Below are positions 1 through 64,000 of a DNA stretch of 64,000 nt, one piece after another; positions within the stretch are counted from its first letter, which is position 1, and every line of letters begins with the position of its first letter. Source of the DNA: Escherichia coli. Its GTDB lineage: Bacteria > Pseudomonadota > Gammaproteobacteria > Enterobacterales > Enterobacteriaceae. The stretch lies in assembly GCF_003790525.1 (NCBI RefSeq), contig NZ_CP033635.1; one strand, 5' to 3'. The position numbers were made by a program, and so were the translations under genes. The notes under the pieces are model-generated. The model saw only the letters and a program-made list of their open reading frames with translations. It was not told where the DNA came from and did no database searches.

Positions 1-715
1 GGCTAATTTGCGCCCCAGGCTGTACCGCGCGGCGGGAGACATAACCGGTCATCGGACTGACAATACGAGTACGCTCCAGCGCCAGCCAGGCGTTACGTAC
101 TTCGGTGGCAGCCTGTTGCACGGCAGGCTGATCTTCCAGTTTCGTCCCCAGAATCATCGCCTGATTTGCATTGTATTGTTGAATAGCGACGTCCAGTTGT
201 GCCTGGGCACTGGTAACGGCGTCGCGGGCGTGTTGCAGCTCTTCGCGACCAATCAGGTTGGCATTGCCCAGCGGCACACGGCGGTTGTAGTCGCTTTGTG
301 CTTTCGCGAGTGCGATTTTTTGCACCTCAATATTCGCCTGCAACTGTTTGCTGTTAATCATCAGCTGGTGGGTTTGGCGAACGCTGGAAGCCAGTGCAGT
401 TTTGGCTTTTTCAAACGCCTGGCGAGCATCTGTCGGGTCGAGAGTGACCAGCACGTCGCCTTCTTTTACAAAATCGGTGTTATCGGCCCAGACTTTCGTC
501 ACGCTGCCAGACACCTGAGACATAATTTGAATCTGATTCCCTGCCACGTATGCATCATCGGTTTCTTCGAAATGACGCAGTACTAAAAACCAATAAATCC
601 CTATCGCTACGGCAATAATTATAAAGAGCAAGGTGAGAAGGAGGAGCAGACGCTTACGTTTGCCGCTCTTCTTTACCGGTTGCTGCGGGGTTTGAGTCTC
701 CGCATTTGCGCTCAT
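1..715 (-). CDS. emrA: Multidrug efflux membrane fusion protein EmrA, N-terminal part (3' end runs off the window)
   Basis: Reverse-strand translation from ATG (complement of 713-715) reads MSANAETQTPQQPVKKSGKRKRLLLL...; the track's + strand ORF 8..586 is antisense to it. Confidence 0.9.
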   Translation of the reverse strand, partial: MSANAETQTPQQPVKKSGKRKRLLLLLTLLFIIIAVAIGIYWFLVLRHFEETDDAYVAGNQIQIMSQVSGSVTKVWADNTDFVKEGDVLVTLDPTDARQAFEKAKTALASSVRQTHQLMINSKQLQANIEVQKIALAKAQSDYNRRVPLGNANLIGREELQHARDAVTSAQAQLDVAIQQYNANQAMILGTKLEDQPAVQQAATEVRNAWLALERTRIVSPMTGYVSRRAVQPGAQIS

Positions 716-841
716 ATTGTTCTCCACGATCTTCTTAACTCATCGGCTGAGCCGACCTGCTTGCCAAAAAGGCCAGCATGTTGCGATGCTGGCCAGTCAT
801 TTTTTCTTTTATAAATCTGGATTTTTGAGCGAGATGACGCG

Positions 842-1372
842 TTAGCTCATCGCTTCGAGAACCACACCGTCTTGTTCCATCTGGTCGAGACGGGAGAGCA
901 ATTTGCGGGTGATTTGCTCGAGCTGATCTTTTTCTGTTGTGCTGAGCGCGGACCAGAGTTGATGCAGGCAGTTATGCTGCGGTGGTAAAACCTCGCGCAA
1001 AAACTCGTGACCTTTTTCCGTTAATTGCAGATGCAGGCAGCGGCGATCGTTATCGCTTTCACGACGTTCGATCCAACCGCGTTTTTCCAGTTCATCGGCA
1101 ATACGCGTCGCGTTGGTACGGGATGATCCAAGAGCACAACTCAATTCAGAAGGCTGAATACTGTGGTTTTCCTGAGACTCCAGCGTAATCAACGCCATAA
1201 ACAACGTCTCGTTAATCCCCTGAGCCTTCAGCATTTTATTGCGGTTTTCCAGCAGCTTGCTTTGCATATGCATGCAAAGACGGGTCAGAAGGATCTCCTG
1301 ATAAGGAAAATCTTCGTGGCGGCTGGCGCGAAATTTTAGCATTTGTTCAATGGGCGTAAACGAACTATCCAT
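842..1372 (-). CDS. mprA: MarR-family transcriptional repressor MprA (EmrR)
   Basis: 176-aa [25 protein letters not shown]...; immediately upstream of emrA on the same strand. Confidence 0.93.
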
Positions 1373-1462
1373 TTGGGTATGACCTCATTAATTTCAGCCG
1401 ATATAGTAACGACAGTGACAAATAAAGTAAATGTATTGTTTTAGAAAAATGATTCTTGTGGG

Positions 1463-1798
1463 TTATATAATCGCCATCACTTTCCAGGCTAGCCCATAGG
1501 CCAGCGCACTAAGCAGTGTTGGGATGATAATGCTGCGTGTTTTATAGAAACTGGCACCCAGTACCGCGAAGCCGACCAGCGTGGGCACGAAACGGCGTGT
1601 ATCGTGCATCACTTCTGGTGCGGTAGAGACAACCAGCAGAGCGCATATCGAGGCGATGCCAATGGTGTCGAGCAAAATGCCTATCGCGCCACGTTTGGTT
1701 GGGCGGGCATTACCCACACGCAGGCGCAGCGGCAGATAGCGGAAGCAATAATTCGCCGCGCCAACCAGTAACCCAAGCAGCAGAACCTCATAGCTCAT
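1463..1798 (-). CDS. ygaH: Branched-chain amino acid (L-valine) exporter small subunit YgaH
   Basis: 111-aa hydrophobic ORF overlapping the ygaZ stop; AzlD-like. Confidence 0.85.
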
Positions 1799-2525
1799 CG
1801 GGCGCTCCTTGCCAGAATGCCTGGATTAACGCAGTGAGGCAGCCACAGACAATGCCTGCCAGAATGGCGACGGGAATAGAAAATAGCGTTACGCCTGCAA
1901 GGGCACCAACTAACGCTGCGGTAACGCAAAGAGATTGTTTGCGCTGGAAAGAGGCGAGCAGGAAACTCATAAAGAGTGCCGGAAGCATAAAACCTAATGC
2001 TGCTTCAACGGCGGGATATCCTTGCAGCAAGCCGCTGCCGGAGAATGCCCCTATTACCGTACCAAATACCCACGATGACCATGAACTGAAGGCAATGCCG
2101 ATCATCCAGTTTTCGCTCCAGCGGCGATTATTGCGTACCAGTTTTGCGGTTGCGGCGGCAAAAACCTCATCCGTCAGGCCAAACGCCCACAGGGCGGTTT
2201 TCGATTTTTGCAGACGCTGAATAATACGGCTACGCAGTGACGGGCCATACAAAACATGGCGAACATCCATTGCCATGACGGTCAGTGCAGCAACCCACAA
2301 ACTACTCCCGGCTGCCAGCATCGCGGTAATGACGAACTGGCTCGCGCCTGCATAAATGATGCAGGAGAAAAAAACGCTTTCGAGAGGAGAGAATCCCAGA
2401 CGGGTCGCATTCAGACCGAACGCAAAGGCCACCGGAATATAACTAATAACAATCGGTAAACTGTCTTTGCATCCTTCCATGAAGGTCGCCGAACCAGGAG
2501 CAGGCTGTGGAGTAGGGCTTTCCAT
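1788..2525 (-). CDS. ygaZ: Branched-chain amino acid exporter large subunit YgaZ (AzlC family)
   Basis: 245-aa membrane ORF translationally coupled to ygaH. Confidence 0.85.
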
Positions 2526-2648
2526 AGAGTGTACGCTTAACGATTGTTAATATTATAAATAGACTGAATGAATATCTTAACCTTATCAGACTGATGGGCT
2601 TCTTAACACCCTTATAAGTGTAAAGCCACGAAAACGGTTGCTGATTGC

Positions 2649-3833
2649 TTAATTTGCGGCTTCCTGACGATGAAAACCTCGCCACCAGACCAGTAAGTTA
2701 ACCAGGGCAATCGTCGCGCCAGCCAGACAAACGCCAGCCCAACCGCCATGTTGCCAGGCTGAGGCTGAAATTAGCGAACCGGCGGCACCGCCAATAAAGT
2801 AGCTGGTCATGTAACCTGCGGTCAGGCGATTACGCGCATCAGGGTGTATTCGATAAATTACCGTCTGGTTAGTGATATGCACGCCCTGCACGGTGAGGTC
2901 CAGCACCAGGATGCCGATAACCAGCGCCAGTACAGAAGTGTGTCCAAACCAGATAGCCAGCCATGAAAGTAACAGCAGCAGCAGGCCGAAAGTTGTGGTG
3001 AGGTGTGATTTGCCCTTATCGGCAAAACCGCCCGCCGGACGAGCGCCTAACGCCCCGGCAGCTCCTGCAAGTCCGAACAGACCAATTACGCCATCGCTGT
3101 AGTTAAAAGGTGGAGCGGCAAGCAAAAAGGCCATTGAGGTCCAGAGAATGCTGAAGTTGGCAAAGGTCAGGCAGCCCAGCAACGCGCGGGTGCGCAGGAT
3201 TTTATCGCTGATAAACATGCTGAAAACAGAACCTAGCAACTGTGGGTAGTTGAGGTGGGTTTCTGATTTCATTTGTGGCAGACCACGCCATAACGCCAGC
3301 GCCATCAGTGCCATTAATACCGAAGCGACCCAAAAGACAGTTCGCCAGCCACCGAGACTCGCCAGCAATCCGGCAACGGTCCGTGCCAGCAAGATCCCCA
3401 ACAGCAGCCCGCTCATAATGGTGCCGACCACTTTGCCGCGTTTGTCCGGTGAAGCCAGCGTCGCTGCCAGCGGAACCAGAATTTGTGCCACGACTGAGAA
3501 TAAACCGGTTAATGCCGTACCGAGGATCATCATCGCCAGCGACTGACTGCTGGCGGTAATCAACATACCGCCCGCTGCCAGTAAGGTCATCGAGACAATC
3601 AGGCGGCGGCGTTCAAACATATCACCGAGGGGAACAAGAAACAGCAGACCTGCGGCATAGCCCAACTGCGCGGCGGTAACAATAAAGCCCGCCGAACTGG
3701 CGGAAAGGGAAAAGTTACGCGCGATGGTGTCGAGTAATGGCTGGGCGTAATAGTTACTGGCTACCGCCAGACCGGTGGCGATAGACATCAGCACGATCAG
3801 TGCCGGGCTAAGCTCATGATTAGGTTTAGTCAT
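2649..3833 (-). CDS. ygaY: MFS transporter YgaY, uninterrupted
   Basis: 394-aa ORF with multiple hydrophobic helices, MTKPNHELSPALIVLMSIATGLAV... Confidence 0.8.
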   Translation of the reverse strand: MTKPNHELSPALIVLMSIATGLAVASNYYAQPLLDTIARNFSLSASSAGFIVTAAQLGYAAGLLFLVPLGDMFERRRLIVSMTLLAAGGMLITASSQSLAMMILGTALTGLFSVVAQILVPLAATLASPDKRGKVVGTIMSGLLLGILLARTVAGLLASLGGWRTVFWVASVLMALMALALWRGLPQMKSETHLNYPQLLGSVFSMFISDKILRTRALLGCLTFANFSILWTSMAFLLAAPPFNYSDGVIGLFGLAGAAGALGARPAGGFADKGKSHLTTTFGLLLLLLSWLAIWFGHTSVLALVIGILVLDLTVQGVHITNQTVIYRIHPDARNRLTAGYMTSYFIGGAAGSLISASAWQHGGWAGVCLAGATIALVNLLVWWRGFHRQEAAN

Positions 3834-3934
3834 TATTTTTGTTCATCAGGTGATGATTAAGCTGGAAATCAATAATAGCGGATGTTGATGAATATGGGAT
3901 GAAAGATAGATTGTTGAAATGTGCGGTGTGGTTT

Positions 3935-4018
3935 GTAGGTATGATAAGACGCACCAGCGTCGCATCAGGCATTGTGTACAGAGCGGCGGATGAGGCAAAA
4001 ACGCCTTATCCGCCCGAA
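3935..4018. repeat. REP/BIME element cluster between ygaY and proX
   Basis: Sequence gtaggtatgataagacgcaccagcgtcgcatcaggc ... ggcggatgaggcaaaaacgccttatccgcccgaat matches the E. coli REP palindrome family. Confidence 0.7.
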
Positions 4019-4024
4019 TAAAAA

Positions 4025-5017
4025 TTACTTCTGCGCTGCCAGCGCTTCATTCACCCAGCCATCGAACTGCTGCTGGTGGGCTTTGATCCAACCATCAACG
4101 TGGCCCTGAATATCGCCTTCTGAGGCTTTGCCGTCATGCATAATGGCGTTCTGGGCGTTAATATCTGCCACTGGTAACTGCATAATGGCAAACAGTTTCG
4201 CTGCTGCCGGGTTTTTCTCAGCCCAGGCTTTGTTGGCAACGATATGCATGGTACTGACCGGGAAGCCGTAATTCGCGCCATTCGGCAGTTTGGTATCGGC
4301 ATTTTTATCGCCCGGCAGTGCGGAGAACGGCACCTGCAACCAGACCACATCTTTCCCCGGTTTCAGTTCGTTACTCACCCAGTACGGCGTCCAGGTGTAG
4401 TAAAACACCGGCTTACCCTCTTTGTAACGACTGATGGTGTCAGCCATCATCGCTGCGTAGTTCCCCTGATTATGCGTCACGGTATTGGTCAGTCCATACG
4501 CGGCAAGCTGGTGGTTGATCGCACCTTCGCAGCCCCAGCCTGGGTTACAGCCGGTTAAATCCGCTTTACCGTCGCCGTTGGTATCGAACAGTTTGGCGAT
4601 CTTCGGATCTTTAAGTTGCGCGATGTTGGTAATTTTATACTGGTCGGCGGTTTTCTTATCGATCAGGTAACCCTGTGCCGCGCCGTTAACAAATACTCCT
4701 TCACGATAAAATTTCTTATCGCCACCGGCAGCTTCATACATGTTGTCATGCAGCGGCGTCCAGTTCACGGCGGTGAAGGTTGCATCGCCGGAAGCAAGTG
4801 AGGTGTAGCCAACGTTGTAATCCACTTCGCTGGGTTTATTGACGGTATAACCTAATTTCTCCAGTGCACGACTGACCAGCAGCGTCTGGAAGGTTTCTTC
4901 AGTGATGGTACTCTGAACTGGATTAACAGTAATGCCTTTGCCCGGCAGATCGGCAGCAAAAGTTTGTGTAGAGATAAGCGTGGCAAACGCTGTCGCAAAA
5001 AGTACGCTATGTCGCAT
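4025..5017 (-). CDS. proX: Glycine betaine/proline betaine periplasmic binding protein ProX
   Basis: ORF with signal peptide [21 protein letters not shown]; start placed at the internal ATG that has a Shine-Dalgarno, not the track's upstream extension. Confidence 0.92.
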
Positions 5018-5074
5018 TGTTATTCCTTTTTTTGGCAGGGTGATAATGCCCGGCGTCACCGGGCAAGTGCAGAG

Positions 5075-6139
5075 TTACTTAATGAATGGGCGGGTCAGCA
5101 GACCGACAGGGCCAGTGGTGTACCAGCGACGGTTGCCGCGACTGCGTGAGTCGCGCCCAACGGCCTGCGTCAGGCGGTCGAGGATAATGGCGAGGATCAC
5201 AATCCCGACGCCGCCAACGGTGGCAAGCCCCATATCCAGACGACCGATACCGCGAAGTACCATCTGACCCAGCCCGCCGACGGCAATCATCGAGGCGATG
5301 ACCACCATAGAAAGGGCCAGCATCAGCGTCTGGTTAACGCCCGCCATAATGGTTGGCATCGCCAGTGGTAACTGAACTTTGAACAGCATCTGGCGCGGGC
5401 TGGCACCGAATGAGCGCGAGGCTTCAATCAGATCCGCCGGAACCTGGTTAATTCCCAGAATCGTCAGACGGATAATCGGCGGCAGCGCAAAGATGATTGT
5501 CACCACCACGCCCGGCACGTTACCGATACCAAACAGCATGACGATTGGCACCAGATAAACAAACGCGGGCGTGGTCTGCATGGCATCAAGCAGTGGACGA
5601 ATAATTTTCGCCGCTCGCGGACTTCTCGCCAGCCAGATCCCCAACGGCAAACCTATGACGATACAGAACAGCAGGGCGGTTAACACCAGCGCCAGGGTAA
5701 CCATGGCCTGCGACCAGGCACCGATTGCGCCGATGGCAATCAGCGAAACCAGCGTCGCCACGCCCATTCCGACCCCGGAAATCTGCCAGGCGATGAGAGC
5801 GAAAACGATAATCGCCACCGGCGCGGGCATACCCAGCAGCAATTGCTGGAAACCGTTGAGGATGTAATCAACCGGAAGGCGCACGCCCTGAAAGACGGGA
5901 CGAAAATGGGTAACGACCCAGTCGATCCCTTCAGTGACCCAACTGTCGAGCGGGATTAGCGTTTTATGGAACGGATCGAGAATATTAAAATGCTCGACGT
6001 TTGGCGCAGGCGTACTGGTCAGCCAGTCAGCGCCACCGCCGTCAGTCGGTGCAGTCGCCGGTGTACCCCAGGCGTCTGCGGATTGTGCAGCACTGTCCGC
6101 CGCTGGCGTGGTATCCCACGGATTATTTTGATCAGCCAT
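5075..6139 (-). CDS. proW: Glycine betaine/proline ABC transporter permease ProW
   Basis: 354-aa membrane ORF; proVWX operon order. Confidence 0.93.
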
Positions 6140-7334
6140 TATTTACCCCCTCACGATCTAAAGCGCGCAGCAGCATTCCTTTCGAAATAATGCCGACATA
6201 CTGTTGGTCCTCGTCGACCACGGGCACCGCACAGGGTGCCTGTCCGACATGAGAGAGCAACTCGCTAAGAGGCGTTTGTGCATCGACCGCTAACGGCGCA
6301 TCAATCAGCGCCGCATCAAGACCTTGCTGCTGCGTTAACGCGGTTTTAAGCGAATCGATAGACACTGCGCCGACAAACTTATTACCACGTTCGATGACGT
6401 AGCCATATTCGCGATCTTCATCCTGCAATAATTTCAGTGCCGAACGCGGGCCGAAGCCGGGGGTTTTACGAATTAAGCCGTTCGGTGTCCGGCGAGCAAT
6501 ATCTTTCGCACTGAATACCTGACTAATATCGACGCCACGGAAGAAGGTACGGACATAATCATTCGCCGGATTATTAAGAATTTCATCCGGTGTACCAACC
6601 TGCACCACTTCACCATTTTGCATAATGGCAATTCGGTCACCAATACGCATAGCTTCATCGAGATCGTGGGAAATAAAGACAATGGTGCGCTGATGTTTCG
6701 CCTGTAATTTTACCAGCTCATCCTGCATCTCGGTGCGAATTAATGGATCGAGCGCCGAGAAGGCTTCGTCCATTAATAATATATCCGGATTAATCGCTAA
6801 CGCGCGGGCTAATCCCACACGTTGACGCATCCCGCCAGAGAGTTCATCCGGGTAGCTGTGGGCATAATTTTCCAGCCCGACCTGACGCAGTGCATCAAGG
6901 GCTTTTTCCCGGCGTCCTTCGGCATTAATTCCGGCCAGTTCCATACCGAACGCAGTATTGTCCAGCACGGTCATATGCGGCATTAAGGCAAAGGACTGGA
7001 ATACCATCGCAATCTTTTTTCTGCGCACCTCACGGAGTTCGGCGTCGGATATTTTGGCAATATCCACACCATCAATCAGCACTTGCCCGCGGGTGGGTTC
7101 AATCAGGCGATTGAGAAGGCGTACCATTGTGGATTTACCCGAACCGGATAATCCCATGATGACAAATATCTCGCCTTCTTCAATGGCCAGACTGGCGTCT
7201 TTTACGCCAAGCGATAGCCCAGTTTTTTCAAGAATTTGTTCTTTTGAAAGTCCTTGTTCGATATATTTGAAAGCTCGCTGTGGATGCTCACCAAATATTT
7301 TATAAAGATTTTTAATTTCTAATTTAATTGCCAT
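6132..7334 (-). CDS. proV: Glycine betaine/proline ABC transporter ATPase ProV
   Basis: 400-aa ORF with Walker A (GLSGSGKST), ABC signature ([15 protein letters not shown]) and C-terminal CBS region. Confidence 0.95.
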
Positions 7335-7689
7335 GCAATAGAAAGATTCCTGTTATTTGTTTATGTCGATACATTACCCAATGGAAATAGTCACTTTTTT
7401 CTACCCTAACATACTGAGAATCTGAGGCAACCCCTGATGGCAAATGTGGCATGAATATTGATGTGAGCAAATCGCCGGAATTTCCCATGATATAAGGGCT
7501 GAGAGCAAATCGAGAAAAGTTGATATTTTTTATCAAAGATAGCAAAAAAACGCCTGAATATTGTGGTTTCAGGCGAATAATGCAACAGAGTATCAGTGTA
7601 GATCACCACAAATTATTTGCGTGATATAAAGCTATTTGGCGGGAATTATTTCCCTGCAGCGGGTAGTGATATTTTTGAAAATAACCCCC

Positions 7690-8658
<969 letters not shown>

Positions 8659-10803
8659 TTAAAGTGCACAGGAGACGCAGCCTTCAATTTCAGTGCCTTC
8701 CAGCGCCATCTGACGCAGGCGAATGTAATAGAGCGTTTTGATACCCTTGCGCCAGGCGTAAATCTGCGCTTTGTTGATATCGCGAGTGGTGGCGGTATCG
8801 GGGAAAAACAGCGTCAGCGACAGCCCCTGATCGACATGGCGAGTCGCTTCCGCGTAGGTGTCGATGATCTTTTCTGCGCCGATTTCGTAAGCGTCCTGAT
8901 ACAGCGCCAGATTTTCGTTAGTCATAAACGGGGCAGGGTAGTAAACGCGTCCTGTTTTGCCCTCTTTGCGTATCTCTACTTTCGCCACAATCGGATGAAT
9001 ACTCGACGTGGCATGGTTGATATAAGAGATAGAACCGGTTGGGGGCACCGCCTGGAGATTCTGGTTGTATATGCCATAGCACATCACGTCGTCGCGCAGC
9101 TGCGCCCACATCTCACGGGTAGGTAACGTAACACCACTACGGGCAAACAGTTCGCCAACTTTCGCCGTTTTCGGCTGCCAGTTACTTTGCAGATATTGGC
9201 TGAAATATTCACCACTGGCATAGCGTGACTGTTTGAACCCGGCGAAGGTTTCACCGCGTTCGCGCGCCAGCAACATCGAGGTACGCAGTGCGTGCCAGGT
9301 GATGGTATAGAAATAGAGATTGGTGAAATCCAGTGCTTCCGGCGAACCATAAGCGATGCCTTCTCGCGCCAGATAACCGTGTAAATTCATCTGCCCCAGA
9401 CCGATGGCGTGTGAGGCGGCATTTCCGGCTTCGATGGACGGCACACTGCGGATATGACTCATATCTGACACCGCCGTTAAACCGCGTACGGCAGTCTCTA
9501 CCGTGCGGGCAAAGTCGGGGGAATCCATGGTGTGGGCAATATTCAACGAACCTAAATTGCAGGAAATATCATGGCCTGTACGGGCATAGTCGAGATTCTC
9601 GTCATAATCTGAGGCGCTGTTAACCTGCAAAATTTCTGAGCAGAGATTGCTCATATTTATGCGCCCGGCGATAGGGTTAGCACGGTTAACCGTGTCTTCA
9701 TACATGATGTACGGATAGCCAGACTCAAACTGGATCTCTGCCAGTCGCTGGAAGAAATCACGGGCGTTGAGGTATTTTTTGCGAATGCGTTCATCGGCAA
9801 CCAGTTCGTCATAGTGTTCACTGATGGCGACATCGGCAAACGGCTTGCCATAAACCCGCTCAACGTCATAGGGCGAAAACAGCGCCATCTGCGCATTCTC
9901 TTTCGCCAGATGGAAAGTGATATCCGGGATCACCACGCCCAGCGACAGTGTTTTAATGCGGATTTTTTCGTCGGCATTTTCCCGTTTTGTATCGAGAAAA
10001 CGCAGAATATCGGGATGATGAGCATGTAAATAGACTGCCCCAGCCCCCTGACGCGCGCCGAGTTGGTTGGCATAGGAAAATGCGTCTTCCAGCATTTTCA
10101 TCACCGGAATCACGCCAGAAGATTGATTTTCAATACGTTTAATTGGCGCGCCCGCTTCCCGCAGATTCGACAGCAAAAATGCTACGCCGCCGCCGCGTTT
10201 CGACAGTTGTAGTGCGGAATTTACTGCCCGGCCAATCGACTCCATATTGTCTTCAATACGCAGCAGAAAACAGGAAACCAGTTCGCCGCGCTGCTGCTTA
10301 CCGCAGTTGAGGAATGTTGGCGTGGCTGGCTGAAAGCGTCCTGACAGCATCTCATCAGTGAGCTGCGTCGCTAGTGTTTCATCGCCTTGTGCCAGCGTCA
10401 GCGCCACCATCGTGACGCGATCGGCAAAATCTTCCAGATAACGCTTACCGTCGAATGTCTTCAACGTATAGCTGGTGTAAAACTTCCATGCTCCGAGGAA
10501 TGTCTGGAAACGAAAACCGCTGGCGTGCGCGTGGGCAAACAGCGTAATGACAAAATCGCGAGAGTAGCGATTAAGGACGCTTTCATCATAGTAACCTTCG
10601 TTAACCAGCCAGTTCAGGCGCTGCTGCTGGCTACTGAAGGCCACACTGTTCGGACGCACATGCGTTGTCATAAAGGCGTCTACTGCCTGGCGATCTTTAT
10701 CGAACTGAATGCGACCTGCGCTATCGTAAAGGTTAAGCATCGCATTCAGAGCGTGATAATCCATCGTTTCCTGCGTCAGGCGTTCTGCGGTTGTCGTTGC
10801 CAA
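8659..10803 (-). CDS. nrdE: Class Ib ribonucleotide reductase alpha subunit NrdE
   Basis: 714-aa ORF with C-terminal cysteines (...CVSCAL). Confidence 0.95.
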
Positions 10804-11186
10804 AATTCGGTTACTCCTTTACGAACGTTTTCGATATCGCTTTGCGTACCCATGAGTTCAAAGCGGTACAGCCACGGCACGCCGCATTTCCGGGCAATCA
10901 CATCTCCGGCGCGGCCATATGCCTCACCAAAGTTGCGATTACCCGAAGCAATAACGCCGCGCAGCAACGCCCGGTTATGCTCGTCGTTTAAAAAGCGAAT
11001 GACCTGTCGTGGCACCGCGCCAGCCGTACCGCCGCCGCCGTAAGAGGGCACGATCAGGATGTAAGGCTCGTCTACCTGAATCCGTTCCCGCTCATTGAGC
11101 GGGATGCGCACCGCGGGCAGCCCTAAACGTTCGATAAAACGCTGCGTATTTTCGGAGCTGCTGGAAAAGTAGACGAGCTGGCTCAT
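10776..11186 (-). CDS. nrdI: Flavodoxin-like NrdI
   Basis: 136-aa ORF overlapping the nrdE start. Confidence 0.93.
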
Positions 11187-11428
11187 GCACTGGCCGCGTG
11201 TGGCGCTGGATGCAGACGATTGATCATGTCCGGGCGGAAACCAGACCAGCTAAGATCGCCTGCAATCACAACCGGCAACTGACGAAAGCCCTGAGCACGC
11301 AGCGCTTCTGCCGCTTCAGGAACGCGATCGACATTAATCATTTCAAAATCAAAGCCCCGGTTTTCCATCGCCCGTTTGGTGGCGTGGCACTGAACGCAAT
11401 CGTTACGAGTGTAAATAGTAATGCGCAT
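11183..11428 (-). CDS. nrdH: Glutaredoxin-like protein NrdH
   Basis: 81-aa ORF with CVQC redox motif; first gene of nrdHIEF. Confidence 0.93.
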
Positions 11429-11636
11429 GATTCGTATTTCCGTTTAAAATGAAGATACGGCGCGATGATACGCGTCGGGTTGTCTCTCTGTTGATACAGA
11501 GATACTAGATGTAGTTGAAAAAAGATTCAACCACACAAGATATGGGAATTTTAGATTGATTACGCCACCGATGAATGGCTCAACGGGGTAGGGGATTTTG
11601 TGTTTTTTTGCCGGGCGAATACCCGGCATCAAGAAG
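11429..11636 (-). promoter_or_regulatory. nrdHIEF promoter/operator region (candidate NrdR/Fur sites)
   Basis: About 200 bp upstream of the first operon gene; contains palindrome-like acagagatactagatgt and cacacaagatatggg resembling NrdR-box half-sites. Not computationally scored. Confidence 0.3.
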
Positions 11637-12068
11637 TTACATCCGCATGGAAACGGCCAGACGGTTAAAACAATTCATCAGCCCGATGGCAAACGTTAAG
11701 TCGCTGATCTCTGCTGCGCTGAAATGCTCAAGCAAAGGCTGATAAACCTCGTCTTCCGCATGGGTTCTGGCAATTTCGGTTACCGATTCCGCCCATGCCA
11801 GCGCCGCCCGCTCGCGTTCATCAAAATGATGGCTTACGCGCCAACCTGCCAGGGCGTCCAGTTTGTGCTGTGGCACGCCGGATTTGCGCAATGCTTTGCT
11901 GTGCATCTCCAGACAAAATGCGCAGCCGTTGATTTGCGAGACGCGCAAATAAACTAACTCCATCAACGTGGTATCCAGTGTGCTATTTTCCAGTGCCGTT
12001 TTGGCCTGCACTAGTGCGTTATACACTGCCGGGCTAAGTTCGTAGTAAGGCTGACGTAATGTAGTCAT
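11637..12068 (-). CDS. Carboxymuconolactone decarboxylase / AhpD-like family protein
   Basis: 143-aa ORF with GCAFCLEMH (CxxC...H) core typical of the AhpD/CMD fold; AGGAG Shine-Dalgarno upstream of ATG. Confidence 0.7.
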   Translation of the reverse strand: MTTLRQPYYELSPAVYNALVQAKTALENSTLDTTLMELVYLRVSQINGCAFCLEMHSKALRKSGVPQHKLDALAGWRVSHHFDERERAALAWAESVTEIARTHAEDEVYQPLLEHFSAAEISDLTFAIGLMNCFNRLAVSMRM

Positions 12069-12155
12069 ACAGTTTCTCCTCTTATTAACGCCCGCAATGT
12101 AGCACTATAATGGACTGCTAAAGAGAGCCATAAATTACCTAAAAAAGCAGACCAT

Positions 12156-13490
12156 ATGCCGCGCTATCAGGATATCGCCCGTCAGTTAAAAACGGCTATT
12201 GAGCAAGGGGAACTGAAACCCGGCGCAAGGCTGCCTTCAAGTCGTACCTGGTCGCAGGAGCTGGGGGTGTCTCGATCCACTGTCGAAAATGCGTATGCTG
12301 AGCTGGTGGCGCAAGGATGGCTGATCAGGCGGGGACAGGCTGGCACATTTGTCAGTGAGCGGATATATCCGCAACAATCTACTGTACAAGTTGTAGCTTT
12401 TGCCGGTGAAAGTCAGCAACCGTTGCCATTTCAAATGGGATTACCCGCACTCGATCTCTTTCCGCGAGAGCTGTGGGCGCGGGTGATGGGGCGTCGCCTT
12501 CGTACCCAGACGCGCTTTGATTTGGCGTTAGGCGATGTCTGCGGTGAGGCGGCGTTGCGCGAGGCAATAGTTGATTACTTACGCGTTTCACGTGGGATTG
12601 ATTGTCAGCCAGAGCAGGTCTTTATCACTCACGGTTATGCGGCCTCAATAGCTTTAATTCTGCACGCGCTGGCGAAACCGGGAAACGGGATGTGGATAGA
12701 AGATCCCGGCTTTCCACTGATTCGCCCGATTGTCACTCGCCATGATGTGGAAATTTTGCCTGTGCCGGTTGATGACAATGGACTGGATATCACAAGCGGA
12801 ATACAAAATTATCCTGATGCGCGTTTTGCCCTGATAACACCAGCACACCAAAGTCCGCTGGGTGTGGCGCTCTCTTTAGCGCGCAGGCATCAGATACTGG
12901 AATGGGCAGATCGTAGTCAGGCATGGATTATTGAAGATGATTATGACAGTGAGTTTCGCTATCACGGTAAGCCGTTACCGGCGTTGAAAAGTCTCGACGC
13001 ACCGCAGCGGGTAATTTATGCCGGAACATTCAGCAAAGCGCTATTTCCTGCATTGCGCTGTGCGTGGCTGGTGGTGCCGGTGAAGCAAATTGCACAATTC
13101 CGCCACCAGGCGTCACTGGCTCCATGTGCGGTACCTGTTCTATGGCAGAACACACTGGCAGACTTTCTTCGCGAGGGGCATTTCTGGCGGCATCTGAAGA
13201 AAATGCGTCAGCATTATGCTCAACGTCGGCAATGGATTGAGCAAGCGTTGACGCAGCAAGGATTTCAGGTTGTGCCGCAGAAAGGTGGTATCCAGATGGT
13301 GATCAGAATGATAGGCGATGATATTGCCCATGCGCGTAAAGCCAATGCTGCAGGCCTTGCGGTGCAGGCACTTAGCGACTGGCGTATCCGTTCAAGTGGG
13401 GAAGGTGGATTACTGCTTTCGTTTACTAATATCGTTAACGAAGGTATGGCGCGACAGGTAGCACAACAATTACGTAAAGCCTTAAGCTAA
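12156..13490 (+). CDS. MocR/GabR-type regulator (GntR HTH fused to PLP aminotransferase-like domain)
   Basis: 444-aa ORF; N-terminal winged-HTH (LPSSRTWSQELGVSRSTVENAYAELVAQG) and C-terminal fold-type-I motif with putative PLP lysine (TFSKALFPALRCAWLVVP). Divergent from the AhpD-like gene. Confidence 0.75.
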   Translation: MPRYQDIARQLKTAIEQGELKPGARLPSSRTWSQELGVSRSTVENAYAELVAQGWLIRRGQAGTFVSERIYPQQSTVQVVAFAGESQQPLPFQMGLPALDLFPRELWARVMGRRLRTQTRFDLALGDVCGEAALREAIVDYLRVSRGIDCQPEQVFITHGYAASIALILHALAKPGNGMWIEDPGFPLIRPIVTRHDVEILPVPVDDNGLDITSGIQNYPDARFALITPAHQSPLGVALSLARRHQILEWADRSQAWIIEDDYDSEFRYHGKPLPALKSLDAPQRVIYAGTFSKALFPALRCAWLVVPVKQIAQFRHQASLAPCAVPVLWQNTLADFLREGHFWRHLKKMRQHYAQRRQWIEQALTQQGFQVVPQKGGIQMVIRMIGDDIAHARKANAAGLAVQALSDWRIRSSGEGGLLLSFTNIVNEGMARQVAQQLRKALS

Positions 13491-13516
13491 AAAACCCCGA
13501 AGCCAGGCTTCGGGGT
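13491..13516. terminator. Stem-loop between the convergent MocR-like gene and ygaM
   Basis: ccccgaag-ccagg-cttcgggg hairpin flanked by an A-run on the + strand (T-run on the - strand); likely ygaM terminator. Confidence 0.5.
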
Positions 13517-13546
13517 CAAAGACGCGTATTTATTATCATTTTTGCA

Positions 13547-13876
13547 TTACGATTTGCGCATGCTTAACAGTGCGCCGATAAAAATACCCACCGCTGCCGC
13601 TGTACCCACACTACACCAGGGTCTTTCACGAACAAAAGAATCCGCGCAGCCAACGGCATCGCGCGCGGCTTGCTGGACGCGAGTACGACCATGCATCCGC
13701 GCCCTGGTTTCTTTCAGTAGAGCCTGCGCTTTACTACGAGCGGCTTCGGCTTCCCCTTTGGCGTCGCTGCACCAGGACTTCAATACAGATTCGAGACTGT
13801 CAGCTAATTGATTGACATCATTCTGGATATCTTGCACGCCATCATCAACGTCGTTGCGGTTCGGTCGGTTAAACAT
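13547..13876 (-). CDS. ygaM: DUF883 (ElaB/YqjD/YgaM family) membrane-anchored protein YgaM
   Basis: ORF MFNRPNRNDVDDGVQDIQNDV... with C-terminal hydrophobic anchor; start taken at the ATG preceded by GGGGGA. Confidence 0.85.
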   Translation of the reverse strand: MFNRPNRNDVDDGVQDIQNDVNQLADSLESVLKSWCSDAKGEAEAARSKAQALLKETRARMHGRTRVQQAARDAVGCADSFVRERPWCSVGTAAAVGIFIGALLSMRKS

Positions 13877-14027
13877 ATGATCCCCCATTAGAATTCGATG
13901 TAATTTTCAGTGTAGACCATAATTTTCTTAACTGAGGTTCATCGCGGCTTTATGGACTTTTCTGAAAGCGTTGTGAATGCGCAATCAGGTAAGGTAGGCC
14001 CGCGGTTGATAATAACGAGGATCAAAT

Positions 14028-14372
14028 ATGTATTTACGACCAGACGAGGTGGCGCGCGTACTTGAAAAAGTCGGTTTTACTGTCGATGTGGTAACCCAGA
14101 AAGCGTATGGTTACCGCCGTGGGGAAAATTATGTCTATGTTAATCGCGAAGCGCGAATGGGACGTACCGCCCTGGTGATTCATCCAACATTAAAAGAACG
14201 TAGTTCAACACTGGCTGAACCCGCTTCCGATATTAAAACTTGCGATCATTACCAGCAATTTCCGCTCTATTTAGCGGGTGAACGTCATGAGCATTACGGT
14301 ATCCCGCATGGCTTTAGTTCGCGTGTTGCGCTTGAACGTTATTTGAATGGTTTATTTGGCGAAGCCAGTTAA
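14028..14372 (+). CDS. ygaC: DUF2002 protein YgaC
   Basis: 114-aa [32 protein letters not shown]... Confidence 0.85.
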
Positions 14373-14408
14373 AGACGCGACTGGCGATGCCAGTCGCGAA
14401 AAGAAGGG

Positions 14409-14858
14409 TCAGGCTTTTACCTGCTGGTAACGGCTGACTTTAAACAGTCGGCGGCAATAATCGAGGAAGTAGCCATAAACCGCCCCCATCAACATCGAAA
14501 CAACGATGTTTGAACTGACTGCCGCCATAATCTGATGCCAGTCTGCGCCCACCACTAACAAGATCGCCACATACACCGGTGACTGGAACGTCACATAAGC
14601 CAGGATATCCGCCAGATTTTTTATCCAGCCCGACGGGCTAACTTTGCGTGCCGCGCGCATAAACAGATCGCGGTACATACCGTATGGCCATGCAATTAAG
14701 ATGTTCACCGGAATCGCTACCAATCTGGAATAAAAAGACTGTTCGAAGCTCATTCCGGAGAGGAAAACTTCAATACACATGTTCACGACAGAACAGTAAA
14801 CAACCATCGCGAACGTATCTGCAACTGCATGACGCAAGCGTGACTGCGGTGAGAACAT
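14409..14858 (-). CDS. alaE: L-alanine exporter AlaE (YgaW)
   Basis: 149-aa hydrophobic [24 protein letters not shown]... Confidence 0.85.
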
Positions 14859-15525
14859 GCTAATGCTCCTTAATAAAAGCGTAATGGGATGTTAATGGAG
14901 ATGAAAGCAGTGGATCTCATTGCCATCTGCATTTTCGCATAGCGTATATCGCTGGCTATGACTAATCAATTAGTGAAAAATTTTTATTTAATCTGTTTTT
15001 GTAGATAAAATATTCCGTAACAGCGCGTTTTTTGTACATTGTGGATTTTTACATGCCGATATGATTTATTTTTAATTAAATCAATTGGATATGTGTTTAC
15101 CTTTATTATCACTCATGAAGGTTTGGGGGTGAGGTAACGCTATAAGCGTAGAGAATTCGGTGTATGTCGTGACCGGGTCATTTTCAGCATTTTTTATGCC
15201 AGAAAATGTACATTGACAGCAGAAAGCACCAGTGAGGGGTGTTTCCATTTATTCGGTTAAATTGCATTTTTATTCATTTTTGTTTTGTCAGGCTTGCGGA
15301 ATTAGCGAGCAGAGAGCGCCGCTCTGCTCACAAATAACCGAAATTACTCATCAAAATGGCTAATATATAATCTTGAAATTATTCTGAGAGTTTCAGAAAA
15401 TAACAGCTGAAATAATCTCGCGCAGGACTGTAAATAGATTAAATTTTGTGGAAATATAATAAGTGATCGCTTACACTACGCGACGAAATACTTTTTTGTT
15501 TTGGCGTTAAAAGGTTTTCTTTATT

Positions 15526-15930
15526 ATGTCCGTAATGTTACAAAGTTTAAATAACATTCGCACCCTCCGTGCGATGGCTCGCGAATTCTCCATTGACGTT
15601 CTTGAAGAAATGCTCGAAAAATTCAGGGTTGTCACTAAAGAAAGACGTGAAGAAGAAGAACAGCAGCAGCGTGAACTGGCAGAGCGCCAGGAAAAAATTA
15701 GCACCTGGCTGGAGCTGATGAAAGCTGACGGAATTAACCCGGAAGAGTTATTGGGTAATAGCTCCGCGGCCGCCCCACGCGCTGGTAAAAAACGCCAGCC
15801 GCGTCCGGCGAAATATAAATTCACCGATGTTAACGGTGAAACTAAAACCTGGACCGGTCAGGGCCGTACACCGAAGCCAATCGCTCAGGCGCTGGCAGAA
15901 GGTAAATCTCTCGACGATTTCCTGATCTAA
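15526..15930 (+). CDS. stpA: H-NS paralogue StpA
   Basis: 134-aa [37 protein letters not shown]... Confidence 0.95.
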
Positions 15931-15976
15931 TTACTGAGGCCGGATGCCGCCGCTATGGCGCGTCCGGCGTCGCTTC

Positions 15977-16501
15977 TCAAGCTCGTTGGTTCCACGGCAT
16001 CTTATCTAACAACCTTGCCATCCCACAAAAACCGCTAATTCCTGCAAACAGTAACCCGGCACCAACAAAGCCGCTTAATAAGAAGAAACCGCTATTTACG
16101 GTATAACCCAGTATAACGCCGATTAATATTAAACCACCCGCAGCGATCTGCACCTGGCGCATTAACGGCAAGGGTTGAGATTTATTTACCGCTACTAGTA
16201 ATCCTGCTTTTTTCCAGCCATCAATCCCATCTTCGAGTAAAAAGATTTCTGCGGGGGCGGCAATCGCTGCTAATTTATCGGCGTTATTACTGGTGCGTTT
16301 ACCTGCCTGGCAGTGGAATATAATTTGCTCGCGACGTAATTTAGCCGGAAGACCTGACTGTTCCAGCACGGATAATGGAGCCAGATCTGCTTCAGGAATA
16401 TGTTCACGAAGATATTCATCAGCGTCACGAATATCGATTAACTTTGCGCCGCGTGCGATTAATTCTTGTGCATCATGCGGCGAAATGGTTGTCAAAGCCA
16501 T
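15977..16501 (-). CDS. ygaP: Membrane-anchored rhodanese (thiosulfate sulfurtransferase) YgaP
   Basis: 174-aa ORF with active-site Cys in ...[12 protein letters not shown]... and C-terminal transmembrane helices. Confidence 0.88.
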
Positions 16502-16510
16502 AGTGACTCC

Positions 16511-16810
16511 TTACGGACAATAGACATTTTTCAGGGTGGCGATAATGGCATTTACCGCCTCATTTTTAATGGAATATAGAATGCGTTGGGCATCCCGTTG
16601 TCTGTCGATAAGCCCTTCGTCCCGCATACGAGCGAGATGCTGTGATGTCGCAGAGGCACTCAGTCCGGTAATGCGCGTCAGCTCTCCCGCACTGGTGCCG
16701 GGGGAACCGCTAAGCATGCACAGAATCAGCAACCGTTTAGGGTGGCTCATTGCTTTCAATAAGGCCGCTGCCTGTTCGGCACTGGCCTGCAATTGCGCGA
16801 GTTCAGTCAT
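16511..16810 (-). CDS. ygaV: ArsR/SmtB-family transcriptional regulator YgaV
   Basis: 99-aa ORF with HTH; likely co-transcribed with ygaP. Confidence 0.88.
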   Translation of the reverse strand: MTELAQLQASAEQAAALLKAMSHPKRLLILCMLSGSPGTSAGELTRITGLSASATSQHLARMRDEGLIDRQRDAQRILYSIKNEAVNAIIATLKNVYCP

Positions 16811-16992
16811 AGTTATTTAAGTATTTTCTAAATTAAGAAAACTCTAAACTAAAAATATAACATATGCCAGCATCAGCAGCGTAAATGAGAGTAAAAGCGT
16901 AAGCTGAAACTGGCAGGCTCCGCTAAAATTACTACGCTTAAGAGATAAAATCTCTTTTTAAACAATGAGTAATTTTCTTATAGGGAGTACAT

Positions 16993-17151
16993 ATGGGTTT
17001 CTGGAGAATCGTCATCACCATCATTCTGCCGCCGCTCGGCGTGCTGCTCGGTAAAGGGTTCGGTTGGGCGTTCATTATTAATATTCTGCTGACACTGCTT
17101 GGGTATATCCCCGGTTTGATTCACGCTTTCTGGGTGCAAACCCGCGATTAA
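16993..17151 (+). CDS. yqaE: Pmp3/YqaE-family small membrane protein
   Basis: 52-aa ORF MGFWRIVITIILPPLGVLLGKGFGWAFIINILLTLLGYIPGLIHAFWVQTRD read from sequence (below the track length cutoff). Confidence 0.85.
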   Translation: MGFWRIVITIILPPLGVLLGKGFGWAFIINILLTLLGYIPGLIHAFWVQTRD

Positions 17152-17234
17152 ACCTGTCCTCACCCCCGCGGCGTTAACGCGCCGCGTTCCTCTGCTACAC
17201 TTTCTGAGTGTTTCCGTTAACGAATGAGGTAGCT

Positions 17235-17684
17235 ATGGGTCTGTTCAATTTTGTGAAAGATGCCGGAGAAAAACTCTGGGACGCGGTTACAGGTCAGCAC
17301 GATAAAGACGATCAGGCGAAGAAGGTGCAGGAGCATCTGAACAAAACCGGTATACCTGATGCCGATAAAGTGAACATTCAAATCGCCGACGGCAAAGCGA
17401 CGGTCACGGGTGATGGCCTGAGTCAGGAGGCGAAGGAGAAAATCCTTGTTGCGGTGGGGAATATTTCCGGTATTGCCAGTGTCGATGATCAGGTGAAAAC
17501 GGCGACACCAGCCGCTGCCAGCCAGTTTTATACCGTTAAGTCTGGCGACACTCTGAGTGCCATTTCCAAACAGGTCTACGGTAACGCCAATCTGTACAAT
17601 AAAATCTTCGAAGCGAATAAACCGATGCTAAAAAGCCCGGATAAAATTTACCCGGGGCAAGTGTTGCGTATTCCTGAAGAGTAG
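17235..17684 (+). CDS. kbp: BON + LysM domain protein Kbp (YgaU)
   Basis: ORF starting [18 protein letters not shown]...; C-terminal LysM ([27 protein letters not shown]). Confidence 0.88.
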
Positions 17685-18347
17685 TTAATTGCCAGCCATC
17701 GCCTGCTGGATAATGGGAATTGGCGTCAGTAAATGCTGGCGCATTAACTCACTGGCGCGCGCGGTATCTCGCGCCAGTACCGCCGCAGTCAGGGTCTGGT
17801 GCTGATCGTGTTTATCCTCCAGCATCTCCACCGAAAGCACTGTTCGCCGCAGCCAGATAAATCGATAGCGCGCCGCCAGATCAAACAACCGTTCACGCAT
17901 TTGCAGCAAATAGTGAGAACCACAGCCCGCCACAATTGCAGTATGAAACGCCTGATGACGAAGATCCCACTCATCAAGCATTTTCTCACTGGCGTCACAG
18001 GCCTCCAGCTTACTGAGCAGATGCGCTTTTGCGAGAACGTCTGCCTCCCATTCATCGCCACCGCGGGCAATCGCCAGACTGACCAGCATCGCTTCCATAT
18101 TGGCGCGGGCGTCGAAAATATCGAGCAGCTCCTGCTCTGACATAGACGCCACCCGATACCCTTTTTGATTCACCACCGTGACCAGCCGTTCCGCCACCAG
18201 TTGCGAAAGAGCTTCCCGTAACGGCCCAACGCCAAGTGCATAACGCGATGTCAGCAAACTCATCCGTAATTTTTCATCCGGTTGAAAATTACCGCGAATA
18301 ATATCGTTCTTCAGCCAGCGATAGCCATCCAGAGACGTAATGGTCAT
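17685..18347 (-). CDS. csiR: GntR-family repressor CsiR (YgaE)
   Basis: ORF MTITSLDGYRWLKNDIIRGNF...; start at the ATG preceded by AGGAG. Confidence 0.88.
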   Translation of the reverse strand: MTITSLDGYRWLKNDIIRGNFQPDEKLRMSLLTSRYALGVGPLREALSQLVAERLVTVVNQKGYRVASMSEQELLDIFDARANMEAMLVSLAIARGGDEWEADVLAKAHLLSKLEACDASEKMLDEWDLRHQAFHTAIVAGCGSHYLLQMRERLFDLAARYRFIWLRRTVLSVEMLEDKHDQHQTLTAAVLARDTARASELMRQHLLTPIPIIQQAMAGN

Positions 18348-18367
18348 GGTGTGACTCCTGATCATTA

Positions 18368-19768
18368 TCAGCGCGTATTATGAACGGGTGTTTTTTGCCA
18401 CAATACCAGCTTTTTCCAGCGAGCCATAATTGGCACGGTACAGATAATCCCTATCGCTAATAAGCCGGTGGAGATCACTTCTAACTGTTGCGCCGGGCGG
18501 AATAGCATCACTACCAACACAAAGGTAATAAAGCCGATGACCAGCCAGGTGAGCCACGGATAAAGCCACATCCGCAGGCGAATTTCGCTTCCTTCTGCTC
18601 GCAGAATTTTGCGCATCCGCAATTGTGAAACGGCGATGACTAAATAAACCAGCAGGGCGATAGCACCGGAGCTGTCGATCAGAAATTTAAACACTTTCGC
18701 AGGCGCGTAATAATTCACCACCACCGTTAAAAATGCCGCGCCGGTGGAGAGTAATACCGCCACATACGGGGTTTTACTGCGGTTGATTTTACCCATTACC
18801 GCGGGCGCATCACCGCGACGGCTTAAGGAGTAGAGCATTCTGGAAGCGGTATACAGCGCCGAGTTCAGGCAACTGGTTACGGAAAGTAATATCACGCAGT
18901 CCATGATTAATTTCGCATGGGGAATATTGAGCAACTCCAGAACCGAGCGATAAGATCCAACGGCTTTCAGCCCCGGCATATTCCACGGTATTAATGCCAC
19001 GACGACAAAAATAGAGCACAAATAGAAGATAGAAATACGCCAGATAACCGAGTTGGTGGCGCGGACAATATGTTTTTCCGGCGTGTCAGATTCCGCGGCG
19101 GCAATAGTGACAATTTCTGCGCCCATAAACGAGAACATGGTGATCAACATCGCGCTTAATACCGCACCGAAGCCGTTGGGCATAAAGCCGCCGCTATCCC
19201 ACAATCTTGAGATCCCGCTCACTTCGGCATAAGGGTAAAAACCGCTAATTGCGACTGCACCAAGGAAAATAAAGGCCAGGATAGCGATGACTTTGCACAG
19301 CGCCAGCCAGAACTCAAATTCGCCGTAGTTTTTAACGCTTAATAAATTACTGCCAGTCAAGGCGAGGGTAATGACCAGGGAAAATAACCAGATGGGAATG
19401 CCTGGAACCCACGAGTGCAGGATCATGGCGGCGATGTTGGCTTCCAGTGGGATAACCAGTACCCAAAACCACCAGTACAACCAGCCGATGGTATAGCCCG
19501 CCCAACGGCCAATGGCTTTATCGGCATAGGTGGAAAACGAACCGGTATCGGGCGTGGCAACCGCCATTTCCGCCAACATCCGCATAATCATAACCACCAG
19601 TAATCCGGCGAACAGATAGGCCAGTAATACCGCCGGGCCCGCTTCGGCGATGGCGACGCTGGAACCGACAAACAGACTTGCGCCGATAACACCGGCAATA
19701 GACAACATGGTGACGTGGCGTGACTTCAGCCCGCCGCCTAACTCATGTGGTTGCGATGATTGCCCCAT
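18368..19768 (-). CDS. gabP: GABA permease GabP (APC family)
   Basis: ORF MGQSSQPHELGGGLKSRHVTMLSIAGVIGASLF... with 12 predicted TM segments. Confidence 0.93.
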   Translation of the reverse strand: MGQSSQPHELGGGLKSRHVTMLSIAGVIGASLFVGSSVAIAEAGPAVLLAYLFAGLLVVMIMRMLAEMAVATPDTGSFSTYADKAIGRWAGYTIGWLYWWFWVLVIPLEANIAAMILHSWVPGIPIWLFSLVITLALTGSNLLSVKNYGEFEFWLALCKVIAILAFIFLGAVAISGFYPYAEVSGISRLWDSGGFMPNGFGAVLSAMLITMFSFMGAEIVTIAAAESDTPEKHIVRATNSVIWRISIFYLCSIFVVVALIPWNMPGLKAVGSYRSVLELLNIPHAKLIMDCVILLSVTSCLNSALYTASRMLYSLSRRGDAPAVMGKINRSKTPYVAVLLSTGAAFLTVVVNYYAPAKVFKFLIDSSGAIALLVYLVIAVSQLRMRKILRAEGSEIRLRMWLYPWLTWLVIGFITFVLVVMLFRPAQQLEVISTGLLAIGIICTVPIMARWKKLVLWQKTPVHNTR

Positions 19769-19839
19769 CCTGAATCCTCTCGAAAGTGTGTCACTTGGGA
19801 GAGCGCCCCGACATTTCCCGCGTCGGGTCACGCGTTTAA

Positions 19840-19995
19840 TTGTTATTGGTTCTTTTTGCCGGAGAGCGGCTCCGCCTTATCCGGCCGACATAGATTTATT
19901 CCTGTTCACGTACAGATTGTCGGATGCGGCGTAAACGCCTTATCCGACCTGGATTCTCGTAGGCCGGACAAGCCGCAAAGCGTCGCCTCCGGCAT
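19840..19995. repeat. REP/BIME cluster between gabT and gabP
   Basis: Repeated gccggatgcggcgtaaacgccttatccg / ggccgacatagatt motifs typical of E. coli REP palindromes. Confidence 0.75.
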
Positions 19996-20004
19996 GGTGC
20001 GGTG

Positions 20005-21285
20005 CTACAGCTTCGCCTCAGCAAAACACTGGCTGATGATCTCCAGACCCTGACGGATCTGAGCGTCTTCAATGGTGAGCGGTACAAGGATGCGCAGCAC
20101 GTTGTAATACGGGCCGCAGGAGAGAAGAATCAGACCCTTATCGCGGGCGCGTGCCACGATCTCGGCGGTGAGTTTTGCGTCCGGTTTGCTGGGATCGCCA
20201 TCTTCAAACAGCTCGATGGCGATCATCGCCCCCAGCCCGCGTACGTCGCCGATCTCCGGGTGTTTTTCGGCGATCGCCAGCAATCCGTCTTTCAGCTTCT
20301 GCCCCAGAACGTTGGCTTTTTGCAGCAGATTTTCCTGCTCGAACACCTTCAACACTTCCAGCGCCGCTACGCAGGCAATCGGGTTACCGGCATAGGTGCC
20401 ACCCAGTCCGCCCGGTGCGACGGCGTCCATCACTTCCGCGCGCCCGGTGACGCCCGCCAGCGGGAAACCGCCTGCGATCGATTTCGCAAAGGTGGTGAGA
20501 TCTGGTGCCACGCCCATTTGCTCCATCGCAAACAGCGTGCCGGTACGCCCTGCGCCGCTCTGCACTTCATCGGCAATCAGCATGATCCCGTGCTCGTCAC
20601 ACAGCGCGCGTAAACGCTGCATAAAGGCTGGCGTCGCGGCGTAGAAACCGCCTTCGCCCTGAACGGGCTCAATCACGATGGCGGCGATATCTTCCGGCGC
20701 GGCATCATTTTTGAAGATCCGGTGGATGCTGGCGATAGCGTCATCCTCGCTTATGCCGTGCAGCGGGCAAGGATAAAGCGCGCGATAAACATGACCCGGC
20801 ATCAGCCCCATGCCCGCAGAGTACGGATTCACCTTGCCGGTCAGCGCCAGCGTGTAATGCGTGCGCCCGTGATACGCGCCGCTAAAAGCGATGGTGCCGC
20901 TACGTTTGGTGGCGGCGCGGGCGATTTTCACCGCGTTTTCCACCGCTTCGGAACCGGTCGTAACCAGCAGCGTTTTCTTGGCGAAATCGCCCGGCACCTT
21001 CTGATTCATAATCTCGCACAGCTCCAGATACGGCTCGTAAGCCAGCACCTGGAAGCAGGTGTGCGACAGTTTTTTCAACTGCGCTTCCACCGCGGCCACC
21101 ACCTTCGGATGCAGGTGCCCGGTATTGAGCACCGCAATCCCGCCCGCGAAATCAAGATACTCACGGCCTTCAACGTCCCACACCCGGCAGTTTTCCGCGC
21201 GGTCAGCGAAAATCGGGTGAATTTGCCCAACGCCACGGGGAATCGCCTGACTGCGGCGCTGCATTAACTCTTTATTGCTGCTCAT
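20005..21285 (-). CDS. gabT: 4-aminobutyrate aminotransferase GabT
   Basis: 426-aa PLP class III aminotransferase ORF. Confidence 0.95.
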   Translation of the reverse strand: MSSNKELMQRRSQAIPRGVGQIHPIFADRAENCRVWDVEGREYLDFAGGIAVLNTGHLHPKVVAAVEAQLKKLSHTCFQVLAYEPYLELCEIMNQKVPGDFAKKTLLVTTGSEAVENAVKIARAATKRSGTIAFSGAYHGRTHYTLALTGKVNPYSAGMGLMPGHVYRALYPCPLHGISEDDAIASIHRIFKNDAAPEDIAAIVIEPVQGEGGFYAATPAFMQRLRALCDEHGIMLIADEVQSGAGRTGTLFAMEQMGVAPDLTTFAKSIAGGFPLAGVTGRAEVMDAVAPGGLGGTYAGNPIACVAALEVLKVFEQENLLQKANVLGQKLKDGLLAIAEKHPEIGDVRGLGAMIAIELFEDGDPSKPDAKLTAEIVARARDKGLILLSCGPYYNVLRILVPLTIEDAQIRQGLEIISQCFAEAKL

Positions 21286-21298
21286 TCGCGTTCTCCAG

Positions 21299-22747
21299 TT
21301 AAAGACCGATGCACATATATTTGATTTCTAAGTAATCTTCGATGCCATACTTCGAACCTTCACGACCCAGACCCGAGGCTTTAATGCCGCCGAACGGGGC
21401 CACTTCATTGGAAATAATGCCGGTATTGATGCCGACGATGCCGTACTCCAGCGCTTCGCCCACGCGGAAGACGCGGCTTAAATCACGGGCGTAGAAATAG
21501 GCGGCAAGGCCAAACTCGGTGTCATTGGCCTGCGCAATCACATCGGCTTCATCTTTAAAGCGGAATAGCGGGGCAAGGGGGCCGAACGTCTCTTCTTTCG
21601 ACACTTTGGCGTTAGCCGGAACGTCCACCAGAATGGTCGGCTGGAAGAAGTTACCGCCGCGTTCATGTGCTTTACCGCCGCAAACCACGCGCGCGCCTTT
21701 CTCCAGCGCATCGGCAATATGCTCTTCCACTTTTGCTACCGCTTTTTCATCGATCAGCGGCCCGATGGTGACGCCTTTCTCCAGCCCGTTGCCGATGTGC
21801 AGTTTGCTCACCGCCTGCTGCAATTTTTCGGCAAAGCGGTCATACACGCCGTTCTGCACGTATAAACGGTTGGCGCAGACGCAGGTTTGCCCGGCGTTGC
21901 GGAATTTCGAGGCCAGTGCGCCTTCCACGGCTTTGTCGAGGTCGGCATCGTCAAAGACGATAAACGGCGCGTTGCCGCCCAGCTCCAGCGACACTTTCTT
22001 GATGTCTTTCGCGCACTGTTCCATTAACTGGCGGCCAATTTCGGTCGAGCCGGTAAACGACAGCTTGCGCACCAGCGGGTTGCTGGTCAGTTCGTTACCG
22101 ACCGCGCCCGCCGAACCGGTGACCACGTTAAACACGCCAGCCGGAACGCCCGCGCGAATCGCCAGTTCTGCCAGCGCCAGCGCAGAGAACGGCGTCTGAC
22201 TGGCGGGCTTCAGCACCATCGTGCAGCCTGCCGCCAGCGCCGGACCTGCTTTACGGGTAATCATCGCCGCCGGGAAGTTCCACGGCGTGATAGCCGCGGT
22301 GACGCCAATCGGCTGCTTGATAACAATCAGGCGTTTATCGGCCTGATGACCGGGAATGGTGTCGCCATAAATACGTTTGCCTTCTTCAGCAAACCACTCA
22401 ATAAATGAGGCGGCGTAGCTGATTTCGCCTTTCGCTTCGGCCAGTGGTTTGCCCTGTTCGAGGGTCATCAGGCGCGCTAAATCGTCCTGATGCTCCATCA
22501 TCAAATTGAACCAGTTGCGCAGAATGTTGGCGCGTTCTTTGGCGGTGAGCGCACGCCAGGCGGGCAGAGCGCGGTTGGCGGCGTCGATAGCGGCGCGGGT
22601 TTCATCAGCGCCCATTTTGGGTACGCTACCCAGCTTGTCGCCGTTCGCCGGATTGGTGACGTCGATGACCTCGCCATTGTTGGCGTCCAGCCATTCCCCG
22701 TTAATCAACGCCTGCTGGCGGAATAAGTTACTGTCGTTAAGTTTCAT
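21299..22747 (-). CDS. gabD: Succinate-semialdehyde dehydrogenase (NADP+) GabD
   Basis: 482-aa aldehyde dehydrogenase ORF. Confidence 0.95.
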   Translation of the reverse strand: MKLNDSNLFRQQALINGEWLDANNGEVIDVTNPANGDKLGSVPKMGADETRAAIDAANRALPAWRALTAKERANILRNWFNLMMEHQDDLARLMTLEQGKPLAEAKGEISYAASFIEWFAEEGKRIYGDTIPGHQADKRLIVIKQPIGVTAAITPWNFPAAMITRKAGPALAAGCTMVLKPASQTPFSALALAELAIRAGVPAGVFNVVTGSAGAVGNELTSNPLVRKLSFTGSTEIGRQLMEQCAKDIKKVSLELGGNAPFIVFDDADLDKAVEGALASKFRNAGQTCVCANRLYVQNGVYDRFAEKLQQAVSKLHIGNGLEKGVTIGPLIDEKAVAKVEEHIADALEKGARVVCGGKAHERGGNFFQPTILVDVPANAKVSKEETFGPLAPLFRFKDEADVIAQANDTEFGLAAYFYARDLSRVFRVGEALEYGIVGINTGIISNEVAPFGGIKASGLGREGSKYGIEDYLEIKYMCIGL

Positions 22748-22769
22748 TGTTACGTCCTGTTTTCAAAGG

Positions 22770-34300: not shown

Positions 34301-35955
34301 TCGTCTATGCAGGTACGCTGGCGGATGCATCGGTCAGTGGCGCGACAGGAAGCCTGTCGTTAATGACGCCACGGGATAATGTTACGCCAGTTAAACTCGA
34401 AGGGGCGATCCGGATTACCGATAGCGCGACATTAACTATCGGAAATGGCGTCGATACGACGCTTACCGACCTGACGGCTGCCAGCCGGGGCAGTGTCTGG
34501 CTTAACAGCAATAATTCCTGTGCAGGTACCAGCAACTGCGAATATAGAGTAAACAGTTTGCTCCTCAACGACGGTGATGTTTATTTATCAGCACAAACAG
34601 CAGCGCCTGCCACAACTAACGGTATCTACAATACGCTGACAACCAGTGAACTTTCCGGCAGCGGTAATTTCTACCTGCATACCAACGTTGCAGGCTCCCG
34701 GGGCGATCAACTGGTCGTCAACAACAACGCCACTGGTAATTTTAAAATCTTTGTTCAGGATACCGGCGTCAGCCCTCAGTCTGACGACGCGATGACGCTG
34801 GTGAAAACAGGGGGAGGGGATGCTTCGTTTACGCTGGGTAATACCGGCGGTTTCGTTGATCTTGGGACCTATGAGTATGTCCTGAAAAGCGACGGCAACA
34901 GCAACTGGAACCTGACCAATGATGTCAAACCCAACCCGGACCCCAACCCAAATCCGAAGCCGGATCCAAAACCAGACCCAAAACCGGATCCGAAACCAGA
35001 CCCGACTCCCGATCCAACGCCGACACCCGTCCCGGAGAAACGCATCACGCCTTCTACGGCAGCCGTACTCAATATGGCAGCAACATTACCGTTGGTCTTT
35101 GATGCTGAGCTAAACAGTATTCGCGAGCGGTTGAACATAATGAAAGCGAGTCCACACAACAATAATGTCTGGGGGACGACGTATAACACCCGTAATAATG
35201 TCACCACCGATGCGGGTGCCGGGTTTGAGCAGACGCTGACCGGAATGACGGTGGGGATCGATAGCCGTAATGATATTCCTGAGGGGATTGCGACGCTGGG
35301 CGCTTTTATGGGTTATTCCCATTCACATATCGGTTTTGATCGTGGAGGACATGGCAGTGTGGGCAGTTATTCTCTGGGGGGCTATGCCAGCTGGGAACAT
35401 GAAAGTGGTTTCTATCTGGACGGTATCGTGAAGCTGAACCGCTTTGAAAGTAACGTAGCCGGTAAAATGAGCAGCGGTGGAGCCGCCAACGGCAGTTATC
35501 GCAGCAACGGGCTGGGCGGTCACATTGAAACCGGGATGCGATTTACCGATGGTAACTGGAACCTGACGCCGTATGCATCGTTAACGGGGTTCACCGCTGA
35601 TAACCCCGAATATCATTTATCCAATGGCATGGAATCGAAATCAGTCGATACCCGCAGTATATATCGTGAACTGGGCGCAACGCTGAGTTACAACATGCGT
35701 CTGGGGAACGGCATGGAAGTTGAGCCGTGGCTGAAGGCGGCTGTGCGCAAAGAATTTGTCGATGATAACCGGGTGAAAGTGAATAATGACGGTAATTTTG
35801 TCAATGATTTGTCGGGCAGACGTGGAATATACCAGGCAGGTATTAAAGCCTCATTCAGCAGTTCGTTAAGCGGGAATCTCGGGGTGGGGTATAGCCATGG
35901 TGCCGGTGTGGAATCCCCGTGGAACGCAGTGGCTGGTGTGAACTGGTCGTTCTGA
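31378..35955 (+). CDS. ypjA: AIDA-type autotransporter adhesin-like protein YpjA
   Basis: Signal peptide MKFMNRTSLHYCRRSVLSLWISALIYAPPGMA (alternative start 31387); long passenger with ~19-aa beta-helix repeats (GG.Q.V..GG.A..T.I); Pro-rich linker; C-terminal beta-barrel ending ...AGVNWSF. The track ORF starts at an upstream GTG (31258). Confidence 0.85.
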   Translation: MKFMNRTSLHYCRRSVLSLWISALIYAPPGMAAFTPDVIGVVNDETVDGSQKVDERGTTNNTHIINHGQQNVYGGISNESLIESGGYQDIGRHNNYVGQANNTTINGGRQTIHDGGISTGTIIESGNQDVYTGGISNGTTIKGGNSHISGGTANGTIIDGGSQRVTTQGHVDSTTINKSGSQDVVQGSLATNTTINGGRQYVEQSTVETTTIKNGGEQRVYESRALDTTIEGGTQSLNSNSTAKNTQIYSGGTQIVDYTSTSDVIEIYSGGVLDVRGGMATNVTQHDGAALKVTTYDLTVSGTNSEGAFSIHNNVADNVLLENGGHLDVYGSATRTIIKDKGTMSVLTNAKADATRIDNGGVMDVAGNATNTIINGGTQNINNHGIATGTNINSGTQNIKSGGKADTTNISSGSRQIVEKDGTATGSNISAGGSLIVYTGGIAHGVNQETGSALVANTGAGTDIEGYNKLSRFTIIGGEANYVVLENTGELTVVAKTSAKNTTIDAGGKLIVQKEAKTDSTRLNNGGVLEVQDGGEAKHVEQQSGGALIASTTSGTLIEGTNSYGDAFYIRNSEAKNVVLENAGSLTVVTGSRAVDTIINANGKMDVYGKDVGTVLNSAGTQTIYASATSEKANIKGGKQTVYGLATEANIESGEQIVDGGSTDKTHIKGGTQTVQNYGKAINTDIVSGLQQIMANGTAEGSIINGGSQVVNEGGLAENSVLNDGGTLDVREKGSATGIQQSSQGALVATTRATRVTGTRADGVAFSIEQGAANNILLTNGGVLTVESDTSSAKTQVNAGGREIVKTKATATGTTLTGGEQIVEGVANETTINDGGIQTVSANGEAVKTTINEGGTLTVNDNGKATDIIQNSGAALQTSTANGIEISGTHQYGTFSIAGNLATNALLENGGNLLVLAGTEARDSTVGKGGAMQNLGQDSATKVNSGGQYTLGRSKDEFQALARAEDLQVAGGTAIVYAGTLADASVSGATGSLSLMTPRDNVTPVKLEGAIRITDSATLTIGNGVDTTLTDLTAASRGSVWLNSNNSCAGTSNCEYRVNSLLLNDGDVYLSAQTAAPATTNGIYNTLTTSELSGSGNFYLHTNVAGSRGDQLVVNNNATGNFKIFVQDTGVSPQSDDAMTLVKTGGGDASFTLGNTGGFVDLGTYEYVLKSDGNSNWNLTNDVKPNPDPNPNPKPDPKPDPKPDPKPDPTPDPTPTPVPEKRITPSTAAVLNMAATLPLVFDAELNSIRERLNIMKASPHNNNVWGTTYNTRNNVTTDAGAGFEQTLTGMTVGIDSRNDIPEGIATLGAFMGYSHSHIGFDRGGHGSVGSYSLGGYASWEHESGFYLDGIVKLNRFESNVAGKMSSGGAANGSYRSNGLGGHIETGMRFTDGNWNLTPYASLTGFTADNPEYHLSNGMESKSVDTRSIYRELGATLSYNMRLGNGMEVEPWLKAAVRKEFVDDNRVKVNNDGNFVNDLSGRRGIYQAGIKASFSSSLSGNLGVGYSHGAGVESPWNAVAGVNWSF
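34930..35034 (+). repeat. Tandem Pro-rich (NP/KPDP/TP) linker repeat inside ypjA
   Basis: Encodes PNPDPNPNPKPDPKPDPKPDPKPDPTPDPTPTPVP from near-identical 12-nt units (ccg gat cca aaa / cca gac cca aaa). Confidence 0.85.
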
Positions 35956-35965
35956 CCATCAACGA

Positions 35966-35992
35966 AAAAGCCCACATCTGTGGGCTTTCATA
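35966..35992 (+). terminator. Putative ypjA terminator hairpin
   Basis: aaagcccaca-tctg-tgggcttt stem-loop 11 bp after the stop codon; the T-run is short. Confidence 0.45.
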
Positions 35993-36115
35993 TCACCAGG
36001 AGCCGCGGCTCCTTTGCGTATCCTTTTTTGTCTCCTCACCGTCTGGTCGGTGTCCTGCTGAGACTGCTAACTTCCTGTTTTTATTGGTGTTGTCCTTACA
36101 CCGTCCAATCATGAT

Positions 36116-36478
36116 TGGTGGAGCTGGCGGGAGTTGAACCCGCGTCCGAAATTCCTACATCCTCGGTACTACATGCTTAGTCAGTCTTTACATTCGCTTG
36201 CCAGCTGCGGACGGACACGCCACTAACAAACTAGCCTGATTAAGTTTTAACGCTTCAACCCCAGGCAGGGCTTCCACGCGATCTCTTTTGGGTTTGACCT
36301 CTCTTGATCCCCGTCCTAAGAGCGGAGGCTAGGGAGAGAGGGCTCTAAGCAGGTTATTAAGCTGCTAAAGCGTAGTTTTCGTCGTTTGCGACTATTTTTT
36401 GCGGCTTTTTACGAGGCCAACCGCCCCTCGGCATGCACCTTGGGTTTCGCAAATCCCGTCGAATCCAGAATCAGCCCC
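36116..36478 (-). ncRNA. ssrA: tmRNA (SsrA), 363 nt
   Basis: Reverse complement reads GGGGCTGATTCTGGATTCGACGGGATTTGCGAAACCC...GCGGGTTCAACTCCCGCCAGCTCCACCA; includes the tag reading frame region. Confidence 0.95.
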
Positions 36479-36692
36479 AATGTGTGACGGTAAGTATACC
36501 AGATTCATGAGTGCCATGACCAGCCTCAATGGCGTTATCATTAAAGATTTAGCACCCATGTAGCCTGATTTTTATTCGATTAAGCAATGGGATGGCAACA
36601 TTTGTGTCGGAAGTGATAGCCAATAAGATGTTCATTCGCGCCGCCGGAGAGGGAGGCGCGGTGAGGAACTGGTCAATAATTGCAGTGCAGGT

Positions 36693-37175
36693 TTAACGGT
36701 GGGCGTTTTTCATGATACGCGCTTTATCCACCTGCCATTCGCGTTCTTTGATATCTGAACGTTTATCATGCTGTTTCTTACCTTTGGCGACGCCGATTTT
36801 TACTTTGCACCAGGCATTTTTCCAGTACAGGGAGAGCGCCACTACGGTATAGCCTTCTCGATTGACGCGACCGTACAATGAGTCCAGTTCGCGCTGGTTG
36901 AGAAGTAACTTGCGGGTACGGGTAGGATCGCACACCACATGCGTGGAGGCCACAGCCATTGGCGTGATGTTAGCGCCAAACAGAAATGCCTCTCCGTCAC
37001 GCAGAAGGACGTAGCTGTCGCTGATATTGGCTTTTCCTGCGCGCAGGGATTTAACCTCCCAGCCTTGCAGGGCAAGTCCCGCCTCGAACTCTTCTTCGAT
37101 AAAGTATTCGTGACGGGCGCGCTTGTTAAGCGCGATGGTCGCTGAACCAGGTTTATGTGCTTTTTTCTTCGTCAT
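36693..37175 (-). CDS. smpB: SsrA-binding protein SmpB
   Basis: 160-aa [51 protein letters not shown]... Confidence 0.95.
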
Positions 37176-37306
37176 AAGCGTCGTGAATCATCGGTAATCT
37201 GAAATCGAAAACACCCCATATCAATCCTGCGGGGGACAAGGCTCTATCTTAGCATGAACCCGATGTTACCCAGCGCCGGGATAGCGTTTTTTTTACAGCA
37301 GGATAA

Positions 37307-37783
37307 ATGATATTATTTGTTGGATTTTTGTTGATGGAAATTGTTATGCCTCAGATTAGCCGGACCGCACTGGTACCCTACAGCGCGGAGCAAATGTATC
37401 AGTTAGTGAATGACGTTCAGTCTTATCCTCAGTTTTTGCCGGGTTGTACCGGAAGTCGGATTCTGGAGTCCACTCCTGGGCAGATGACTGCGGCGGTAAA
37501 TGTCTCTAAGGCTGGGATCAGCAAAACGTTTACTACCCGCAACCAGTTGACCAGTAACCAAAGTATTCTTATGAATCTGGTGGATGGGCCGTTCAAGAAA
37601 TTGATCGGTGGATGGAAGTTTACGCCGCTGAGCCAGGAGGCGTGTCGTATCGAGTTTCATCTCGACTTTGAGTTTACCAATAAGTTGATTGAACTCGCCT
37701 TTGGTCGCGTGTTTAAAGAGCTGGCGGCTAATATGGTCCAGGCTTTTACGGTTCGTGCGAAAGAGGTTTACAGTGCCAGGTAA
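37307..37783 (+). CDS. ratA: Ribosome association toxin RatA (PasT; START/polyketide cyclase-like)
   Basis: 158-aa [37 protein letters not shown]... (an internal start at MPQISRT is possible). Confidence 0.85.
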
Positions 37784-38063
37784 AATTGCCGTTGAGGTGG
37801 CTTATGCGCTACCTGAGAAGCAGTACCTGCAGCGTGTGACGCTGCAGGAGGGTGCGACGGTTGAAGAAGCTATTCGCGCCAGTGGCTTGCTGGAATTGCG
37901 TACCGATATCGATTTAACTAAAAACAAAGTCGGCATTTACAGCCGTCCGGCCAAACTGAGCGATACGGTGCATGATGGCGATCGGGTGGAGATTTATCGT
38001 CCTCTCATTGCCGATCCGAAAGAGCTTCGCAGGCAACGAGCAGAAAAATCAGCGAATAAATAA
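37773..38063 (+). CDS. ratB: RatB (YfjF/RnfH family)
   Basis: GTG-initiated [30 protein letters not shown]... overlapping the ratA stop; AAGAGG Shine-Dalgarno upstream. Confidence 0.8.
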
Positions 38064-38124
38064 CAGACAGAAAAAAGGTGCTCATTGAGCACCTTTTTTA
38101 ACCTCTTTGAGAGCAACTTTATTA

Positions 38125-38466
38125 TTAGTTACCACTCAGCGCAGGTTTGTTATCAATGTTGGCCAACACACCGCTACTGTTAAAGGTCAGCGTCAGCGTT
38201 TGCTGCGTTACACCTTCATGACCAGGTTGCTGGCGGAAGACATAGAACCAGGTATTCGTACCAAATGGATCGGACATCAGCGGTGTACCCAATGCGTACG
38301 CAACTTGTTGTTGCGTCATGCCAACACGTATTTTGGATACGTCGTTAGCGGTCAGATAATTCCCCTGGTTGATGTCAGGACGGTAAACCACTCGCTCCAG
38401 AGTGGAACAGCCTGCGGTCAACATCAATAGTACTGCTGCTGCAGCAGTCAGCGTTTTACAGCGCAT
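38125..38466 (-). CDS. bamE: Outer membrane protein assembly lipoprotein BamE (SmpA)
   Basis: 113-aa ORF with lipobox (LTAGCS). Confidence 0.93.
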
Positions 38467-38614
38467 AGTGATTTGATTCCTTTTCGGGCCCGAGCAGTAC
38501 GTGGCTCATCTGTAATATGCCGATGATAATAGACCTTTCATCACTTTAAAACCTTTTGCTTTCCGGTCCTACGGCGTTTTGCTGTTTACTCTGACCGTGA
38601 AGCAGGAAAAAAGT

Positions 38615-40276
38615 TTACGCCGCAAGCAGTTCTTTCGCATTCGCCAGTGTGTTACGTGTGACTTCACTGCCACCAAGCAGGCGCGCCAGCTCTTGTAACC
38701 GCGCTTTTTTGTCCAGCGACTCCATATGCGTTTCTGTCATCGCACCATCGGTTTCTTTGCTGACAAAATAGTGTTGATGACCACATCCCGCGACTTGTGG
38801 CAGGTGGGTAACACACATCACCTGAGTTGATTCGCCGAGTTGACGCAGCAGTTTGCCAACAACTGCCGCTGTTGGGCCGCTAATCCCTACATCCACTTCA
38901 TCAAAAATCAGTGCCGGGGTTTCCATTTTACGCGCCGTGATGACCTGAATTGCCAATGCGATGCGTGACAATTCACCACCGGATGCGACTTTGGCAATAG
39001 GCTGCATTGGCTGACCTGGGTTGGTGGTTACCCGAAATTCAATACGATCAGCGCCGTCAGCGCCCAGGTGATGCTCGTCAAATTTAACATCAATCGTAAA
39101 CTGCCCATGCGGCATAGAGAGTGCATGCATACTGTCGGTGATCAGCTGTGCAAGTTCTTCTGCATAGTGCTGGCGTTGCTGGTGTAATGCGTTCGCGGTT
39201 TCCAGTGCCTGCTGATGATGTTTCGTTACCGCCAGCGCGAGCGTTTCTTGTGAGTCGGCCTGATCGTCCAGTTGCTGCTGTTCTTCCAGTAGCGACTGGT
39301 AATACTGTGGCAATGCCTCAGGGCTGACGTGATGTTTACGTGCCAGCGAAATCTGTTTTGAGATGCGCTGTTCAAGTTCAAACAGTCGGTTAGGATCGAG
39401 GTCCAGACGATCGCAGTAGTGGCGCAGTTCATCGCTGGCTTCAGCAATCTGGATGGTAGCTTCTTCCAGCATATCAAGTACGCCGGACAGTTTGCTGTCC
39501 ATGCCAATCAATTCGCTCACCAGTTGTTTAGCCGTGTAAAGCTGACTTTGCAGGTTTGCGTCTTCACCGTCGGCCATTAATGCCAATGCATTCTGGCTGG
39601 TGGTCAGCAATTGACCGCTGTTCGCCAGACGTTTGTACTCTTCGTCGATTTGCTCAAACTCTCCGGGCTGCGGATTAAATTCGTTAAGTTCTTTTAATTG
39701 GTATTGCAGCAGTTCTGCACGGGCGGCGCGTTCCTGACTTAACTGTTGATGATGCGCGAGGTCACGGCAGCTTTGATGCCACAACTGATAACGTGCGGTC
39801 ATTTCCTGGAGTAGAGAGGTTTCATTGGCATAGCCATCAAGCAGGAATTTTTGGTGCTCGGGTTTGGTGAGTAACTGATGAGCGTGCTGACCATGGATCT
39901 GAATCAGCAACTGACCCAGTTCGCGCAGTTGTGAAAGAGGAACCGCTGTACCGTTGATAAAACCACGGGAGCGACCATCGCTGCTGATTACGCGACGAAG
40001 CAAACATTCATGCCCGTCTTCAAGCTGGTTTTCTTCCAGCCAGCGCAGGGCCGCTGGCGTATCTTTCAGAGAAAAACGGGCGCACAGGTCAGCGCGAGCA
40101 GCGCCGGTACGCACCATGTCGGCTTCAGCGCGACCACCGAGACAAAGACCGAGGGCATCTATTGCAATAGATTTACCCGCGCCGGTCTCGCCAGTTATTA
40201 CGGTCATGCCGCTATGAAAATCAATCTCAAGCTCACGAACGATAGCAAAGTTGCTGATGGTCAGTTGTGCCAACAT
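38615..40276 (-). CDS. recN: DNA repair protein RecN (SMC-like ATPase)
   Basis: 553-aa ORF with Walker A (GETGAGKS) and coiled-coil. Confidence 0.95.
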
Positions 40277-40361
40277 AGTTGTTTTCCTGTATGAAAAACC
40301 ATTACTGTTATTGTGTACAGTATAAACTGGTTTTATATACAGTAAAGAGGCTGGCGTGAAA

Positions 40362-41240
40362 TTAGAATAATTTTTTTGACCAGCCGAGCTTGGTGCTTAA
40401 TGTATTGAAATAACTGTAATCTTTCGGATGAATCAGATTCAGATGGTAATCACAGCGACGAATCAGGACATCTTCACCTTCCTGAATCGGCAGTGCTATC
40501 TGGCTGTCGCAACTGATTTCCAGGTCGTTACGGCGATGCGAAAAACGCAGACGGATCGTGCTGCTGCTGTTTATGACCAGTGGTCGTGCTGACAACGTAT
40601 GCGGGAACATGGGCACCAGGGTAATCGCATCCAGAGAGGGTGTGAGAATAGGACCGCCCGCAGAGAGGGAATAGGCGGTGGAGCCTGTTGGCGTCGAAAT
40701 AATCAGTCCATCGGAACGCTGAGAAAACGCAAAGATCTCGTCGATATACACTTCGAACTCAATCATATGCGCCACTTTGCCAGGATGAAGTACCACTTCG
40801 TTAATCGCGGTGCTGATGCGTTTCTGGCAATCTTGCTGACAAACTTGCGCTTCCAGCAAAAAACGTTTCTCGCTGATGTAGTGGCCTTCCAGCACATCGG
40901 CTAATTGTTGCTGGGCGTTATCGGGGTCAAGGTCAGTCAGGAAACCCAGGTTGCCACGGTTGATTCCAATAACTTTAATATCGTAACGGGCGAGTGTGCG
41001 CGCCGCGCCCAGCATATTACCGTCGCCACCAACAACTACCGCGAGATCTGCCAGTTGCCCAATCTCCGCGAGCGTGCCAGTTTTCACATTCTTCAGTTGC
41101 AGTTCGTGAGCGATTTGTTGCTCAACGATGACCTCGTAACCTTTTGCGCACAGCCAGCGGTAGAGCATTTCATGTGTTGTCAGTGCAGTGGGGTGCCGTG
41201 GGTGTCCCACAATGCCAATACACTTGAAATGATTATTCAT
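40362..41240 (-). CDS. nadK: NAD kinase
   Basis: 292-aa ORF with GGDGN motif. Confidence 0.95.
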
Positions 41241-41329
41241 TTTTCCGAGGTCCTTGTTGCGAAGATTGATGACAATGTGAGTGCTTCCCTTGAAACCCTG
41301 AAACTGATCCCCATAATAAGCGAAGTTAG

Positions 41330-41953
<624 letters not shown>

Positions 41954-41962
41954 ATATCTGAT

Positions 41963-41990
41963 GGCCGACGCGAAGTCGGCCATTTTTTTA
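41963..41990 (+). terminator. grpE intrinsic terminator
   Basis: ggccgac-gcgaag-tcggcc hairpin followed by TTTTTTT. Confidence 0.8.
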
Positions 41991-42629
41991 GCTTAAAAAA
42001 TCCTGTACTTCCAGCCACGGCGTGTTGAAATCATCTATTTTTTTATATTCGTTCATTGGCAGAACGACCACGTTATAGGTGTCAGATCCTTCATTCAGAT
42101 CAAAAATCTGAAAGCCCCTTTTATTGAGTTCGGTTTGGATGCGTTCAAAGATTTCGTCAAGGTAACGGTCTCCGGCTTCACAGACATCGGAGATTTCATC
42201 CTCTTGGGTTATTTCGACAAGAAGACTCCTTAATTCCTCAGAAGCTGTCAGGTTTTTTGTGAGCTCATAAAAGCGATCTGCAGCAAAATTAGCCAGCTCA
42301 CCTTCTTCATCTTCACCTTTCCAGTCAACGAGTTGAATTAGTCCTTCACCGCGCAGAACCTGTAAAAATGCCTGCGCCAGGTCATGATTTCCGAGATCGC
42401 CTCCACTGCAATCGAGAACGTCTTGTAATCCATATTCGTCTTCATCTTCGTCTTCAAAGATTTCAGGTTGCGTCGAAAGTTGAGAGAAAATAGTGGGCCA
42501 TAAGGTTGGGGTGTGCTGTAAAAAAACGCTGGCGACGACGTTGAGATCGTCTGCAAAATCCTTATCCCATTCAATTAAATAATCTTCTGACATAACATCA
42601 ATATCCTTTCCGAATGTTTGAAAAGACAT
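41988..42629 (-). CDS. Very acidic hypothetical protein (orphan between grpE and yfjD)
   Basis: 213-aa ORF, visibly AT-rich, many Asp/Glu (e.g. EDEDEDEYGLQDV, DWKGEDEEGEL); no recognisable motif; start may be the downstream Met (MSEDYL). Lies between the yfjD terminator and the grpE terminator. Confidence 0.6.
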   Translation of the reverse strand: MSFQTFGKDIDVMSEDYLIEWDKDFADDLNVVASVFLQHTPTLWPTIFSQLSTQPEIFEDEDEDEYGLQDVLDCSGGDLGNHDLAQAFLQVLRGEGLIQLVDWKGEDEEGELANFAADRFYELTKNLTASEELRSLLVEITQEDEISDVCEAGDRYLDEIFERIQTELNKRGFQIFDLNEGSDTYNVVVLPMNEYKKIDDFNTPWLEVQDFLS

Positions 42630-42682
42630 TATTACATTGCTAAGTAAATGACAGGAATTGATGGAATCCTAAAAGACGGCGA

Positions 42683-42710
42683 TAAAAAAAAAGGCGAACC
42701 GGAGTTCGCC
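42683..42710 (-). terminator. yfjD intrinsic terminator
   Basis: On the - strand: ggcgaac-tccg-gttcgcc followed by a 9-T run, directly after the yfjD stop. Confidence 0.8.
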
Positions 42711-42716
42711 ATTGCG

Positions 42717-43979
42717 TTACTCCGCCACGCTCTCGCGTAGCGGTTTCACAGGAAAAACTTTTACCTGCTTAATCATATTGTCCTGAACGTCGAGAATATC
42801 AATATCGTACTCGCCAATACGCACGCGGGTGCCTGCTACCGGGATCTCCTCCAGCGCTTCCAGAATGACGCCGTTAACAGTACGAGCATCATCTTCCGGT
42901 AGATGCCAGTTAAAGGCTTTGTTAATTTCTCGCACGTTGGCAGTGCCATCAATAATCACCGAACCGTCGTTTTGTGGCGTAACTTCTTCGGCAAGTGTTG
43001 GCGACATCGACGTGGTGAAATCGCCGACAATCTCTTCCAGAATATCTTCAACCGTCACCAGCCCCTGAATGTCTCCATACTCGTTGACGACCAGGCCGAC
43101 TTTCTTTTTGTTGCGCTGAAACTTCACCAACTGCGTGCTGAGCGGCGTACCTTCCGGGACAAAATAGATCTCGTCCGCGGCGCGTAGCATGGTTTCTTTG
43201 GTGAACTCTTTTTTCTCCGACATGAGTCGCCAGGCTTCACGCACACGCAGCATACTGATGGCGTCGTCCAGCGAATCACGGTAGAGCACGATGCGCCCGT
43301 GAGGTGAGTGGGAGAGTTGGCGCAGAATCGATTTCCAGTCATCGTTGATATCAATACCGATAATTTCACTGCGCGGCACCATGATGTCATCAACGGTCAT
43401 TTTTTCCAGATCGAGCACCGACAGCAGCATATCCTGATTGCGACGGGAAATTTGTGAGCGCGATTCGTGCACGATAGTGCGCAACTCTTCTTTGCTCAAA
43501 GAGCCGCTAACCACGATATCGGTTTTGATACCCATCATGCGCATCAGCATACGGGTGATAGCATTCAGCAACCAGACCAGCGGCATCATCAAAATTTGCA
43601 GCGGAGCCAGCAGAAAACTACTCGGATAAGCGACTTTTTCCGGGTACAGCGCGGCAATGGTTTTCGGCAATACCTCAGCAAAAACCAGCACGACAAAAGT
43701 CAGCACACCAGTCGCAATTGCCACGCCCGCATCGCCGTACAAACGCATCCCAACAATAGTGCCTAGCGCGGAGGCAAGAATATTGACCAGGTTATTGCCG
43801 ATTAACACCAGGCTAATCAGGCGGTCTGGCTTACGCAGCAATTTTTCGACGCGTTTGGCCGAGCGATTACCCTGTTTCGCCATATGTCGCAGACGATAGC
43901 GGTTGAGGGTCATCATTCCGGTTTCGGACCCGGAAAAATAGGCTGAAATGACCACCATGATGATCAGAATAATGATCAA
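42717..43979 (-). CDS. yfjD: CNNM/CorC-family membrane protein YfjD (DUF21 + CBS pair + CorC_HlyC)
   Basis: 420-aa ORF MIIILIIMVVISAYFSGSETGMMTLNRYRLRHMAK... Confidence 0.9.
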   Translation of the reverse strand: MIIILIIMVVISAYFSGSETGMMTLNRYRLRHMAKQGNRSAKRVEKLLRKPDRLISLVLIGNNLVNILASALGTIVGMRLYGDAGVAIATGVLTFVVLVFAEVLPKTIAALYPEKVAYPSSFLLAPLQILMMPLVWLLNAITRMLMRMMGIKTDIVVSGSLSKEELRTIVHESRSQISRRNQDMLLSVLDLEKMTVDDIMVPRSEIIGIDINDDWKSILRQLSHSPHGRIVLYRDSLDDAISMLRVREAWRLMSEKKEFTKETMLRAADEIYFVPEGTPLSTQLVKFQRNKKKVGLVVNEYGDIQGLVTVEDILEEIVGDFTTSMSPTLAEEVTPQNDGSVIIDGTANVREINKAFNWHLPEDDARTVNGVILEALEEIPVAGTRVRIGEYDIDILDVQDNMIKQVKVFPVKPLRESVAE

Positions 43980-44023
43980 CGTAGTAGTAGAAATGTGTTC
44001 CAGGGGAAACTCCTTTTCTGGGT

Positions 44024-44815
44024 TTAGCTGATTAACTGCTGGACAATTCGGCTGCCGAAGTAGGCCAGTGTCAGAATGACTGCACCCGCAACGTTAAACC
44101 AGACGACGCGGCGTCCACGCCATCCTTCATGATAATGTCCCCACAGCAGCACAATATAGACAAACCACGCCACGATAGAGAGCACGGCCTTGTCGATATT
44201 TTCCATGCTAAATAAGTTGTGCATGTAGAACAGGCCAGTGCAAAGCGTGAGCGTTAGCAGCACCACGCCAATCTGCGTGATGTGGAACATTTTACGCTCG
44301 ATACTCATCAATGGCGGCATTTCCTGGTTAAACGCCAGCTTCTTGTTCTTCAGTTGGTAATCAATCCACGCCAGTTGCAGCGCGTACAGGGCGGCGATAA
44401 TCAGCGTGGCATAGGAAAAGAGCGATAAGCCAATGTGCACCAGCATCCCAGGCGTTGCTTCCAGATGGGTGATGTATTCATTGGGCATGAAGGTCGCCAG
44501 CGCCAGGTTGATAAGCGCAAAGGCATAGACAATGGGTAGCAGCAACCAGCCACGATTGCGAGAAGCCACAATGGTCATTACCGTACAGATCATCAAACTG
44601 ACCAATGAACCAACGTTCAGCAGGCTGAGGTTTTGTCCGCTATCACCGTCGGGCAGGATGCGGGCTTCCAGAGCGATTGCGTGGCAGACCAGCGCAATGA
44701 CCGCAGAAATAATAGCCATGCGCCGCCAGCCGCCGTTTTTTTGCAGCAGACCGGGAACAATCAGCGCAAGACTGACGGAGTAGGCGACAAGCGCGAGCAG
44801 AGCAAAAACGGGCAT
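44024..44815 (-). CDS. ypjD: Cytochrome c assembly-like inner membrane protein YpjD
   Basis: Hydrophobic ORF starting MPVFALLALVAYSVSLALIV...; track ORF over-extended upstream. Confidence 0.85.
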   Translation of the reverse strand: MPVFALLALVAYSVSLALIVPGLLQKNGGWRRMAIISAVIALVCHAIALEARILPDGDSGQNLSLLNVGSLVSLMICTVMTIVASRNRGWLLLPIVYAFALINLALATFMPNEYITHLEATPGMLVHIGLSLFSYATLIIAALYALQLAWIDYQLKNKKLAFNQEMPPLMSIERKMFHITQIGVVLLTLTLCTGLFYMHNLFSMENIDKAVLSIVAWFVYIVLLWGHYHEGWRGRRVVWFNVAGAVILTLAYFGSRIVQQLIS

Positions 44816-44981
44816 AGTAATGTCGACAGTTTGAGCAATAAGAAAGAGAAGCAGTATAGCGTCAGGTGAACGCTGCTCCAACCGTTGCATAACAACAAAG
44901 ACGCCTTCATGTTATACTGCGGCAAAATACTGATGATGTGTCGCGATTGCGGCCAACCGTTTCCACCCCAGGCGAGAGACA

Positions 44982-46343
44982 ATGTTTGATAATTTAACCG
45001 ATCGTTTGTCGCGCACGCTGCGCAATATCAGTGGCCGTGGACGCCTCACTGAAGACAACGTAAAAGATACGCTGCGCGAAGTGCGCATGGCGCTGCTGGA
45101 GGCGGACGTCGCTCTGCCGGTAGTGCGTGAGTTTATCAATCGCGTAAAAGAGAAAGCGGTTGGTCATGAAGTTAATAAGAGCCTGACGCCGGGGCAGGAG
45201 TTCGTCAAAATCGTCCGTAACGAACTGGTTGCGGCGATGGGCGAAGAGAACCAGACCCTGAATCTGGCTGCGCAACCGCCAGCGGTGGTACTGATGGCGG
45301 GCCTGCAAGGTGCCGGTAAAACAACCAGCGTGGGCAAGCTCGGTAAGTTCCTGCGCGAGAAGCACAAGAAAAAAGTGTTGGTGGTTTCTGCCGACGTTTA
45401 TCGTCCGGCGGCAATCAAACAGCTGGAGACGCTGGCAGAGCAGGTGGGCGTTGATTTCTTCCCTTCTGATGTTGGTCAGAAGCCGGTAGATATCGTTAAC
45501 GCGGCGCTGAAAGAAGCCAAACTGAAATTCTACGACGTGCTGCTGGTGGATACCGCCGGTCGTCTGCACGTTGACGAAGCGATGATGGACGAGATCAAAC
45601 AAGTCCATGCGTCGATTAATCCGGTTGAAACCCTGTTTGTGGTTGACGCCATGACCGGTCAGGATGCGGCCAATACGGCAAAAGCATTTAATGAAGCGTT
45701 ATCGCTTACCGGCGTAGTGTTGACCAAAGTGGACGGCGATGCCCGCGGCGGTGCGGCGCTGTCTATTCGTCACATCACTGGCAAACCGATCAAGTTCCTC
45801 GGTGTTGGCGAGAAAACTGAGGCGCTGGAGCCGTTCCATCCGGACCGCATCGCGTCGCGCATTCTCGGCATGGGCGACGTACTGTCACTGATCGAAGATA
45901 TTGAAAGCAAAGTTGACCGCGCGCAGGCAGAGAAATTAGCCAGCAAGCTGAAAAAAGGCGACGGCTTCGATCTCAACGATTTTCTTGAGCAACTGCGCCA
46001 GATGAAAAATATGGGCGGCATGGCCAGCCTGATGGGCAAACTGCCGGGCATGGGGCAGATCCCGGATAACGTCAAGTCGCAGATGGACGATAAAGTGCTG
46101 GTGCGTATGGAAGCCATCATCAACTCGATGACGATGAAAGAGCGCGCTAAGCCAGAAATCATCAAAGGTTCGCGTAAACGCCGTATCGCTGCCGGTTGCG
46201 GTATGCAGGTGCAGGACGTTAACCGTCTTCTGAAACAGTTCGACGACATGCAGCGCATGATGAAGAAAATGAAGAAGGGCGGAATGGCAAAGATGATGAG
46301 AAGCATGAAAGGGATGATGCCGCCGGGATTTCCTGGTCGCTAA
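44982..46343 (+). CDS. ffh: Signal recognition particle protein Ffh
   Basis: 453-aa ORF with GTPase motifs (GLQGAGKTT, DTAGR) and Met-rich C-terminal M domain. Confidence 0.96.
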   Translation: MFDNLTDRLSRTLRNISGRGRLTEDNVKDTLREVRMALLEADVALPVVREFINRVKEKAVGHEVNKSLTPGQEFVKIVRNELVAAMGEENQTLNLAAQPPAVVLMAGLQGAGKTTSVGKLGKFLREKHKKKVLVVSADVYRPAAIKQLETLAEQVGVDFFPSDVGQKPVDIVNAALKEAKLKFYDVLLVDTAGRLHVDEAMMDEIKQVHASINPVETLFVVDAMTGQDAANTAKAFNEALSLTGVVLTKVDGDARGGAALSIRHITGKPIKFLGVGEKTEALEPFHPDRIASRILGMGDVLSLIEDIESKVDRAQAEKLASKLKKGDGFDLNDFLEQLRQMKNMGGMASLMGKLPGMGQIPDNVKSQMDDKVLVRMEAIINSMTMKERAKPEIIKGSRKRRIAAGCGMQVQDVNRLLKQFDDMQRMMKKMKKGGMAKMMRSMKGMMPPGFPGR

Positions 46344-46401
46344 ATGACCTTATGCGACAGAGTTATTAACTGCTGATTGCATTTTCTCCAGAAATCAGTA
46401 A

Positions 46402-46728
<327 letters not shown>

Positions 46729-46746
46729 TCTGTCACGGTGGTCATG

Positions 46747-47295
46747 ATGAGCAAACAACTCACCGCGCAAGCACCTGTTGATCCCATCGTTTTGGGAAAA
46801 ATGGGTTCGTCTTACGGTATTCGTGGGTGGCTCAGAGTGTTTTCTTCCACCGAAGACGCCGAAAGCATTTTTGACTATCAGCCCTGGTTTATCCAGAAGG
46901 CGGGTCAGTGGCAGCAAGTCCAGCTGGAAAGCTGGAAGCACCACAATCAGGACATGATCATCAAGCTGAAAGGCGTTGACGATCGTGATGCGGCGAACCT
47001 GCTGACGAATTGTGAAATTGTCGTGGATTCATCGCAGTTGCCTCAGCTTGAAGAGGGTGACTACTACTGGAAAGACCTGATGGGCTGCCAGGTAGTAACC
47101 ACTGAAGGCTACGATCTCGGTAAAGTCGTCGATATGATGGAAACCGGATCTAATGACGTTCTCGTCATTAAGGCAAACCTGAAAGATGCGTTTGGTATCA
47201 AGGAACGTCTCGTACCGTTCCTCGATGGGCAGGTTATCAAGAAAGTCGATCTCACTACTCGTTCAATCGAAGTAGATTGGGATCCTGGTTTTTAA
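46747..47295 (+). CDS. rimM: Ribosome maturation factor RimM
   Basis: [34 protein letters not shown]... Confidence 0.93.
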
Positions 47296-47325
47296 ACCAC
47301 CGGATAAACGGTAAAAGACGGCGCT

Positions 47326-48093
47326 ATGTGGATTGGCATAATTAGCCTGTTTCCTGAAATGTTCCGCGCAATTACCGATTACGGGGTAACTGGCCGGGCA
47401 GTTAAAAATGGCCTGCTGAGCATCCAGAGCTGGAGTCCTCGCGACTTCACGCATGACCGGCACCGTACCGTGGACGATCGTCCTTACGGCGGCGGACCGG
47501 GGATGTTAATGATGGTGCAACCCTTGCGGGACGCCATTCATGCAGCAAAAGCCGCGGCGGGTGAAGGCGCAAAGGTGATTTATCTGTCACCACAGGGACG
47601 CAAGCTTGATCAAGCGGGCGTCAGCGAGCTGGCAACGAATCAAAAATTGATTCTGGTGTGCGGTCGCTACGAAGGTATAGATGAGCGCGTGATCCAAACC
47701 GAAATTGATGAAGAATGGTCAATCGGCGATTACGTTCTCAGTGGTGGTGAGTTACCAGCAATGACGCTGATTGACTCCGTTTCCCGGTTTATTCCGGGAG
47801 TACTGGGACATGAGGCCTCGGCAACGGAAGATTCCTTTGCTGAAGGATTGCTGGATTGCCCGCACTATACGCGGCCTGAGGTGTTAGAAGGGATGGAAGT
47901 TCCGCCAGTGTTACTGTCGGGCAACCATGCCGAGATACGTCGCTGGCGTTTGAAACAGTCGCTGGGCCGTACCTGGCTTAGAAGACCTGAACTTCTGGAA
48001 AACCTGGCTCTGACTGAAGAGCAAGCAAGGTTGCTGGCGGAGTTCAAAACGGAACACGCACAACAGCAACATAAACATGATGGGATGGCGTAA
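47326..48093 (+). CDS. trmD: tRNA (guanine37-N1)-methyltransferase TrmD
   Basis: 255-aa [32 protein letters not shown]... Confidence 0.96.
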
Positions 48094-48131
48094 GCCCCCG
48101 AGATATCAGTTTACCCAGGATAAGAGATTAA

Positions 48132-48482
<351 letters not shown>

Positions 48483-48511
48483 GATTTCGCTTAAGCGACA
48501 TCCTGTTAAGA

Positions 48512-48542
48512 AGGGCTGGCCAATTGGCTGGCCCTTTTTTTA
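48512..48542 (+). terminator. rplS operon intrinsic terminator
   Basis: Palindrome gggctggccaattggctggccc followed by TTTTTTT. Confidence 0.8.
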
Positions 48543-48558
48543 TCTATCAAAATTGCGT

Positions 48559-49041
48559 TTACGGTGCACTAATCACCACAGCGACGCGGCGGTTCTCGGC
48601 GCGGCCCTGGGCGGTCTTGTTACTGGCTATGGGATATTTTTTTCCTAAACCCTGTGTGGTGAGATTGCTGCGCGGAATTTGTCCACCCATAGCCCATGCA
48701 TCGGCCACGACATTCGCCCGTTTTAATGATAAGACTTCGTTGTAACTGTCTTCACCATAGTTGTCGGTGTGTCCATCCATACGGGCATGTGTTAGCCCTG
48801 TCGAGGCCAATTTGGCTGCCATGGTTTGGATTTGTTGCTGGCTTTCCGGGAGCAATTTGTAGTCATTTTTTGCGAACAGAATGGCATCTGATAAGCCCAG
48901 CGACCAGTCGCCGGCGGATTCAGTAAATCCATAAGATTGCATAGCGGCGACTTGCTCAGGAGTAAACTTTCCCTGAGGGGACTGGCAGCCAGTAAGTATT
49001 AGCGAGGTGAAAATCAGGGGTGCTACCAGGTGCTTTATCAT
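48559..49041 (-). CDS. yfiB: OmpA-family outer membrane lipoprotein YfiB
   Basis: 160-aa ORF with lipobox (LTGCQS) and OmpA-like C-terminus. Confidence 0.9.
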   Translation of the reverse strand: MIKHLVAPLIFTSLILTGCQSPQGKFTPEQVAAMQSYGFTESAGDWSLGLSDAILFAKNDYKLLPESQQQIQTMAAKLASTGLTHARMDGHTDNYGEDSYNEVLSLKRANVVADAWAMGGQIPRSNLTTQGLGKKYPIASNKTAQGRAENRRVAVVISAP

Positions 49042-49056
49042 ATCGATATATCCTTG

Positions 49057-50283
49057 TTATCTCACCAGCTTTTCGGCACGCTGGTGTTTGGCCTGATACA
49101 TATTGTGATCGGCAAGCTCTTGTAAATTTTCCGCAGAGGCGTGCTCAATGGTCATCGCGTAACCAATGCTTAATGTCATGGTAGTCTGATGGCCATTATG
49201 AAGATCAAACGGGAGATTAAAAATTTGTGTCAGTGCTGAGCATATCTGCTGCACTTCAGATTCCGATTGTACATCATAGAGCACCATAGCGAATTCATCG
49301 CCGCCCAGGCGGTATGCTTTATGTCGCAGCCCGCCAAATTCAGTTAACCGTTTTGCTATTTCAATCAAGACTCTATCGCCCGTCGCATGACCCCAGGTAT
49401 CATTGATATATTTGAAATTATCGCCATCAAGAAATAGTAACGCCGACGTTTTTCGGGCATCGGAACTGTTCATCAACGTGTTGATACCGCTACGAAACGC
49501 TGCGCGGTTAGCCAGCCCGGTTAATGGGTCATGTAGTGCGGTACGTAGAAGCTGCGCATTTTTGGCCTGTAAACGAAGCTGCCACTCTTCCATTTCATCC
49601 AGCAGACTGTTGAAGTCGAGAGCGAAGCGGTGAAACTCTGCGATACGTTCTTCCGAAACTCGTCGGGAAAAATTGCGGTTGGAACGCACATCATGTACGA
49701 CATCGGTGATGTTTTTTAACGCTTCAACCAGACCATTGTGCAAATGGCGGGTGAGGGTAATTGCGATGCCTGACGCTAGCAGAATGCAGGCGGTCAGGAC
49801 AGCGAGCGAAAACCAGATGAAATGGCTGATTGAACTGTCGCGAGCGGTTAAGCGAACTTCGCCAATGGTTTCACCATTGTGACGAATCGGCTGAATGATG
49901 GGGGCAGGGAAGAGCCAGTGGCTTATGAAATTACTGAAAGTATCGCCTGGATCCTTACGGGTGTAATGCCAGGATGCCAGAATATTTTGCTGCTTATCAC
50001 GCACTTCTGCAGTTGAAAATTGGCCTTGCTGCCCCAGCGCTGCCAGTGTTTCAGTTGCTGCAGGGCCATCGGCAAAAACGACCGCTGCTTCCAGACTGTA
50101 AGTCATTGTTGCTGCTGTCAGTGCCAGGTTTTTTTGCGCGTACTGTTTCAGGGTCAGCACCGAGGTCACGGAAAGCAGCAACCAGATCAGCATCATAGTG
50201 ATAAATATGCTGGTCATACTGATGTTGCGTAATGCTCTTTTAAACGTGGGGCGCTTATGAAGAGAATTATCGTTATCCATCAT
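49057..50283 (-). CDS. dgcN: Diguanylate cyclase DgcN (YfiN)
   Basis: 408-aa ORF with TM/HAMP N-terminus and GGDEF motif (LGGDEF). Confidence 0.92.
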
Positions 50284-50791
50284 TTTTCTTCCGTGCGAGC
50301 ATTAAGACATCCGGGTTGACCTTTACACCGCTACGCGATAAGGCATCCAGGTTTACGGCAAATCTGACGTCATTATTGTGGATGATTAGACAAAAGGCGC
50401 TACCAATAATGCACTCGGTATTTTGTTCGGCAATTAATAATAACGCCTTTGACGGATATTGTTCGGTTAATTCCATCTGGAATGTCGGTGACTCGTTGCC
50501 AAAATAAAAACCATTGCAGCCTGAAATCATCGCCTCTTGTTGAGTGTGAATGATGACAGGTAGATAAGGCAAAGATGTCGTGCCATTCTCTTGTAGGGCG
50601 TTACTAAAATGTGAAGATGAAAAGATACATAACTTTGGTGGCCCTGATAGCGCAGGCCAGCGGGTGTAACTGACAATACCGGAAACCATCATACGCACGT
50701 TTTTCGCAACGTCAGAAGGTTCCTGAGCGAGTATTGGTGCTCCCGTCAGCAGGAGAATCAGCAGTAAGAACAGTCGGTGAGAAAAACGCAT
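50273..50791 (-). CDS. yfiR: Periplasmic DgcN inhibitor YfiR
   Basis: 172-aa ORF with signal peptide; overlaps the dgcN start. Confidence 0.9.
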
Positions 50792-50940
50792 TCAGGGATC
50801 CTCACCATCTTCGCTCGAAATGCATCGATATTTTTTCAGAATGCTCATTAAAATATCATTCTTTCATGCGGTCGTCATCAATGTGAGAAATAAAACACAA
50901 TGAGTAGAATCTCATGTTTAATTTATTTGTGGGGGTTTAA

Positions 50941-51306
50941 TTAATTTAATCGTATTGTGCTGGCATTTTCATCAGCCCCTTTTTGCCATACTTCATGCAG
51001 TTGGCTGGCATTTTCAACATTGTTGCAGCTGGCAGGAAAGCTTTTACCGGAAAGTCCTCGGGCATAAGTAAAATCGGTCTGGCAAGTTTTCTTTTGTCCT
51101 TCGGCATATCCTTTAAGGTATAGACCGCGATCCGCCTGTGAATCGCTAAATGCATCGTCATCTTTTATGGCGTTGCCCGATATCGCATCTTCCATACCAA
51201 CATCATACCAGTCGGTGCTGGTCAAGGTTGGCGCGTGAGTATAAGGATCAATCTGACATCCGCTAACCAGTAAAGCCAACAAGGGGGCGATAAACTTTTT
51301 CATCAT
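50941..51306 (-). CDS. yfiL: Lipoprotein YfiL
   Basis: ORF MMKKFIAPLLALLVSGCQ... (lipobox); start at the ATG preceded by AGGAG, shorter than the track ORF. Confidence 0.85.
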   Translation of the reverse strand: MMKKFIAPLLALLVSGCQIDPYTHAPTLTSTDWYDVGMEDAISGNAIKDDDAFSDSQADRGLYLKGYAEGQKKTCQTDFTYARGLSGKSFPASCNNVENASQLHEVWQKGADENASTIRLN

Positions 51307-51351
51307 TTCTTTCTCCTTTTTCAAAGCATAGCGGATTGTTTTCAAAGGTGG

Positions 51352-51421
51352 TGTAAATTTATTTATACATAAACAAGGGTTAAAAGCGCGAATAAATTGC
51401 TTGTGTAAAGAAAAATGTACG
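51352..51421 (+). promoter_or_regulatory. aroF operator region with TyrR boxes
   Basis: TGTAAAtttattTATACA (51352-51369) and TGTAAAgaaaaaTGTACG (51404-51421) match the TyrR box consensus TGTAAA-N6-TTTACA, upstream of aroF. Confidence 0.8.
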
Positions 51422-51515
51422 AAATATGGATTGAAAACTTTACTTTATGTGTTATCGTTACGTCATCCTCGCTGAGGATCAACTATCGCAAACGAGCATA
51501 AACAGGATCGCCATC

Positions 51516-52586
51516 ATGCAAAAAGACGCGCTGAATAACGTACATATTACCGACGAACAAGTTTTAATGACTCCGGAACAACTGAAGGCCGCTTTTCCAT
51601 TAAGCCTGCAACAGGAAGCCCAGATTGCTGACTCGCGTAAAACCATTTCAGATATTATCGCCGGGCGCGATCCTCGTCTGTTGGTAGTATGTGGTCCTTG
51701 TTCCATTCATGATCCGGAAACTGCTCTGGAATATGCTCGTCGATTTAAAGCCCTTGCCGCAGAGGTCAGCGATAGCCTCTATCTGGTAATGCGCGTCTAT
51801 TTTGAAAAACCCCGTACCACTGTCGGTTGGAAAGGGTTGATTAACGATCCCCATATGGATGGCTCTTTTGATGTAGAAGCCGGGCTGCAGATCGCGCGTA
51901 AATTGCTGCTTGAGCTGGTGAATATGGGACTGCCACTGGCGACGGAAGCGTTAGATCCGAATAGCCCGCAATACCTGGGCGATCTGTTTAGCTGGTCAGC
52001 AATTGGTGCTCGTACAACGGAATCGCAAACACACCGTGAAATGGCCTCCGGGCTTTCCATGCCGGTTGGTTTTAAAAACGGCACCGACGGCAGCCTTGCA
52101 ACGGCTATTAACGCTATGCGTGCCGCCGCCCAGCCGCACCGTTTTGTTGGCATTAACCAGGCAGGGCAGGTGGCGTTGCTACAAACTCAGGGGAATCCGG
52201 ACGGGCATGTGATCCTGCGCGGTGGTAAAGCGCCGAACTATAGCCCTGCGGATGTTGCGCAATGTGAAAAAGAGATGGAACAGGCGGGACTGCGCCCGTC
52301 TCTGATGGTAGATTGCAGCCACGGTAATTCCAATAAAGATTATCGCCGTCAGCCTGCGGTGGCAGAATCCGTGGTTGCTCAAATCAAAGATGGCAATCGC
52401 TCAATTATTGGTCTGATGATTGAAAGTAATATCCACGAGGGCAATCAGTCTTCCGAGCAACCGCGCAGTGAAATGAAATACGGTGTATCCGTCACCGATG
52501 CCTGCATTAGTTGGGAAATGACCGATGCCTTGCTGCGTGAAATTCATCAGGATCTGAACGGGCAGCTGACGGCTCGCGTGGCTTAA
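51516..52586 (+). CDS. aroF: Tyr-sensitive DAHP synthase AroF
   Basis: [33 protein letters not shown]...; track ORF over-extended upstream. Confidence 0.95.
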
Positions 52587-52596
52587 GAGGTTTATT

Positions 52597-53718
52597 ATGG
52601 TTGCTGAATTGACCGCATTACGCGATCAAATTGATGAAGTCGATAAAGCGCTGCTGAATTTATTAGCGAAGCGTCTGGAACTGGTTGCTGAAGTTGGCGA
52701 GGTGAAAAGCCGCTTTGGACTGCCTATTTATGTTCCGGAGCGCGAGGCATCTATGCTGGCCTCGCGGCGTGCAGAGGCGGAAGCTCTGGGTGTACCGCCA
52801 GATCTGATTGAGGATGTTTTGCGTCGGGTGATGCGTGAATCTTACTCCAGTGAAAACGACAAAGGATTTAAAACGCTTTGTCCGTCACTGCGTCCGGTGG
52901 TTATCGTCGGCGGTGGCGGTCAGATGGGACGTCTGTTCGAGAAGATGCTGACACTATCGGGTTATCAGGTGCGGATTCTGGAGCAACATGACTGGGATCG
53001 CGCGGCTGATATTGTTGCCGATGCCGGAATGGTGATTGTTAGTGTGCCAATCCACGTTACTGAGCAAGTTATCGGCAAATTACCGCCTTTACCGAAAGAT
53101 TGTATTCTGGTCGATCTGGCATCGGTGAAAAATGGACCATTACAGGCCATGCTGGCGGCGCATGATGGTCCGGTGCTGGGGTTACACCCGATGTTCGGCC
53201 CGGACAGCGGTAGCCTGGCAAAGCAAGTTGTGGTCTGGTGTGATGGACGTAAGCCGGAAGCATACCAATGGTTTCTGGAGCAAATTCAGGTCTGGGGCGC
53301 TCGGCTGCATCGTATTAGCGCTGTCGAGCACGATCAGAATATGGCGTTTATTCAGGCTCTGCGCCACTTTGCTACTTTTGCTTATGGGCTGCACCTGGCA
53401 GAAGAAAATGTTCAGCTTGAGCAACTTCTGGCGCTTTCTTCGCCGATTTACCGCCTTGAGCTGGCGATGGTTGGGCGACTGTTTGCCCAGGATCCGCAAC
53501 TGTATGCCGACATTATTATGTCGTCAGAGCGTAATCTGGCGTTAATCAAACGTTACTATAAGCGTTTCGGCGAGGCGATTGAGTTGCTGGAGCAGGGCGA
53601 TAAGCAGGCGTTTATTGACAGTTTCCGCAAGGTGGAGCACTGGTTCGGCGATTACGCACAGCGTTTTCAGAGTGAAAGCCGCGTGTTATTGCGTCAGGCG
53701 AATGACAATCGCCAGTAA
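52597..53718 (+). CDS. tyrA: Chorismate mutase / prephenate dehydrogenase TyrA
   Basis: 373-aa [33 protein letters not shown]... Confidence 0.95.
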
Positions 53719-53760
53719 TAATCCAGTGCCGGATGATTCACATCATCCGGCACTTTTTCA

Positions 53761-54921
53761 TCAGGTTGGATCAACAGGCACTACGTTCTCACTTGGGTAA
53801 CAGCCCAATACCTTCATCGAACGGGTGATTTCCCCTAACTCTTTCAATGCTTTTTGCATTTCCGCTGATTCAAGATTGGCCTGAATATCCAGATAAAACA
53901 TCTCTTCCCACGGATTACCGTGAATCGGACGTGATTCCAGACGGGTCATAATTAGACTGTGGTTGCGCAGTACCAGCAACGCTTCAACCAGTGCACCAGC
54001 TTGTTGTCCGGTCGCCATTAACAACGTCGTTTTCGCCGGAACCTGGTCAGAAACGTTAATGGCTTTACGTGCCAACACCACAAATCGGGTGAAGTTTTGT
54101 CGCTGATTCGCTTCAATACGCTCCAGTACCTGCAAACCGTACAAAGTGCCGCCAGCTTCGCTTCCCAACGCAGCAACATGCGGTGATTTTGCCTGTGCAA
54201 CCTTTTCCATTGCCGCAGACGTACTTTCGGTATATTCAATCTTCCAGTGCGGATAACGATTAAGGAATTTGCTGCATTGCTGGAATGGCTGCGGATGGCT
54301 GTAGACCGTATTAATGGTGGATAAATCAGTAGTGCCGGAGACCAACAAACAATGATCGATAGTTAACGTCATCTCGCCAACAATCGACAAACTGGTATGT
54401 TGCAGCAGATCGTAAACGTCGTTTATGGCACCGGAGCTGGTATTTTCAATCGGTACGACGGCATAGTCGGCCTGGCCGGTTTCCACCTGATTAAAAATAT
54501 CGGCAAATTTGGCGCAGCCACTTTCAATGAATTGCTCAAAGTGACGCGCAGCGTACTGACGAGCGGCAAGATGTGAATAGGAGCCTTTGGGGCCGAGAAA
54601 AGCGATGCGTGCTGAGTGCGGATTAATTTTATTGAGATGTTGCTGGAGCAAAGCCTGCTGAGTTAATACGGAATCTTCAATGATGAGCTGGAACAGGCGA
54701 GTAATGTAATGGGCGTCCAGATGGTGCGCTTTACCGAGCGTAATTAATCTTTCCAGCAAATCGCGTTCACGATCAATATCACGTACCGGGCGATGCGAGA
54801 GTAGTTTGGCTTTTCCCACCTCGACGGCCAGTTCGCGTCGCTCTGCCAGTAATGCTAATAATTTTTCATCCAGCGCGCTGATTTTCTCTCGCAGCGCCAG
54901 TAACGGGTTTTCCGATGTCAT
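53761..54921 (-). CDS. pheA: Chorismate mutase / prephenate dehydratase PheA
   Basis: 386-aa [35 protein letters not shown]... Confidence 0.95.
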
Positions 54922-54942
54922 AGTGTTGCCTTTTTGTTATCA

Positions 54943-54975
54943 ATAAAAAAGGCCCCCCGATTTGGGAGGCCTTAT
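54943..54975 (-). terminator. pheA attenuator terminator
   Basis: On the - strand: aggcctccc-aaatc-gggggggcct hairpin followed by a T-run, between pheL and pheA. Confidence 0.85.
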
Positions 54976-55019
54976 TGTTCGTCTTCGCATTCTGTTTCAC
55001 ACGACGAAACGCCTCCCAT

Positions 55020-55067
55020 TCAGGGGAAGGTAAAAAAGAATGCGAAGAAAAACGGTGTGTGTTTCAT
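55020..55067 (-). CDS. pheL: pheA leader peptide PheL (Phe-rich)
   Basis: - strand atgaaacacacaccgtttttcttcgcattcttttttaccttcccctga = MKHTPFFFAFFFTFP; 7 Phe codons. Confidence 0.9.
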   Translation of the reverse strand: MKHTPFFFAFFFTFP

Positions 55068-55170
55068 GTTTGTTTCCTTAAGTGACTTTAGTACAGTACC
55101 CGTACTGTTTTCACGCTGTCAACAAAAAACGCGCCCGAAGGCGCGTTGGCGATACACTCAATATAAAGGA

Positions 55171-55566
<396 letters not shown>

Positions 55567-55782
55567 TCAAAATGTGTGATGGAAATCTCATAATCTTGTC
55601 ACTTTTTGTCAACGAATCTTTTTTGTGAGAAATCGCAGGAAGAGGTGTTTTTTTACTTGAGGAATATCTCAAAGCGAGCCATATTTGATGAGATCGATAG
55701 TGACTAAATCGCTTCAGTTTCACAACTAACAGAATAAAAAAACGGCAGCTCAAGGGCTGCCGTTTTGTGTTTCAGGTTTTTG

Positions 55783-56520
55783 TTATGTATTGCTGCTGTT
55801 TGCAGCGATGATTTTCGCTACTTTTTCAGCTTGCGCATTCATCTGCATCTGACGGTATGCATTTTCCATCAGCGGCAGCGCATCACGCGTAGCCTGGGTA
55901 TCCGGGTAGTCGCGCAACATGCCTTCTACGCGGTTAACGACGGCAACCCATGCACCACGTTCTGTATAGTACTCGGCAACGGAGTATTCATATTTCGCCA
56001 GACGATCTTTCAGGAATACCAGACGTTTGGTGGCATCGGTGGTGTACTGACTGTTCGGATAGCCGCGCACCAGTTTGGAAAAGTCACTAAACGCAGCTCG
56101 TGCATGTTGAGGATCGCGATCGCTACGGTCAACGCCAAAGAACCCTTGCAGCGCACTGTCATCCAGCGCCATATTGGTCAGGCCACGCATGTACATGACA
56201 TAATCGATATTCGGATGGGTCGGGTTAAGGCGAATAAAACGATCGATGGCAGCCTGTGCTAACGGCAAATCGGCGTTTTTATAGTAGGCGTAGATGAGAT
56301 CCAGCTGCACCTGCTGCGAATACGGACCAAACGGATAGCGATTATCTAACGCTTCCAGTTGCGTTATTGCCTGTCTCCAGTTACCGTCCTGCAGCTTTTG
56401 TTGTGCAGTCGCGTAAATTTCATTTGGCGGATTATCAGGTACTTCTTCCTTTGACCCCGAGCAACCCGCCAAAAACAGGCTTAGTGTGGCGGCTGCCACC
56501 AGATATTTCATGCGCGTCAT
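55783..56520 (-). CDS. bamD: Outer membrane protein assembly factor BamD (YfiO)
   Basis: 245-aa ORF with lipobox (LFLAGCSGS) and TPR-like repeats. Confidence 0.95.
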
Positions 56521-56654
56521 GACGTTTTGACTTTCCTCAAAATGTAATACGGGAGATTCTCTGTTCCTGCTCCCGGTTAAGACCAGCTACAATAGCACAC
56601 TATATTAAACGGCAAAGCCGTAAAACCCCAACGATAAACGAAGAAGCAGTATAT

Positions 56655-57635
56655 ATGGCACAACGAGTACAGCTCACTGCAACGGTGTCCGAAAACCAAC
56701 TCGGTCAACGCTTAGATCAGGCTTTGGCCGAAATGTTCCCGGATTATTCACGTTCGCGGATAAAAGAATGGATCCTCGACCAGCGCGTGCTGGTTAACGG
56801 CAAAGTTTGTGATAAGCCGAAAGAAAAAGTATTGGGTGGCGAGCAGGTTGCCATCAACGCTGAGATTGAAGAAGAAGCGCGTTTTGAACCGCAGGATATC
56901 CCGCTGGATATCGTCTATGAAGATGACGATATCATCGTCATTAATAAACCGCGCGACCTGGTGGTACATCCTGGCGCGGGTAACCCGGATGGCACGGTAC
57001 TGAATGCATTGCTTCATTATTATCCGCCCATTGCCGATGTACCGCGTGCAGGCATCGTCCATCGTCTGGATAAAGACACCACTGGCCTGATGGTTGTGGC
57101 AAAAACCGTTCCGGCTCAGACGCGTTTAGTCGAATCTTTGCAAAGGCGTGAAATTACTCGTGAGTATGAAGCGGTGGCAATTGGTCATATGACCGCTGGC
57201 GGTACAGTAGATGAACCAATCAGCCGCCACCCGACCAAACGTACCCATATGGCGGTGCATCCGATGGGCAAACCAGCGGTGACTCACTATCGCATCATGG
57301 AACACTTCCGTGTGCACACGCGTCTGCGGTTGCGTCTGGAAACTGGACGTACGCACCAGATCCGCGTGCATATGGCCCATATCACTCATCCGCTGGTGGG
57401 CGATCCGGTTTATGGTGGCCGTCCGCGTCCGCCAAAAGGTGCTTCGGAAGCGTTTATCTCCACGCTGCGTAAATTTGACCGCCAGGCGCTTCATGCAACC
57501 ATGCTGCGTCTTTATCACCCGATCTCCGGTATCGAAATGGAATGGCATGCGCCTATTCCACAAGATATGGTGGAGCTGATTGAGGTGATGCGCGCCGATT
57601 TCGAAGAGCATAAAGATGAAGTGGACTGGTTATGA
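56655..57635 (+). CDS. rluD: 23S rRNA pseudouridine(1911/1915/1917) synthase RluD
   Basis: 326-aa ORF with S4 domain and catalytic HRLDKDTTG motif. Confidence 0.95.
   Translation: MAQRVQLTATVSENQLGQRLDQALAEMFPDYSRSRIKEWILDQRVLVNGKVCDKPKEKVLGGEQVAINAEIEEEARFEPQDIPLDIVYEDDDIIVINKPRDLVVHPGAGNPDGTVLNALLHYYPPIADVPRAGIVHRLDKDTTGLMVVAKTVPAQTRLVESLQRREITREYEAVAIGHMTAGGTVDEPISRHPTKRTHMAVHPMGKPAVTHYRIMEHFRVHTRLRLRLETGRTHQIRVHMAHITHPLVGDPVYGGRPRPPKGASEAFISTLRKFDRQALHATMLRLYHPISGIEMEWHAPIPQDMVELIEVMRADFEEHKDEVDWL

Positions 57636-64000: not shown

Follow-up and report, generated by a model that had tools for sequence, protein, structure and literature searches.

Is ygaY a genuine transporter gene in Escherichia coli strains outside the K-12 lineage, and how was it broken in K-12? 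The K-12 genome record NC_000913.3 lists a 1178-nt pseudogene as ygaY (b2681), and a PGAP-annotated record of MG1655 labels it 'frameshifted'; in the literature the K-12 gene appears as a cryptic gene, a pseudogene or a neutral site, used as a control or for integration. Here we analyzed a stretch of 64,000 nt of E. coli DNA (contig NZ_CP033635.1, hereafter the window), in which ygaY is uninterrupted. We find that this copy is very probably an intact chromosomal gene, vertically inherited, which encodes a 394-amino-acid, 12-helix secondary transporter of the major facilitator superfamily (MFS), a member of the YnfM family (TC 2.A.1.36).

The ygaY reading frame

One uninterrupted open reading frame (ORF) of 394 aa, from ATG to TAA, fills positions 2649..3833 of the window on the minus strand. 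In a random frame a stop-free run of 394 codons would be met with p ~6e-9, and thus the ORF is not accidental. Its DNA is 100% identical to the coding sequence of WP_000165717.1 (strains SC516 and SMS-3-5), with the same start and stop. The product scores 145.5 bits (E 2.5e-42) with the Pfam MFS_1 model (PF07690), over residues 17-311 and a second stretch, which is above the gathering cut-off of 33.4 bits and places the protein in the MFS. The ORF listing, the MFS_1 match and the ends of the RefSeq coding sequence all agree with the single unbroken 394-aa frame described in the initial annotation, to which only the strand, omitted there, has to be added. An intact ygaY is ordinary and already known, RefSeq annotating an intact MFS transporter in SMS-3-5.

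Origin of the K-12 pseudogene

The disruption of ygaY in MG1655, stated in the initial annotation, is borne out both by the pseudogene annotation and by the sequence itself. Alignment of the window ORF with K-12 ygaY contains one 7-nt gap at ORF nt 255-262 and 45 substitutions. The original K-12 frame ends after codon 87 (…LLAAC*), and the remaining protein runs on in another frame. The break point falls inside TM3 (helix 75-94 of the structural model described below), so that, on the predicted topology, what K-12 makes from ygaY is unable to act as a transporter.

The homologous site of the window (3565..3579, minus strand; ORF nt 255-269, codons 85-90, LAAGGM, in TM3) reads CTGGCAGCGGGCGGTATG and, when aligned pairwise with HS30-1 and K-12, shows no perfect GCGGCAT-GCGGCAT tandem repeat. 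Such a repeat is present in the commensal strain HS30-1, whose intact ygaY shows 0 substitutions relative to K-12 outside the 7-nt gap and reads CTG-GCGGCAT-GCGGCAT-GTTG at the lesion site, a perfect 7-bp tandem duplication of which K-12 has one unit. The duplication is due to codon 88, which in the repeat-bearing sub-lineage is TGC (Cys; G88C, GGC -> TGC); at this residue, beside the K-12 lesion, the window carries the Gly of all outgroups (GGC/GGT). The codon-88 repeat allele bears GCGGCATGCGGCAT, versus the GGC (Gly88) allele. The exact 60-mer with the repeat was found in 684 complete genomes.

Replication slippage on the GCGGCAT repeat is the simplest and probable origin of the K-12 deletion. 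That no further substitution separates K-12 from the HS30-1 allele shows the deletion to be very recent. The K-12 pseudogene represents a recent lineage-specific accident, in which one of the two GCGGCAT units was lost and the protein was truncated in TM3. Only this repeat-slippage account of the frameshift and its frequency figures are mildly new.

Distribution in complete E. coli genomes

A megablast search of 5,426 complete E. coli genomes returned ygaY as a single copy per genome, with 80% or more of its length covered in 5,413, always on the chromosome and annotated as 'MFS transporter'. The K-12 junction, represented by a 100-nt probe with a match counted at identity of at least 99%, was found in 353 of 5,417 complete genomes; the other 5,064 align over 107 nt versus 100, i.e., carry the extra 7 nt. 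The sampled junction-bearing genomes are K-12 laboratory derivatives, ER1709, MG1655 and W3110 among them. Judged by these sequence counts, the undeleted ygaY is therefore the species norm, in ~93.5% of complete genomes (a figure that counts only the K-12 7-nt deletion), and K-12 is the exception. An intact ygaY is not a distinguishing mark of the window strain.

Lesions of other kinds occur sporadically in other isolates, as seen from YgaY-like products of 175-323 aa in public protein sets, which are truncated or chimeric. In the chimeras P0222 and P0146 the YgaY N-terminus is joined to the EmrA C-terminus at a shared GKVVG motif, and in P0249 it is followed by the EmrR C-terminus. These chimeras imply natural deletions of ygaZH, and of emrR too in the EmrA chimeras, in some isolates or assemblies. 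Among the other public proteins, P0121 and P0135 have lost internal segments of YgaY in frame, and P0001 (596 aa) contains an internal duplication.

Conservation, gene neighborhood and expression

Orthologs of 394 aa in E. coli, Shigella, E. marmotae, E. fergusonii, E. albertii and Citrobacter align with YgaY end to end at 93-99% identity, and the start and stop are shared with the 394-aa orthologs of five other species or genera. By its position between proX and ygaZH, its length of 394 aa and its amino-acid identity of at least 93%, the window gene belongs to the ygaY ortholog group. The view of the initial annotation that this strain keeps the ancestral intact allele is upheld by these collinear orthologs and by Gly88, as in the outgroups. 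The window and HS30-1 genes differ by 44 synonymous changes and 4 non-synonymous ones (dS 0.157, dN 0.0046); the resulting dN/dS of 0.029 indicates strong long-term purifying selection on the YgaY protein. The word 'functional', also used in the initial annotation, draws inferential support from this ratio and from the complete predicted fold.

Upstream, ygaY adjoins proX, the last gene of proVWX (4025..5017, minus strand, annotated length 993 nt), from which it is separated by 191 nt (3834..4024, minus strand, 96.9% identical to K-12). The ygaY promoter and ribosome-binding site must be in this gap. A promoter scan of the 191 nt found no sigma-70 consensus match, and no clear Shine-Dalgarno sequence is seen before the ygaY ATG. 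A terminator scan at ygaY returned two 'terminator-like' matches, both within the coding sequence and at chance frequency. Directly downstream, beyond a spacer of 123 nt (2526..2648, minus strand), lie ygaZ (1788-2525) and ygaH (1463-1798), both on the minus strand and together spanning 1463..2525, the genes of an L-valine exporter of the AzlC/AzlD type, according to the ORF listing and the RefSeq annotation of identical DNA. The next same-strand gene past them is emrR, and Citrobacter keeps the whole block nrdEF-proVWX-ygaY-ygaZH-emrR-emrAB. In the ygaY-ygaZ spacer the scan detected a sigma-70 promoter-like site TTAAGA-17-TATAAT (2580..2552, minus strand), which serves ygaZH; the same hexamers are reported for this spacer as the constitutive RpoD promoter of ygaZH (PMC3946193).

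The lack of a consensus promoter and Shine-Dalgarno sequence upstream would suit a cryptic gene, intact but silent, that is open only for want of a lesion so far. The binding of H-NS and StpA around the proX-ygaY junction in K-12 points the same way, as does the normal growth of K-12 without ygaY, the deletion being used as a neutral control and the locus as an integration site. However, the 44 synonymous versus 4 non-synonymous changes require long-term purifying selection, ygaY is kept into Citrobacter with the same length and position at 93% amino-acid identity, and 5,064 of the 5,417 complete genomes do not have the K-12 deletion, which together make a silent gene improbable. A gene maintained by selection is the reading that we retain. 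Since H-NS lies over ygaY in some K-12 ChIP data sets, its expression in the laboratory could be low. The literature searched contains no experiment on expression or transport by intact YgaY, being confined to the K-12 gene as a pseudogene, control or integration site and to a chromatin study of proVWX.

Lineage of the window and origin of the allele

Positions 1-23,833 of the window are 100.000% identical, with 0 mismatches, to SMS-3-5 (NC_010498.1), which we take to be the phylogroup F reference strain; the window thus derives from SMS-3-5 or from one of its clones. Relative to K-12, the window shows 97.2%, 96.5% and 94.6% identity in three collinear blocks (~34 kb), or 93-99% per kb. By gene, identity to K-12 is 96.2% for ygaY, 96.7% for proX, 97.4% for proW/proV and 98-99% for ygaZ-emrR (99.3% for ygaZ). 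The window has a ypjA-like autotransporter gene (31258-35955, 1565 aa) and the tmRNA gene ssrA (36116-36478), and collinearity stops at ~36138. In K-12 ypjA is followed by genes of the CP4-57 prophage (ypjF, yfjZ, rnlAB, abpAB and others), whereas the window ypjA directly adjoins ssrA-smpB, and hence the CP4-57 block is absent. The identity to SMS-3-5, the 94.6-97.2% identity to K-12 and the lack of CP4-57 genes beyond ypjA sustain the assignment to a non-K-12 lineage made from the sequence at the outset. On this comparison of sequences, the divergence from K-12 affects the whole region and lineage and is no special property of ygaY.

The ygaY allele of the window is rare, being found at identity of at least 99% in 26 of 5,426 genomes, SMS-3-5 included, and most genomes are ~96% identical to it. 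This rarity, the high dS of 0.157 relative to the phylogroup-A allele, and the sharp step from 100% (spacer) and 99.3% (ygaZ) to 96.2% (ygaY) might be taken to mean that the allele was imported horizontally or is a recombinant, not the vertically inherited 'ancestral' one. We consider this very improbable. The neighboring proX, proW, proV and nrdEF have diverged from K-12 to the same degree, as have the next 25 kb (95.5-98% per kb), the gene order is unchanged, and the allele is shared in identical form by 24 genomes, among them SMS-3-5 and similar isolates from chicken, dog and human, which fits one clonal lineage. The spacer, 100% identical to K-12 versus 96.2% for ygaY, points to a boundary of recombination close to the ygaY 3' end; such a local mosaic boundary would be ordinary E. 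coli core-genome recombination. Foreign import of the rare allele was rejected, the whole 36-kb region being equally divergent from K-12, and vertical inheritance of ygaY is preferred.

Several other differences between the window and related genomes were observed. About 1.9 kb between nrdH and ygaM (11544-13488) is missing from K-12, and both its genes are annotated in SMS-3-5: a carboxymuconolactone-decarboxylase-family ORF (11637-12068, minus strand, 143 aa, PF02627) and, divergent from it, a GntR/aminotransferase (MocR-type) regulator ORF (12156-13490, plus strand, 444 aa). An uninterrupted 750-aa alpha-amylase-family ORF occupies 25372-27624 on the minus strand; its K-12 counterpart is a pseudogene with an internal stop, and this is a second case of an allele broken in K-12 and intact in the window strain. 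In strain SC516 gabP is split by an ISApl1 (IS30-like) element, inserted at a site corresponding to window positions 19336-19343, whereas the rest is 99.97% identical to the window; gabP is intact in the window and in SMS-3-5. Finally, the tRNA gene at 28181-28256 (plus strand) is called tRNA-Met (CAT anticodon) by ARAGORN and tRNA-Ile (ileY-type, lysidine-modified CAU) by RefSeq, a disagreement that is a routine annotation difference and no anomaly.

Structure, motifs and family of YgaY

The hydrophobicity seen in the translated ORF, described as transporter-like helices in the initial annotation, was resolved by structure prediction. A Kyte-Doolittle scan with a 19-residue segment gave 11 partly overlapping peaks, which leave the helix count unsettled. 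The AlphaFold2 model (71-sequence alignment; pLDDT 94.7, pTM 0.92) predicts 12 transmembrane helices in two bundles, the twelve helices forming the two six-helix bundles expected of an MFS protein. The N-half comprises helices 10-40, 45-71, 75-94, 99-126, 132-161 and 163-184, the C-half 211-239, 247-272, 276-298, 301-329 and 331-393 (TM11 and TM12 read as continuous), and a short amphipathic helix 196-209 joins the two bundles. In a Foldseek comparison with the PDB, the model matched SotB and MdfA with a TM-score of 0.84 and NorA with 0.80-0.81, over ~385 of the 394 residues. SotB, MdfA and NorA are all proton-coupled exporters. At the sequence level PDB matches were weak (GlcP, 4e-8; SotB, 1.5e-5).

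Alignment with homologs, proposed in the initial annotation as a way of detecting a damaged ORF, found it neither truncated nor frameshifted. An exhaustive profile-free search collected 1,145 cluster representatives at E<=1e-30. Those of full length are typically 390-420 aa, and for the distant homologs the median is 406 aa. That the frame is open and yet defective, i.e., truncated, extended or frameshifted relative to full-length homologs, is hardly conceivable: the truncated and chimeric products described above occur elsewhere and provide nothing for the window copy, whereas its start and stop match those of the 394-aa orthologs, no ortholog supports an N-terminus upstream of the ATG at 3833, distant homologs cover query residues ~5-390, and the 12 helices of the model superpose on SotB and MdfA over ~385 columns.

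The TM2-TM3 loop of the intact transporter contains a variant form of motif A (G-x-x-x-D-R/K-x-G-R-R/K), P68-L69-G70-D71-M-F-E-R75-R76-R77, in which P68 is shared by all of 71 homologs and L69, G70 and D71 each show conservation of 90% or more. The TM8-TM9 loop carries the C-domain counterpart, G268-G-F-A-D272-K-G-K275, whose G268 and D272 likewise reach at least 90%. Conserved membrane-embedded residues across the family are R151, D312, N322 and Q323. The antiporter motif C (G-x-x-x-G-P-x-x-G-G) is absent from TM5 (residues 132-161), which reads GKVVGTIMSGLLLGILLARTVAGLLASLGG and has no G-P. The family models of the DHA1 drug:H+ antiporters (Bcr/CflA, EmrD, MdfA, Cmx) give at best 47.8-63.3 bits, below their curated cut-offs of 200-480 bits, which leaves YgaY outside these families. 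No equivalog or subfamily model of NCBIfam reached its cut-off for YgaY, the sub-threshold matches being to DHA1-like and sugar-efflux models, and thus no substrate can be transferred to it. YgaY aligns with E. coli YnfM (b1596) over its full length (BLASTP, 26% identity, 409 columns, E 2e-20), and its TCDB entry (P76628) is 2.A.1.36.3, YnfM family (PMC5417439); both the similarity and the listing place YgaY in the YnfM family.

Possible transport role

YgaY would operate as a rocker switch with alternating access, powered by the proton gradient. YnfM is a CCCP-sensitive, proton-coupled exporter of glutarate (PMC12622518). Within the YnfM family, efflux of dicarboxylates (glutarate or succinate) is an activity known for YnfM alone. 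Since the nearest structural relatives of YgaY are DHA1-type exporters and its paralog YnfM exports glutarate, YgaY most likely exports a small organic metabolite; both the substrate and, given the absence of motif C from TM5, the direction of transport are putative. YnfM has been reported as the only glutarate exporter in BL21(DE3) (PMC12622518), which argues against glutarate as the YgaY substrate if the BL21 ygaY is intact. A link of YgaY to glutarate catabolism (glaH-lhgO-gabDTP-csiR), an idea derived from glutarate export by YnfM, was dismissed: it has no basis, the genes being ~17 kb away.

A bolder proposal, which we regard as doubtful, is that intact YgaY is an active metabolite exporter working with the neighboring efflux genes (the ygaZH valine exporter and emrR-emrAB), and that the 7-bp repeat produced by G88C, present in ~680 complete genomes, is a frameshift hot spot that made the loss in K-12 likely. 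If it is true, K-12 has lost a real efflux activity, and transporter and metabolomics surveys based on K-12 are blind to YgaY. In any case the standard laboratory strain cannot be used for studying ygaY, which encodes an orphan MFS transporter and is subject to strong purifying selection, and the status of the locus as a 'neutral' integration site or control holds only for K-12. The overall significance is small, a reminder that K-12 is atypical at ygaY.

Comparison with known systems

The closest known counterpart, the 'MFS transporter' WP_000165717.1 of SMS-3-5 (ECSMS35_RS14185) and SC516, is identical to the window gene in DNA, protein and coordinates, without any difference. K-12 ygaY (formerly split into ygaX/ygaY; UniProt P76628; TCDB 2.A.1.36.3) occupies the same locus between proX and ygaZ, with 96.2% nucleotide identity and 3 amino-acid differences outside the lesion, but it lacks one GCGGCAT unit (7 nt, ORF nt 255-262), whereas the window copy is uninterrupted. 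YnfM, the type member of TC 2.A.1.36, resembles YgaY as a 12-TM MFS protein that aligns with it over the full length and belongs to the same TCDB family; in contrast to YgaY, it is a paralog at another locus, next to the LysR regulator ynfL, and its assigned activity is glutarate efflux. Finally, the DHA1-type exporters SotB (6KKK), MdfA (4ZP0, 6EUQ) and NorA (8TTF) have the same fold and helix topology as YgaY (rmsd 2.5-3.9 Å), but sequence identity is just 15-18%, the fold being alike and YgaY standing outside their families.

Follow-up and report, generated by a model that had tools for sequence, protein, structure and literature searches.

Promoter-operator region of nrdHIEF in an Escherichia coli of CFT073 type: the known NrdR box pair downstream of a putatively ancestral MocR-CMD gene pair

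The interval 11429-11636 of the window (the window being the entire 64,000-nucleotide stretch of Escherichia coli DNA analysed here) is the promoter-operator, read on the minus strand, of nrdHIEF, the operon of the back-up, class Ib ribonucleotide reductase. We put at roughly 90% the probability that it represents the known nrdHIEF promoter-operator, composed of a pair of NrdR boxes, a sigma-70 promoter and a Fur site over the nrdH start codon, with a gene for a carboxymuconolactone decarboxylase (CMD)/AhpD-like protein and a divergent gene for a MocR-type regulator as an ancestral pair upstream. In this arrangement two NrdR boxes of 16 bp, with 15 bp between them, would flank the sigma-70 promoter, and control by NrdR, a mechanism established for the K-12 sequence, would extend to the window. 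Fe2+-Fur would repress from a weak cluster about 55-85 nt downstream of the putative transcription start, and IscR would activate, as it is reported to do in K-12, through a site that overlaps the -35 element. The upstream gene pair would have been deleted in K-12-type E. coli. Control of K-12 nrdHIEF by NrdR, Fur and IscR is textbook knowledge. The features of the region are compiled in Table 1.

Table 1. Genes, putative regulatory elements and hairpins at the nrdHIEF locus of the window
Feature	Position	Strand	Basis or remark
nrdF	7690-8649	-	ORF and RefSeq annotation
nrdE	8659-10803	-	ORF and RefSeq annotation
nrdI	10776-11186	-	ORF and RefSeq annotation
nrdH, first gene of nrdHIEF	11183-11428 (ATG at 11428)	-	ORF and RefSeq annotation of the identical locus
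Weak overlapping Fur-like cluster GGAAATACGAATCATGCGCATTACTATTTAC	11411-11441		over ribosome-binding site and nrdH start codon
GC-rich imperfect palindrome CGACGCG-tatcat-CGCGCCG	11458-11477	-	nrdH leader; sequence conservation
Putative transcription start	11495	-	about 7 nt past the -10 element; 5'UTR of about 67 nt
Putative -10 element TAGTAT	11507-11502	-	inside box 2
NrdR box 2 CAACTACATCTAGTAT	11502-11517	-	identical to K-12 box 2
15-bp linker GGTTGAATCTTTTTT	11518-11532	-	identical to K-12
Putative -35 element TTGAAT	11530-11525	-	inside the linker; from 17-bp spacing to TAGTAT
NrdR box 1 TTCCCATATCTTGTGT	11533-11548	-	aligned to the published K-12 probe
GC-rich hairpin/palindrome ACCCCGTTGA-gccat-TCATCGGTGG	11565-11589	-	upstream of box 1; covariation
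Stable hairpin UGCCGGGU-auuc-GCCCGGCA	11609-11628	-	just past the CMD stop codon
CMD/AhpD-like protein, 143 aa, CxxC motif	11637-12068	-	PF02627, E = 3.5e-21; RefSeq
MocR-type regulator, divergent from CMD	12156-13490	+	PF00392 (GntR helix-turn-helix) and PF00155 (aminotransferase-like)
Strongest local Fur-like sequence AAAAATGATAATAAATACG	13525-13543		directly past the ygaM stop; 13/19, 13.4 bits, rank 4

The sequence-only reading had taken this interval for the nrdHIEF control region and had placed an AhpD-like gene, rather than ygaM, at its upstream border. Both assignments are correct: the right half of box 1, the linker, box 2 and the leader down to nrdH are identical to K-12, and ORFs, RefSeq annotation and Pfam matches all identify the adjoining gene as AhpD-like. 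CMD and nrdH are co-directional, with 208 bp between them, and beyond the MocR gene, on the side away from nrdH, follow ygaM, ygaC, alaE and stpA. The 208-bp interval finds matches in 5421 of 5426 complete E. coli genomes. It is present as a whole in 1388 of the 5426, and the rest share only 11429-11543, with ygaM directly upstream. The window belongs to the CFT073 type of E. coli and is 100% identical to FDAARGOS_497, while CFT073 itself (NC_004431) departs from it only at a few single bases, by substitution or indel, including one that causes a frameshift in CMD. In the 2002 CFT073 assembly (NC_004431.1) a 1-bp deletion near the 3' end of CMD leads to a RefSeq protein of 161 aa, not 143 aa. 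Over window positions 11400-11760, old sequencing errors probably account for the small indels of this assembly relative to the window and FDAARGOS_497. An apparent third E. coli haplotype (H20; P276M, NZ_CP044293.1), with a match to 11429-11497 only, was rejected as an artefact of a frameshift-ridden assembly, where almost all genes of the locus bear frameshifted or partial annotations.

NrdR boxes of K-12 nrdHIEF have reportedly been described by Rodionov & Gelfand in 2005 and by Torrents et al. in 2007. The register of the boxes in the window follows from alignment with the published K-12 nrdHIEF probe of 57 bp, ACTAT-TTGCTATATATTGTGT-GGTTGAATCTTTTTT-CAACTACATCTAGTAT-CTCTG, in which box 1 and box 2, joined by a 15-bp linker, have 5 nt of flank on either side (PMC12176259). 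E. coli NrdR loaded with dATP/ATP binds this probe with a KD of 138 nM (about 140 nM), and the boxes overlap the polymerase site at nrdHIEF (PMC12176259).

The scoring matrix draws solely on the boxes of nrdAB and nrdDG in K-12, four in number, and is therefore independent of nrdEF. Box 2 reaches 11.4 bits with this matrix (rank 2 of 63,985 window positions) and box 1 7.5 bits (rank 22 of the same 63,985). Combined over the 15-bp linker, the two boxes amount to 18.9 bits and form the top pair of the 64-kb window, in line with the NrdR matrix hits that the sequence-only reading had anticipated for this region; the best pair formed without box 2 reaches 11.5. There are 8 copies of the six-position core CNANATNTNG in 64 kb, among which only those of box 1 and box 2 are 31-32 bp apart, and a core pair at this spacing was found in 0 of 200 shuffles. 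The signal of the NrdR box pair is far above chance.

C4, A6, A8, T9, T11 and G13 are the conserved positions of NrdR boxes, and native boxes are 63-100% AT between C4 and G13 (bioRxiv 10.64898/2026.05.11.724285). All six positions are present in both boxes of the window. The AT content between C4 and G13 is 6/8 (75%) in box 1 and likewise 6/8 (75%) in box 2, within the native range, and the linker (11532-11518) has a length of 15 bp, within the 15-16 bp of NrdR operators. Box 2 ends 73 bp upstream of the nrdH ATG, and the operator overlaps the putative promoter hexamers. The top single NrdR-like box of the window (11.8 bits), AGACAATATGGAGTCG, falls within the nrdE coding sequence (10237-10252) and lacks a second box at a distance of 15-16 bp.

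The two strings that the sequence-only reading had described as near-palindromic and as resembling NrdR operator half-sites occur once each on the plus strand, acagagatactagatgt at 11496-11512 and cacacaagatatggg at 11532-11546. acagagatactagatgt covers 11 of the 16 nt of box 2, plus 6 nt of the transcription-start region, and cacacaagatatggg covers 14 of the 16 nt of box 1. Their attribution to an NrdR operator is supported; both overlap the published boxes, albeit slightly out of register, and the matrix ranks the box pair first. The elements are complete 16-bp NrdR boxes, not half-sites, and the strings are not near-palindromic, with self-complementarity at 8/17 positions in acagagatactagatgt and 8/15 in cacacaagatatggg; the true box 2 and box 1 have 10/16 and 6/16, respectively.

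TTGAAT and TAGTAT, 17 bp apart, plausibly constitute a sigma-70 promoter with its start near 11495. Both hexamers are at least 95% conserved in a scan of 80 enterobacterial nrdH loci, with one genome per species. With 8/12 matches they remain below the cut-off of the promoter scan and are consequently absent from its calls. The scan lists TCAACA-18-TATCAT (11494-11465), a candidate that was rejected because it is not conserved. IscR type II sites are approximately 25 bp long. The placement of the promoter fits NrdR boxes over the polymerase site as well as an IscR type II site containing the -35 element, from which IscR activates nrdHIEF in K-12 (PMC8561392). A consensus fit for the IscR site itself returned poor matches in both E. 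coli haplotypes.

The arms of the leader palindrome are at least 90% conserved, and its loop is variable. Drawn by hand as a hairpin, it displays weak covariation and a conserved A.C mismatch. The single-sequence fold of the 5'UTR is no better than that of shuffles (z = +0.44), RNAalifold predicts nothing for it, and a permissive-threshold Rfam search of 11300-12200 yielded no match.

Fur matrix hits within the interval had likewise been anticipated from the letters alone. Control by Fur is borne out by a ChIP peak and by fur-mutant derepression in CFT073, but 11442-11636 holds no Fur-like site, and the only Fur-like cluster nearby is located at or beyond the edge of the interval. A scan with the 19-mer Fur consensus gives no match of at least 11/19 in 11429-11636, and a 7-1-7 Fur model finds nothing in the interval either. 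The Fur matrix was trained on 14 strong CFT073 ChIP-seq summits (PMC7157518 Table S5A), with summit-to-site offsets of -34 to +30 bp among the training peaks, and converged on GATAATGATAATCATTATC; it detects nothing of 3 bits or more in 11442-11636.

The Fur-like cluster comprises three overlapping matches (11/19 at best), at 11423-11441 (7.0 bits), 11417-11435 (5.4 bits) and 11414-11432 (3.5 bits), with offsets of 6 and 3 bp, a spacing known from Fur clusters. The 7.0-bit site belongs to the top 0.08% of window positions, yet is below the leave-one-out range of the training peaks (8.0-22.4 bits). Positions 11411-11441 are nearly invariant in the 80 species, including the synonymous sites of codons 2-7, although the demands of translation initiation could be just as good an explanation for such strong conservation. 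CFT073 has the haplotype of the window, with two extra genes between ygaM (c3223) and nrdH (c3226). Its Fur ChIP-seq summit is at 3081278, with a height of 849, and the nrdH ATG at 3081260 (PMC7157518). The summit accordingly falls 18 bp inside nrdH, at about window position 11410, and the centre of the best Fur-like site is 22 bp away, inside the offset range of the training peaks. In a CFT073 fur mutant nrdHIEF is up 68-147-fold (Banerjee et al. 2020, PMC7157518). We infer 11411-11441 as the exact site, the paper giving a ChIP summit, not a site. Fur more usually represses by occluding the promoter than by binding beyond the start, which counts against this placement.

The two best Fur-matrix hits of the window are found elsewhere, at 25978-25996 (18.4 bits) and 27987-28013 (18.1 bits) in AT-rich DNA; a 750-aa ORF on the minus strand (25372-27624) contains one of them and has the other 370 bp upstream. 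The hit at 27987-28013 overlaps a single NrdR-like box (11.3 bits). Both hits may be a reflection of AT-richness.

Two hairpins separate CMD from box 1. The hairpin just past the CMD stop codon has an 8-bp GC stem, which forms the main helix of a -19 kcal/mol fold of the 66 nt 11585-11650 (z = -3.0). It is followed by AAAAAAACACAAAA (A7) and by no U-tract, and so does not have the form of an intrinsic terminator; the terminator scan did not call it and returned nothing on the minus strand. In the 80 species it is Escherichia-specific and poorly conserved elsewhere.

The hairpin upstream of box 1 was examined as a hand-specified helix of 10 bp. Among 81 sequences it exhibits 89 two-sided changes, against 36 +/- 6 in shuffled data (0/500 as high), and its covariation score is 0.276, against at most 0.179 in slid controls. 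RNAalifold reports no consensus structure for this region, the covariation being seen only with the hand-specified structure, and the support for this hairpin is moderate. It is conserved across Enterobacteriaceae, irrespective of whether CMD or ygaM is the neighbour, and in Pseudocitrobacter, Raoultella and some Klebsiella it is succeeded by a T-run. In the present strain 7 of the 10 pairs form; the Escherichia sequence carries two mismatches and no T-run. Its probable role is to terminate or insulate the upstream gene, and it has decayed in Escherichia.

Since no canonical terminator is found between CMD and nrdH, read-through into nrdHIEF is conceivable, in which case a MocR-controlled CMD promoter would feed the operon as a second input in the strains that bear the cassette. 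The short distance on a common strand, the A7 tract in place of a U-tract, the empty minus-strand terminator scan and the imperfect hairpin upstream of box 1 speak for such coupling. We nevertheless regard it as improbable: termination or pausing at the 8-bp GC stem, in a fold of about -19 kcal/mol, is still conceivable, an elongating polymerase would be stopped by downstream-bound NrdR and Fur, and the size of the Fur effect in CFT073 indicates that the native promoter dominates. Slightly less probable again is an elaborated form, in which the read-through would be regulated by MocR and the decayed hairpin upstream of box 1 would act as an insulator or attenuator that tunes the coupling.

The AhpD-like gene had been described as inserted in this strain, which is probably the wrong way round. 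The order ygaM-MocR-CMD-nrdH, in the same orientation, occurs in 41 of the 80 enterobacterial species, and the pair is absent in the other 39. Its carriers include Escherichia albertii, E. whittamii, many Citrobacter, Salmonella enterica subsp. diarizonae, the Klebsiella oxytoca group, Raoultella and Yokenella. Identity values of MocR are correlated with those of the flanking YgaC (Spearman 0.80), and those of CMD with those of MocR (0.88). Over the 140 bp upstream of the start, the window has 81-89% matches in Citrobacter, Salmonella and Enterobacter, compared with only 76-78% for the distal segment of K-12, one Escherichia sp. excepted. The plus-strand MocR stop codon and the T-tract of the minus-strand ygaM terminator overlap at 13488-13494, a very tight packing that is consistent with long co-residence. 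On account of the shared position, the ygaC-tracking divergence, the family-type upstream sequence and the terminator overlap, we favour MocR-CMD as a putatively ancestral resident of the ygaM-nrdH gap in Enterobacteriaceae that would have been lost repeatedly. In K-12 about 1.87 kb (~1.9 kb), roughly window positions 11617-13490, have most likely been deleted, and the right edge of this deletion falls in the 3' arm of the post-CMD hairpin.

The opposite course of events, a recent insertion of the AhpD-like gene (with the regulator) that displaced ygaM and rewired nrdHIEF, for instance by removing an upstream Fur operator, could draw on the position of AAAAATGATAATAAATACG, the best local Fur-like sequence, which precedes the nrdH ATG by 235 bp in K-12 and by about 2.1 kb in the window. 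It could further draw on the functional Fur box reported far upstream, at -309, in S. Typhimurium (PMC2892513) and on the low identity, only about 60%, of the two E. coli haplotypes over the 70 bp upstream of box 1. This scenario is very unlikely and largely refuted by the common location and orientation of the pair in 41 of the 80 species and by its ygaC-like divergence. Moreover, the upstream sequence and box 1 of the window represent the common type of the family and those of K-12 the unusual one, and Fur still binds and represses nrdH in CFT073, where the peak list contains none at c3223-c3225 (PMC7157518). AAAAATGATAATAAATACG, which is E. coli-specific, was dropped as a displaced Fur box for this lack of a listed peak together with the intact Fur control of nrdH. 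Fur most likely acts at the start-codon region and not at the better-scoring box beside ygaM.

Box 1 of the window differs from K-12 box 1 at positions 3, 5 and 10, with C for G, T and A, respectively. The change A5C and changes at positions 7, 10, 3 and 14 leave the affinity of EcoNrdR in vitro unchanged (bioRxiv 10.64898/2026.05.11.724285). Because it departs from K-12 only at positions published as indifferent for binding, the variant should be tolerated. A box pair with a 15-bp linker, 71-75 bp from the nrdH ATG, is found in 80/80 enterobacterial species. TTCCCATATCTTGTrT is the commonest form of box 1 among them, and the K-12 form is unusual; the core of box 2 is invariant in the family, and GGTTGA of the linker is at least 95% conserved. 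To judge from these sequences, the NrdR operator is intact in the CFT073-type haplotype, and NrdR would be expected to bind this allele of box 1. A crippled operator, with box 1 too degenerate and NrdR control abolished or reduced in roughly one E. coli strain in four, could be read from the low self-complementarity of box 1, the C at its position 5, the lower pair score (19.0, compared with 25.7 in the K-12-type allele) and the fall in AT between C4 and G13 from 100% in K-12 to 75%, but is the least likely of all the alternatives, as every critical position is kept, the altered ones are published as tolerant, the AT content stays inside the native range, this exact variant is the most frequent in Enterobacteriaceae, Salmonella included, and a mutated box 1 of S. 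Typhimurium nrdHIEF derepressed the operon (PMC2892513).

The closest known system is nrdHIEF of K-12 (Rozman Grinberg et al. 2025, PMC12176259), with the same operon and architecture and with identical box 2, linker, leader and nrdH. K-12 differs in the three positions of box 1, in the 70 bp upstream and in having ygaM instead of CMD as its neighbour. The nrdHIEF operon of Salmonella Typhimurium (Panosa et al. 2010, PMC2892513) likewise possesses two NrdR boxes and is repressed by Fur. Its functional Fur box, located at -309 from the start, is unlike the window cluster over the start codon. The Salmonella loci examined share the box 1 form of the window, TTCCCATATCTTGTAT, and S. enterica subsp. 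diarizonae has the MocR-CMD pair as in the window. In subsp. diarizonae, GCTGAAGATAATGTTTATC (9.3 bits) lies within the CMD coding sequence, 385 bp before the nrdH ATG, a position that matches the Salmonella -309 Fur box; its E. coli equivalent, GCGGAAGACGAGGTTTATC, is not Fur-like. The Fur regulon of UPEC CFT073 (PMC7157518) pertains to the same strain type as the window, with a strong nrdH peak and derepression in the fur mutant.

The nrdHIEF switch region is already known and characterised, and the present analysis has little significance beyond its correct annotation. It adds an operator that appears intact in the CFT073-type haplotype and a covarying hairpin upstream of that operator. The box 1 of K-12 and its ygaM-adjacent arrangement appear to be derived, so that K-12 would not be a typical enterobacterial reference for the nrdHIEF promoter. 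For the modelling of strain variation, the locus offers a 1.9-kb presence/absence polymorphism that ends a few bases before the operator core and leaves the critical bases untouched.

Follow-up and report, generated by a model that had tools for sequence, protein, structure and literature searches.

The closest relatives with a solved structure of the regulator considered here are two members of the MocR family, GabR from B. subtilis and PdxR from B. clausii. GabR acts as a PLP-dependent head-to-tail dimer, which represses its own gene and activates the divergent operon, and its operator is made of two direct repeats only. The target of PdxR is pdxST, and its 48-bp operator combines a pair of direct motifs with an inverted one. 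In the cryo-EM work of Freda et al. (2023, PMC10450172), the closed complex of PdxR occupies the outer inverted motifs, with PLP switching the choice of motif.

The gene predicted to be under the control of the present regulator encodes a small protein of the CMD/AhpD type, for which PA0269 from P. aeruginosa (PDB codes 2IJC, 2O4D and 7XW1) is the nearest characterized relative. PA0269 showed weak reduction of H2O2 in the FOX assay, a thiol-dependent activity that was blocked by thiol alkylation, and proteins of this type share only ~9% overall identity with AhpD from M. tuberculosis (MtAhpD) (Clarke et al. 2011, PMC3141380).

MocR regulators with such targets have been catalogued by Suvorova and Rodionov (2016, PMC5320631), who studied 825 MocR regulators and found COG2128 in 53 regulons. 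One of their groups, ‘Spro_3719’, was predicted to have a single target, COG2128/PF02627 (Table S1b), and its regulog ‘Spro_3719 - Enterobacteriales’ comprises STM2803, CKO_04020, Ent638_0497, KPN_03002, ECA2654 and Spro_3719. This regulon is a prediction in a supplementary table, while the main text holds no discussion, motif description or experiment on it. For Pseudomonas, this group comprises the regulog PFL_2191, with COG2128, AcpD and PF00583. The PA0268 group, located beside PA0269, was also predicted to regulate COG2128, often with a cupin (COG1917), and is a different orthologous group from that of the present regulator in the 2016 classification. A literature search for a functional study of, or an experiment on, any member of the Spro_3719 orthologous group found none. 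STM2804 was described as lying ~5 kb from stpA and otherwise appears only as a neutral cat-insertion site. The protein z3974, which is only possibly the product of the CMD gene discussed here, was one of 16 proteins from O157 that a salicylidene-acylhydrazide column retained, although Far-Western analysis did not confirm it.

The locus lies in a stretch of 64,000 nucleotides from Escherichia coli (contig NZ_CP033635.1, assembly GCF_003790525.1), which is called the window below. It is a two-gene unit made of cmd (143 amino acids) and mocR (444 amino acids), transcribed divergently across a spacer of 87 bp (12069–12155), with nrdE, nrdI and nrdH on its left and ygaM, ygaC, alaE and stpA on its right (Table 1). 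The first-pass annotation had described this layout, and its coordinates agree exactly with the open-reading frames. Both frames are under purifying selection, with dN/dS of 0.03–0.06 for cmd and 0.07–0.10 for mocR between E. coli alleles and in comparison with E. albertii, and are therefore real genes rather than chance open-reading frames.

Table 1. Coordinates of the genes and of the observed or predicted elements at the cmd–mocR locus, in window numbering
Feature	Coordinates	Strand	Basis
Segment missing from K-12-type genomes, ~1.9 kb	11603..13493	.	blastn of the empty allele against the window and MG1655 annotation
Hairpin GCCGGG-CGAATA-CCCGGC	11610..11627	-	Read from the sequence; 9 nt 3' of the cmd stop codon
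CMD/AhpD-like gene (cmd)	11637..12068	-	Open-reading frame, 143 aa
cmd Shine-Dalgarno GAGGAGAA	12074..12081	-	Sequence; CTCC conserved in the 18-locus alignment
Conserved -10-like element TAGCACTATAAT	12100..12111	.	Invariant or near-invariant columns T44, A45, C47, A48, T50, A51
Predicted operator box 1 ATGGACTGC	12110..12118	+	Invariant columns, 18-locus alignment; inverted relative to boxes 2 and 3
Predicted operator box 2 GAGAGCCAT	12123..12131	+	Invariant columns A68, G71, C72, C73, A74, T75; direct repeat of box 3
Predicted operator box 3 GCAGACCAT	12147..12155	+	Invariant columns, 18-locus alignment; A6 tract before, mocR ATG directly after
MocR-type regulator gene (mocR)	12156..13490	+	Open-reading frame, 444 aa
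GC-rich hairpin ACCCCGAAGCC/GGCTTCGGGGT	13494..13516	.	Terminator scan and inverted-repeat search

The 444-residue protein had been called a MocR/GabR-type regulator, and the domain matches bear this out. The features that define the MocR subfamily are all recognizable in its sequence: a GntR-type wHTH (residues 4–66, Pfam GntR PF00392, E = 1.4e-17), a fold-type-I aminotransferase domain (approximately residues 99–441, Aminotran_1_2 PF00155, E = 3.8e-26) and a predicted Schiff-base lysine, K294. The closest solved structures are those of B. clausii PdxR (PDB code 7PQ9, 1e-62, full length) and GabR (PDB code 4N0B, 2e-54). Alignment to solved structures predicts D261, Y263, K294 and R301 as the PLP residues, which correspond to D279, Y281, K312 and R319 of B. 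subtilis GabR, whereas the ligands of the GABA carboxylate in GabR, R207 and R430, are replaced by Leu and Asp, and a likeness to GabR in its dimeric, autorepressing and divergently activating mode of action is putative. PdxR has the same domain order, and the PLP lysine, Arg43 (R30 in the window protein) and the basic α13 ridge are conserved, while the wing residues Arg74/Lys75 of PdxR are Gln/Ala.

The divergent gene encodes the AhpD-fold CxxC protein that the first-pass annotation had proposed, as it matches Pfam CMD PF02627 (E = 5e-21) and carries the motif C49-A-F-C52-L-E-M-H56 (CxxCxxxH), whose C49, C52 and H56 do not vary among 46 homologues linked to a MocR gene. It scores 54.9 bits with the AhpD core-domain model TIGR00778 (NCBIfam ahpD_dom, cutoff 27.8) and 30.9 bits with the AhpD subfamily model TIGR00777, far under the cutoff of 191.95. 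PA0269 aligns to it with 41% identity over 141 residues and no gaps, its Glu36, Cys48, Cys51 and His55 corresponding to E37, C49, C52 and H56, which preserves the CxxC/His/Glu relay of AhpD-type proteins, while its Tyr50 is replaced by Phe51. The weakness of the peroxidase activity of PA0269 and this change of one relay residue from Tyr to Phe make it possible that the enzyme acts on something other than a peroxide. The redox motif CxxC...H and an AhpD core domain that is all-helical are shared with MtAhpD, but the latter is a protein of 177 residues that reduces AhpC, whereas the window protein consists of one domain of 143 residues and is unlinked to ahpC, no copy of which was found in the neighborhood of cmd in the window or at the syntenic loci. 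The protein is predicted from its sequence to be a CxxC thiol oxidoreductase. A functional tie to nrdHIEF, with NrdH as the reductant, was considered and rejected, as relatives outside Enterobacterales are not adjacent to nrd genes.

Synteny and regulon content indicate that the window pair is probably orthologous to the Spro_3719 group. A Salmonella-named homologue with 77% identity is found at the same nrdH-side site near stpA, and the PFL_2191 regulog matches the GNAT/AzoR/CMD operons of relatives at identities of 45–49%. The E. coli representative used in 2016 was K-12, which is without the module, and the E. coli copy is hence not on that list. The module is already catalogued, as an ordinary two-gene unit.

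The spacer was expected to contain a repeat operator for the regulator, and three boxes, two direct and one inverted, were indeed found there. Cross-species alignment of 18 loci predicts an operator of 46 bp (12110–12155), in which boxes 1 and 3 are the outer inverted half-sites, 42 bp apart, and box 2 lies inside in direct orientation with box 3. A repeat search with seed 6 yielded no hit in the spacer; the boxes are 8–9 nt long and imperfect within one sequence, so that the cross-species alignment is needed to see them. Of 79 related loci, 39 have the three-box pattern 5' of the regulator, where ~0.26 would be expected from a background of 0.0033 per 220 nt, and as a composite the pattern is unique in the window and was matched in none of 100 shuffles. 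E. coli alleles with an 8% difference in mocR share a 61-bp operator region that is 100% identical. In architecture the predicted operator resembles that of PdxR, both being ~46–48 bp long with two direct motifs and one inverted, an A/T tract and a position in the spacer to the divergent gene, and its three boxes distinguish it from the two direct repeats of GabR. Two perfect inverted repeats between the operator region and the interior of mocR (12117–12128/12869–12880 and 12129–12139/13010–13020) are taken as chance, since this complementarity decays in other alleles without compensatory changes.

The operator overlaps the conserved -10-like element of the spacer, which holds two overlapping hexamers, TATAAT (plus strand, 12106–12111), facing mocR, and TATAGT (minus strand, 12109–12104), facing cmd. 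A CACTnTAG element is also found left of box 1 in Pseudomonas loci. No -35 element is recognizable on either side of the hexamers, and a consensus scan found no full sigma-70 site in the spacer, so that the promoters of cmd and mocR are predicted from the conserved -10-like element only. At the other end of cmd, the hairpin that follows the gene has an A-run, not a U-run, behind its stem on the minus strand and is therefore no canonical intrinsic terminator, nor was it picked up in the terminator scan; it lies within the segment missing from K-12 and is absent from the empty allele. The second hairpin, between the convergent mocR and ygaM, is kept in the K-12-type empty allele.

That K-12 has no genes between ygaM and nrdH, as the first-pass annotation had stated, is borne out by the annotation of MG1655, where ygaM (b2672) adjoins nrdH (b2673) across a spacer of 247 bp, and in K-12-type genomes ~17 nt stand in place of 11603–13493. 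The full-length module is carried by 1,276 of the 5,426 complete genomes of E. coli; a further 111 (~2%), for example FEA3 (NZ_CM132924), have a 588-bp deletion that takes out the HTH of the regulator, and the rest, ~74% and K-12 included, are without the ~1.9 kb. The module is dispensable, as about three quarters of the complete genomes have lost it and 2% more have lost the DNA-binding domain of the regulator, and losses so frequent within E. coli speak for a role that is marginal or confined to certain niches. Beyond E. coli, the same nrdH–ygaM/ygaC site holds the pair at more than 20 loci in at least 10 enterobacterial genera, among them E. albertii, Citrobacter, Kluyvera, Pseudocitrobacter, Cedecea, Pseudescherichia, Shimwellia, Pluralibacter, several Enterobacter species and Rahnella, and in addition on a Salmonella-named contig.

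The first-pass annotation had taken the pair as inserted, and a horizontally acquired islet between nrdH and ygaM in the lineage of this strain would agree with its absence from K-12 and from most complete E. coli genomes, and with the high synonymous divergence of the mocR–ygaM stretch (dS of 0.35–0.42 between E. coli alleles, against ~0.10 for cmd and nrdH), pointing to some recombination at the locus. However, position and orientation are identical across genera from E. albertii to Rahnella, there are also homologues under the names of E. marmotae and E. fergusonii, and the module is always single-copy and chromosomal and never on plasmids in the complete E. coli genomes. None of the marks of a genomic island, namely odd composition, flanking repeats, mobility genes or patchiness outside synteny, is seen: the GC content of 0.50–0.55 is like that of the flanks, and searches for repeats at the borders and for mobility genes in the module found neither. 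The empty allele retains the ygaM-side hairpin and a short conserved block left of it, which is consistent with deletion. The synteny across genera, normal GC and missing flanking repeats make the K-12 state a deletion; an insertion is very improbable and already largely refuted, and the module is ancestral in enterobacteria and is being lost in E. coli. Repeated loss, by full deletion in most genomes and by the removal of the HTH in 111, together with the frameshifted or split matches to the regulator in Enterobacter sp. ENT03 and Derxia, might instead mark a decaying remnant without current function in E. coli. This is quite improbable in view of the dN/dS of 0.03–0.10 for the two genes, the 1,276 full-length copies, the perfectly conserved operator across alleles and the intact catalytic and PLP residues.

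Two further alternatives concern the names under which the genes may be filed. RefSeq gives the product of cmd as ‘carboxymuconolactone decarboxylase family protein’, in keeping with the Pfam family, but a genuine 4-carboxymuconolactone decarboxylase (PcaC-type) of aromatic catabolism it almost certainly is not: the NCBIfam matches are all AhpD or peroxidase-related with no PcaC model among them, the redox motif is invariant, the closest structures are the AhpD-like PA0269 and Atu0492 and not decarboxylases, and no pca or cat genes lie near cmd in the window or at the syntenic loci. Recent RefSeq records label the regulator pdxR, and a true PdxR, sensing PLP for vitamin B6 biosynthesis or salvage with cmd as an accessory target, would fit the closest solved structure, the architecture of the operator, PLP itself as a possible ligand, and the NCBIfam PdxR equivalog NF052282, which scores 407.1 bits over a cutoff of 320. 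The models for rhizopine MocR (354 bits, cutoff 650), GabR (261, cutoff 600), YczR (166, cutoff 487), EhuR (155, cutoff 480) and PtsJ (130, cutoff 573) stay below their cutoffs, and the 354 bits of the rhizopine model indicate that such models are broad. Against a true PdxR, linkage to B6 genes is missing, as no pdx gene stands beside the regulator at the ~20 syntenic loci and the divergent gene that alone shares the operator is CMD/AhpD-like at every one of them, in contrast to the pdxST target of B. clausii PdxR. PLP synthesis in E. coli follows the DXP-dependent route through PdxA and PdxJ, and the species is not known to have pdxST. Short-query blastn found no second close copy of the operator in E. 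coli genomes, a sensitivity at which degenerate sites would escape. Moreover, the Spro_3719 group is separate from the PdxR, PdxW and PdxQ groups and has no B6 gene in its regulon (PMC5320631). A true PdxR is thus unlikely, and the newer name has probably been over-propagated.

We consider it likely that the pair is an ancestral enterobacterial two-gene regulon, in which a predicted PLP-dependent autoregulator switches a CxxC oxidoreductase. MocR, loaded with PLP, would wrap the 46-bp operator as a head-to-tail dimer, and since this operator overlaps the common -10 region and reaches the start codon of mocR, its occupation is expected to repress mocR. If the analogy with B. clausii PdxR holds, cmd would be turned on or off by a ligand-dependent exchange between the inverted and the direct pairs of boxes; since the predicted core promoter of cmd encloses the boxes, either activation or simple repression of this gene is possible. 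Candidate ligands are PLP and amines capable of forming an external aldimine with it. In a detoxification response, the enzyme would then serve as a thiol-dependent peroxidase or disulfide oxidoreductase that uses Cys49 and Cys52, a role that fits the more distant relatives, whose CMD gene is controlled by the same regulator along with a GNAT and an FMN-dependent azo/quinone reductase. A more far-reaching version is rather unlikely: the MocR/COG2128 pairing could represent an undescribed mode of stress sensing, where the PLP aldimine of the regulator detects small reactive compounds, for example oxidants, carbonyl-reactive nucleophiles or toxic amines, and a detoxifying CxxC oxidoreductase is turned on in response.

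The biology of the module is unlikely to surprise a specialist. The locus is ancestral and was lost by K-12, which corrects the tempting reading of a strain-specific islet; K-12 is the derived state here, and this matters for the bookkeeping of the pan-genome. A probable over-annotation as “PdxR” that is spreading in RefSeq is flagged as well. MocR/COG2128 is the commonest type of MocR regulon without an assigned function, and the precise 46-bp predicted operator and the three allelic states that occur naturally in well-studied strains (Nissle 1917, O127:H6 and O157:H7 versus K-12) could be used to characterize this widespread MocR–AhpD-like regulon. If the stress-sensing reading were true, the intact, HTH-deleted and absent states of E. 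coli would offer a ready genetic system for finding the ligand and the substrate.

The pair consists of cmd, encoding a CMD/AhpD-like protein, and the divergently oriented mocR, encoding a MocR-type regulator. Both open reading frames lie exactly where the first-pass annotation had placed them, 87 bp apart, and the expected domains were identified by Pfam: CMD (PF02627, E 5e-21) in the 143-aa protein, and GntR (residues 4–66) with Aminotran_1_2 in the 444-aa protein. The module, i.e. both genes and their spacer, is flanked by nrdE, nrdI and nrdH on the left and by ygaM, ygaC, alaE and stpA on the right. The genes cmd and nrdH share a strand, with cmd 208 bp upstream (11429–11636), and the hairpin 3' of cmd (11610–11627) is followed by an A-run, not a U-run; transcription from cmd may read through towards the nrdHIEF promoter region. 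The GC content is low (0.35–0.39) at 14750–15500, upstream of stpA, in a region otherwise at ~0.51.

Features of the cmd–mocR module (positions in the window)
Feature	Position	Strand	Sequence	Basis
cmd, 143 aa	11637..12068	minus		ORF call
mocR, 444 aa	12156..13490	plus		ORF call
Intergenic spacer, 87 bp	12069..12155			between divergent cmd and mocR
Conserved element	12100-12111		TAGCACTATAAT	invariant columns, 18 spacers
Box 1	12110-12118		ATGGACTGC	invariant columns, 18 spacers
Box 2	12123-12131		GAGAGCCAT	invariant columns, 18 spacers
Box 3	12147-12155		GCAGACCAT	invariant columns, 18 spacers

As the first-pass annotation stated, K-12 has no genes at this site: ygaM (b2672) and nrdH (b2673) of MG1655 are adjacent, with nothing annotated between them. 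Its reading of the module as an insertion between nrdH and ygaM is refuted by synteny. In a search with the regulator as query and one genome per species, the divergent pair was found at the nrdH–ygaM/ygaC site in E. albertii, three Citrobacter species, Kluyvera, Pseudocitrobacter, Cedecea, Pseudescherichia, Shimwellia, Pluralibacter, several Enterobacter species and Rahnella, the last with a regulator of 47% identity. A homolog carrying a Salmonella enterica name at NCBI (77% identity) shows the order proV-nrdFEIH-CMD-MocR-ygaC-alaE-stpA, and other homologs carry the names of E. marmotae and E. fergusonii. The window carries ~1.9 kb more than the K-12-type empty allele (roughly 11603..13493), and both alleles retain the ygaM-side hairpin along with a short conserved stretch on its left. 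The GC content of the module (0.50–0.55) is like that of its flanks, and no direct repeats bracketing it were found at its borders. Together, these comparisons argue that the module is ancestral at the nrdH–ygaM site and that the K-12 state is a deletion. The module might alternatively be a dead remnant, a reading contradicted by purifying selection on both cmd (dN/dS 0.03–0.06) and mocR (dN/dS 0.07–0.10). The K-12-type allele keeps the 115 bp nearest nrdH. The opposite loss pattern is seen in Citrobacter (L004–L006) and Salmonella-named contigs (L084/L085), where ygaM is absent and the pair is kept beside ygaC.

Among 5,426 complete E. coli genomes the module is variably present, full-length in 1,276 and partial in 111, with only the flanks in all the rest; it is chromosomal and single-copy without exception. 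Carriers include Nissle 1917, an O127:H6 strain, APEC O1:K1:H7 and O157:H7, the allele of the last being ~92% identical to the window, while K-12 and 55989 lack it. In FEA3, the partial-copy genome examined, 588 bp are missing, beginning near the mocR start codon and ending at codon 187, so that the HTH is lost while cmd and almost all of the predicted operator are intact. This recurrent in-frame deletion (window 12152–12746, 7-nt microhomology; NZ_CM132924.1 and ~110 other genomes) also reaches into the aminotransferase-like domain, whose first part is lost along with the MocR start and the HTH, and PGAP annotates what remains as a pseudogene; such strains are natural regulator nulls. The regulator is matched by tblastn in two overlapping or separated pieces in Enterobacter sp. 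ENT03 (L081, 4001–5306) and Derxia gummosa (L075, 4001–5569), which suggests a frameshifted or interrupted gene; both loci may be additional cases of independent inactivation. Between the window and the O157:H7 locus (L002), dS reaches 0.42 in mocR and 0.35 in ygaM (window 12156–13888) as opposed to ~0.10 for cmd, nrdH, nrdI and ygaC, which suggests that mocR–ygaM is an old recombination block or falls into deep allelic lineages. O157:H7 also has ~95 extra bases between the mocR hairpin and ygaM (L002 3915–4040), containing REP-like sequence (…TGATGCGCTATG…CAGGCCTGTAGGCGGACAAGGCG…).

The closest structures to the regulator are B. clausii PdxR (7PQ9, 1e-62) and B. subtilis GabR (4N0B, 2e-54). 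It has the Schiff-base lysine K294 together with D261, Y263 and R301, but R207 and R430, the GABA-carboxylate ligands of GabR, are replaced by Leu and Asp. The NCBIfam models for GabR, rhizopine-MocR, PtsJ, EhuR and YczR are all failed, while the PdxR equivalog is passed with 407 bits against a cutoff of 320. Newer PGAP records (H4, H5, H35–H37 and others) read [quoted passage not shown], the older RefSeq name being “PLP-dependent aminotransferase family protein”. No pdx gene lies in the neighbourhood or shares the operator, and because of this context the newer label is doubtful and looks over-propagated from a broad HMM; the protein would be a true B6 regulator at most in a loose sense, with PLP as its possible ligand. 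For the 143-aa protein, a PcaC-type decarboxylase is excluded by the redox motif C49-A-F-C52-L-E-M-H56 and by the NCBIfam models, which give no PcaC match; only the AhpD core-domain model is matched, AhpD proper being below cutoff.

The nearest structures to the 143-aa protein are P. aeruginosa PA0269 (PDB 2IJC, 2O4D, 7XW1; E 3e-31) and Atu0492. PA0269, 41% identical over 141 residues without gaps, is AhpD-like with a Glu36, Cys48, Tyr50, Cys51, His55 relay, and reduces H2O2 weakly, an activity sensitive to thiol alkylation (PMC3141380). The relay counterparts are E37, C49, F51, C52 and H56, Tyr50 thus being replaced by Phe. A set of 46 regulator-linked homologs shares residues C49, C52, H56, R42, Q45, N47, W76, E86, N135 and R136 without variation. 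Most likely, the enzyme serves detoxification as a thiol-dependent peroxidase or disulfide oxidoreductase working through Cys49/Cys52. The O157 protein z3974 was among 16 retained on a salicylidene-acylhydrazide affinity column, with the redox proteins Tpx and WrbA, although Far-Western did not confirm this (PMC3191033); z3974 may be cmd, judging by gene order, since ygaM is ECs3533 in Sakai.

Mean column identity in an alignment of 18 orthologous spacers is only 48%, and the invariant columns are the cmd start codon and ribosome-binding site, the conserved element and the three boxes. Boxes 2 and 3 form a direct repeat, box 2 being 24 bp upstream of box 3, and would supply the MocR operator sought in the spacer; box 1 pairs with box 3 in inverted orientation (42 bp from ATGG to CCAT). 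An A6 tract precedes box 3 and the mocR ATG directly follows it. The composite pattern matches the 64-kb window at a single place and 0/100 shuffles, and in relaxed form it precedes the regulator gene at 39 of 79 related gamma-, beta- and alphaproteobacterial loci (background 0.0033 per 220 nt). O157-type and window-type alleles, whose mocR genes differ by ~8%, are 100% identical over the 61-bp operator region, and no second close copy was found in any E. coli genome at blastn sensitivity. The conserved element contains overlapping -10-like hexamers, TATAAT towards mocR and TATAGT towards cmd; both promoters are putative, since neither hexamer has a recognisable -35 and a consensus scan reports no promoter in the spacer.

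The B. clausii PdxR operator (48 bp, two direct motifs and one inverted) follows the same plan. In the closed complex of holo-PdxR, two wHTH domains are anchored on the outer inverted motifs and the DNA wraps over a basic ridge of the aminotransferase-like dimer; PLP alters motif usage (PMC10450172). PdxR Arg43 corresponds to R30, and the basic α-13 helix is also kept. By this analogy, a PLP-loaded dimer would bind 12110–12155. As this stretch runs into the shared -10 region on one side and up to the mocR start codon on the other, the bound regulator would probably repress its own gene. Control of cmd would lie in a ligand-dependent choice between boxes 1+3 and 2+3, acting by activation or derepression, two options that the sequence does not separate.

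Regulons for 825 MocR-family regulators were reconstructed by Suvorova and Rodionov in 2016, 53 of them listing COG2128 (PMC5320631). Table S1b there contains the orthologous group “Spro_3719”, whose enterobacterial regulog comprises STM2803, CKO_04020, Ent638_0497, KPN_03002, ECA2654 and Spro_3719; COG2128 is the sole predicted target of almost all members, except ECA3744, with PF00583. COG2128 is a target in the sister groups PA0268, blr6977 and SGR_2706 as well, frequently alongside a cupin. E. coli was represented by K-12, hence the missing copy, and none of these groups is taken up in the main text. Relatives at 45–49% identity have a divergent operon of GNAT, FMN-dependent azoreductase-like and CMD genes, in agreement with the Pseudomonas regulog of this group (COG2128, AcpD and PF00583; PMC5320631). 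A literature search for experimental work on any member found none. The module is thus a real, ancestral and already catalogued MocR–AhpD-like regulon, experimentally uncharacterised in the literature found, and it is clearly dispensable in E. coli.

Follow-up and report, generated by a model that had tools for sequence, protein, structure and literature searches.

Between the genes alaE and stpA of Escherichia coli lies a long stretch of AT-rich DNA, and the question that it raises is whether it is only a control region or whether an unannotated gene is hidden in it. In the window, by which we mean the whole 64,000-nucleotide stretch of E. coli DNA that was analysed, this gap extends from 14859 to 15525 (667 bp). 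It separates two divergent genes, alaE on the minus strand (14409-14858, start codon at 14856-14858) and stpA on the plus strand (15526-15930, ATG at 15526). The first-pass annotation had described about 670 bp of strongly AT-rich DNA with A/T tracts and without a convincing ORF between alaE and stpA, and this description was borne out, the GC content being 34.9% and the longest ORF 55 aa. It had also placed the region upstream of stpA, which is true, but since the genes diverge it is equally upstream of alaE.

The interval is 100% identical to that of E. coli SMS-3-5, where the PGAP annotation has no feature between the two genes. The equivalent gap of K-12 MG1655 measures 668 bp (2798496-2799163) and in RefSeq has no annotated feature inside. 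In both annotations the flanking genes are thus transcribed apart from a gene-free interval, which is the arrangement of a divergent promoter region. The K-12 gap is approximately 96% identical to that of SMS-3-5; the promoter modules of both genes are essentially identical, and in the core spacer about 9% of the positions differ.

The GC content of the gap compares with 49.4% for the window, where only 2.5% of all 667-bp windows are as low, and the density of runs of at least five A or T is 15.0 per kb, 3.6 times the 4.2 per kb of the window. This is DNA of the AT-rich and A/T-tract-rich type preferred by H-NS. The AT-richness is nevertheless uneven, because the conserved flanks and blocks have 15-31% GC and the core (15100-15342) has 42%, so that it is concentrated in the constrained parts. 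A second and larger AT-rich zone, with GC down to 0.29, is present in the window at 25000-30800. It contains an alpha-amylase-family gene, a tRNA-Ile, a ypjC-like pseudogene, a recombinase fragment and the end of ypjA, and looks like horizontally acquired DNA.

We consider it very probable that the gap is the shared control region of the divergent alaE and stpA genes, composed of an alaE module, a stpA module and a drifting spacer between them, on which H-NS silencing and Lrp bridging act. The alaE module (approximately 14859-15090) would hold a weak, activator-dependent sigma-70 promoter (TTGATT-17-TACGCT), and the stpA module (approximately 15441-15525 and, less sharply, as far back as about 15343) would hold the promoter TGGAAA-17-TACACT followed by a short unstructured leader. 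The approximately 240 bp between the modules appear to drift freely in sequence. The anatomy and the conservation pattern are established by the comparisons below, as is the absence of a hidden gene. The features of this region are:

14859..15525, no strand: whole divergent intergenic region, found as one copy in 5419 of the 5426 complete E. coli genomes
14859..14934, minus strand: predicted alaE 5' leader of about 76 nt, with the Shine-Dalgarno sequence AAGGAG at 14871->14866
14941..14969, minus strand: predicted alaE sigma-70 promoter, -35 TTGATT (14969->14964), 17-bp spacer, -10 TACGCT (14946->14941)
14969..15088, no strand: AT-rich conserved blocks ahead of alaE that may be sites of Lrp or H-NS or an UP element, namely the palindrome ATTAGTGAAAAATTTTTATTTAAT (14969-14992), TTTTTGTAGATAAAATATTCCGT (14996-15018) and AAATCAATTGG (15078-15088)
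15100..15342, no strand: core spacer of about 240 bp, 42% GC, indel-rich between genera
15343..15440, no strand: distal upstream region of stpA, of moderate conservation in Escherichia, with the palindrome AGAAAATAACAGCTGAAATAATCT at 15395-15418
15449..15477, plus strand: predicted stpA sigma-70 promoter, -35 TGGAAA (15449-15454), 17-bp spacer, -10 TACACT (15472-15477)
15484..15525, plus strand: predicted stpA 5' leader of about 42 nt, with the Shine-Dalgarno sequence AAAGG at 15510-15514

The comparison was made with 80 AlaE-encoding loci, one genome per species. The divergent alaE-stpA pair was found in 59 sequences besides the window, which come from Escherichia and some twelve further genera of enterobacteria, among them Salmonella, Citrobacter, Enterobacter, Klebsiella, Raoultella, Lelliottia and Leclercia. 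In these 59 sequences the gap measures 475-789 bp and has 31-43% GC throughout. In the MAFFT alignment two parts are conserved, the 240 bp next to alaE and the 85 bp next to stpA, and positions 15100-15440 are poorly conserved and indel-rich across genera.

Divergence from four other Escherichia species gave the same division. The four-fold degenerate sites of six neighbouring genes showed a divergence of 0.28-0.32, the block upstream of alaE (14939-15058) 0.13-0.15, and the stpA promoter and leader (15441-15525) 0.01-0.07, whereas the core spacer (15100-15342) reached 0.42-0.46. By this measure the core is unconstrained, evolving at or above the four-fold rate. The gap length stays at 661-669 bp across all seven Escherichia lineages despite the 42-46% divergence of the core, which may represent a spacing constraint or an alignment artefact.

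A further 19 of the fetched genomes, from Kosakonia, Silvania, Superficieibacter and others, carry alaE without an adjacent stpA. Every conserved block from about 15090 to 14939 is retained in these loci, and the blocks therefore serve alaE. Judged from this distribution, the half of the gap with the strongest conservation is that of alaE and not that of stpA.

Pairs of -35 and -10 elements were scored with a matrix adjusted to the AT content of the region, and for each gene a pair was found, as a motif, at a sensible distance from the start codon. The alaE candidate has the joint top score (9.3), tied with an unconserved plus-strand site at 15373-15401 which is destroyed in E. albertii and in the remaining Escherichia lineages. 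Its -35 keeps the TTG, and its -10 keeps T-12, A-11, C-8 and T-7, with 100% conservation over the 59 other genomes, and the candidate is also present in the genomes without stpA. From its position we infer that alaE transcription starts near 14934, 76 nt upstream of the start codon. The first-pass annotation had made its reading depend on a transcription start or a conserved structure other than the stpA promoter. The alaE promoter is a necessary second start and literally answers this demand, but it is not a hidden element. A standard promoter and terminator scan gave counts at shuffle level and missed both conserved promoters through its 9-of-12 threshold.

The alaE Shine-Dalgarno sequence is invariant across genera. 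The consensus fold of the alaE leader over 21 genomes contains one hairpin of five pairs between the Shine-Dalgarno sequence and the start (-2.8 kcal/mol); the five pairs are invariant, with no covariation or compensatory change among these genomes. In Citrobacter amalonaticus a GC-rich insertion of about 140 bp, aligned between window positions 14871 and 14872, separates the alaE Shine-Dalgarno sequence from the rest of the leader, and it is absent from the other genomes examined.

The stpA candidate ranks third in the matrix scan. In its TACACT the bases T-12, A-11 and T-7 are 100% conserved in the 59 genomes, and the middle bases of both -10 hexamers are variable (32-63% conserved); invariant outer and variable middle bases are the pattern expected of working -10 elements. 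Transcription of stpA would then start near 15484, 42 nt upstream of the start codon. A perfect TATAAT is located at 15455-15460, inside the spacer of this promoter, but its conservation per position is only 44-78%. Conservation thus favours TACACT over the perfect TATAAT next to it as the -10 that stpA had ancestrally, although TATAAT could be the -10 that E. coli actually uses for stpA.

Consensus folding of the stpA leader over 16 genomes predicted no pairs. With neither leader showing a conserved structure with covariation, a riboswitch or attenuator leader of alaE or stpA was rejected. Within Escherichia the stretch 15441-15525 diverges by 1-7%, against about 30% at the four-fold sites, which is more constraint than one would expect for a core promoter by itself. 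The distal upstream region (15343-15440) is identical to K-12, and its divergence of 25-37% from the other Escherichia species is close to that of the four-fold sites. It contains a second TATAAT (15366-15371) that is 31-81% conserved per position and is not conserved across genera.

The divergent alaE-stpA control region is already known and studied. In a genomic SELEX table (Shimada et al.; PMC3946193) an H-NS site and RpoD holoenzyme binding are both listed at the stpA-alaE spacer; the promoter-like strings printed there for RpoD map to 15048-15112, away from both predicted promoters. A published summary describes stpA as silenced by H-NS and Lrp-dependent in minimal medium (PMC4668568). 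The extended H-NS/StpA regulatory region of the first-pass annotation is partly supported by these data, the gap being a known regulatory region with H-NS in the SELEX table and H-NS silencing of stpA, but the proposal was incomplete, because the conserved half belongs to alaE, about 240 bp in the middle are unconstrained and Lrp is the best documented regulator at the locus.

Ziegler and Freddolino (mBio 2023; PMC10127797) observed a double Lrp ChIP peak in K-12, with one peak at stpA-alaE and the second inside ygaP. Removal of the ygaP site, over 1 kb distant from the promoter region that Lrp occupies, lowered the Lrp activation of stpA more than 5-fold, and atomic force microscopy showed leucine-sensitive Lrp bridging of the stpA-alaE/ygaP fragment (PMC10127797). 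This is the locus described here, with the 668-bp gap of K-12, and its difference from the window is in the core spacer. In the window ygaP extends from 15977 to 16501, and an Lrp peak in the half of the gap nearer to alaE would agree with the separation of over 1 kb. Neither alaE nor stpA is mentioned in the Kroner 2018 preprint, and papers that treat alaE in threonine uptake and in valine fermentation give no details of its promoter.

We propose that H-NS, and probably StpA too, would coat the AT-rich DNA and keep stpA silenced. Lrp bound in the gap would bridge to the ygaP site more than 1 kb away and thereby activate stpA in minimal medium, and leucine would dissolve the bridge. The invariant AT-rich blocks upstream of alaE, in which many positions are 95-100% conserved across genera, most likely carry Lrp sites through which alanine and leucine would control alaE; it is from their conservation and position that we infer this identity. 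Ihara et al. (J Biosci Bioeng 2017) reportedly obtained an Lrp footprint on the DNA upstream of alaE at about -161 to -83. If numbered from the start codon this footprint would presumably coincide with the most conserved blocks (14941-15019). The Lrp sites are not pinned by sequence, since a scan with the SELEX consensus gave only two matches, each with three mismatches, in the gap, and the pattern occurs at chance level across the window. No useful matches were obtained in the gap with the H-NS high-affinity motif.

Two groups of known systems can be compared with the gap. As in the H-NS-silenced regions of hns, proU and bgl, AT-rich and tract-rich DNA extends well past the core promoter, H-NS is listed in the SELEX table at the spacer and stpA is derepressed in the absence of H-NS; unlike in them, the most AT-rich and best-conserved blocks serve the neighbour alaE, and the middle has 42% GC and is unconserved. 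With the Lrp promoters that have upstream site arrays (ilvIH, dadAX, oppA) the gap shares conserved AT-rich palindromic blocks upstream of weak -35 and -10 elements, and an expression that responds to leucine and alanine. It differs from this class in having no good match to the SELEX consensus YAGHAWATTWTDCTR. We take the blocks upstream of alaE to resemble the Lrp sites of ilvIH.

The length of the gap had also been said to leave room for an unannotated small RNA or small protein. This suggestion did not survive, the Rfam, terminator, 3'-end, fold-conservation and ORF tests all being against it. The elements that came into consideration are:

15050..15149, plus strand: E. coli-only folding stretch with three hairpins, the sole strong outlier of the fold scan
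15081-15248, minus strand: 55-aa ORF, without start codon and with an internal stop in K-12, frameshifted in other Escherichia
15232-15363, plus strand: 43-aa ORF, interrupted by two stops in K-12
15307..15329: 8-bp GC-rich hairpin or palindrome, GAGCAGAG-N7-CTCTGCTC, without a U-run on either strand

The Rfam scan of 14000-16500, with E values up to 10, gave four chance-level matches, all far below the gathering scores. Two weak sites were obtained in the terminator scan against 0.7 expected, one of them inside stpA and the other at 15224-15244, where a stem with three G-C pairs is followed by a poor tail and the bases past the stem already differ in K-12. In the Term-seq and bicyclomycin supplements of Adams et al. 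2021 there is no 3' end on either strand of K-12 2798500-2799163, the listed ends jumping from 2798243, inside stpA, to 2799705 and beyond. Without an Rfam family, a terminator or mapped 3' end, or a conserved sequence or structure, a small RNA gene was rejected. NsrP, an Lrp-controlled small RNA, was also discarded as it is located in a pathogenicity island and is unrelated to the gap. The two ends that border the empty interval can be noted for themselves: 2798243 (window position about 15778) is an ORF-internal 3' end inside stpA, and 2799705, from the bicyclomycin (Rho-dependence) table, is downstream of alaE and antisense to ygaC.

An RNA made from the spacer of E. coli only is a different proposal, and one that the fold scan brings up. 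Such a plus-strand RNA, whether a small RNA or an alternative long leader of stpA, would start near 15083 from a TTTACA-17-TTTAAT site and include the hairpins at 15098-15149. The stretch 15050-15149 has a z of -4.2 in SMS-3-5 and -3.6 in K-12, no shuffle folds equally well, and the second hairpin depends on G-U pairs, which makes it specific for the plus strand. Moreover the RpoD SELEX table has a promoter-like sequence at 15048-15076, and the weak terminator-like site at 15224-15244 lies downstream. Nevertheless we regard this RNA as very unlikely. The homologous segments in E. albertii, E. whittamii and two other lineages have z values of 0 to -0.7, so that the structure is not conserved, and in a near relative the signal is weak (-2.0). 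The segment changes at least as fast as expected under neutrality, the terminator-like site is poor and its flank has changed in K-12, an Rfam match is absent, and the supplements of Adams et al. list no 3' end in the K-12 gap. In addition, the matrix scan puts the promoter-like site no higher than rank 17, and with 62 windows in the sliding fold scan a single outlier is less surprising. The fold is accordingly treated as not functional. It is less probable still that E. coli proper has recently gained a structured transcript of about 15083-15250 on the plus strand, either a newly arisen small RNA or an extended second leader of stpA, whose promoter would normally be kept silent by H-NS; owing to this silencing such a transcript would be missed in wild-type datasets from rich or minimal medium.

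That the gap encodes a small protein, for instance the 55-aa or the 43-aa ORF, is exceedingly improbable. There are nine ORFs of 20-55 aa inside the gap, but a stop, a frameshift or a lost start disrupts every one of them in K-12 or a further Escherichia lineage. A Shine-Dalgarno-like motif precedes only one ORF of 5-60 codons, a GTG ORF of 10 codons antisense to the alaE leader, and a small protein gene was rejected on the two grounds that none of the ORFs of 20 aa or more stays intact in K-12 and the sister species and that a ribosome-binding motif is confined to this one short ORF. Moreover the locus is absent from those parts of the small-ORF ribosome-profiling supplements and of the Enterobacteriaceae intergenic small-ORF survey supplements that a partial coordinate search covered. 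The variable core could also be seen as the decayed remnant of an inserted element or of a lost gene, which would account for its 42% GC against 15-31% in the conserved flanks, for the several inverted repeats within it and for gaps of 475-789 bp among genera with indels mostly in the middle. We give this origin little credence. The core has no intact or conserved reading frame, the gap length is steady within Escherichia, and in E. coli the core, likewise present in 5419 of 5426 complete genomes, is single copy (median one place per genome), most genomes being 90-95% identical to this allele. Plasmid and phage matches were spurious: the plasmid matches were mislabelled chromosomes, with no true plasmid relative among them, and the sole phage match was a 1.7-kb fragment that resembles host DNA. 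The hairpin at 15307-15329 is not conserved in E. albertii or in the remaining Escherichia lineages, and its z-scores are unremarkable outside SMS-3-5.

As a shared control region of alaE and stpA, the locus is a textbook-style example of H-NS silencing and of Lrp-mediated DNA bridging, and the present analysis adds little beyond a tidy annotation. In practical terms, the middle 240 bp can be used as free spacer in the design of reporters or deletions. Far from the gap, inside the coding sequence of dgcN (yfiN), the sequence CAGAATATTTTGCTG at 49978-49992 matches the Lrp SELEX consensus perfectly, and it is the only match with zero mismatches within the window.

Follow-up and report, generated by a model that had tools for sequence, protein, structure and literature searches.

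Is the 3′ end of the tmRNA gene ssrA vacant in this Escherichia coli strain, and what stands there in place of a prophage? I analyzed a 64,000-nucleotide stretch of contig NZ_CP033635.1, hereafter called the window. ARAGORN places a 363-nt tmRNA gene with the tag ANDENYALAA at 36116..36478 on the minus strand, and Rfam RF00023 covers this gene from end to end with the same coordinates (295.8 bits, model positions 1-374). The gene is full-length, and its residue T357, at window position 36122, pairs with G3 as a G.U pair of the acceptor stem. On one flank lies the core gene smpB (36693..37175, minus strand, from the ORF list and annotations). On the other lies ypjA (ehaD), an intact autotransporter adhesin gene convergent with ssrA (31387..35955, plus strand), which is in a region 94.6% identical to the K-12 ypjA region. 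The genome of strain SC516 matches window 23601..48800 with 99.99% identity over 25 kb, and its RefSeq annotation calls the same ORF adhesin-like autotransporter YpjA/EhaD. In the ORF list, the plus-strand ORF of ypjA ends at 35955 with its stop codon included, and the ssrA-ypjA gap (35956..36115) is exactly 160 bp. The sequence-only reading had put the end of the tmRNA at 36116 and the end of ypjA 160 bp away, with no integrase or phage genes between them. ARAGORN, Rfam, and the ORF list agree with both figures, and blastn, tblastn, and a scan for the core pattern found no integrase or phage gene in the gap. A 72-aa plus-strand ORF (35919..36137) overlaps ssrA and was regarded as spurious.

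Other features of the window were noted in passing. A 29-nt perfect-looking palindrome, found as a blast self-match, lies in the yfjF/bamE intergenic region (38071..38099) and is probably a bidirectional terminator. Further Rfam matches are naRNA4, the Phe leader, and RyfD (3938..4015, 54943..55068, and 58374..58512) and the start of an rRNA operon with 16S, tRNA-Glu, StyR-44, and the 5′ part of 23S (61510..64000). These are ordinary E. coli features.

The locus was compared with that of K-12. In the MG1655 annotation, the gene order is smpB, ssrA, CP4-57, psaA, 160 bp, and the 3′ end of ypjA. The 22-kb CP4-57 prophage (2755941..2777971) starts within the 3′ end of ssrA and stops just short of psaA, which is a 14-nt pseudogene, and intA opens the prophage about 200 bp after ssrA. 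The annotation thus agrees with the earlier claim that CP4-57 sits at the 3′ end of ssrA in K-12. By blast, nucleotides 1..1957 of the K-12 sequence (L001) correspond to window 38071..36115 with 98.8% identity, and nucleotides 23973..30387 correspond to window 36130..29742 with 94.6% identity. For the prophage between them (L001 1958..23972), blastn gives no match in any part of the 64-kb window. The only overlap of the two blocks is a 15-nt core, CCGCCAGCTCCACCA, at window 36116..36130. In a three-way alignment, the window agrees with K-12 attL as far as the CCA that closes ssrA; from the core on, it agrees with K-12 attR. Aligning the K-12 junction had been proposed as the way to locate the att core, and it places the core in the last 15 nt of ssrA on the minus strand.

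The core has one exact copy in the window; the other pattern matches carry three mismatches and lie in unrelated places. No second core copy, integrase, or element gene was found in the 64-kb window by blastn, pattern scan, and tblastn, the last with 23 CP4-57 proteins and the integrase of lambdoid phage LLS as queries. The only trace of a recombinase nearby is a pinH-like serine recombinase fragment at about 30812..30979, approximately 5 kb away. The finding named beforehand as counting against an empty site, either a remnant of an att site or a piece of an integrase gene inside 35956..36115, was looked for by blast, pattern scan, and tblastn and was not found. The 3′ end of the target gene is intact and contains the core, and the flanks are collinear with the left side of K-12 attL and the right side of K-12 attR. 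A single core copy that joins these two flanks is what an unoccupied attB for the CP4-57/IntA type should look like, so the idea of an empty attachment site has held up. The last ~39 nt of ssrA (36116..36154, minus strand), which are duplicated in LLS as a "tmRNA pseudogene"/attP according to its annotation and alignment, form a second integration sublocation, which is also unoccupied. I put the probability at roughly 90% that the 3′ end of ssrA is an unoccupied attB on an intact, functional-looking tmRNA gene, followed by its own 154-nt structured trailer with an intrinsic terminator and then by the convergent ypjA. The site would stay open to IntA-type islands, which would recombine within the final ~15 nt of ssrA, and would still be available to lambdoid (LLS-type) or other elements that cross over about 21-43 nt from the ssrA end.

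What is the 160-bp spacer? Alignments, RNAalifold, and a fold z-score delimit a conserved structured trailer of about 154 nt, here called X, right after the CCA end of the tmRNA (35962..36115, minus strand). It contains hairpin H1 with the loop AAGGACA (36086..36102), hairpin H2 (36030..36064), and hairpin H3 with the stem GGAGCC/GGCUCC (35999..36012), all on the minus strand. A predicted intrinsic terminator of the ssrA unit follows on the same strand (35964..35987), 9 nt from the ypjA stop codon. It reads AAAGCCCAC-AGAU-GUGGGCUUU and then UU. The terminator is recognized from its sequence, its minimum-free-energy fold, and its conservation: a GCCCAC/GUGGGC stem is followed by U5, with a compensatory GC/AU pair among the copies. 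A scan for consensus terminators (35700..36800) did not list this minus-strand terminator, perhaps because the A-U extension of the stem uses up the T run. The only site flagged by the scan is on the plus strand (36004..36018) inside X, and this site might serve ypjA.

With 33 diverse X copies, RNAalifold gives four hairpin regions with 28 pairs, seven of them compensatory; examples are AU:14/GC:13 and CG:13/AU:12/UA:8 in H1 and the GC/AU pair in the terminator. In the consensus structure, 97.5% of the cells are paired, as against 38-47% when the partners are slid. The covariation score was reached by none of 500 shuffles, and the seven compensatory pairs by 2 of 500. Several pairs vary via G.U, which is a pair on the ssrA-sense strand alone. 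The fold z-score of the window copy is −3.2. No Rfam 15 family matched X at gathering or permissive thresholds. The sub-threshold matches in the ssrA sense were tmRNA_permuted (20.7 bits against a gathering threshold of 47), which extends in from ssrA, and STnc350 (13.1 bits, E = 8.8). On this modeled structure, X is predicted to be a conserved structured RNA module without an Rfam family.

Two other readings of X were tried and set aside. As for coding, the window copy has a 42-codon ORF whose ATG lies just after CCA, and most other alleles stop after four codons. As for a CsrA sponge, X has seven GGA motifs, six of them conserved, against 4.7 +/- 1.4 in dinucleotide shuffles (p ~0.1), which is a weak lead.

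Transcription of ssrA would run through X to the terminator at 35964..35987, and processing would then make the CCA end and release a structured trailer of about 150 nt. Does the trailer have a function of its own? It is a tentative proposal, and I consider it somewhat doubtful, that X is a 3′ external trailer of pre-tmRNA acting in 3′ processing or stability, as a stable small RNA, or, in phages, as a sib-like element downstream of int. If so, this would explain why unrelated phages and islands that target ssrA in Enterobacteriaceae carry their own copy at attP and restore it, and why CP4-57 replaces it; lysogeny at ssrA would then alter the 3′-end biology of tmRNA, differently for each element. 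No description of X or of a conserved ssrA trailer was found in the literature searched, and an earlier description elsewhere is possible.

Is X limited to E. coli? In a host scan with one genome per species, the central block of X was found in 17 Enterobacterales species. A full ssrA lies directly upstream of X in E. albertii, E. whittamii, two Klebsiella, one Citrobacter, and Enterobacter hormaechei, as well as in Lelliottia, Pluralibacter, Trabulsiella, and Pseudenterobacter. In all copies, X begins immediately behind CCA and stops at the terminator's U run, past which the sequences are unrelated. The window copy is 84.9-90.1% identical to the Klebsiella, Enterobacter, Citrobacter, and Lelliottia copies compared, whereas the smpB region is 75-81% identical in the alignable loci of Klebsiella, Enterobacter, and Pseudenterobacter. 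In Klebsiella indica (L018 3165..6175), ssrA and X are followed by a 401-aa ORF and a 419-aa ORF, the latter of which looks by eye like a tyrosine (P4-type) integrase. The sequence just past X in K. indica is shared with Enterobacter hormaechei and Pseudenterobacter (L026, L039), which suggests an intergeneric island carrying X at its ssrA-proximal end.

X is also carried by phages. A scan of viral contigs found X in at least 120 stretches. Among the matches listed, X is preceded by a full ssrA or by ssrA fragments of ~15, 21-28, 30-35, or 39-43 nt; an additional class of 124-125 nt corresponds to the complete ssrA bearing an indel of 1 nt. X stands beside an ssrA fragment in the phage genomes LLS, phiNP, and PhiR12_4, while phage Ayreon and a 43.7-kb circular element of CT01 have kept X but no usable ssrA core. 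The CT01 element ("plasmid unnamed3", L006) is phage-like and has a dusA-type integrase along with a degenerate ssrA core and X. Its restriction-modification (R-M) cassette next to X is almost identical to that of the ssrA prophage of YF-1, which suggests that the integration module of the CT01 element was swapped.

In LLS, a spacer homologous to that of the window comes after the last ~39 nt of ssrA (90% across window 35965..36154). A DNA invertase and cargo genes are located just ahead of this spacer. The LLS paper reports a 29-bp identity with ssrA only and leaves the homology of ~150 nt in X unmentioned (PMC12315714). YF-1 has a tandem array at ssrA (L005 14350..18630, L004 11065..15518). 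The X next to ssrA is followed there by the R-M cassette and lambdoid tail genes, which form one end of a lambdoid prophage; at the other end of the array, a displaced ssrA piece of 33 nt is found some 205 bp upstream of a gene for an intA-like integrase. To judge from this arrangement, the ssrA-proximal X of YF-1 came with the phage. In YF-1, ypjA is replaced by an IS3 and a hypothetical gene. In the IMG/VR contig 2563366953_000006 (L075, L076), two direct copies of X flank a 42.4-kb prophage: a phage-type X follows the full ssrA, and an Escherichia-type X follows a 30-nt ssrA fragment. The presence of two types on one contig indicates that LLS-like phages arrive with an X of their own and displace the resident one to attR. 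The second copy on this contig is cut inside the terminator by a sequence that also follows a truncated X of E. albertii (L012). CP4-57 puts a trailer and terminator of its own in the place of X, as seen in the attL sequence, while many other elements restore a copy of X.

What lies on the far side of the spacer? A variable islet, ygaQ-ileY-ypjCB(pseudo)-pinH′-ypjA, occupies 25248..35955, as delimited by blast breakpoints, annotations, composition, and boundary sequences. As far as about 32000 its GC content is 33-43%, compared with 50-58% for the flanks, and it holds the serine recombinase remnant (pinH′). The ileY gene for tRNA-Ile(CAU) is at 28181..28256 on the plus strand by annotation; ARAGORN calls it tRNA-Met from the CAT anticodon. 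The ygaQ-like ORF of the alpha-amylase family is intact in the window (750 aa, 25372..27624, minus strand), as in SC516, while ygaQ is an annotated pseudogene in K-12 and is frameshifted in YF-1. In strain FDAARGOS_1261, which I take to be a B2-like E. coli, the order is glaH, about 320 bp, spacer, and ssrA, and ygaQ, ileY, ypjCB, pinH, and ypjA are absent from the locus. E. whittamii has the same glaH-spacer-ssrA arrangement, and its filler shares long stretches with that of FDAARGOS_1261; the islet is thus replaced by about 320-430 bp of unrelated filler in these two. In every comparison, among them those with YF-1, phage LLS, and the B2-like strain, similarity to the window breaks off at 35964/35965. 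Since the islet is absent from the B2-like E. coli strain and from E. whittamii and glaH stands beside the spacer there, the islet is a derived insertion between glaH and the spacer. It was probably acquired horizontally.

The spacer joins ypjA in the same way in both K-12 attR and the window, and this junction recurs at the far ends of several further ssrA prophages, whose ssrA remnants are 35 to 41 nt long. Because K-12 attR and the window share this junction, it is older than the CP4-57 insertion in the K-12 lineage, as the sequence-only reading had proposed. That reading had also called the site ancestral. The word suits the ssrA-spacer junction; it does not suit the ileY/ypjA islet, which the B2-like E. 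coli strain and E. whittamii lack. The glaH-spacer-ssrA arrangement looks like the oldest. The low-GC ygaQ-ileY-ypjA islet would have come next, followed by the insertion of CP4-57 or LLS-like elements between ssrA and the spacer.

Is the spacer of the window resident or supplied by a phage? The window X is 95.4% identical to that of K-12 attR, 97.4% to the attR-flank class (L048), 88.8% to that of LLS, and 86.2% to that of CT01. Its H1 has the Escherichia-specific stem GGUGU/ACACC, which is common to E. albertii, E. whittamii, the B2-like E. coli strain, and K-12 attR. The terminator stem GCCCAC/GUGGGC of the window is joined to ypjA on the attR side in occupied genomes, and the copies of LLS and CT01 have different terminator stems. 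From these sequence features I conclude that the window X is best taken as the resident allele at an unoccupied site. The window X and the X of the B2-like E. coli strain differ by about 10%, as much as the copies of different genera. This divergence within one species makes it likely that, in general, X alleles are exchanged via mobile elements.

A different history would be that the 3′ end of ssrA and the spacer came from a mobile element, such as an LLS-like lysogen, and that the ypjA islet with its pinH remnant and ileY is the decayed right arm. LLS, phiNP, and more than 100 viral contigs do carry the spacer beside an ssrA fragment, and YF-1 has both the spacer followed by R-M and tail genes and the displaced 33-nt fragment beside the intA-like gene. 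The invertase and cargo genes before the spacer in LLS resemble the order pinH′-ypjA-spacer, and the islet is low in GC and missing from the B2-like E. coli strain and from E. whittamii. However, the spacer of the window is followed by ypjA, with no displaced ssrA fragment or second spacer at the glaH end of the islet or elsewhere in the window, and its H1 stem and attR-type terminator are not those of the phage type. Moreover, tblastn with the CP4-57 proteins and the LLS integrase revealed no phage structural or integrase homologue in the window. This history is improbable.

Was the site empty from the start, or was it emptied? Excision of CP4-57 in K-12 occurs at measurable rates and produces an ssrA lacking T357 (delta-T357), a loss reported by the authors to inactivate tmRNA (PMC10107115). 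In the alignment, the core of K-12 attR reads CCGCCAGC-CCACCA and is one T short. It is very unlikely that the window carries a CP4-57 excision scar, formed when IntA/AlpA-mediated loss of a K-12-like prophage joined ssrA to the attR flank: the junction is exactly what site-specific excision would yield and such excision is known from K-12, but the window retains T357 and is therefore not a K-12-type excision product, and the ypjA-ssrA configuration is found in 25% of genomes against 13% for the K-12-like ssrA-intA junction. If an element with perfect att repeats were excised precisely, the exact window sequence would be restored, and past occupation by such an element is possible. Since an element of this kind leaves no scar, a site that was never occupied and one that was precisely vacated look alike in general.

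How common is this state? Junctions were counted among 5426 complete E. coli genomes, and contiguity of ypjA-spacer-ssrA-smpB was scored when at least 80% of the 1201-bp query was covered. This arrangement is contiguous in 1385 of the 5426 genomes, and the spacer is contiguous with the 3′ end of ssrA in 2529. The K-12-like ssrA-intA junction is present in 694 (~13%). The state of the window is therefore ordinary, occurring in a quarter to half of sequenced E. coli, and is already known in kind; an empty ssrA is the commonest single configuration at a well-known integration hot spot. As originally stated, the finding matters little, as CP4-57 is at ssrA in only ~13% of complete E. coli genomes. 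The window is of use as a clean reference attB for the ssrA locus, with the full core including T357. The empty att site being known in kind, X is the sole part with some potential for novelty.

One of the closest known systems is the CP4-57 attB/attR of K-12, which shares with the window the gene, the 15-nt core, and the right-hand flank, made up of 160 bp and the ypjA end. Removal of the 22-kb element from the K-12 locus gives the arrangement of the window. K-12 has the element and a direct repeat, whereas the window has neither. The K-12 attR copy (psaA) lacks one T, whereas the core of the window is complete. In K-12, ssrA has a trailer and terminator supplied by the prophage, while ssrA of the window has its own spacer. 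Unlike LLS, the window lacks phage genes on the far side of the spacer. Two RNA systems offer analogies for X, with no sequence relationship expected in either case. The sib/tI element of phage lambda is a retroregulator, and X of LLS likewise lies past attP on the downstream side of int, in sense orientation, which makes it an analogy of position. 3′ETS-leuZ is a 3′ external transcribed spacer RNA, and X of the host is likewise a structured 3′ trailer that would be released on RNA maturation. Finally, tRNA and tmRNA genes are said to be hot spots for islands with tyrosine integrases in "Traffic at the tmRNA gene" by K. P. Williams (J. Bacteriol. 2003), which reportedly also describes tandem arrays and several crossover sublocations within ssrA. 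Several classes of elements use the same locus here as well, YF-1 shows a tandem array, and the window shows this hot spot without an occupant.

Follow-up and report, generated by a model that had tools for sequence, protein, structure and literature searches.

The two-gene locus known in Escherichia coli K-12 as ratA-ratB (yfjG-yfjF, b2619-b2618) and in the UPEC strain CFT073 as pasT-pasI was originally described as a toxin-antitoxin system by Zhang and Inouye in 2011 and, for PasTI, by Norton and Mulvey in 2012, as summarized by later authors. According to this reading ratAB constitutes a true type II module: RatA is a toxin that prevents the formation of 70S ribosomes by binding to the 50S subunit, and RatB is its co-translated antitoxin. 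Fino et al. (2020), however, observed neither toxicity nor growth inhibition from pasT, recognized PasT/RatA as a Coq10 homologue and could complement its respiratory phenotypes with human COQ10 (PMC7424257). Fasnacht et al. (2025) found toxicity to arise only from a 158-aa form begun at a mis-annotated Met1, whose overexpression arrests growth and reduces polysomes, and this form (RatAfl) did not specifically co-sediment with the 50S subunit (PMC11988751). More recently, Fasnacht et al. (2026) reported that RatA binds ubiquinone-8 and contacts the Ubi metabolon, and that deletion of ratB is viable, and proposed that RatA be renamed UbiM (bioRxiv 10.64898/2026.05.04.722385). All these functional experiments were performed in K-12 and CFT073 and not in the strain analysed here. 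The smpB / START / RnfH / smpA (bamE) gene neighbourhood had already been described in 2006 (PMC1779556) and was described again in 2014.

The window, that is the whole stretch of 64,000 nucleotides of E. coli DNA that was analysed, carries the locus orthologous to ratA-ratB of K-12 and pasT-pasI of CFT073, with the same GTG start and the same overlap. The following features were defined (coordinates, strand, description):

37307..37345, plus strand: legacy 13-codon N-terminal extension of ratA, most likely non-coding and made up of promoter and 5' UTR.
37308..37316, plus strand: extended -10 element TGaTATTAT of the ratAB operon, based on sequence and conservation, its first two bases being the last two of the legacy ATG (37307-37309).
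37346..37783, plus strand: ratA (yfjG/pasT; proposed ubiM), encoding a 145-aa START/Coq10-type lipid-binding protein (PF03364, NF007999, 1t17_A).
37761..37766, plus strand: ratB Shine-Dalgarno sequence AAGAGG (core GAGG, 37763-37766), located within ratA codons 6 nt 5' of the GTG and giving the best anti-SD duplex.
37773..37783, plus strand: region shared by the 5' end of ratB and the 3' end of ratA (…GCC AGG TAA), 11 nt with and 8 nt without the stop codon, the junction being kept in 72/74 loci.
37773..38063, plus strand: ratB (yfjF/pasI), encoding a 96-aa RnfH-family ubiquitin-like (beta-grasp) protein (PF03658, NF002490, 2hj1_A, 8ahx_H).
38071..38099, no strand assigned: bidirectional intrinsic terminator common to ratB (plus strand) and the convergent bamE (minus strand), with a 13-bp stem and A-run/T-run flanks.

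Alignment with K-12, the check proposed along with the original prediction, bore out the gene assignment: the two loci differ at 10 nt in 957 nt, leading to one substitution in each protein (RatA D65N and RatB S65T), and are thus orthologues. Several E. coli genomes, SMS-3-5 among them, contained the 921-bp region with 100% identity; in SMS-3-5 it lies under the ratA and yfjF annotations, and the whole window matched SMS-3-5 with 99.989% identity by BLAST. The order ssrA, smpB, ratA, ratB, bamE, recN is the same in K-12 and in the window, with smpB, ssrA, bamE and recN as shared flanks. Among complete E. coli genomes the locus was detected in 5425 of 5426, with a median of one copy, and was chromosomal in 5428 of the 5429 places in which it occurred.

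One difference from K-12 concerns ssrA. In K-12 the 3' end of this gene is occupied by the ∼22-kb cryptic prophage CP4-57 (intA onward), which is missing in the window, where ssrA (tmRNA, 36116-36478, minus strand) is directly adjoined by the ypjA/ehaD autotransporter gene (∼31387-35955, plus strand) within the segment 31258-36478. Further to the left, only remnants are indicated by the SMS-3-5 annotation, namely part of a recombinase gene, a ypjCB pseudogene interrupted by a stop codon and a tRNA-Ile gene (28181-28253). Other Rfam matches in the window were a REP-type naRNA4 (3938-4015), the pheA leader (54943-55068), the RyfD sRNA upstream of clpB (58374-58512) and, at 61510-64000, an rRNA operon with 16S, tRNA-Glu and the first part of 23S, which continues beyond the window end.

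Profile and structure searches placed both products firmly. RatA matched the Pfam family Polyketide_cyc (PF03364) with E = 2.2e-38 and 131.8 bits (cut-off 23.4), the NCBIfam equivalog NF007999 with 302 bits (cut-off 258) and the structure 1t17_A with E = 3e-19. It thus has the same START / Polyketide_cyc domain as mitochondrial Coq10 and bacterial START ubiquinone-binding proteins such as Caulobacter CC1736 (PDB 1T17). Unlike RatA, however, Coq10 and most of its bacterial homologues are solitary, and an overlapping rnfH-family partner occurs only in beta- and gammaproteobacteria, as judged from PMC7424257 and the loci compared here. As the window RatA differs from that of K-12 by a single residue, we infer that it likewise binds ubiquinone and supports aerobic respiration. 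RatB matched PF03658 (Ub-RnfH) over profile positions 1-83 of 83 with E = 1.9e-35 and 121.4 bits (cut-off 23.7), the NCBIfam equivalog NF002490 with 154.7 bits (cut-off 75), the structure 2hj1_A with E = 3e-28 and RnfH of the Azotobacter vinelandii Rnf complex (8ahx_H) with E = 1.4e-13. RatB is an RnfH-family ubiquitin-like protein and not an antitoxin. Four database proteins that appear to be RatA-RatB fusions (P0004, P0007, P0121 and P0123) consist of RatA-like or unrelated N-termini joined to RatB, e.g. one beginning with 'MCIRDS…'; these are frameshift or adapter chimeras and no natural fusion, and were also rejected as evidence of programmed frameshifting.

The reading frames of the region comprise an ATG-initiated ORF of 158 aa (37307..37783, plus strand) together with another one, in frame +1, that ends at 38063. 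The original prediction had taken position 37307 as the start of ratA, which is the legacy, mis-annotated Met1 of K-12. The true start of ratA is the ATG at 37346 (Met14), in agreement with the PGAP annotation, the NCBIfam model, the published experiments and our comparison of relatives: PGAP places ratA in the SMS-3-5 record at what corresponds to window positions 37346..37783 (145 aa), and the NCBIfam RatA model begins at residue 14. For the comparison, diverse RatB homologues were aligned and one genome per species was scanned, yielding 80 loci from Enterobacterales, Pasteurellales, Alteromonadales, Vibrionaceae (Vibrio), Aeromonas and several Betaproteobacteria. The codon aligned with Met14 was ATG in 72/72 loci. 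Among the 50 close loci (RatA identity of at least 65%), the 13-codon extension was present as an open, in-frame ATG reading frame in just 15, and the extension peptide was conserved only at those residues whose codons form part of the -10 box. The motif TGnTAnnnT, on the other hand, preceded the Met14 ATG by 38-44 nt in 47 of these 50 loci; in 29 of the 47, its frame differed from that of Met14. A motif that is conserved while its frame shifts behaves as an extended -10 promoter element and not as a start codon.

These observations are in accordance with the transcript data for K-12, whose sequence at the -10 box is identical to that of the window. There, a sigma-70 -10 box lies inside the annotated ratA ORF and the transcription start, determined by primer extension and dRNA-seq, is downstream of Met1, hence the 158-aa RatA is not made from the native promoter; mutation of the -10 box abolished the ratA mRNA, and the native promoter yielded RatA-delta14 only (PMC11988751). 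In the window, the -10 box was identified by eye and by conservation. A consensus promoter scan, which requires a -35 hexamer, detected no plus-strand promoter upstream of ratA; the scan missed it because the promoter has no good -35 hexamer and is of the extended -10 type. The divergent intergenic region between smpB and ratA spans 170 nt (37176-37345) and contains a weak hairpin with a T8 run (37272-37294) just 5' of the ratA promoter. Promoter-like hexamers on the minus strand (37340->37312 and 37334->37307) overlap with the -10 box of ratA in a head-on arrangement, and the divergent smpB and ratA promoters may share or compete for one AT-rich element.

The start of ratA bears directly on the toxin-antitoxin reading. 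The growth arrest upon overexpression cited above belongs to the Met1 form, which natively is neither transcribed nor translated (PMC11988751), and the extension that distinguishes this form is missing or out of frame in most relatives. A native toxin is thus not found here, the extension not being conserved coding sequence and its ATG lying in the conserved -10 box. Nor is the distribution of the pair patchy, multi-copy or mobile, as the near-universal single-copy occurrence in E. coli documented above demonstrates; it is a single-copy core pair in E. coli and keeps the same housekeeping position across the beta- and gammaproteobacteria, unlike mobile, patchy modules. The resemblance to type II modules consists in a small two-gene operon, overlapping genes and historical naming, and the overlapping two-gene layout is indeed reminiscent of toxin-antitoxin operons; ratAB, however, lacks a native toxin, antitoxin binding, mobility and patchiness, has the 'toxin' gene first and is a core locus. 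Current database names still favour a toxin, as K-12 RefSeq lists a 'ribosome association toxin RatA' and the NCBIfam name for RatA is 'type II toxin-antitoxin system toxin'. As cited in the 2026 preprint, Norton and Mulvey moreover reported that PasI relieves the toxicity of PasT overexpression in liquid culture, a conflicting finding. According to the same preprint, neither a RatA-RatB complex nor neutralization by RatB was observed in the original study, and ratB can be deleted without loss of viability, as mentioned. Together with the lack of growth inhibition and of specific 50S co-sedimentation noted at the outset, this makes a genuine type II module highly improbable. The original prediction's label 'ribosome-association toxin locus' is accordingly outdated, since no toxicity was observed (PMC7424257) and only the mis-annotated long form is toxic (PMC11988751); according to current evidence, the locus is a housekeeping gene pair for the handling of ubiquinone, not a toxin-antitoxin system directed at ribosomes.

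The junction of the two genes corresponded to what had been predicted. Reading frames and RefSeq coordinates agreed that ratB starts with a GTG within the last codons of ratA, with an overlap of 8 nt. The last sense codon of ratA ends at 37780 and is followed by the TAA stop codon (37781-37783), so that initiation at GTG 37773, giving a product of 96 aa, results in an overlap of 8 nt of sense codons, GTGCCAGG, or of 11 nt when the stop codon is counted as in the RefSeq coordinate convention. RefSeq/PGAP places yfjF at exactly 37773..38063 on the 100% identical SMS-3-5 sequence. GTG 37773 was the sole candidate start of ratB preceded by a well-matched Shine-Dalgarno sequence (GAGG, 37763-37766, with a spacer of 6 nt), and its anti-SD duplex reached -6.5 kcal/mol as compared with -3.2 kcal/mol or weaker for the other in-frame candidates. 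The alternative starts GTG 37755, GTG 37797, TTG 37689 and TTG 37701 had weak Shine-Dalgarno sequences, were not conserved and were rejected.

In order to follow the junction through the relatives, the loci with ratA directly upstream of ratB on the same strand (73 of the 80) were compared together with the window, giving 74 junctions. In 72 of these, the homologous ratB start with the best Shine-Dalgarno sequence overlapped the end of ratA, the overlap measuring 8 nt in 39 loci, 11 nt in 23, 4 nt (ATGA) in six, 17 nt in two and 20 nt in two. This recurrence argues against chance: as judged from the sequences compared, the overlap is an old and conserved feature of the gene pair, and adjacency together with overlap persists down to ∼35% RatA identity. 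The chosen ratB start codon was GTG in 55, ATG in 17 and TTG in two of the 74 loci. In 15 loci the overlapping codon was the sole possible start of ratB, which fixes the start independently of annotation. The bases G-A-G-G were found at -10 to -7 of the ratB start in 56-60 of the 72 loci; as the ratB Shine-Dalgarno bases double as codons for Lys-Glu-Val of RatA, however, their conservation is confounded with coding constraint. The only two junctions in which no overlapping start was found were those of Acerihabitans arboris and of an Alteromonadaceae MAG, where the genes seem to be separated by 163 nt and 70 nt, respectively, which could be due to an insertion between ratA and ratB or to an N-terminally extended RatB.

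Coupled expression of such junctions has precedents. Translationally coupled overlapping pairs with ATGA and 8-11-nt overlaps, as in junctions of the trpB-trpA type, are well known from bacterial operons. The ratA-ratB junction resembles these in that both genes lie on the same strand, the downstream start is placed in the 3' end of the upstream gene, the Shine-Dalgarno sequence is embedded in the latter and the overlap is conserved, here in 72/74 loci. It differs from them in having no predicted inhibitory mRNA structure, coupling being deduced here from geometry. Folding of 37715-37835 revealed no RNA structure masking the ratB ribosome-binding site (z = -0.25), and the Shine-Dalgarno sequence was predicted to be unpaired; coupling by unmasking of RNA structure is thus unsupported, and any coupling would have to proceed by termination-reinitiation or by ribosome proximity. 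By the same token, ratB could equally be initiated independently. As the overlap is conserved along with an internal Shine-Dalgarno sequence, coupled expression of ratAB is nevertheless plausible, and the arrangement of start, stop and Shine-Dalgarno sequence makes translational coupling from ratA to ratB a plausible, geometry-based proposal.

Further data bear on co-expression of the two genes. The promoter scan detected no promoter-like site between ratA and ratB on the plus strand. The terminator at 38071-38099 downstream of ratB had a minimum free energy of -18.7 kcal/mol (z = -4.56), and none of 200 shuffled sequences folded as well. A terminator-like match inside ratA (37650-37665) had a weak stem, with a match count near that of shuffled sequence, and was rejected. 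In the experiments of Fasnacht et al., deletion of ratA lowered RatB with a log2 fold-change of -6.75 (bioRxiv 10.64898/2026.05.04.722385), which could be a transcriptional or polar effect.

The conserved overlap leaves room for a reading in which ratA and ratB are mere neighbours on one transcript with independent functions, the overlap reflects genome compaction, and RatB works with Rsx/Rnf and not with RatA. Several lines of evidence point in this direction. The K-12 annotation of yfjF reads 'putative component of the Rsx system'; the Rnf structure 8ahx contains a homologue of RatB, the RnfH subunit, which contacts RnfB and RnfC; and a two-hybrid assay revealed binding of a RatB-like protein of Legionella to an RnfB homologue (PMC11445079). 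Moreover, ratA alone complements all phenotypes of a ratAB deletion (PMC7424257; bioRxiv 10.64898/2026.05.04.722385), and the predicted fold leaves the ratB Shine-Dalgarno sequence accessible. Seven Pasteurellaceae loci, which count on the same side, contained ratB with no adjacent ratA, none being present within ±3 kb (L055, L057, L059, L061, L063, L067 and L070). The genes next to these solitary ratB copies differ; in L063, for instance, they encode an EamA transporter together with a JmjC protein, and in L057 a molybdopterin oxidoreductase together with an ABC ATPase. Haemophilus-type species are not known to possess ubiquinone, and the loss of ratA in Pasteurellaceae may track the loss of ubi genes while ratB is kept. 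As solitary ratA genes are also common (PMC7424257), the partnership of RatA and RatB is not obligatory. Adjacency with overlap in 72/74 loci and down to the RatA identities given above is, however, stronger than would be expected for unrelated neighbours, and co-expression of PasI has been reported to relieve the toxicity of PasT overexpression. On balance we regard wholly independent neighbours as rather unlikely, although deserving consideration.

The Rnf relationship also bears on what RatB might do. RnfH of A. vinelandii Rnf1 (PDB 8AHX chain H; Rnf, for Rhodobacter nitrogen fixation, being a ferredoxin:NAD+ oxidoreductase) belongs to the same PF03658 family as RatB, and both are small, cofactor-less cytoplasmic beta-grasp proteins. 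In contrast to rnfH, ratB adjoins ratA and smpB and lies outside the rnf/rsx operon, and rsxABCDGE of E. coli is devoid of an rnfH gene. RatB further carries a conserved basic tail, ADPKExRRxRA. A speculative proposal, which we consider improbable as it stands, is that RatB acts as a stoichiometrically co-translated adaptor, through which RatA/UbiM in its role of ubiquinone shuttle, or else the quinone pool, would be docked onto a redox complex of the membrane, e.g. Rsx/Rnf.

Taken together, the best explanation of the locus, in which we have high confidence, is a chromosomal housekeeping operon ratA-ratB with an extended -10 promoter, a 145-aa ubiquinone-8-binding RatA and an overlapping ratB whose expression is probably coupled. 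The operon (yfjG-yfjF, pasT-pasI) sits in the conserved smpB / ratA-ratB / bamE neighbourhood and would be transcribed from the extended -10 sigma-70 promoter TGaTATTAT at 37308-37316; as this promoter overlaps the legacy 'start codon', the mRNA would begin downstream of the legacy ATG. Translation of ratA from ATG 37346 would yield the 145-aa START-domain bacterial homologue of Coq10, which would bind ubiquinone-8 and help to deliver it to the respiratory chain, and is not a toxin. Translation of ratB would begin at GTG 37773, 8 sense nt before the end of ratA and downstream of the GAGG Shine-Dalgarno sequence inside ratA. With both elements inside ratA, ribosomes finishing ratA would stop 8-11 nt past the ratB start and beside its ribosome-binding site, and RatB synthesis would probably be tied to transcription and translation of ratA, either by termination-reinitiation or by a local hand-over of ribosomes. 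The ratAB transcript would end at the bidirectional terminator at 38071-38099. In this model, the present analysis contributes gene identity, the geometry and conservation of the overlap, the terminator and the finding that both the -10 box and the Met14 start are conserved, whereas the transcription start, the use of Met14 as the sole start, ubiquinone-8 binding and the absence of toxicity come from the literature on K-12 and CFT073. The locus, the overlap and the reinterpretation have all been published already.

The annotation of the pair is not uniform. RefSeq of K-12 keeps the 158-aa ratA and the toxin name, whereas PGAP-annotated genomes including SMS-3-5 use the 145-aa start. For the K-12 entry (NC_000913.3, 2754008-2754764, L084) ratA is called 'ribosome association toxin' and yfjF 'putative component of the Rsx system', and in PGAP genomes, e.g. 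NC_010498.1 (L001), the names are 'type II toxin-antitoxin system toxin RatA' and 'RnfH family protein', an inconsistency within RefSeq.

Comparison at the level of sequence only thus independently supports the legacy ATG as part of a conserved extended -10 box, and the overlap as ancient. The name 'RatA toxin' and the 158-aa start are widely propagated artefacts that call for caution in annotation, and scans that include ratAB among toxin-antitoxin systems, which is the practice in surveys of E. coli lineages, will over-count such systems. Were the adaptor role of RatB true, it would explain both the conserved overlap across beta- and gammaproteobacteria and the existence of rsx operons without an rnfH of their own.

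What the first reader, a model, noticed from the sequence alone, without database searches (positions are those of the whole stretch)
41988..42629. AT-rich orphan gene for a highly acidic 213-aa protein between grpE and yfjD
This ORF sits between two strong terminators (grpE and yfjD). It is AT-rich, has no motif I recognise, and is extremely rich in Asp/Glu (EDEDEDEYGLQDV, DWKGEDEEGEL, ITQEDEISDV). From memory K-12 has no gene here. Small, very acidic, horizontally acquired proteins are often DNA mimics (anti-restriction or anti-defence) or toxin-immunity proteins, so this is a candidate for one of those roles.
Basis: partly seen in the sequence, partly recalled or inferred. Interest (0 to 1): 0.55.

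Follow-up and report, generated by a model that had tools for sequence, protein, structure and literature searches.

The report
Acidic DUF6630 gene beside grpE
This is a real, already catalogued gene for a very acidic protein of unknown function (Pfam family DUF6630) that about 6% of E. coli strains, but not K-12, carry at a fixed spot next to grpE; nothing yet shows it to be a DNA mimic or an immunity protein.

Summary
The ORF is real. Its true product is 201 aa, starting at the second ATG (42593), not 213 aa. It has pI 4.05 and net charge -37, GC3 is 40% against 51-64% in neighbouring genes, and it lies between the grpE and yfjD terminators.

It is not an orphan. RefSeq annotates it as a DUF6630 family protein (WP_001287889.1) and Pfam PF20335 matches at E=1.3e-10. 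It occurs in 303 of 5,426 complete E. coli genomes, always as one chromosomal copy at this site. K-12-type strains have an unrelated 54-bp spacer there.

Orthologs occupy the same yfjD-[gene]-grpE site in E. whittamii, Salmonella, Klebsiella spallanzanii and Superficieibacter, and lie beside yfjD in Entomohabitans. No mobile-element gene is annotated beside the E. coli, Salmonella or Klebsiella copies. The ~0.8-kb cassette nevertheless has its own history: deep allele classes, one shared between E. coli and Salmonella. dN/dS is about 0.1.

A confident AlphaFold model has no solved structural relative, is not SUKH, Ocr or ArdA, and matches no viral protein. Defence and phage family libraries, phage genomes and the literature gave nothing.

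My best guess, at low confidence, is a polyanionic decoy that binds a basic partner. Function remains unknown.

The parts
41988..42593 (-). Coding sequence (stop codon included) of a 201-aa DUF6630 family protein with pI 4.05 and net charge -37. It is identical to RefSeq WP_001287889.1.
   Evidence: ORF. PGAP annotation in a 100% identical locus. Pfam PF20335 at E=1.3e-10. The start is fixed by the ortholog alignment and by upstream conservation. dN/dS is 0.09-0.16. AlphaFold2 model with pLDDT 89.8 and pTM 0.86.
42604..42611 (-). Shine-Dalgarno sequence GGAAAGGA, 10 nt upstream of the true ATG start codon.
   Evidence: Read from the sequence. The GGAAAGGA core is conserved in E. coli, E. whittamii, both Salmonella allele classes and Superficieibacter.
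42594..42629 (-). The upstream in-frame ATG at 42627-42629 is not a conserved start.
   Evidence: The first ATG is absent in the class II Salmonella allele and in Superficieibacter, and is frame-shifted by a 1-nt insertion in E. whittamii. No Shine-Dalgarno sequence precedes it.
42630..42683 (-). Short intergenic stretch that must hold the gene's own promoter. No consensus sigma-70 or sigma-32 site was found. A TGTAATAAT element at 42628-42636 is a possible extended -10, by inference only.
   Evidence: Promoter scan found 0 sites. My own sigma-70 and sigma-32 scan was negative, with positive controls working. The stretch is nearly identical among Escherichia alleles and the E. coli-like Salmonella allele.
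42684..42710 (-). Intrinsic terminator of yfjD (GGCGAAC-TCCG-GTTCGCC followed by T9). It insulates the DUF6630 gene from yfjD read-through.
   Evidence: Terminator scan. The hairpin is conserved in E. coli, E. whittamii and S. Senftenberg, and recognisable in the class II Salmonella allele and Superficieibacter; the K. spallanzanii and Entomohabitans rows do not share it.
41960..41990 (+). Intrinsic terminator of grpE (10-bp stem followed by a T run). The T run overlaps the DUF6630 stop codon, and the palindromic hairpin probably also ends DUF6630 transcription.
   Evidence: Terminator scan and sequence. Bidirectional use is an inference.
41951..42716. The variable cassette: everything between the last codons of grpE and the yfjD stop codon. 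About 94% of E. coli genomes have an unrelated 54-bp spacer with a single terminator here. The boundary changes the GrpE C-terminus, which is 196 aa (...AKAK) here and 197 aa (per the K-12-type CDS length) in K-12-type strains.
   Evidence: Alignment of occupied and empty sites. 302 of 5,425 genomes carry the long form. Sliding identity shows the block has a history different from its flanks.

Best explanation
**What it is (shown, about 0.95 confidence).** This is a genuine, selectively maintained gene for a folded, cytoplasmic, two-lobed 201-aa protein of the uncharacterised Pfam family DUF6630. It is a stand-alone transcription unit between the yfjD and grpE terminators. It is an accessory gene held at one fixed chromosomal site in Enterobacteriaceae. 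It segregates as a ~0.8-kb cassette with presence/absence polymorphism and deeply diverged alleles, which move between strains and even genera by homologous recombination in the conserved flanks.

**How it most likely works (inferred, low confidence).** The protein acts stoichiometrically as a polyanionic decoy or inhibitor. Its strongly negative surface is concentrated in the loops FEDEDEDEY (46-54) and WKGEDEEGE (91-99) and in helices between residues 115 and 138. I propose that it binds and sequesters a basic, probably nucleic-acid-binding, protein. The family-wide DWxGE...D-x-Y core would form the structural or contact platform. The partner is unknown. Fast evolution, allele classes and patchy distribution suggest a partner that itself varies, such as a toxin, nuclease or foreign DNA-binding protein, rather than a core housekeeping protein.
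For: **Identity**
- Pfam DUF6630 at E=1.3e-10 and the RefSeq name.
- 45 of the 47 AFDB50 structural matches at E<=0.001 are named DUF6630 or 'cytoplasmic protein'.
- dN/dS is 0.09-0.16.
- Start codon and Shine-Dalgarno sequence are conserved.
- The model is confident: pLDDT 89.8.

**Fixed site**
- The same synteny is seen in E. coli, E. whittamii, Salmonella, K. spallanzanii and Superficieibacter, and on the yfjD side in Entomohabitans.

**Cassette behaviour**
- Identity to S. Senftenberg is 89-95% in the cassette and 79-88% in the flanks. Identity to E. coli DCE7 is 75-87% in the cassette and 94-100% in the flanks.
- dS is 0.29 in the gene and 1.3-1.45 in yfjD and nadK.
- Only 303 of 5,426 genomes carry it.

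**Polyanion function**
- pI 4.05 and net charge -37.
- All 11 alleles in the ortholog alignment keep 44-52 acidic residues despite heavy turnover. For example, P0035 lost 22 and gained 19 acidic positions and still has net charge -33. Twelve acidic positions are invariant.
- The wider family is also acidic: distant members have median pI 4.9.
- dN is about 10 times that of neighbouring genes.
Against: - No partner has been identified.
- No neighbouring gene is conserved across family contexts.
- There is no match to any known DNA mimic, immunity, defence or anti-defence family by sequence or fold.
- A motif with invariant E94 and D171 and near-invariant D90, W91 and G93 across phyla fits a conserved ligand or catalytic site better than a co-evolving protein interface.
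- Extreme acidity is specific to this clade. Some distant members are neutral or basic.
- No expression data were found.
Confidence: 0.35

Rival explanations
1. It is an orphan immunity protein. It neutralises a basic interbacterial toxin (colicin/pyocin-type nuclease, CDI, Rhs or T6SS effector) delivered by competitors, and is kept by frequency-dependent selection without a cognate toxin gene nearby.
For: It is small, acidic and cytoplasmic, with a patchy distribution. There are deep allele classes and sharing between genera that occupy the same gut niche. It evolves fast under purifying selection. A Providencia relative lies 0.9 kb upstream of an hcp-vgrG island. A Bacteroidetes relative sits in a run of unannotated same-strand genes.
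Against: No toxin gene is immediately adjacent in any locus with annotated neighbours. The related Providencia-type locus has the same backbone without the T6SS island. There is no SUKH or Imm Pfam hit or fold. A motif conserved across phyla is unusual for immunity proteins.
Confidence: 0.15
2. It is an anti-restriction or anti-defence DNA mimic of the Ocr/ArdA type, and protects incoming DNA.
For: Its charge density (-0.18 per residue) is in the range of known DNA mimics (the comparison rests on general knowledge). One distant relative in Chitinophaga lies between an IS3 transposase and a TraG/YWFCY conjugative coupling protein, so it appears to be conjugative-element cargo.
Against: The enterobacterial clade is chromosomal at a fixed housekeeping site. 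No phage copies were found, and the one 'plasmid' hit examined is a chromosome fragment. There is no PHROGs hit, no viral structural relative, no Ocr or ArdA structure among the fold matches and no PADLOC hit. A resident chromosomal gene gains nothing obvious from blocking the host's own restriction.
Confidence: 0.08
3. It is a small enzyme or a cation-binding protein. The invariant carboxylates D90, E94 and D171 would bind a metal or substrate, and the acidic surface would buffer Mg2+ or polyamines. This might connect it to the upstream CNNM/CorB-type transporter gene yfjD.
For: E94 and D171 are invariant, and D90, W91 and G93 nearly invariant, across 22 diverse family members. The gene lies directly downstream of yfjD on the same strand in all five genera.
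Against: A strong terminator separates it from yfjD. No fold match to any enzyme or EF-hand-type binder was found. Distant relatives have unrelated neighbours. About 94% of E. coli lack the gene and keep yfjD.
Confidence: 0.15
4. It is an accessory factor or regulator of the heat-shock chaperone network, acting with GrpE/DnaK or HtpG.
For: It lies next to grpE in at least four enterobacterial genera. A 28%-identical relative lies directly upstream of htpG in another Enterobacterales-like genome. Two chaperone-adjacent contexts out of about five independent proteobacterial ones is more than chance would predict, by a rough post-hoc estimate.
Against: It is convergent with grpE and has separate terminators. 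No sigma-32 promoter lies upstream of any DUF6630 gene, although the scan found perfect sigma-32 sites for grpE and htpG as controls. Other contexts are unrelated to chaperones. It is dispensable in 94% of E. coli.
Confidence: 0.07
5. It is a functionless relic: an ancestral gene drifting towards loss with no present role.
For: It has been lost from about 94% of E. coli genomes. No recognisable consensus promoter was found. Truncated variants exist in databases.
Against: dN/dS is 0.09-0.16 even between alleles with saturated dS. Length, start codon, Shine-Dalgarno sequence and net charge are conserved across genera. All 303 E. coli copies match over at least 80% of the query length, and 99-100% in the 25 listed.
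Confidence: 0.05

Closest known systems
Pfam PF20335 (DUF6630), annotated in Salmonella and E. coli as 'cytoplasmic protein'
   Same: It is a direct member. There is a significant HMM match, the shared DWxGE and G-x-D-x-Y motifs, the same predicted fold as AFDB DUF6630 entries with TM up to 0.98, and identity to RefSeq WP_001287889.1.
   Different: Nothing differs in kind. The enterobacterial clade is the most acidic part of the family, with median pI 4.05 against 4.9, and it is tied to one chromosomal site. The family has no known function and no paper in the searched library.
DNA-mimic anti-restriction proteins (T7 Ocr, ArdA)
   Same: Small and strongly acidic, with a comparable negative charge density (the figures for Ocr and ArdA are from general knowledge).
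   Different: There is no sequence or fold similarity. The gene is not carried on phages or true plasmids. It is resident in the chromosome between housekeeping genes.
Nuclease and toxin immunity proteins (SUKH/SMI1-KNR4, colicin Im proteins, barstar)
   Same: Small, acidic and cytoplasmic, with patchy distribution, rapid evolution and strong allelic diversity.
   Different: There is no SUKH or Imm HMM hit or fold. No cognate toxin gene is immediately adjacent in any locus with annotated neighbours. The conserved motif spans several phyla.
Resident acidic regulators of E. coli that bind basic partners (for example RraB and MsyB; from general knowledge, not tested here)
   Same: Chromosomal, stand-alone, very acidic small proteins thought to act by binding other proteins.
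   Different: No homology was detected; NCBIfam found nothing. Those genes are core genes in E. coli, whereas this one is present in only 5.6% of complete genomes.

Membership tests
Pfam DUF6630 (PF20335) | Significant match to the family HMM | tested here: met
   E=1.3e-10, residues 54-199 on model positions 25-145 of 158. The database's precomputed Pfam assignment for the protein is also PF20335.
Pfam DUF6630 (PF20335) | Family-wide conserved core: (I/V)DWxGE after the first strand, and G-x-D-x-Y in the C-terminal hairpin | tested here: met
   D90, W91, G93, E94 and D171 are invariant or nearly invariant in a 22-member diverse alignment.
Pfam DUF6630 (PF20335) | Same predicted fold as other family members | tested here: met
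   Foldseek against AFDB50 gave 47 hits at E<=0.001. Of these, 45 are named DUF6630 or 'cytoplasmic protein' and two 'Uncharacterized protein'. TM is 0.5-0.98.
SUKH / SMI1-KNR4 immunity superfamily | HMM match to a SUKH or Imm Pfam family | tested here: not met
   The only significant Pfam hit is DUF6630. The same holds for 10 of 11 distant relatives.
SUKH / SMI1-KNR4 immunity superfamily | SUKH alpha/beta fold | tested here: not met
Polymorphic-toxin immunity genes (general) | Located immediately downstream of a toxin gene, or inside an immunity-gene array | tested here: not met
   At the enterobacterial site the neighbours are yfjD and grpE. Other contexts with annotated neighbours have no immediately adjacent toxin gene. 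The one hcp-vgrG neighbour is absent from the related locus.
DNA-mimic anti-restriction proteins (Ocr, ArdA) | Sequence or fold homology to Ocr or ArdA | tested here: not met
DNA-mimic anti-restriction proteins (Ocr, ArdA) | Carried by phages, plasmids or conjugative elements | tested here: not met
   There are 0 phage matches. The 2 PLSDB matches are large non-mobilizable records, and the one examined is a chromosome fragment with ffh, grpE and recN. All 303 E. coli copies are chromosomal. One distant Chitinophaga relative does appear to lie on a conjugative element.
DNA-mimic anti-restriction proteins (Ocr, ArdA) | Surface carboxylates arranged like the phosphates of B-DNA | not testable with these tools
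   Only composition could be measured: net charge -37, with acidic loops at 46-54 and 91-99.
DNA-mimic anti-restriction proteins (Ocr, ArdA) | Inhibits restriction or defence systems in vivo or in vitro | not testable with these tools
   This needs phage-plating or binding experiments.
Known anti-phage defence systems (PADLOC) | Match to a defence-system protein model | tested here: not met
   0 families at E<=1.
Sigma-32 heat-shock regulon (with neighbour grpE) | Sigma-32 promoter (CTTGAAA-N13-15-CCCCAT) upstream | tested here: not met
   There is none within 3 mismatches upstream of the gene in E. coli, Salmonella, Klebsiella or the htpG-adjacent relative. Perfect sites were found for grpE and htpG as controls.

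The most novel reading that the evidence does not exclude
DUF6630 could be a new structural family of polyanionic, nucleic-acid-mimicking inhibitors, acting as an anti-toxin or anti-nuclease 'shield'. In enteric bacteria it would be kept as a single-gene cassette at a fixed core-genome site by balancing or frequency-dependent selection. Allele classes older than the E. coli-Salmonella split would be swapped between genera by flank-mediated recombination.
Probability: 0.18. Interest if true: 0.65.

Novelty: already known. Interest (0 to 1): 0.33.

Why it matters
As it stands, this is a catalogued gene of unknown function, so the immediate value is in tidying the record:
- the correct start codon;
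- family membership in DUF6630;
- an inheritance picture that is locus-bound rather than mobile-element-borne.

It could matter more for three reasons. First, the fold has no solved relative. Second, extreme negative charge is actively maintained through residue turnover. Third, the gene shows presence/absence polymorphism, deep allele classes and allele sharing between E. coli and Salmonella at an otherwise conserved housekeeping locus. That population pattern is typical of genes involved in conflict with toxins, phages or competitors. Natural carrier and non-carrier E. coli strains exist, so a simple knockout or transfer experiment could assign a first function to a whole DUF family.

Tried and rejected
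1. **Known protein libraries.** NCBIfam, PADLOC, PHROGs, and PDB sequence and profile searches gave no significant hit.
3. **L7/L12-like C-terminal extension.** By eye, the extension in some Bacteroidetes relatives resembled the ribosomal L7/L12 C-terminal domain. Pfam and a PDB sequence search (best E=0.05, to MatA) did not support this, so I dropped it.
4. **Domain fusions.** The larger relatives (P0060, P0094, P0061 and others) showed only DUF6630 plus one Yip1 membrane domain.
5. **Guilt by association.** I used all 12 context look-ups. No partner gene is conserved. The hcp-vgrG neighbour in Providencia looks incidental.
6. **Chaperone link.** The grpE and htpG adjacency is not backed by a sigma-32 promoter.
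7. **Wide collection scans.** Narrower alignments gave 7 genome loci and 1 metagenome locus.
8. **Literature.** DUF6630, PF20335, STM2680 (a locus tag I recalled from memory) and three WP accessions gave 0 papers. A grpE+yfjD search gave only an unrelated Lactococcus paper.
9. **RNA elements.** Rfam found nothing above threshold in the locus.
10. **Linked divergence around the indel.** Divergence is 5-9% within about 400 bp, against a 0-3% background. Similar peaks occur elsewhere in this mosaic region, so it counts only as weak support for an old polymorphism.

Full report
**Observation**

It lies between grpE (41363..41953, +) and yfjD (42717..44003, -). Intrinsic terminators sit on both sides: grpE's at 41960-41984, and yfjD's at 42710-42693 followed by nine T's.

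GC is 43.0% and GC3 is 40.3%. Six neighbouring genes have GC 50-54% and GC3 51-64%. The protein has pI 4.05, 24% Asp+Glu and net charge -37, and is the most acidic of the 51 ORFs of at least 150 aa in the window.

Two corrections apply.
- **The product is 201 aa, starting at the second ATG (42593).** All orthologs begin there. A conserved GGAAAGGA Shine-Dalgarno sequence precedes it. The first ATG is absent in the class II Salmonella allele and frame-shifted by a 1-nt insertion in E. whittamii. RefSeq/PGAP makes the same call.
- **The gene is not an orphan.** See the next section.

**Identity**

RefSeq annotates the 100%-identical gene as 'DUF6630 family protein', WP_001287889.1. Pfam PF20335 matches at E=1.3e-10. 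The exact protein is seen on at least 1,000 contigs under the names 'cytoplasmic protein', 'DUF6630 family protein' or 'hypothetical protein'.

An exhaustive profile search of 1.84 billion representative proteins found only 57 clusters at E<=0.001, so the family is real but rare. Members are scattered over Enterobacterales, Vibrio, Bacteroidota, Paenibacillus and others. Diverse members share an (I/V)DWxGE motif and a G-x-D-x-Y hairpin. E94 and D171 are invariant, and D90, W91 and G93 are nearly invariant.

**Distribution and the empty site**

The gene is present in 303 of 5,426 complete E. coli genomes (5.6%). It is always a single copy, always chromosomal, and at this locus in both carriers whose annotation I examined; 302 genomes carry the long form of the yfjD-grpE interval. 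All other genomes, including the K-12 derivative J53, B2 strain PMV-1 and O157:H7, have an unrelated 54-bp spacer with one terminator.

The indel boundary lies in the last codons of grpE. GrpE is 196 aa (...AKAK) in carriers and in Salmonella, and 197 aa (by CDS length, 594 nt) in K-12-type strains.

**Is it a recent horizontal acquisition?**

Not in the usual sense. The order ffh-ypjD-yfjD-[DUF6630]-grpE-nadK-recN is found in E. coli, E. whittamii, Salmonella enterica, Klebsiella spallanzanii and Superficieibacter electus. In Entomohabitans the yfjD side is seen before the contig ends. No mobile-element gene is annotated beside the gene in the E. coli, Salmonella or Klebsiella loci; I did not run a repeat search. 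There is no phage copy. The only two 'plasmid' hits are large non-mobilizable records, and the one I examined is a chromosome fragment carrying ffh, grpE and recN.

Even so, the ~0.8-kb cassette has a history of its own.

| Comparison with the window | Cassette identity | Flank identity | dS in the gene | dS in flanking genes |
|---|---|---|---|---|
| S. Senftenberg | 89-95% | 79-88% | 0.29 | 1.33 (yfjD), 1.46 (nadK), 0.56 (grpE) |
| E. coli DCE7 | 75-87% | 94-100% | 0.88 | 0.07-0.15 |
| Salmonella, second allele class | 57-71% | 76-90% (100% at the grpE-nadK promoter region) | 2.18 | 1.36 (yfjD), 1.45 (nadK), 0.61 (grpE) |

The second Salmonella allele class is only about 61% identical at the protein level. 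There are therefore deep allele classes, one of them shared between genera, on top of the presence/absence polymorphism.

Carrier and non-carrier E. coli haplotypes are 5-9% divergent within about 400 bp of the indel, against a 0-3% background. The region is mosaic elsewhere too, so this is weak evidence.

**Is it a real, constrained gene?**

Yes. dN/dS is 0.09-0.16 in every comparison where dS could be estimated. dN is nevertheless about ten times that of neighbouring genes: 0.26 against 0.02-0.04 for E. coli versus Salmonella.

All 11 alleles in the ortholog alignment keep 44-52 acidic residues despite heavy turnover. P0035, at 46% identity, lost 22 and gained 19 acidic positions and still has net charge -33. 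Twelve acidic positions are invariant. Bulk negative charge therefore appears to be under selection. The wider family is moderately acidic (median pI 4.9, net charge -12) and includes a few neutral or basic members.

**Structure**

AlphaFold2, run on an 11-sequence alignment, gives a confident model with pLDDT 89.8 and pTM 0.86. It has an N-terminal helical lobe (about residues 11-82) and a C-terminal alpha/beta lobe with strands at 87-90, 161-167, 172-179 and 195-197.
- Foldseek against AFDB50 gave 47 matches at E<=0.001. Of these, 45 are named DUF6630 or 'cytoplasmic protein', and two are 'Uncharacterized protein'.
- BFVD viral structures give no match at E<=0.001.
- PDB sequence and profile searches are negative.

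**Function by association**

NCBIfam, PADLOC and PHROGs give nothing. Contexts of distant relatives are heterogeneous:
- recR-[X]-htpG;
- folA-LysE-[X] with or without a downstream hcp-vgrG island;
- LysR-[X]-dms-type oxidoreductase;
- thiamine and SMR genes;
- runs of unannotated genes;
- in Chitinophaga, between an IS3 transposase and a TraG/YWFCY coupling protein, so apparently on a conjugative element.

No partner gene recurs. No annotated neighbour immediately next to a DUF6630 gene is a toxin, although many neighbours have no Pfam annotation.

Adjacency to a chaperone gene occurs twice (grpE, htpG), which is more than a rough post-hoc chance estimate would predict. However, a sigma-32 scan that finds perfect promoters for grpE and htpG finds none upstream of any DUF6630 gene. 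No consensus sigma-70 promoter is found either. No Rfam element is present. The literature library has no paper on the family or its identifiers.

**Interpretation**

Shown:
- it is a real, conserved DUF6630 gene;
- it is a stand-alone unit between two terminators;
- it is an accessory gene bound to one locus;
- the cassette shows decoupled allelic behaviour;
- the extreme negative charge is maintained;
- the fold has no characterised relative.

Inferred at low confidence (about 0.35): the protein works as a polyanionic decoy or inhibitor that binds a basic partner, probably a nucleic-acid-binding protein. Fast evolution and the allele classes hint that the partner is variable.

Rival readings:
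- orphan immunity protein (0.15);
- small enzyme or cation binder using D90, E94 and D171, possibly related to the CorB-type neighbour yfjD (0.15);
- MGE-type anti-restriction DNA mimic (0.08);
- chaperone-network accessory factor (0.07);
- relic gene (0.05).

The generic electrostatic idea survives, but without positive evidence.

**Verdict**

This is an already catalogued member of an uncharacterised family, so it is ordinary as a discovery. It is modestly interesting because of its unmatched fold, its maintained polyanionic character and its unusual population genetics at a core locus. Interest is 0.33.

Noticed in passing
L010 (NZ_LN868944.1, 18446-27048); also NZ_CP110658.1: The PLSDB record NZ_LN868944.1 is labelled a Salmonella plasmid (728 kb, non-mobilizable) but carries core chromosomal genes (ffh, yfjD, grpE, nadK, recN, bamE). 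It is evidently a chromosome fragment filed as a plasmid. NZ_CP110658.1 (272 kb, non-mobilizable) may be the same kind of record, but I did not examine it.
   Followed up: partly
window 41940-41953 versus L003 about 545-557: The indel boundary lies inside the last codons of grpE. GrpE is 196 aa (...AKAK) in carrier strains and in Salmonella, and 197 aa in K-12-type strains. The K-12 form of the GrpE C-terminus is therefore probably a by-product of the event that removed or replaced the cassette.
   Followed up: partly
window 31258-35955 (+), 29594-30451 (+), 36116-36478 (-): A 1,565-aa Ag43/AIDA-type autotransporter adhesin (ypjA-like) and a YpjCB-family ORF lie next to the tmRNA gene ssrA. 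This is the usual island-integration region downstream of ssrA.
   Followed up: partly
P0060 (801 aa) and P0075 (423 aa), distant relatives: P0060 has two matched DUF6630 stretches, the best at residues 395-559, after a proline-rich linker and a roughly 330-aa N-terminal region with no Pfam hit. P0075 is made of five near-identical tandem copies of only the N-terminal helical segment of the domain.
   Followed up: no
P0061, P0073, P0078, P0084, P0086: A subgroup of DUF6630 proteins carries a conserved C-terminal extension of about 70 aa (Y.IY......K.M.YLKN.....L.EI...........G...........LGA...I). It matches no Pfam family or PDB sequence. P0084 lies in a Bacteroidetes-type gene context; the source organisms of the others were not determined.
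   Followed up: partly
L020 3977-11403 (Chitinophaga polysaccharea): Here a DUF6630 gene (5917-6531) lies between an IS3-family transposase (3977-4771) and a TraG/TraD-YWFCY conjugative coupling protein (9418-11403, minus strand). It appears to be on an integrative conjugative element, unlike the enterobacterial copies.
   Followed up: partly
L011 6559-6763 and window 41241-41362: Textbook sigma-32 promoters (CTTGAAA-N13/14-CCCCAT, no mismatches) lie upstream of grpE in the window and upstream of htpG in the locus where a DUF6630 gene sits between recR and htpG.
   Followed up: yes
window about 46344-46480 versus L033 8939-9186: The ffh-rpsP intergenic spacer is about 112 bp longer in the K-12 derivative J53 (248 bp) than in PMV-1, O157:H7 and this window's strain (136 bp). 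This fits the 10-12% mismatch peak in the 46200 bin, and probably reflects a small repeat-element insertion in K-12.
   Followed up: no

Follow-up and report, generated by a model that had tools for sequence, protein, structure and literature searches.

The pheL leader and pheA transcription attenuator of Escherichia coli, with the common Thr4 allele, in a 64,000-nt genomic window

The window considered here, by which we mean the whole 64,000-nt stretch of DNA that was analysed, carries a short regulatory region on its minus strand, where a leader, an attenuator and pheA are co-oriented. Read along that strand from 55200 to 54860, the order is the end of raiA, the raiA terminator, TTGACA, TACTGT, a Shine-Dalgarno (SD) sequence, pheL, a hairpin with its U-run, a second SD sequence and pheA. 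The neighbouring genes are raiA, bamD and the convergent tyrA and aroF, in the order that is the E. coli arrangement. The regulated gene, pheA (53761..54921, minus strand; AUG at 54921), encodes 386 aa and is a full-length match to NF007910 (825 bits; cut-off 577), so that its product is the bifunctional chorismate mutase/prephenate dehydratase PheA; an SD sequence, AAAGG (54933..54929, minus strand), can be read ahead of it, and its AUG lies 22 nt past 54945, the last U of the unbroken part of the attenuator's U-run.

The identity of the intervening segment could be addressed with confidence. The Rfam family RF01859 (Phe_leader) matches at 54943..55068 on the minus strand with 132.2 bits (gathering score 55; E = 1.4e-24), the match spans model positions 1-125 of 125, and it was reproduced in a scan of the whole window with Rfam. 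When 301 nt around the leader were compared with complete E. coli genomes, this query was present in 5425 of 5426, always on the chromosome and with 100% identity to many of the complete genomes; the RefSeq annotation at the matching loci reads “Phe leader region,” pheL, pheA and raiA. An earlier note on this DNA had placed a pheL leader and attenuator ahead of pheA at 54943-55067, an interval that opens at the leader AUG, closes where the U-run ends and agrees with the Rfam match. Its coordinates stand, and to them we add the strand, which it had left unstated and which is minus. The proposal itself is borne out by RF01859, by PheA downstream, by the RefSeq annotation, by folding and by compensatory changes.

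The leader ORF pheL (55020..55067, minus strand) has 15 codons and a UGA stop, runs from AUG at 55067..55065 to UGA at 55022..55020, and translates as MKHTPFFFAFFFTFP; the same CDS is annotated in RefSeq E. coli. Phe occupies codons 6, 7, 8, 10, 11, 12 and 14, that is, seven of the 15, as had been claimed beforehand, and these codons form the Phe sensor, UUU UUC UUC GCA UUC UUU UUU ACC UUC (55026..55052, minus strand). An SD sequence, AAGGA (55075..55079, minus strand), lies 7 nt before the AUG, and most related loci have AGGA or GGA at this position. With its floor of 20 aa, the program-made ORF list leaves pheL out, and the earlier remark that the leader was too short to appear there was correct. 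Across the six frames of the 64 kb, this is the sole site with seven Phe codons in 10, where about 3e-4 such sites are expected from base composition, and pheL tops the Phe count (7/15) among the 840 short ATG ORFs of 8-30 aa in the window, the runner-up having 5/30. The Phe-rich ORF is far above chance. The second densest Phe frame in the window (15631..15666, minus strand; six of 10 codons) was rejected as the antisense of a Glu-rich GAA/GAG run, which is carried by a 134-aa H-NS/StpA-like ORF at 15526..15930 (plus strand); a further Phe-dense frame at 51293..51325 (plus strand) was dismissed as a T-rich stretch upstream of aroF.

The last codons of pheL, 14-16, read UUC_CCC_UGA (55020..55028, minus strand), an end that is prone to +1 shifts and slow to terminate (PMC3082878; PMC5373646). 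Gurvich et al. (2011; PMC3082878) defined a group of enterobacterial pheL leaders that share a conserved nucleotide sequence with UUC_CCC_UGA at its end, and the leader in the window has this ending; CCC_UGA is present in 21 of the 24 species aligned below. Following the +1 frame from the end of pheL adds 51 residues up to a TGA at 54868..54866, which by our count lies 53 nt past the pheA AUG, versus 80 nt in PMC3082878. Tagged PheL products, which include +1 frameshift and read-through forms, have been found at 9.0 and 4.85 kDa versus 3.26 kDa (PMC5373646), and the 51-residue +1 extension and a 16-residue 0-frame read-through fit these size differences.

Upstream of pheL, a putative -35 element, TTGACA (55117..55122, minus strand), and a putative -10-like element, TACTGT (55093..55098, minus strand), are separated by an 18-nt spacer. 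Of 23 other Enterobacterales loci, 22 have TTGAC at the corresponding position (TTGACA in 18, TTGACG in three), and TACTKT is conserved in many species. A sigma-70 consensus scan of 54700..55400 called no promoter, because TACTGT matches TATAAT at only three of six positions; conservation and prior knowledge nevertheless lead us to infer that TTGACA/TACTGT is the pheL-pheA promoter, with transcription probably starting near 55087 and giving an attenuated RNA of about 140 nt. The intrinsic terminator of raiA, AACGCGCC-TTCG-GGCGCGTT followed by a T-run (55128..55147, minus strand; terminator scan), is located 80 nt upstream. Its T-run shares bases with the pheL -35 element, and this back-to-back arrangement of raiA terminator and -35 is kept in most of about 23 Enterobacterales loci. 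Yersinia artesiana is without the block of raiA terminator, TTGACA and TACTKT upstream of pheL, and pheA is still downstream there; IS disruptions around pheL-pheA have been described in Yersinia species (PMC3082878).

The leader RNA can be divided into the segments of a classical attenuator. Segment 1 (55030..55053, minus strand; Rfam consensus and minimum free energy (MFE) fold) is the 5' strand of the 1:2 pause/protector helix and overlaps the Phe codons, and the 3' strand of that helix is the distal part of segment 2 (54977..55000, minus strand; Rfam consensus, folds and alignment). The core of segment 2 for the antiterminator is GGGAGGC (55011..55017, minus strand; constrained folds): in the terminated state its GGGA pairs with UCCC (55027..55024), and when the ribosome stalls all seven bases pair with GCCUCCC (54970..54964) in segment 3, within the terminator's 5' arm. 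The whole 2:3 antiterminator (54963..55018, minus strand) has a free energy of -23.3 kcal/mol, excludes the terminator, and is the MFE structure under masks at F8, F10 and F12. The terminator hairpin that had been claimed between the leader and pheA was found by terminator scan at 54973..54949 (minus strand): AAGGCCUCCC (54973..54964), the loop AAAUC and GGGGGGCCUU (54958..54949) form the 3:4 helix of 10 pairs, seven of them G-C, at -18.5 kcal/mol when folded alone, followed by UUUUAUU. The U-run UUUUUUAUU (54942..54950, minus strand; sequence and terminator scan), with T118-T122 invariant in the alignment, is the expected end of the attenuated transcript.

Folded as a whole, the 145-nt leader has an MFE of -51.7 kcal/mol, versus -31.6 ± 3.9 kcal/mol for dinucleotide shuffles (z = -5.2; none of 200 shuffles folds as well), and the 1:2 helix alone has a free energy of -31.2 kcal/mol. 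Folding of the alternative antiterminator and terminator, the check suggested in the earlier note, gave the expected ribosome-dependent switch. We mimicked the ribosome by forcing 28 nt to be single-stranded, from -15 to +12 around the first base of the A-site codon, a footprint that is an assumption. In the equilibrium fold of the full leader the mean terminator pair probability is 0.97 without a ribosome or with the A site on UGA, and falls to 0.09, 0.09, 0.12 and 0.001 with the A site at F6, F7, F8 and F10, respectively; with the F6-F10 stalls the MFE structure is the long-range pairing of GGGAGGC with GCCUCCC. When the stall is placed at F12 or F14, the equilibrium fold of the full-length leader again predicts the terminator. 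A co-transcriptional model was represented by transcripts ending after segment 3 and before segment 4. Here, stalls at F8, F10 and F12 give the 2:3 antiterminator (-23.3 kcal/mol, versus -18.5 kcal/mol for the terminator), and with no ribosome, or with the ribosome at the stop, segment 2 is paired or covered and segment 3 is single-stranded, available for the terminator when segment 4 is made. Because the co-transcriptional version antiterminates at F12, we treat the termination predicted at the F12 and F14 stalls as a limit of equilibrium folding and not as biology. In silico, then, the antiterminator is predicted to exclude the terminator and to form when the ribosome stalls on Phe codons, and the dependence of the modelled switch on ribosome position agrees with the classical attenuation that had been proposed for this locus.

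To place the leader among its relatives, species-representative genomes were scanned with the DNA pattern TTYTTYTTYNNNTTYTTYTTYNNNTTYCC, which listed at least 120 loci. Most of these are chance matches in T-rich genomes (Bacteroidota, Clostridia, Pelagibacter); among the matches listed, about 24 are real leaders, in Enterobacterales and with a Phe-rich ORF of 15-19 codons. They come from Citrobacter, Enterobacter, Klebsiella, Leclercia, Superficieibacter, Escherichia albertii, Yersinia, Serratia, Pantoea, Erwinia, Tatumella, Pectobacterium, Brenneria and Acerihabitans, and a Kluyvera locus was missed by the ATG-ORF filter. Because the pattern demanded FFF-x-FFF-x-F-P(CC), conservation of the Phe layout among the matches is circular and was not counted; it is the flanks and the pairing partners that are informative. 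In all 22 loci whose sequence extends far enough, the leader is followed by a PheA homologue (MT.ENPLL...) that begins 145-168 nt downstream of the leader AUG. In an alignment of 24 leaders the mean column identity is 86%, and across these species the N-terminal codons of pheL vary freely and the Phe run, itself part of the search pattern, is kept.

The terminated conformation was tested on this alignment as the Rfam consensus, which comprises the 1:2 helix, two small internal hairpins and the terminator. Across the 24 species 97.0% of its cells are paired, versus 45-61% when the partners are slid by 1-3 columns; both sides have changed at six pairs (22 cells), and none of 500 column shuffles reaches the covariation score. 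The 22 pairs of the 1:2 helix are 96.6% paired with compensatory changes at four of them, and the terminator is 98.3% paired with compensatory changes at two (AU/GC in 10 species and CG/UA in five). For the antiterminator, the GGGAGGC:GCCUCCC core is nearly invariant and pairs in 23-24 of the 24 species, and the 10-pair 2:3 helix is 90.4% paired. The whole antiterminator structure is 87.8% paired in these species and has no covariation, 191 of 500 shuffles reaching the observed score; because its core barely varies, covariation is neutral on this structure. In five species the last position of the segment-3 arm has changed from C to U: a G-U wobble is kept in the antiterminator, and a U-A pair is kept in the terminator via a matching G-to-A change in segment 4. 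In these aligned sequences the pattern is as expected of a base that serves two partners.

Taken together, the evidence points to the pheL-pheA ribosome-mediated transcription attenuator of E. coli, a reading to which we give a probability of about 97%; nothing contradictory to it was found. The accepted E. coli pheL-pheA model holds a 1:2 pause, a 2:3 antiterminator, a 3:4 terminator and dependence on pheL translation (PMC3082878), and Hudson and Davidson (1984), Gavini and Pulakat (1991) and Gowrishankar and Pittard (1982) are the primary work as cited there. Transcription would start at the promoter just past the raiA terminator, and in the nascent leader segment 1, with the Phe codons, would fold onto segment 2 as the hairpin that, according to published work, pauses RNA polymerase; a ribosome would then translate the 15-codon pheL ORF. 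With charged tRNA-Phe plentiful, the ribosome would pass the seven Phe codons and reach the UGA, segment 2 would be covered or re-paired with segment 1, and segment 3 would pair with segment 4, so that the GC-rich terminator and U-run would end transcription about 20 nt before pheA. With charged tRNA-Phe scarce, the ribosome would stall on the Phe codons and occupy segment 1; the free GGGAGGC would then pair with GCCUCCC once segment 3 is made, the 2:3 pairing would block the terminator, and RNA polymerase would continue into pheA. Control of read-through by translation and Phe supply, and polymerase pausing, are taken from the literature on K-12, which differs by one base, and would by analogy apply to the window. 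In E. coli K-12, pheA expression is greatly elevated under Phe limitation, and Phe-replete basal expression is about 10% and dependent on ribosome release at the pheL UGA (PMC3082878). The pheL transcriptional pause has a half-life of about 17 s, about 1.9-fold longer with NusA, and in the compensatory mutant of the hairpin pausing was not clearly recovered (PMC9291695).

Could the locus be explained without a leader that senses Phe? The hairpin alone resembles any Rho-independent terminator, and a T-rich region in a window with so many short ATG ORFs might offer a Phe-rich mini-ORF by chance next to an ordinary intrinsic terminator, for example that of raiA. This is next to impossible in our estimation: raiA owns a separate terminator, the one at 55147..55128, the dense Phe stretch is expected so rarely and is found here only, and pheL, which has an SD sequence and a start codon, keeps its frame in 24 species. 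The Phe codons of pheL, moreover, pair with a downstream segment in which compensatory changes are present, the RF01859 match is full-length at 132 bits, and translation of PheL is documented by ribosome profiling and tagged-peptide data (PMC5373646). Control of pheA mainly by a DNA-binding repressor (of the TyrR type, or a “PheR repressor”), or by a riboswitch or T-box in place of leader translation, appears just as improbable. No TyrR box (TGTAAA-N6-TTTACA, up to two mismatches) was found in 55080..55150 at the pheL promoter, even though TyrR-box-like sites are present at the nearby aroF-tyrA operon, at 51352..51369 and 51404..51421 (plus strand). The first of these has one mismatch and the second two, and both stand a short way upstream of aroF (start 51447), as one would expect of a TyrR-repressed aroF-tyrA; the window as a whole has four TyrR-box-like matches versus 2.7 expected, which is not above chance. 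Riboswitch and T-box families gave no match at E <= 1 in 52000..58000 and none at the gathering score window-wide. A pheR regulatory locus was formerly postulated, but pheR was shown to code for tRNA-Phe and no repressor (Gavini and Davidson 1990, as cited in PMC3082878), which fits attenuation, and in the folding model the switch in structure depends on where the ribosome stands.

A further suggestion would leave the leader in place and change its output: the PheL peptide, or its +1 frameshift or read-through product, could be functional, either as a TnaC-like nascent peptide or as a small protein. The shift-prone UUC_CCC_UGA end, with CCC_UGA kept in so many of the aligned species, invites this thought; K-12 has 15% +1 frameshifting that is stimulated by the nascent peptide, and release-factor mutants change basal pheA expression (PMC3082878), and K-12 ribosomes lie at heavy density on the pheL UGA(A) stop (PMC5373646). 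Against this, neither the length nor the sequence of the +1 product is conserved among enterics, and Salmonella tRNA-Pro mutants with altered frameshifting have unchanged pheA, the frameshifting being incidental according to the authors (PMC3082878), and strains with a fully active RF2 variant give no extended PheL products (PMC5373646). The conserved CCCC pairs with GGGA(GG), at 98.9% paired, and this alone explains the nucleotide conservation. We consider a functional peptide or frameshift product extremely unlikely.

The attenuator shares its logic with those of trpL, hisL, leuL, thrL and ilvL, which likewise have a codon-enriched leader ORF, a pause hairpin, mutually exclusive antiterminator and terminator and a ribosome as the sensor; pheL differs from them in its regulatory codons (Phe), its sequences and its Rfam families. 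The leader of the pheST (Phe-tRNA synthetase) operon, pheM, is also rich in Phe codons and attenuates transcription in E. coli. It differs from pheL in locus, sequence and regulated genes, and lies outside this window. An unusually long and stable 1:2 helix, at the -31.2 kcal/mol given above, sets pheL apart from the amino acid leaders just named, and the term “hyperstable” has been used for it; pheM is among the leader pause sites of the same study (PMC9291695).

The Rfam scan of the window yielded several other RNAs. An rRNA operon lies on the plus strand, with 16S at 61510..63051, a tRNA at 63137..63209, StyR-44 at 63290..63398 and the 5' end of 23S from 63406; the sRNA RyfD (58374..58512, plus strand) is just upstream of clpB, and a further tRNA is found at 28181..28253 (plus strand). 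The tmRNA gene ssrA occupies 36116..36478 on the minus strand, and an integrated element, of the kind often found at ssrA, may occupy the DNA past its 3' end (below 36116). A match to naRNA4 at 3938..4015 (minus strand) is borderline (60.0 bits, gathering score 59.5), and matches to Arrc14 (27.7 bits, gathering score 99), sX6, sraA and engA were dismissed as far below gathering.

The closest known system is the pheL-pheA of E. coli K-12 (RF01859), which is the same locus with the same gene order of raiA, pheL and pheA with convergent tyrA-aroF. It has the same 15-codon ORF, seven Phe codons, 1:2, 2:3 and 3:4 segments and UUC_CCC_UGA end, and differs in the Thr4 codon only: relative to a K-12 derivative (MC4100), 300 of the 301 nt are identical and the sole difference is a C in the window for a T in K-12 at position 55057. 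As a result, codon 4 of pheL reads ACA (Thr) in the window and AUA, a rare Ile codon, in K-12; the substitution lies 5' of the Phe run and of every paired segment. The PheL peptide of E. albertii is identical to that of the window (MKHTP..., Thr4), and as E. albertii also encodes Thr4, this may be the ancestral state. The Thr4/Ile4 polymorphism, or the slow, shift-prone UUC_CCC_UGA, may tune the coupling of the leading ribosome to RNA polymerase and hence basal pheA between lineages, an idea we hold to be very doubtful; frameshifting at the pheL end is without effect on pheA expression (PMC3082878). If it were true, the Phe-replete basal level of pheA would differ between E. coli lineages.

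The element is already known, being the common Thr4 allele of the E. coli pheL leader and pheA attenuator, and its confirmation moves no open question forward; the value lies in correct annotation only. The pheA attenuator is among the founding examples of ribosome-mediated transcription attenuation, and what the locus illustrates is that a 15-codon leader missed by ORF finders can be recognised by a reader, with exact coordinates now given for each functional segment.
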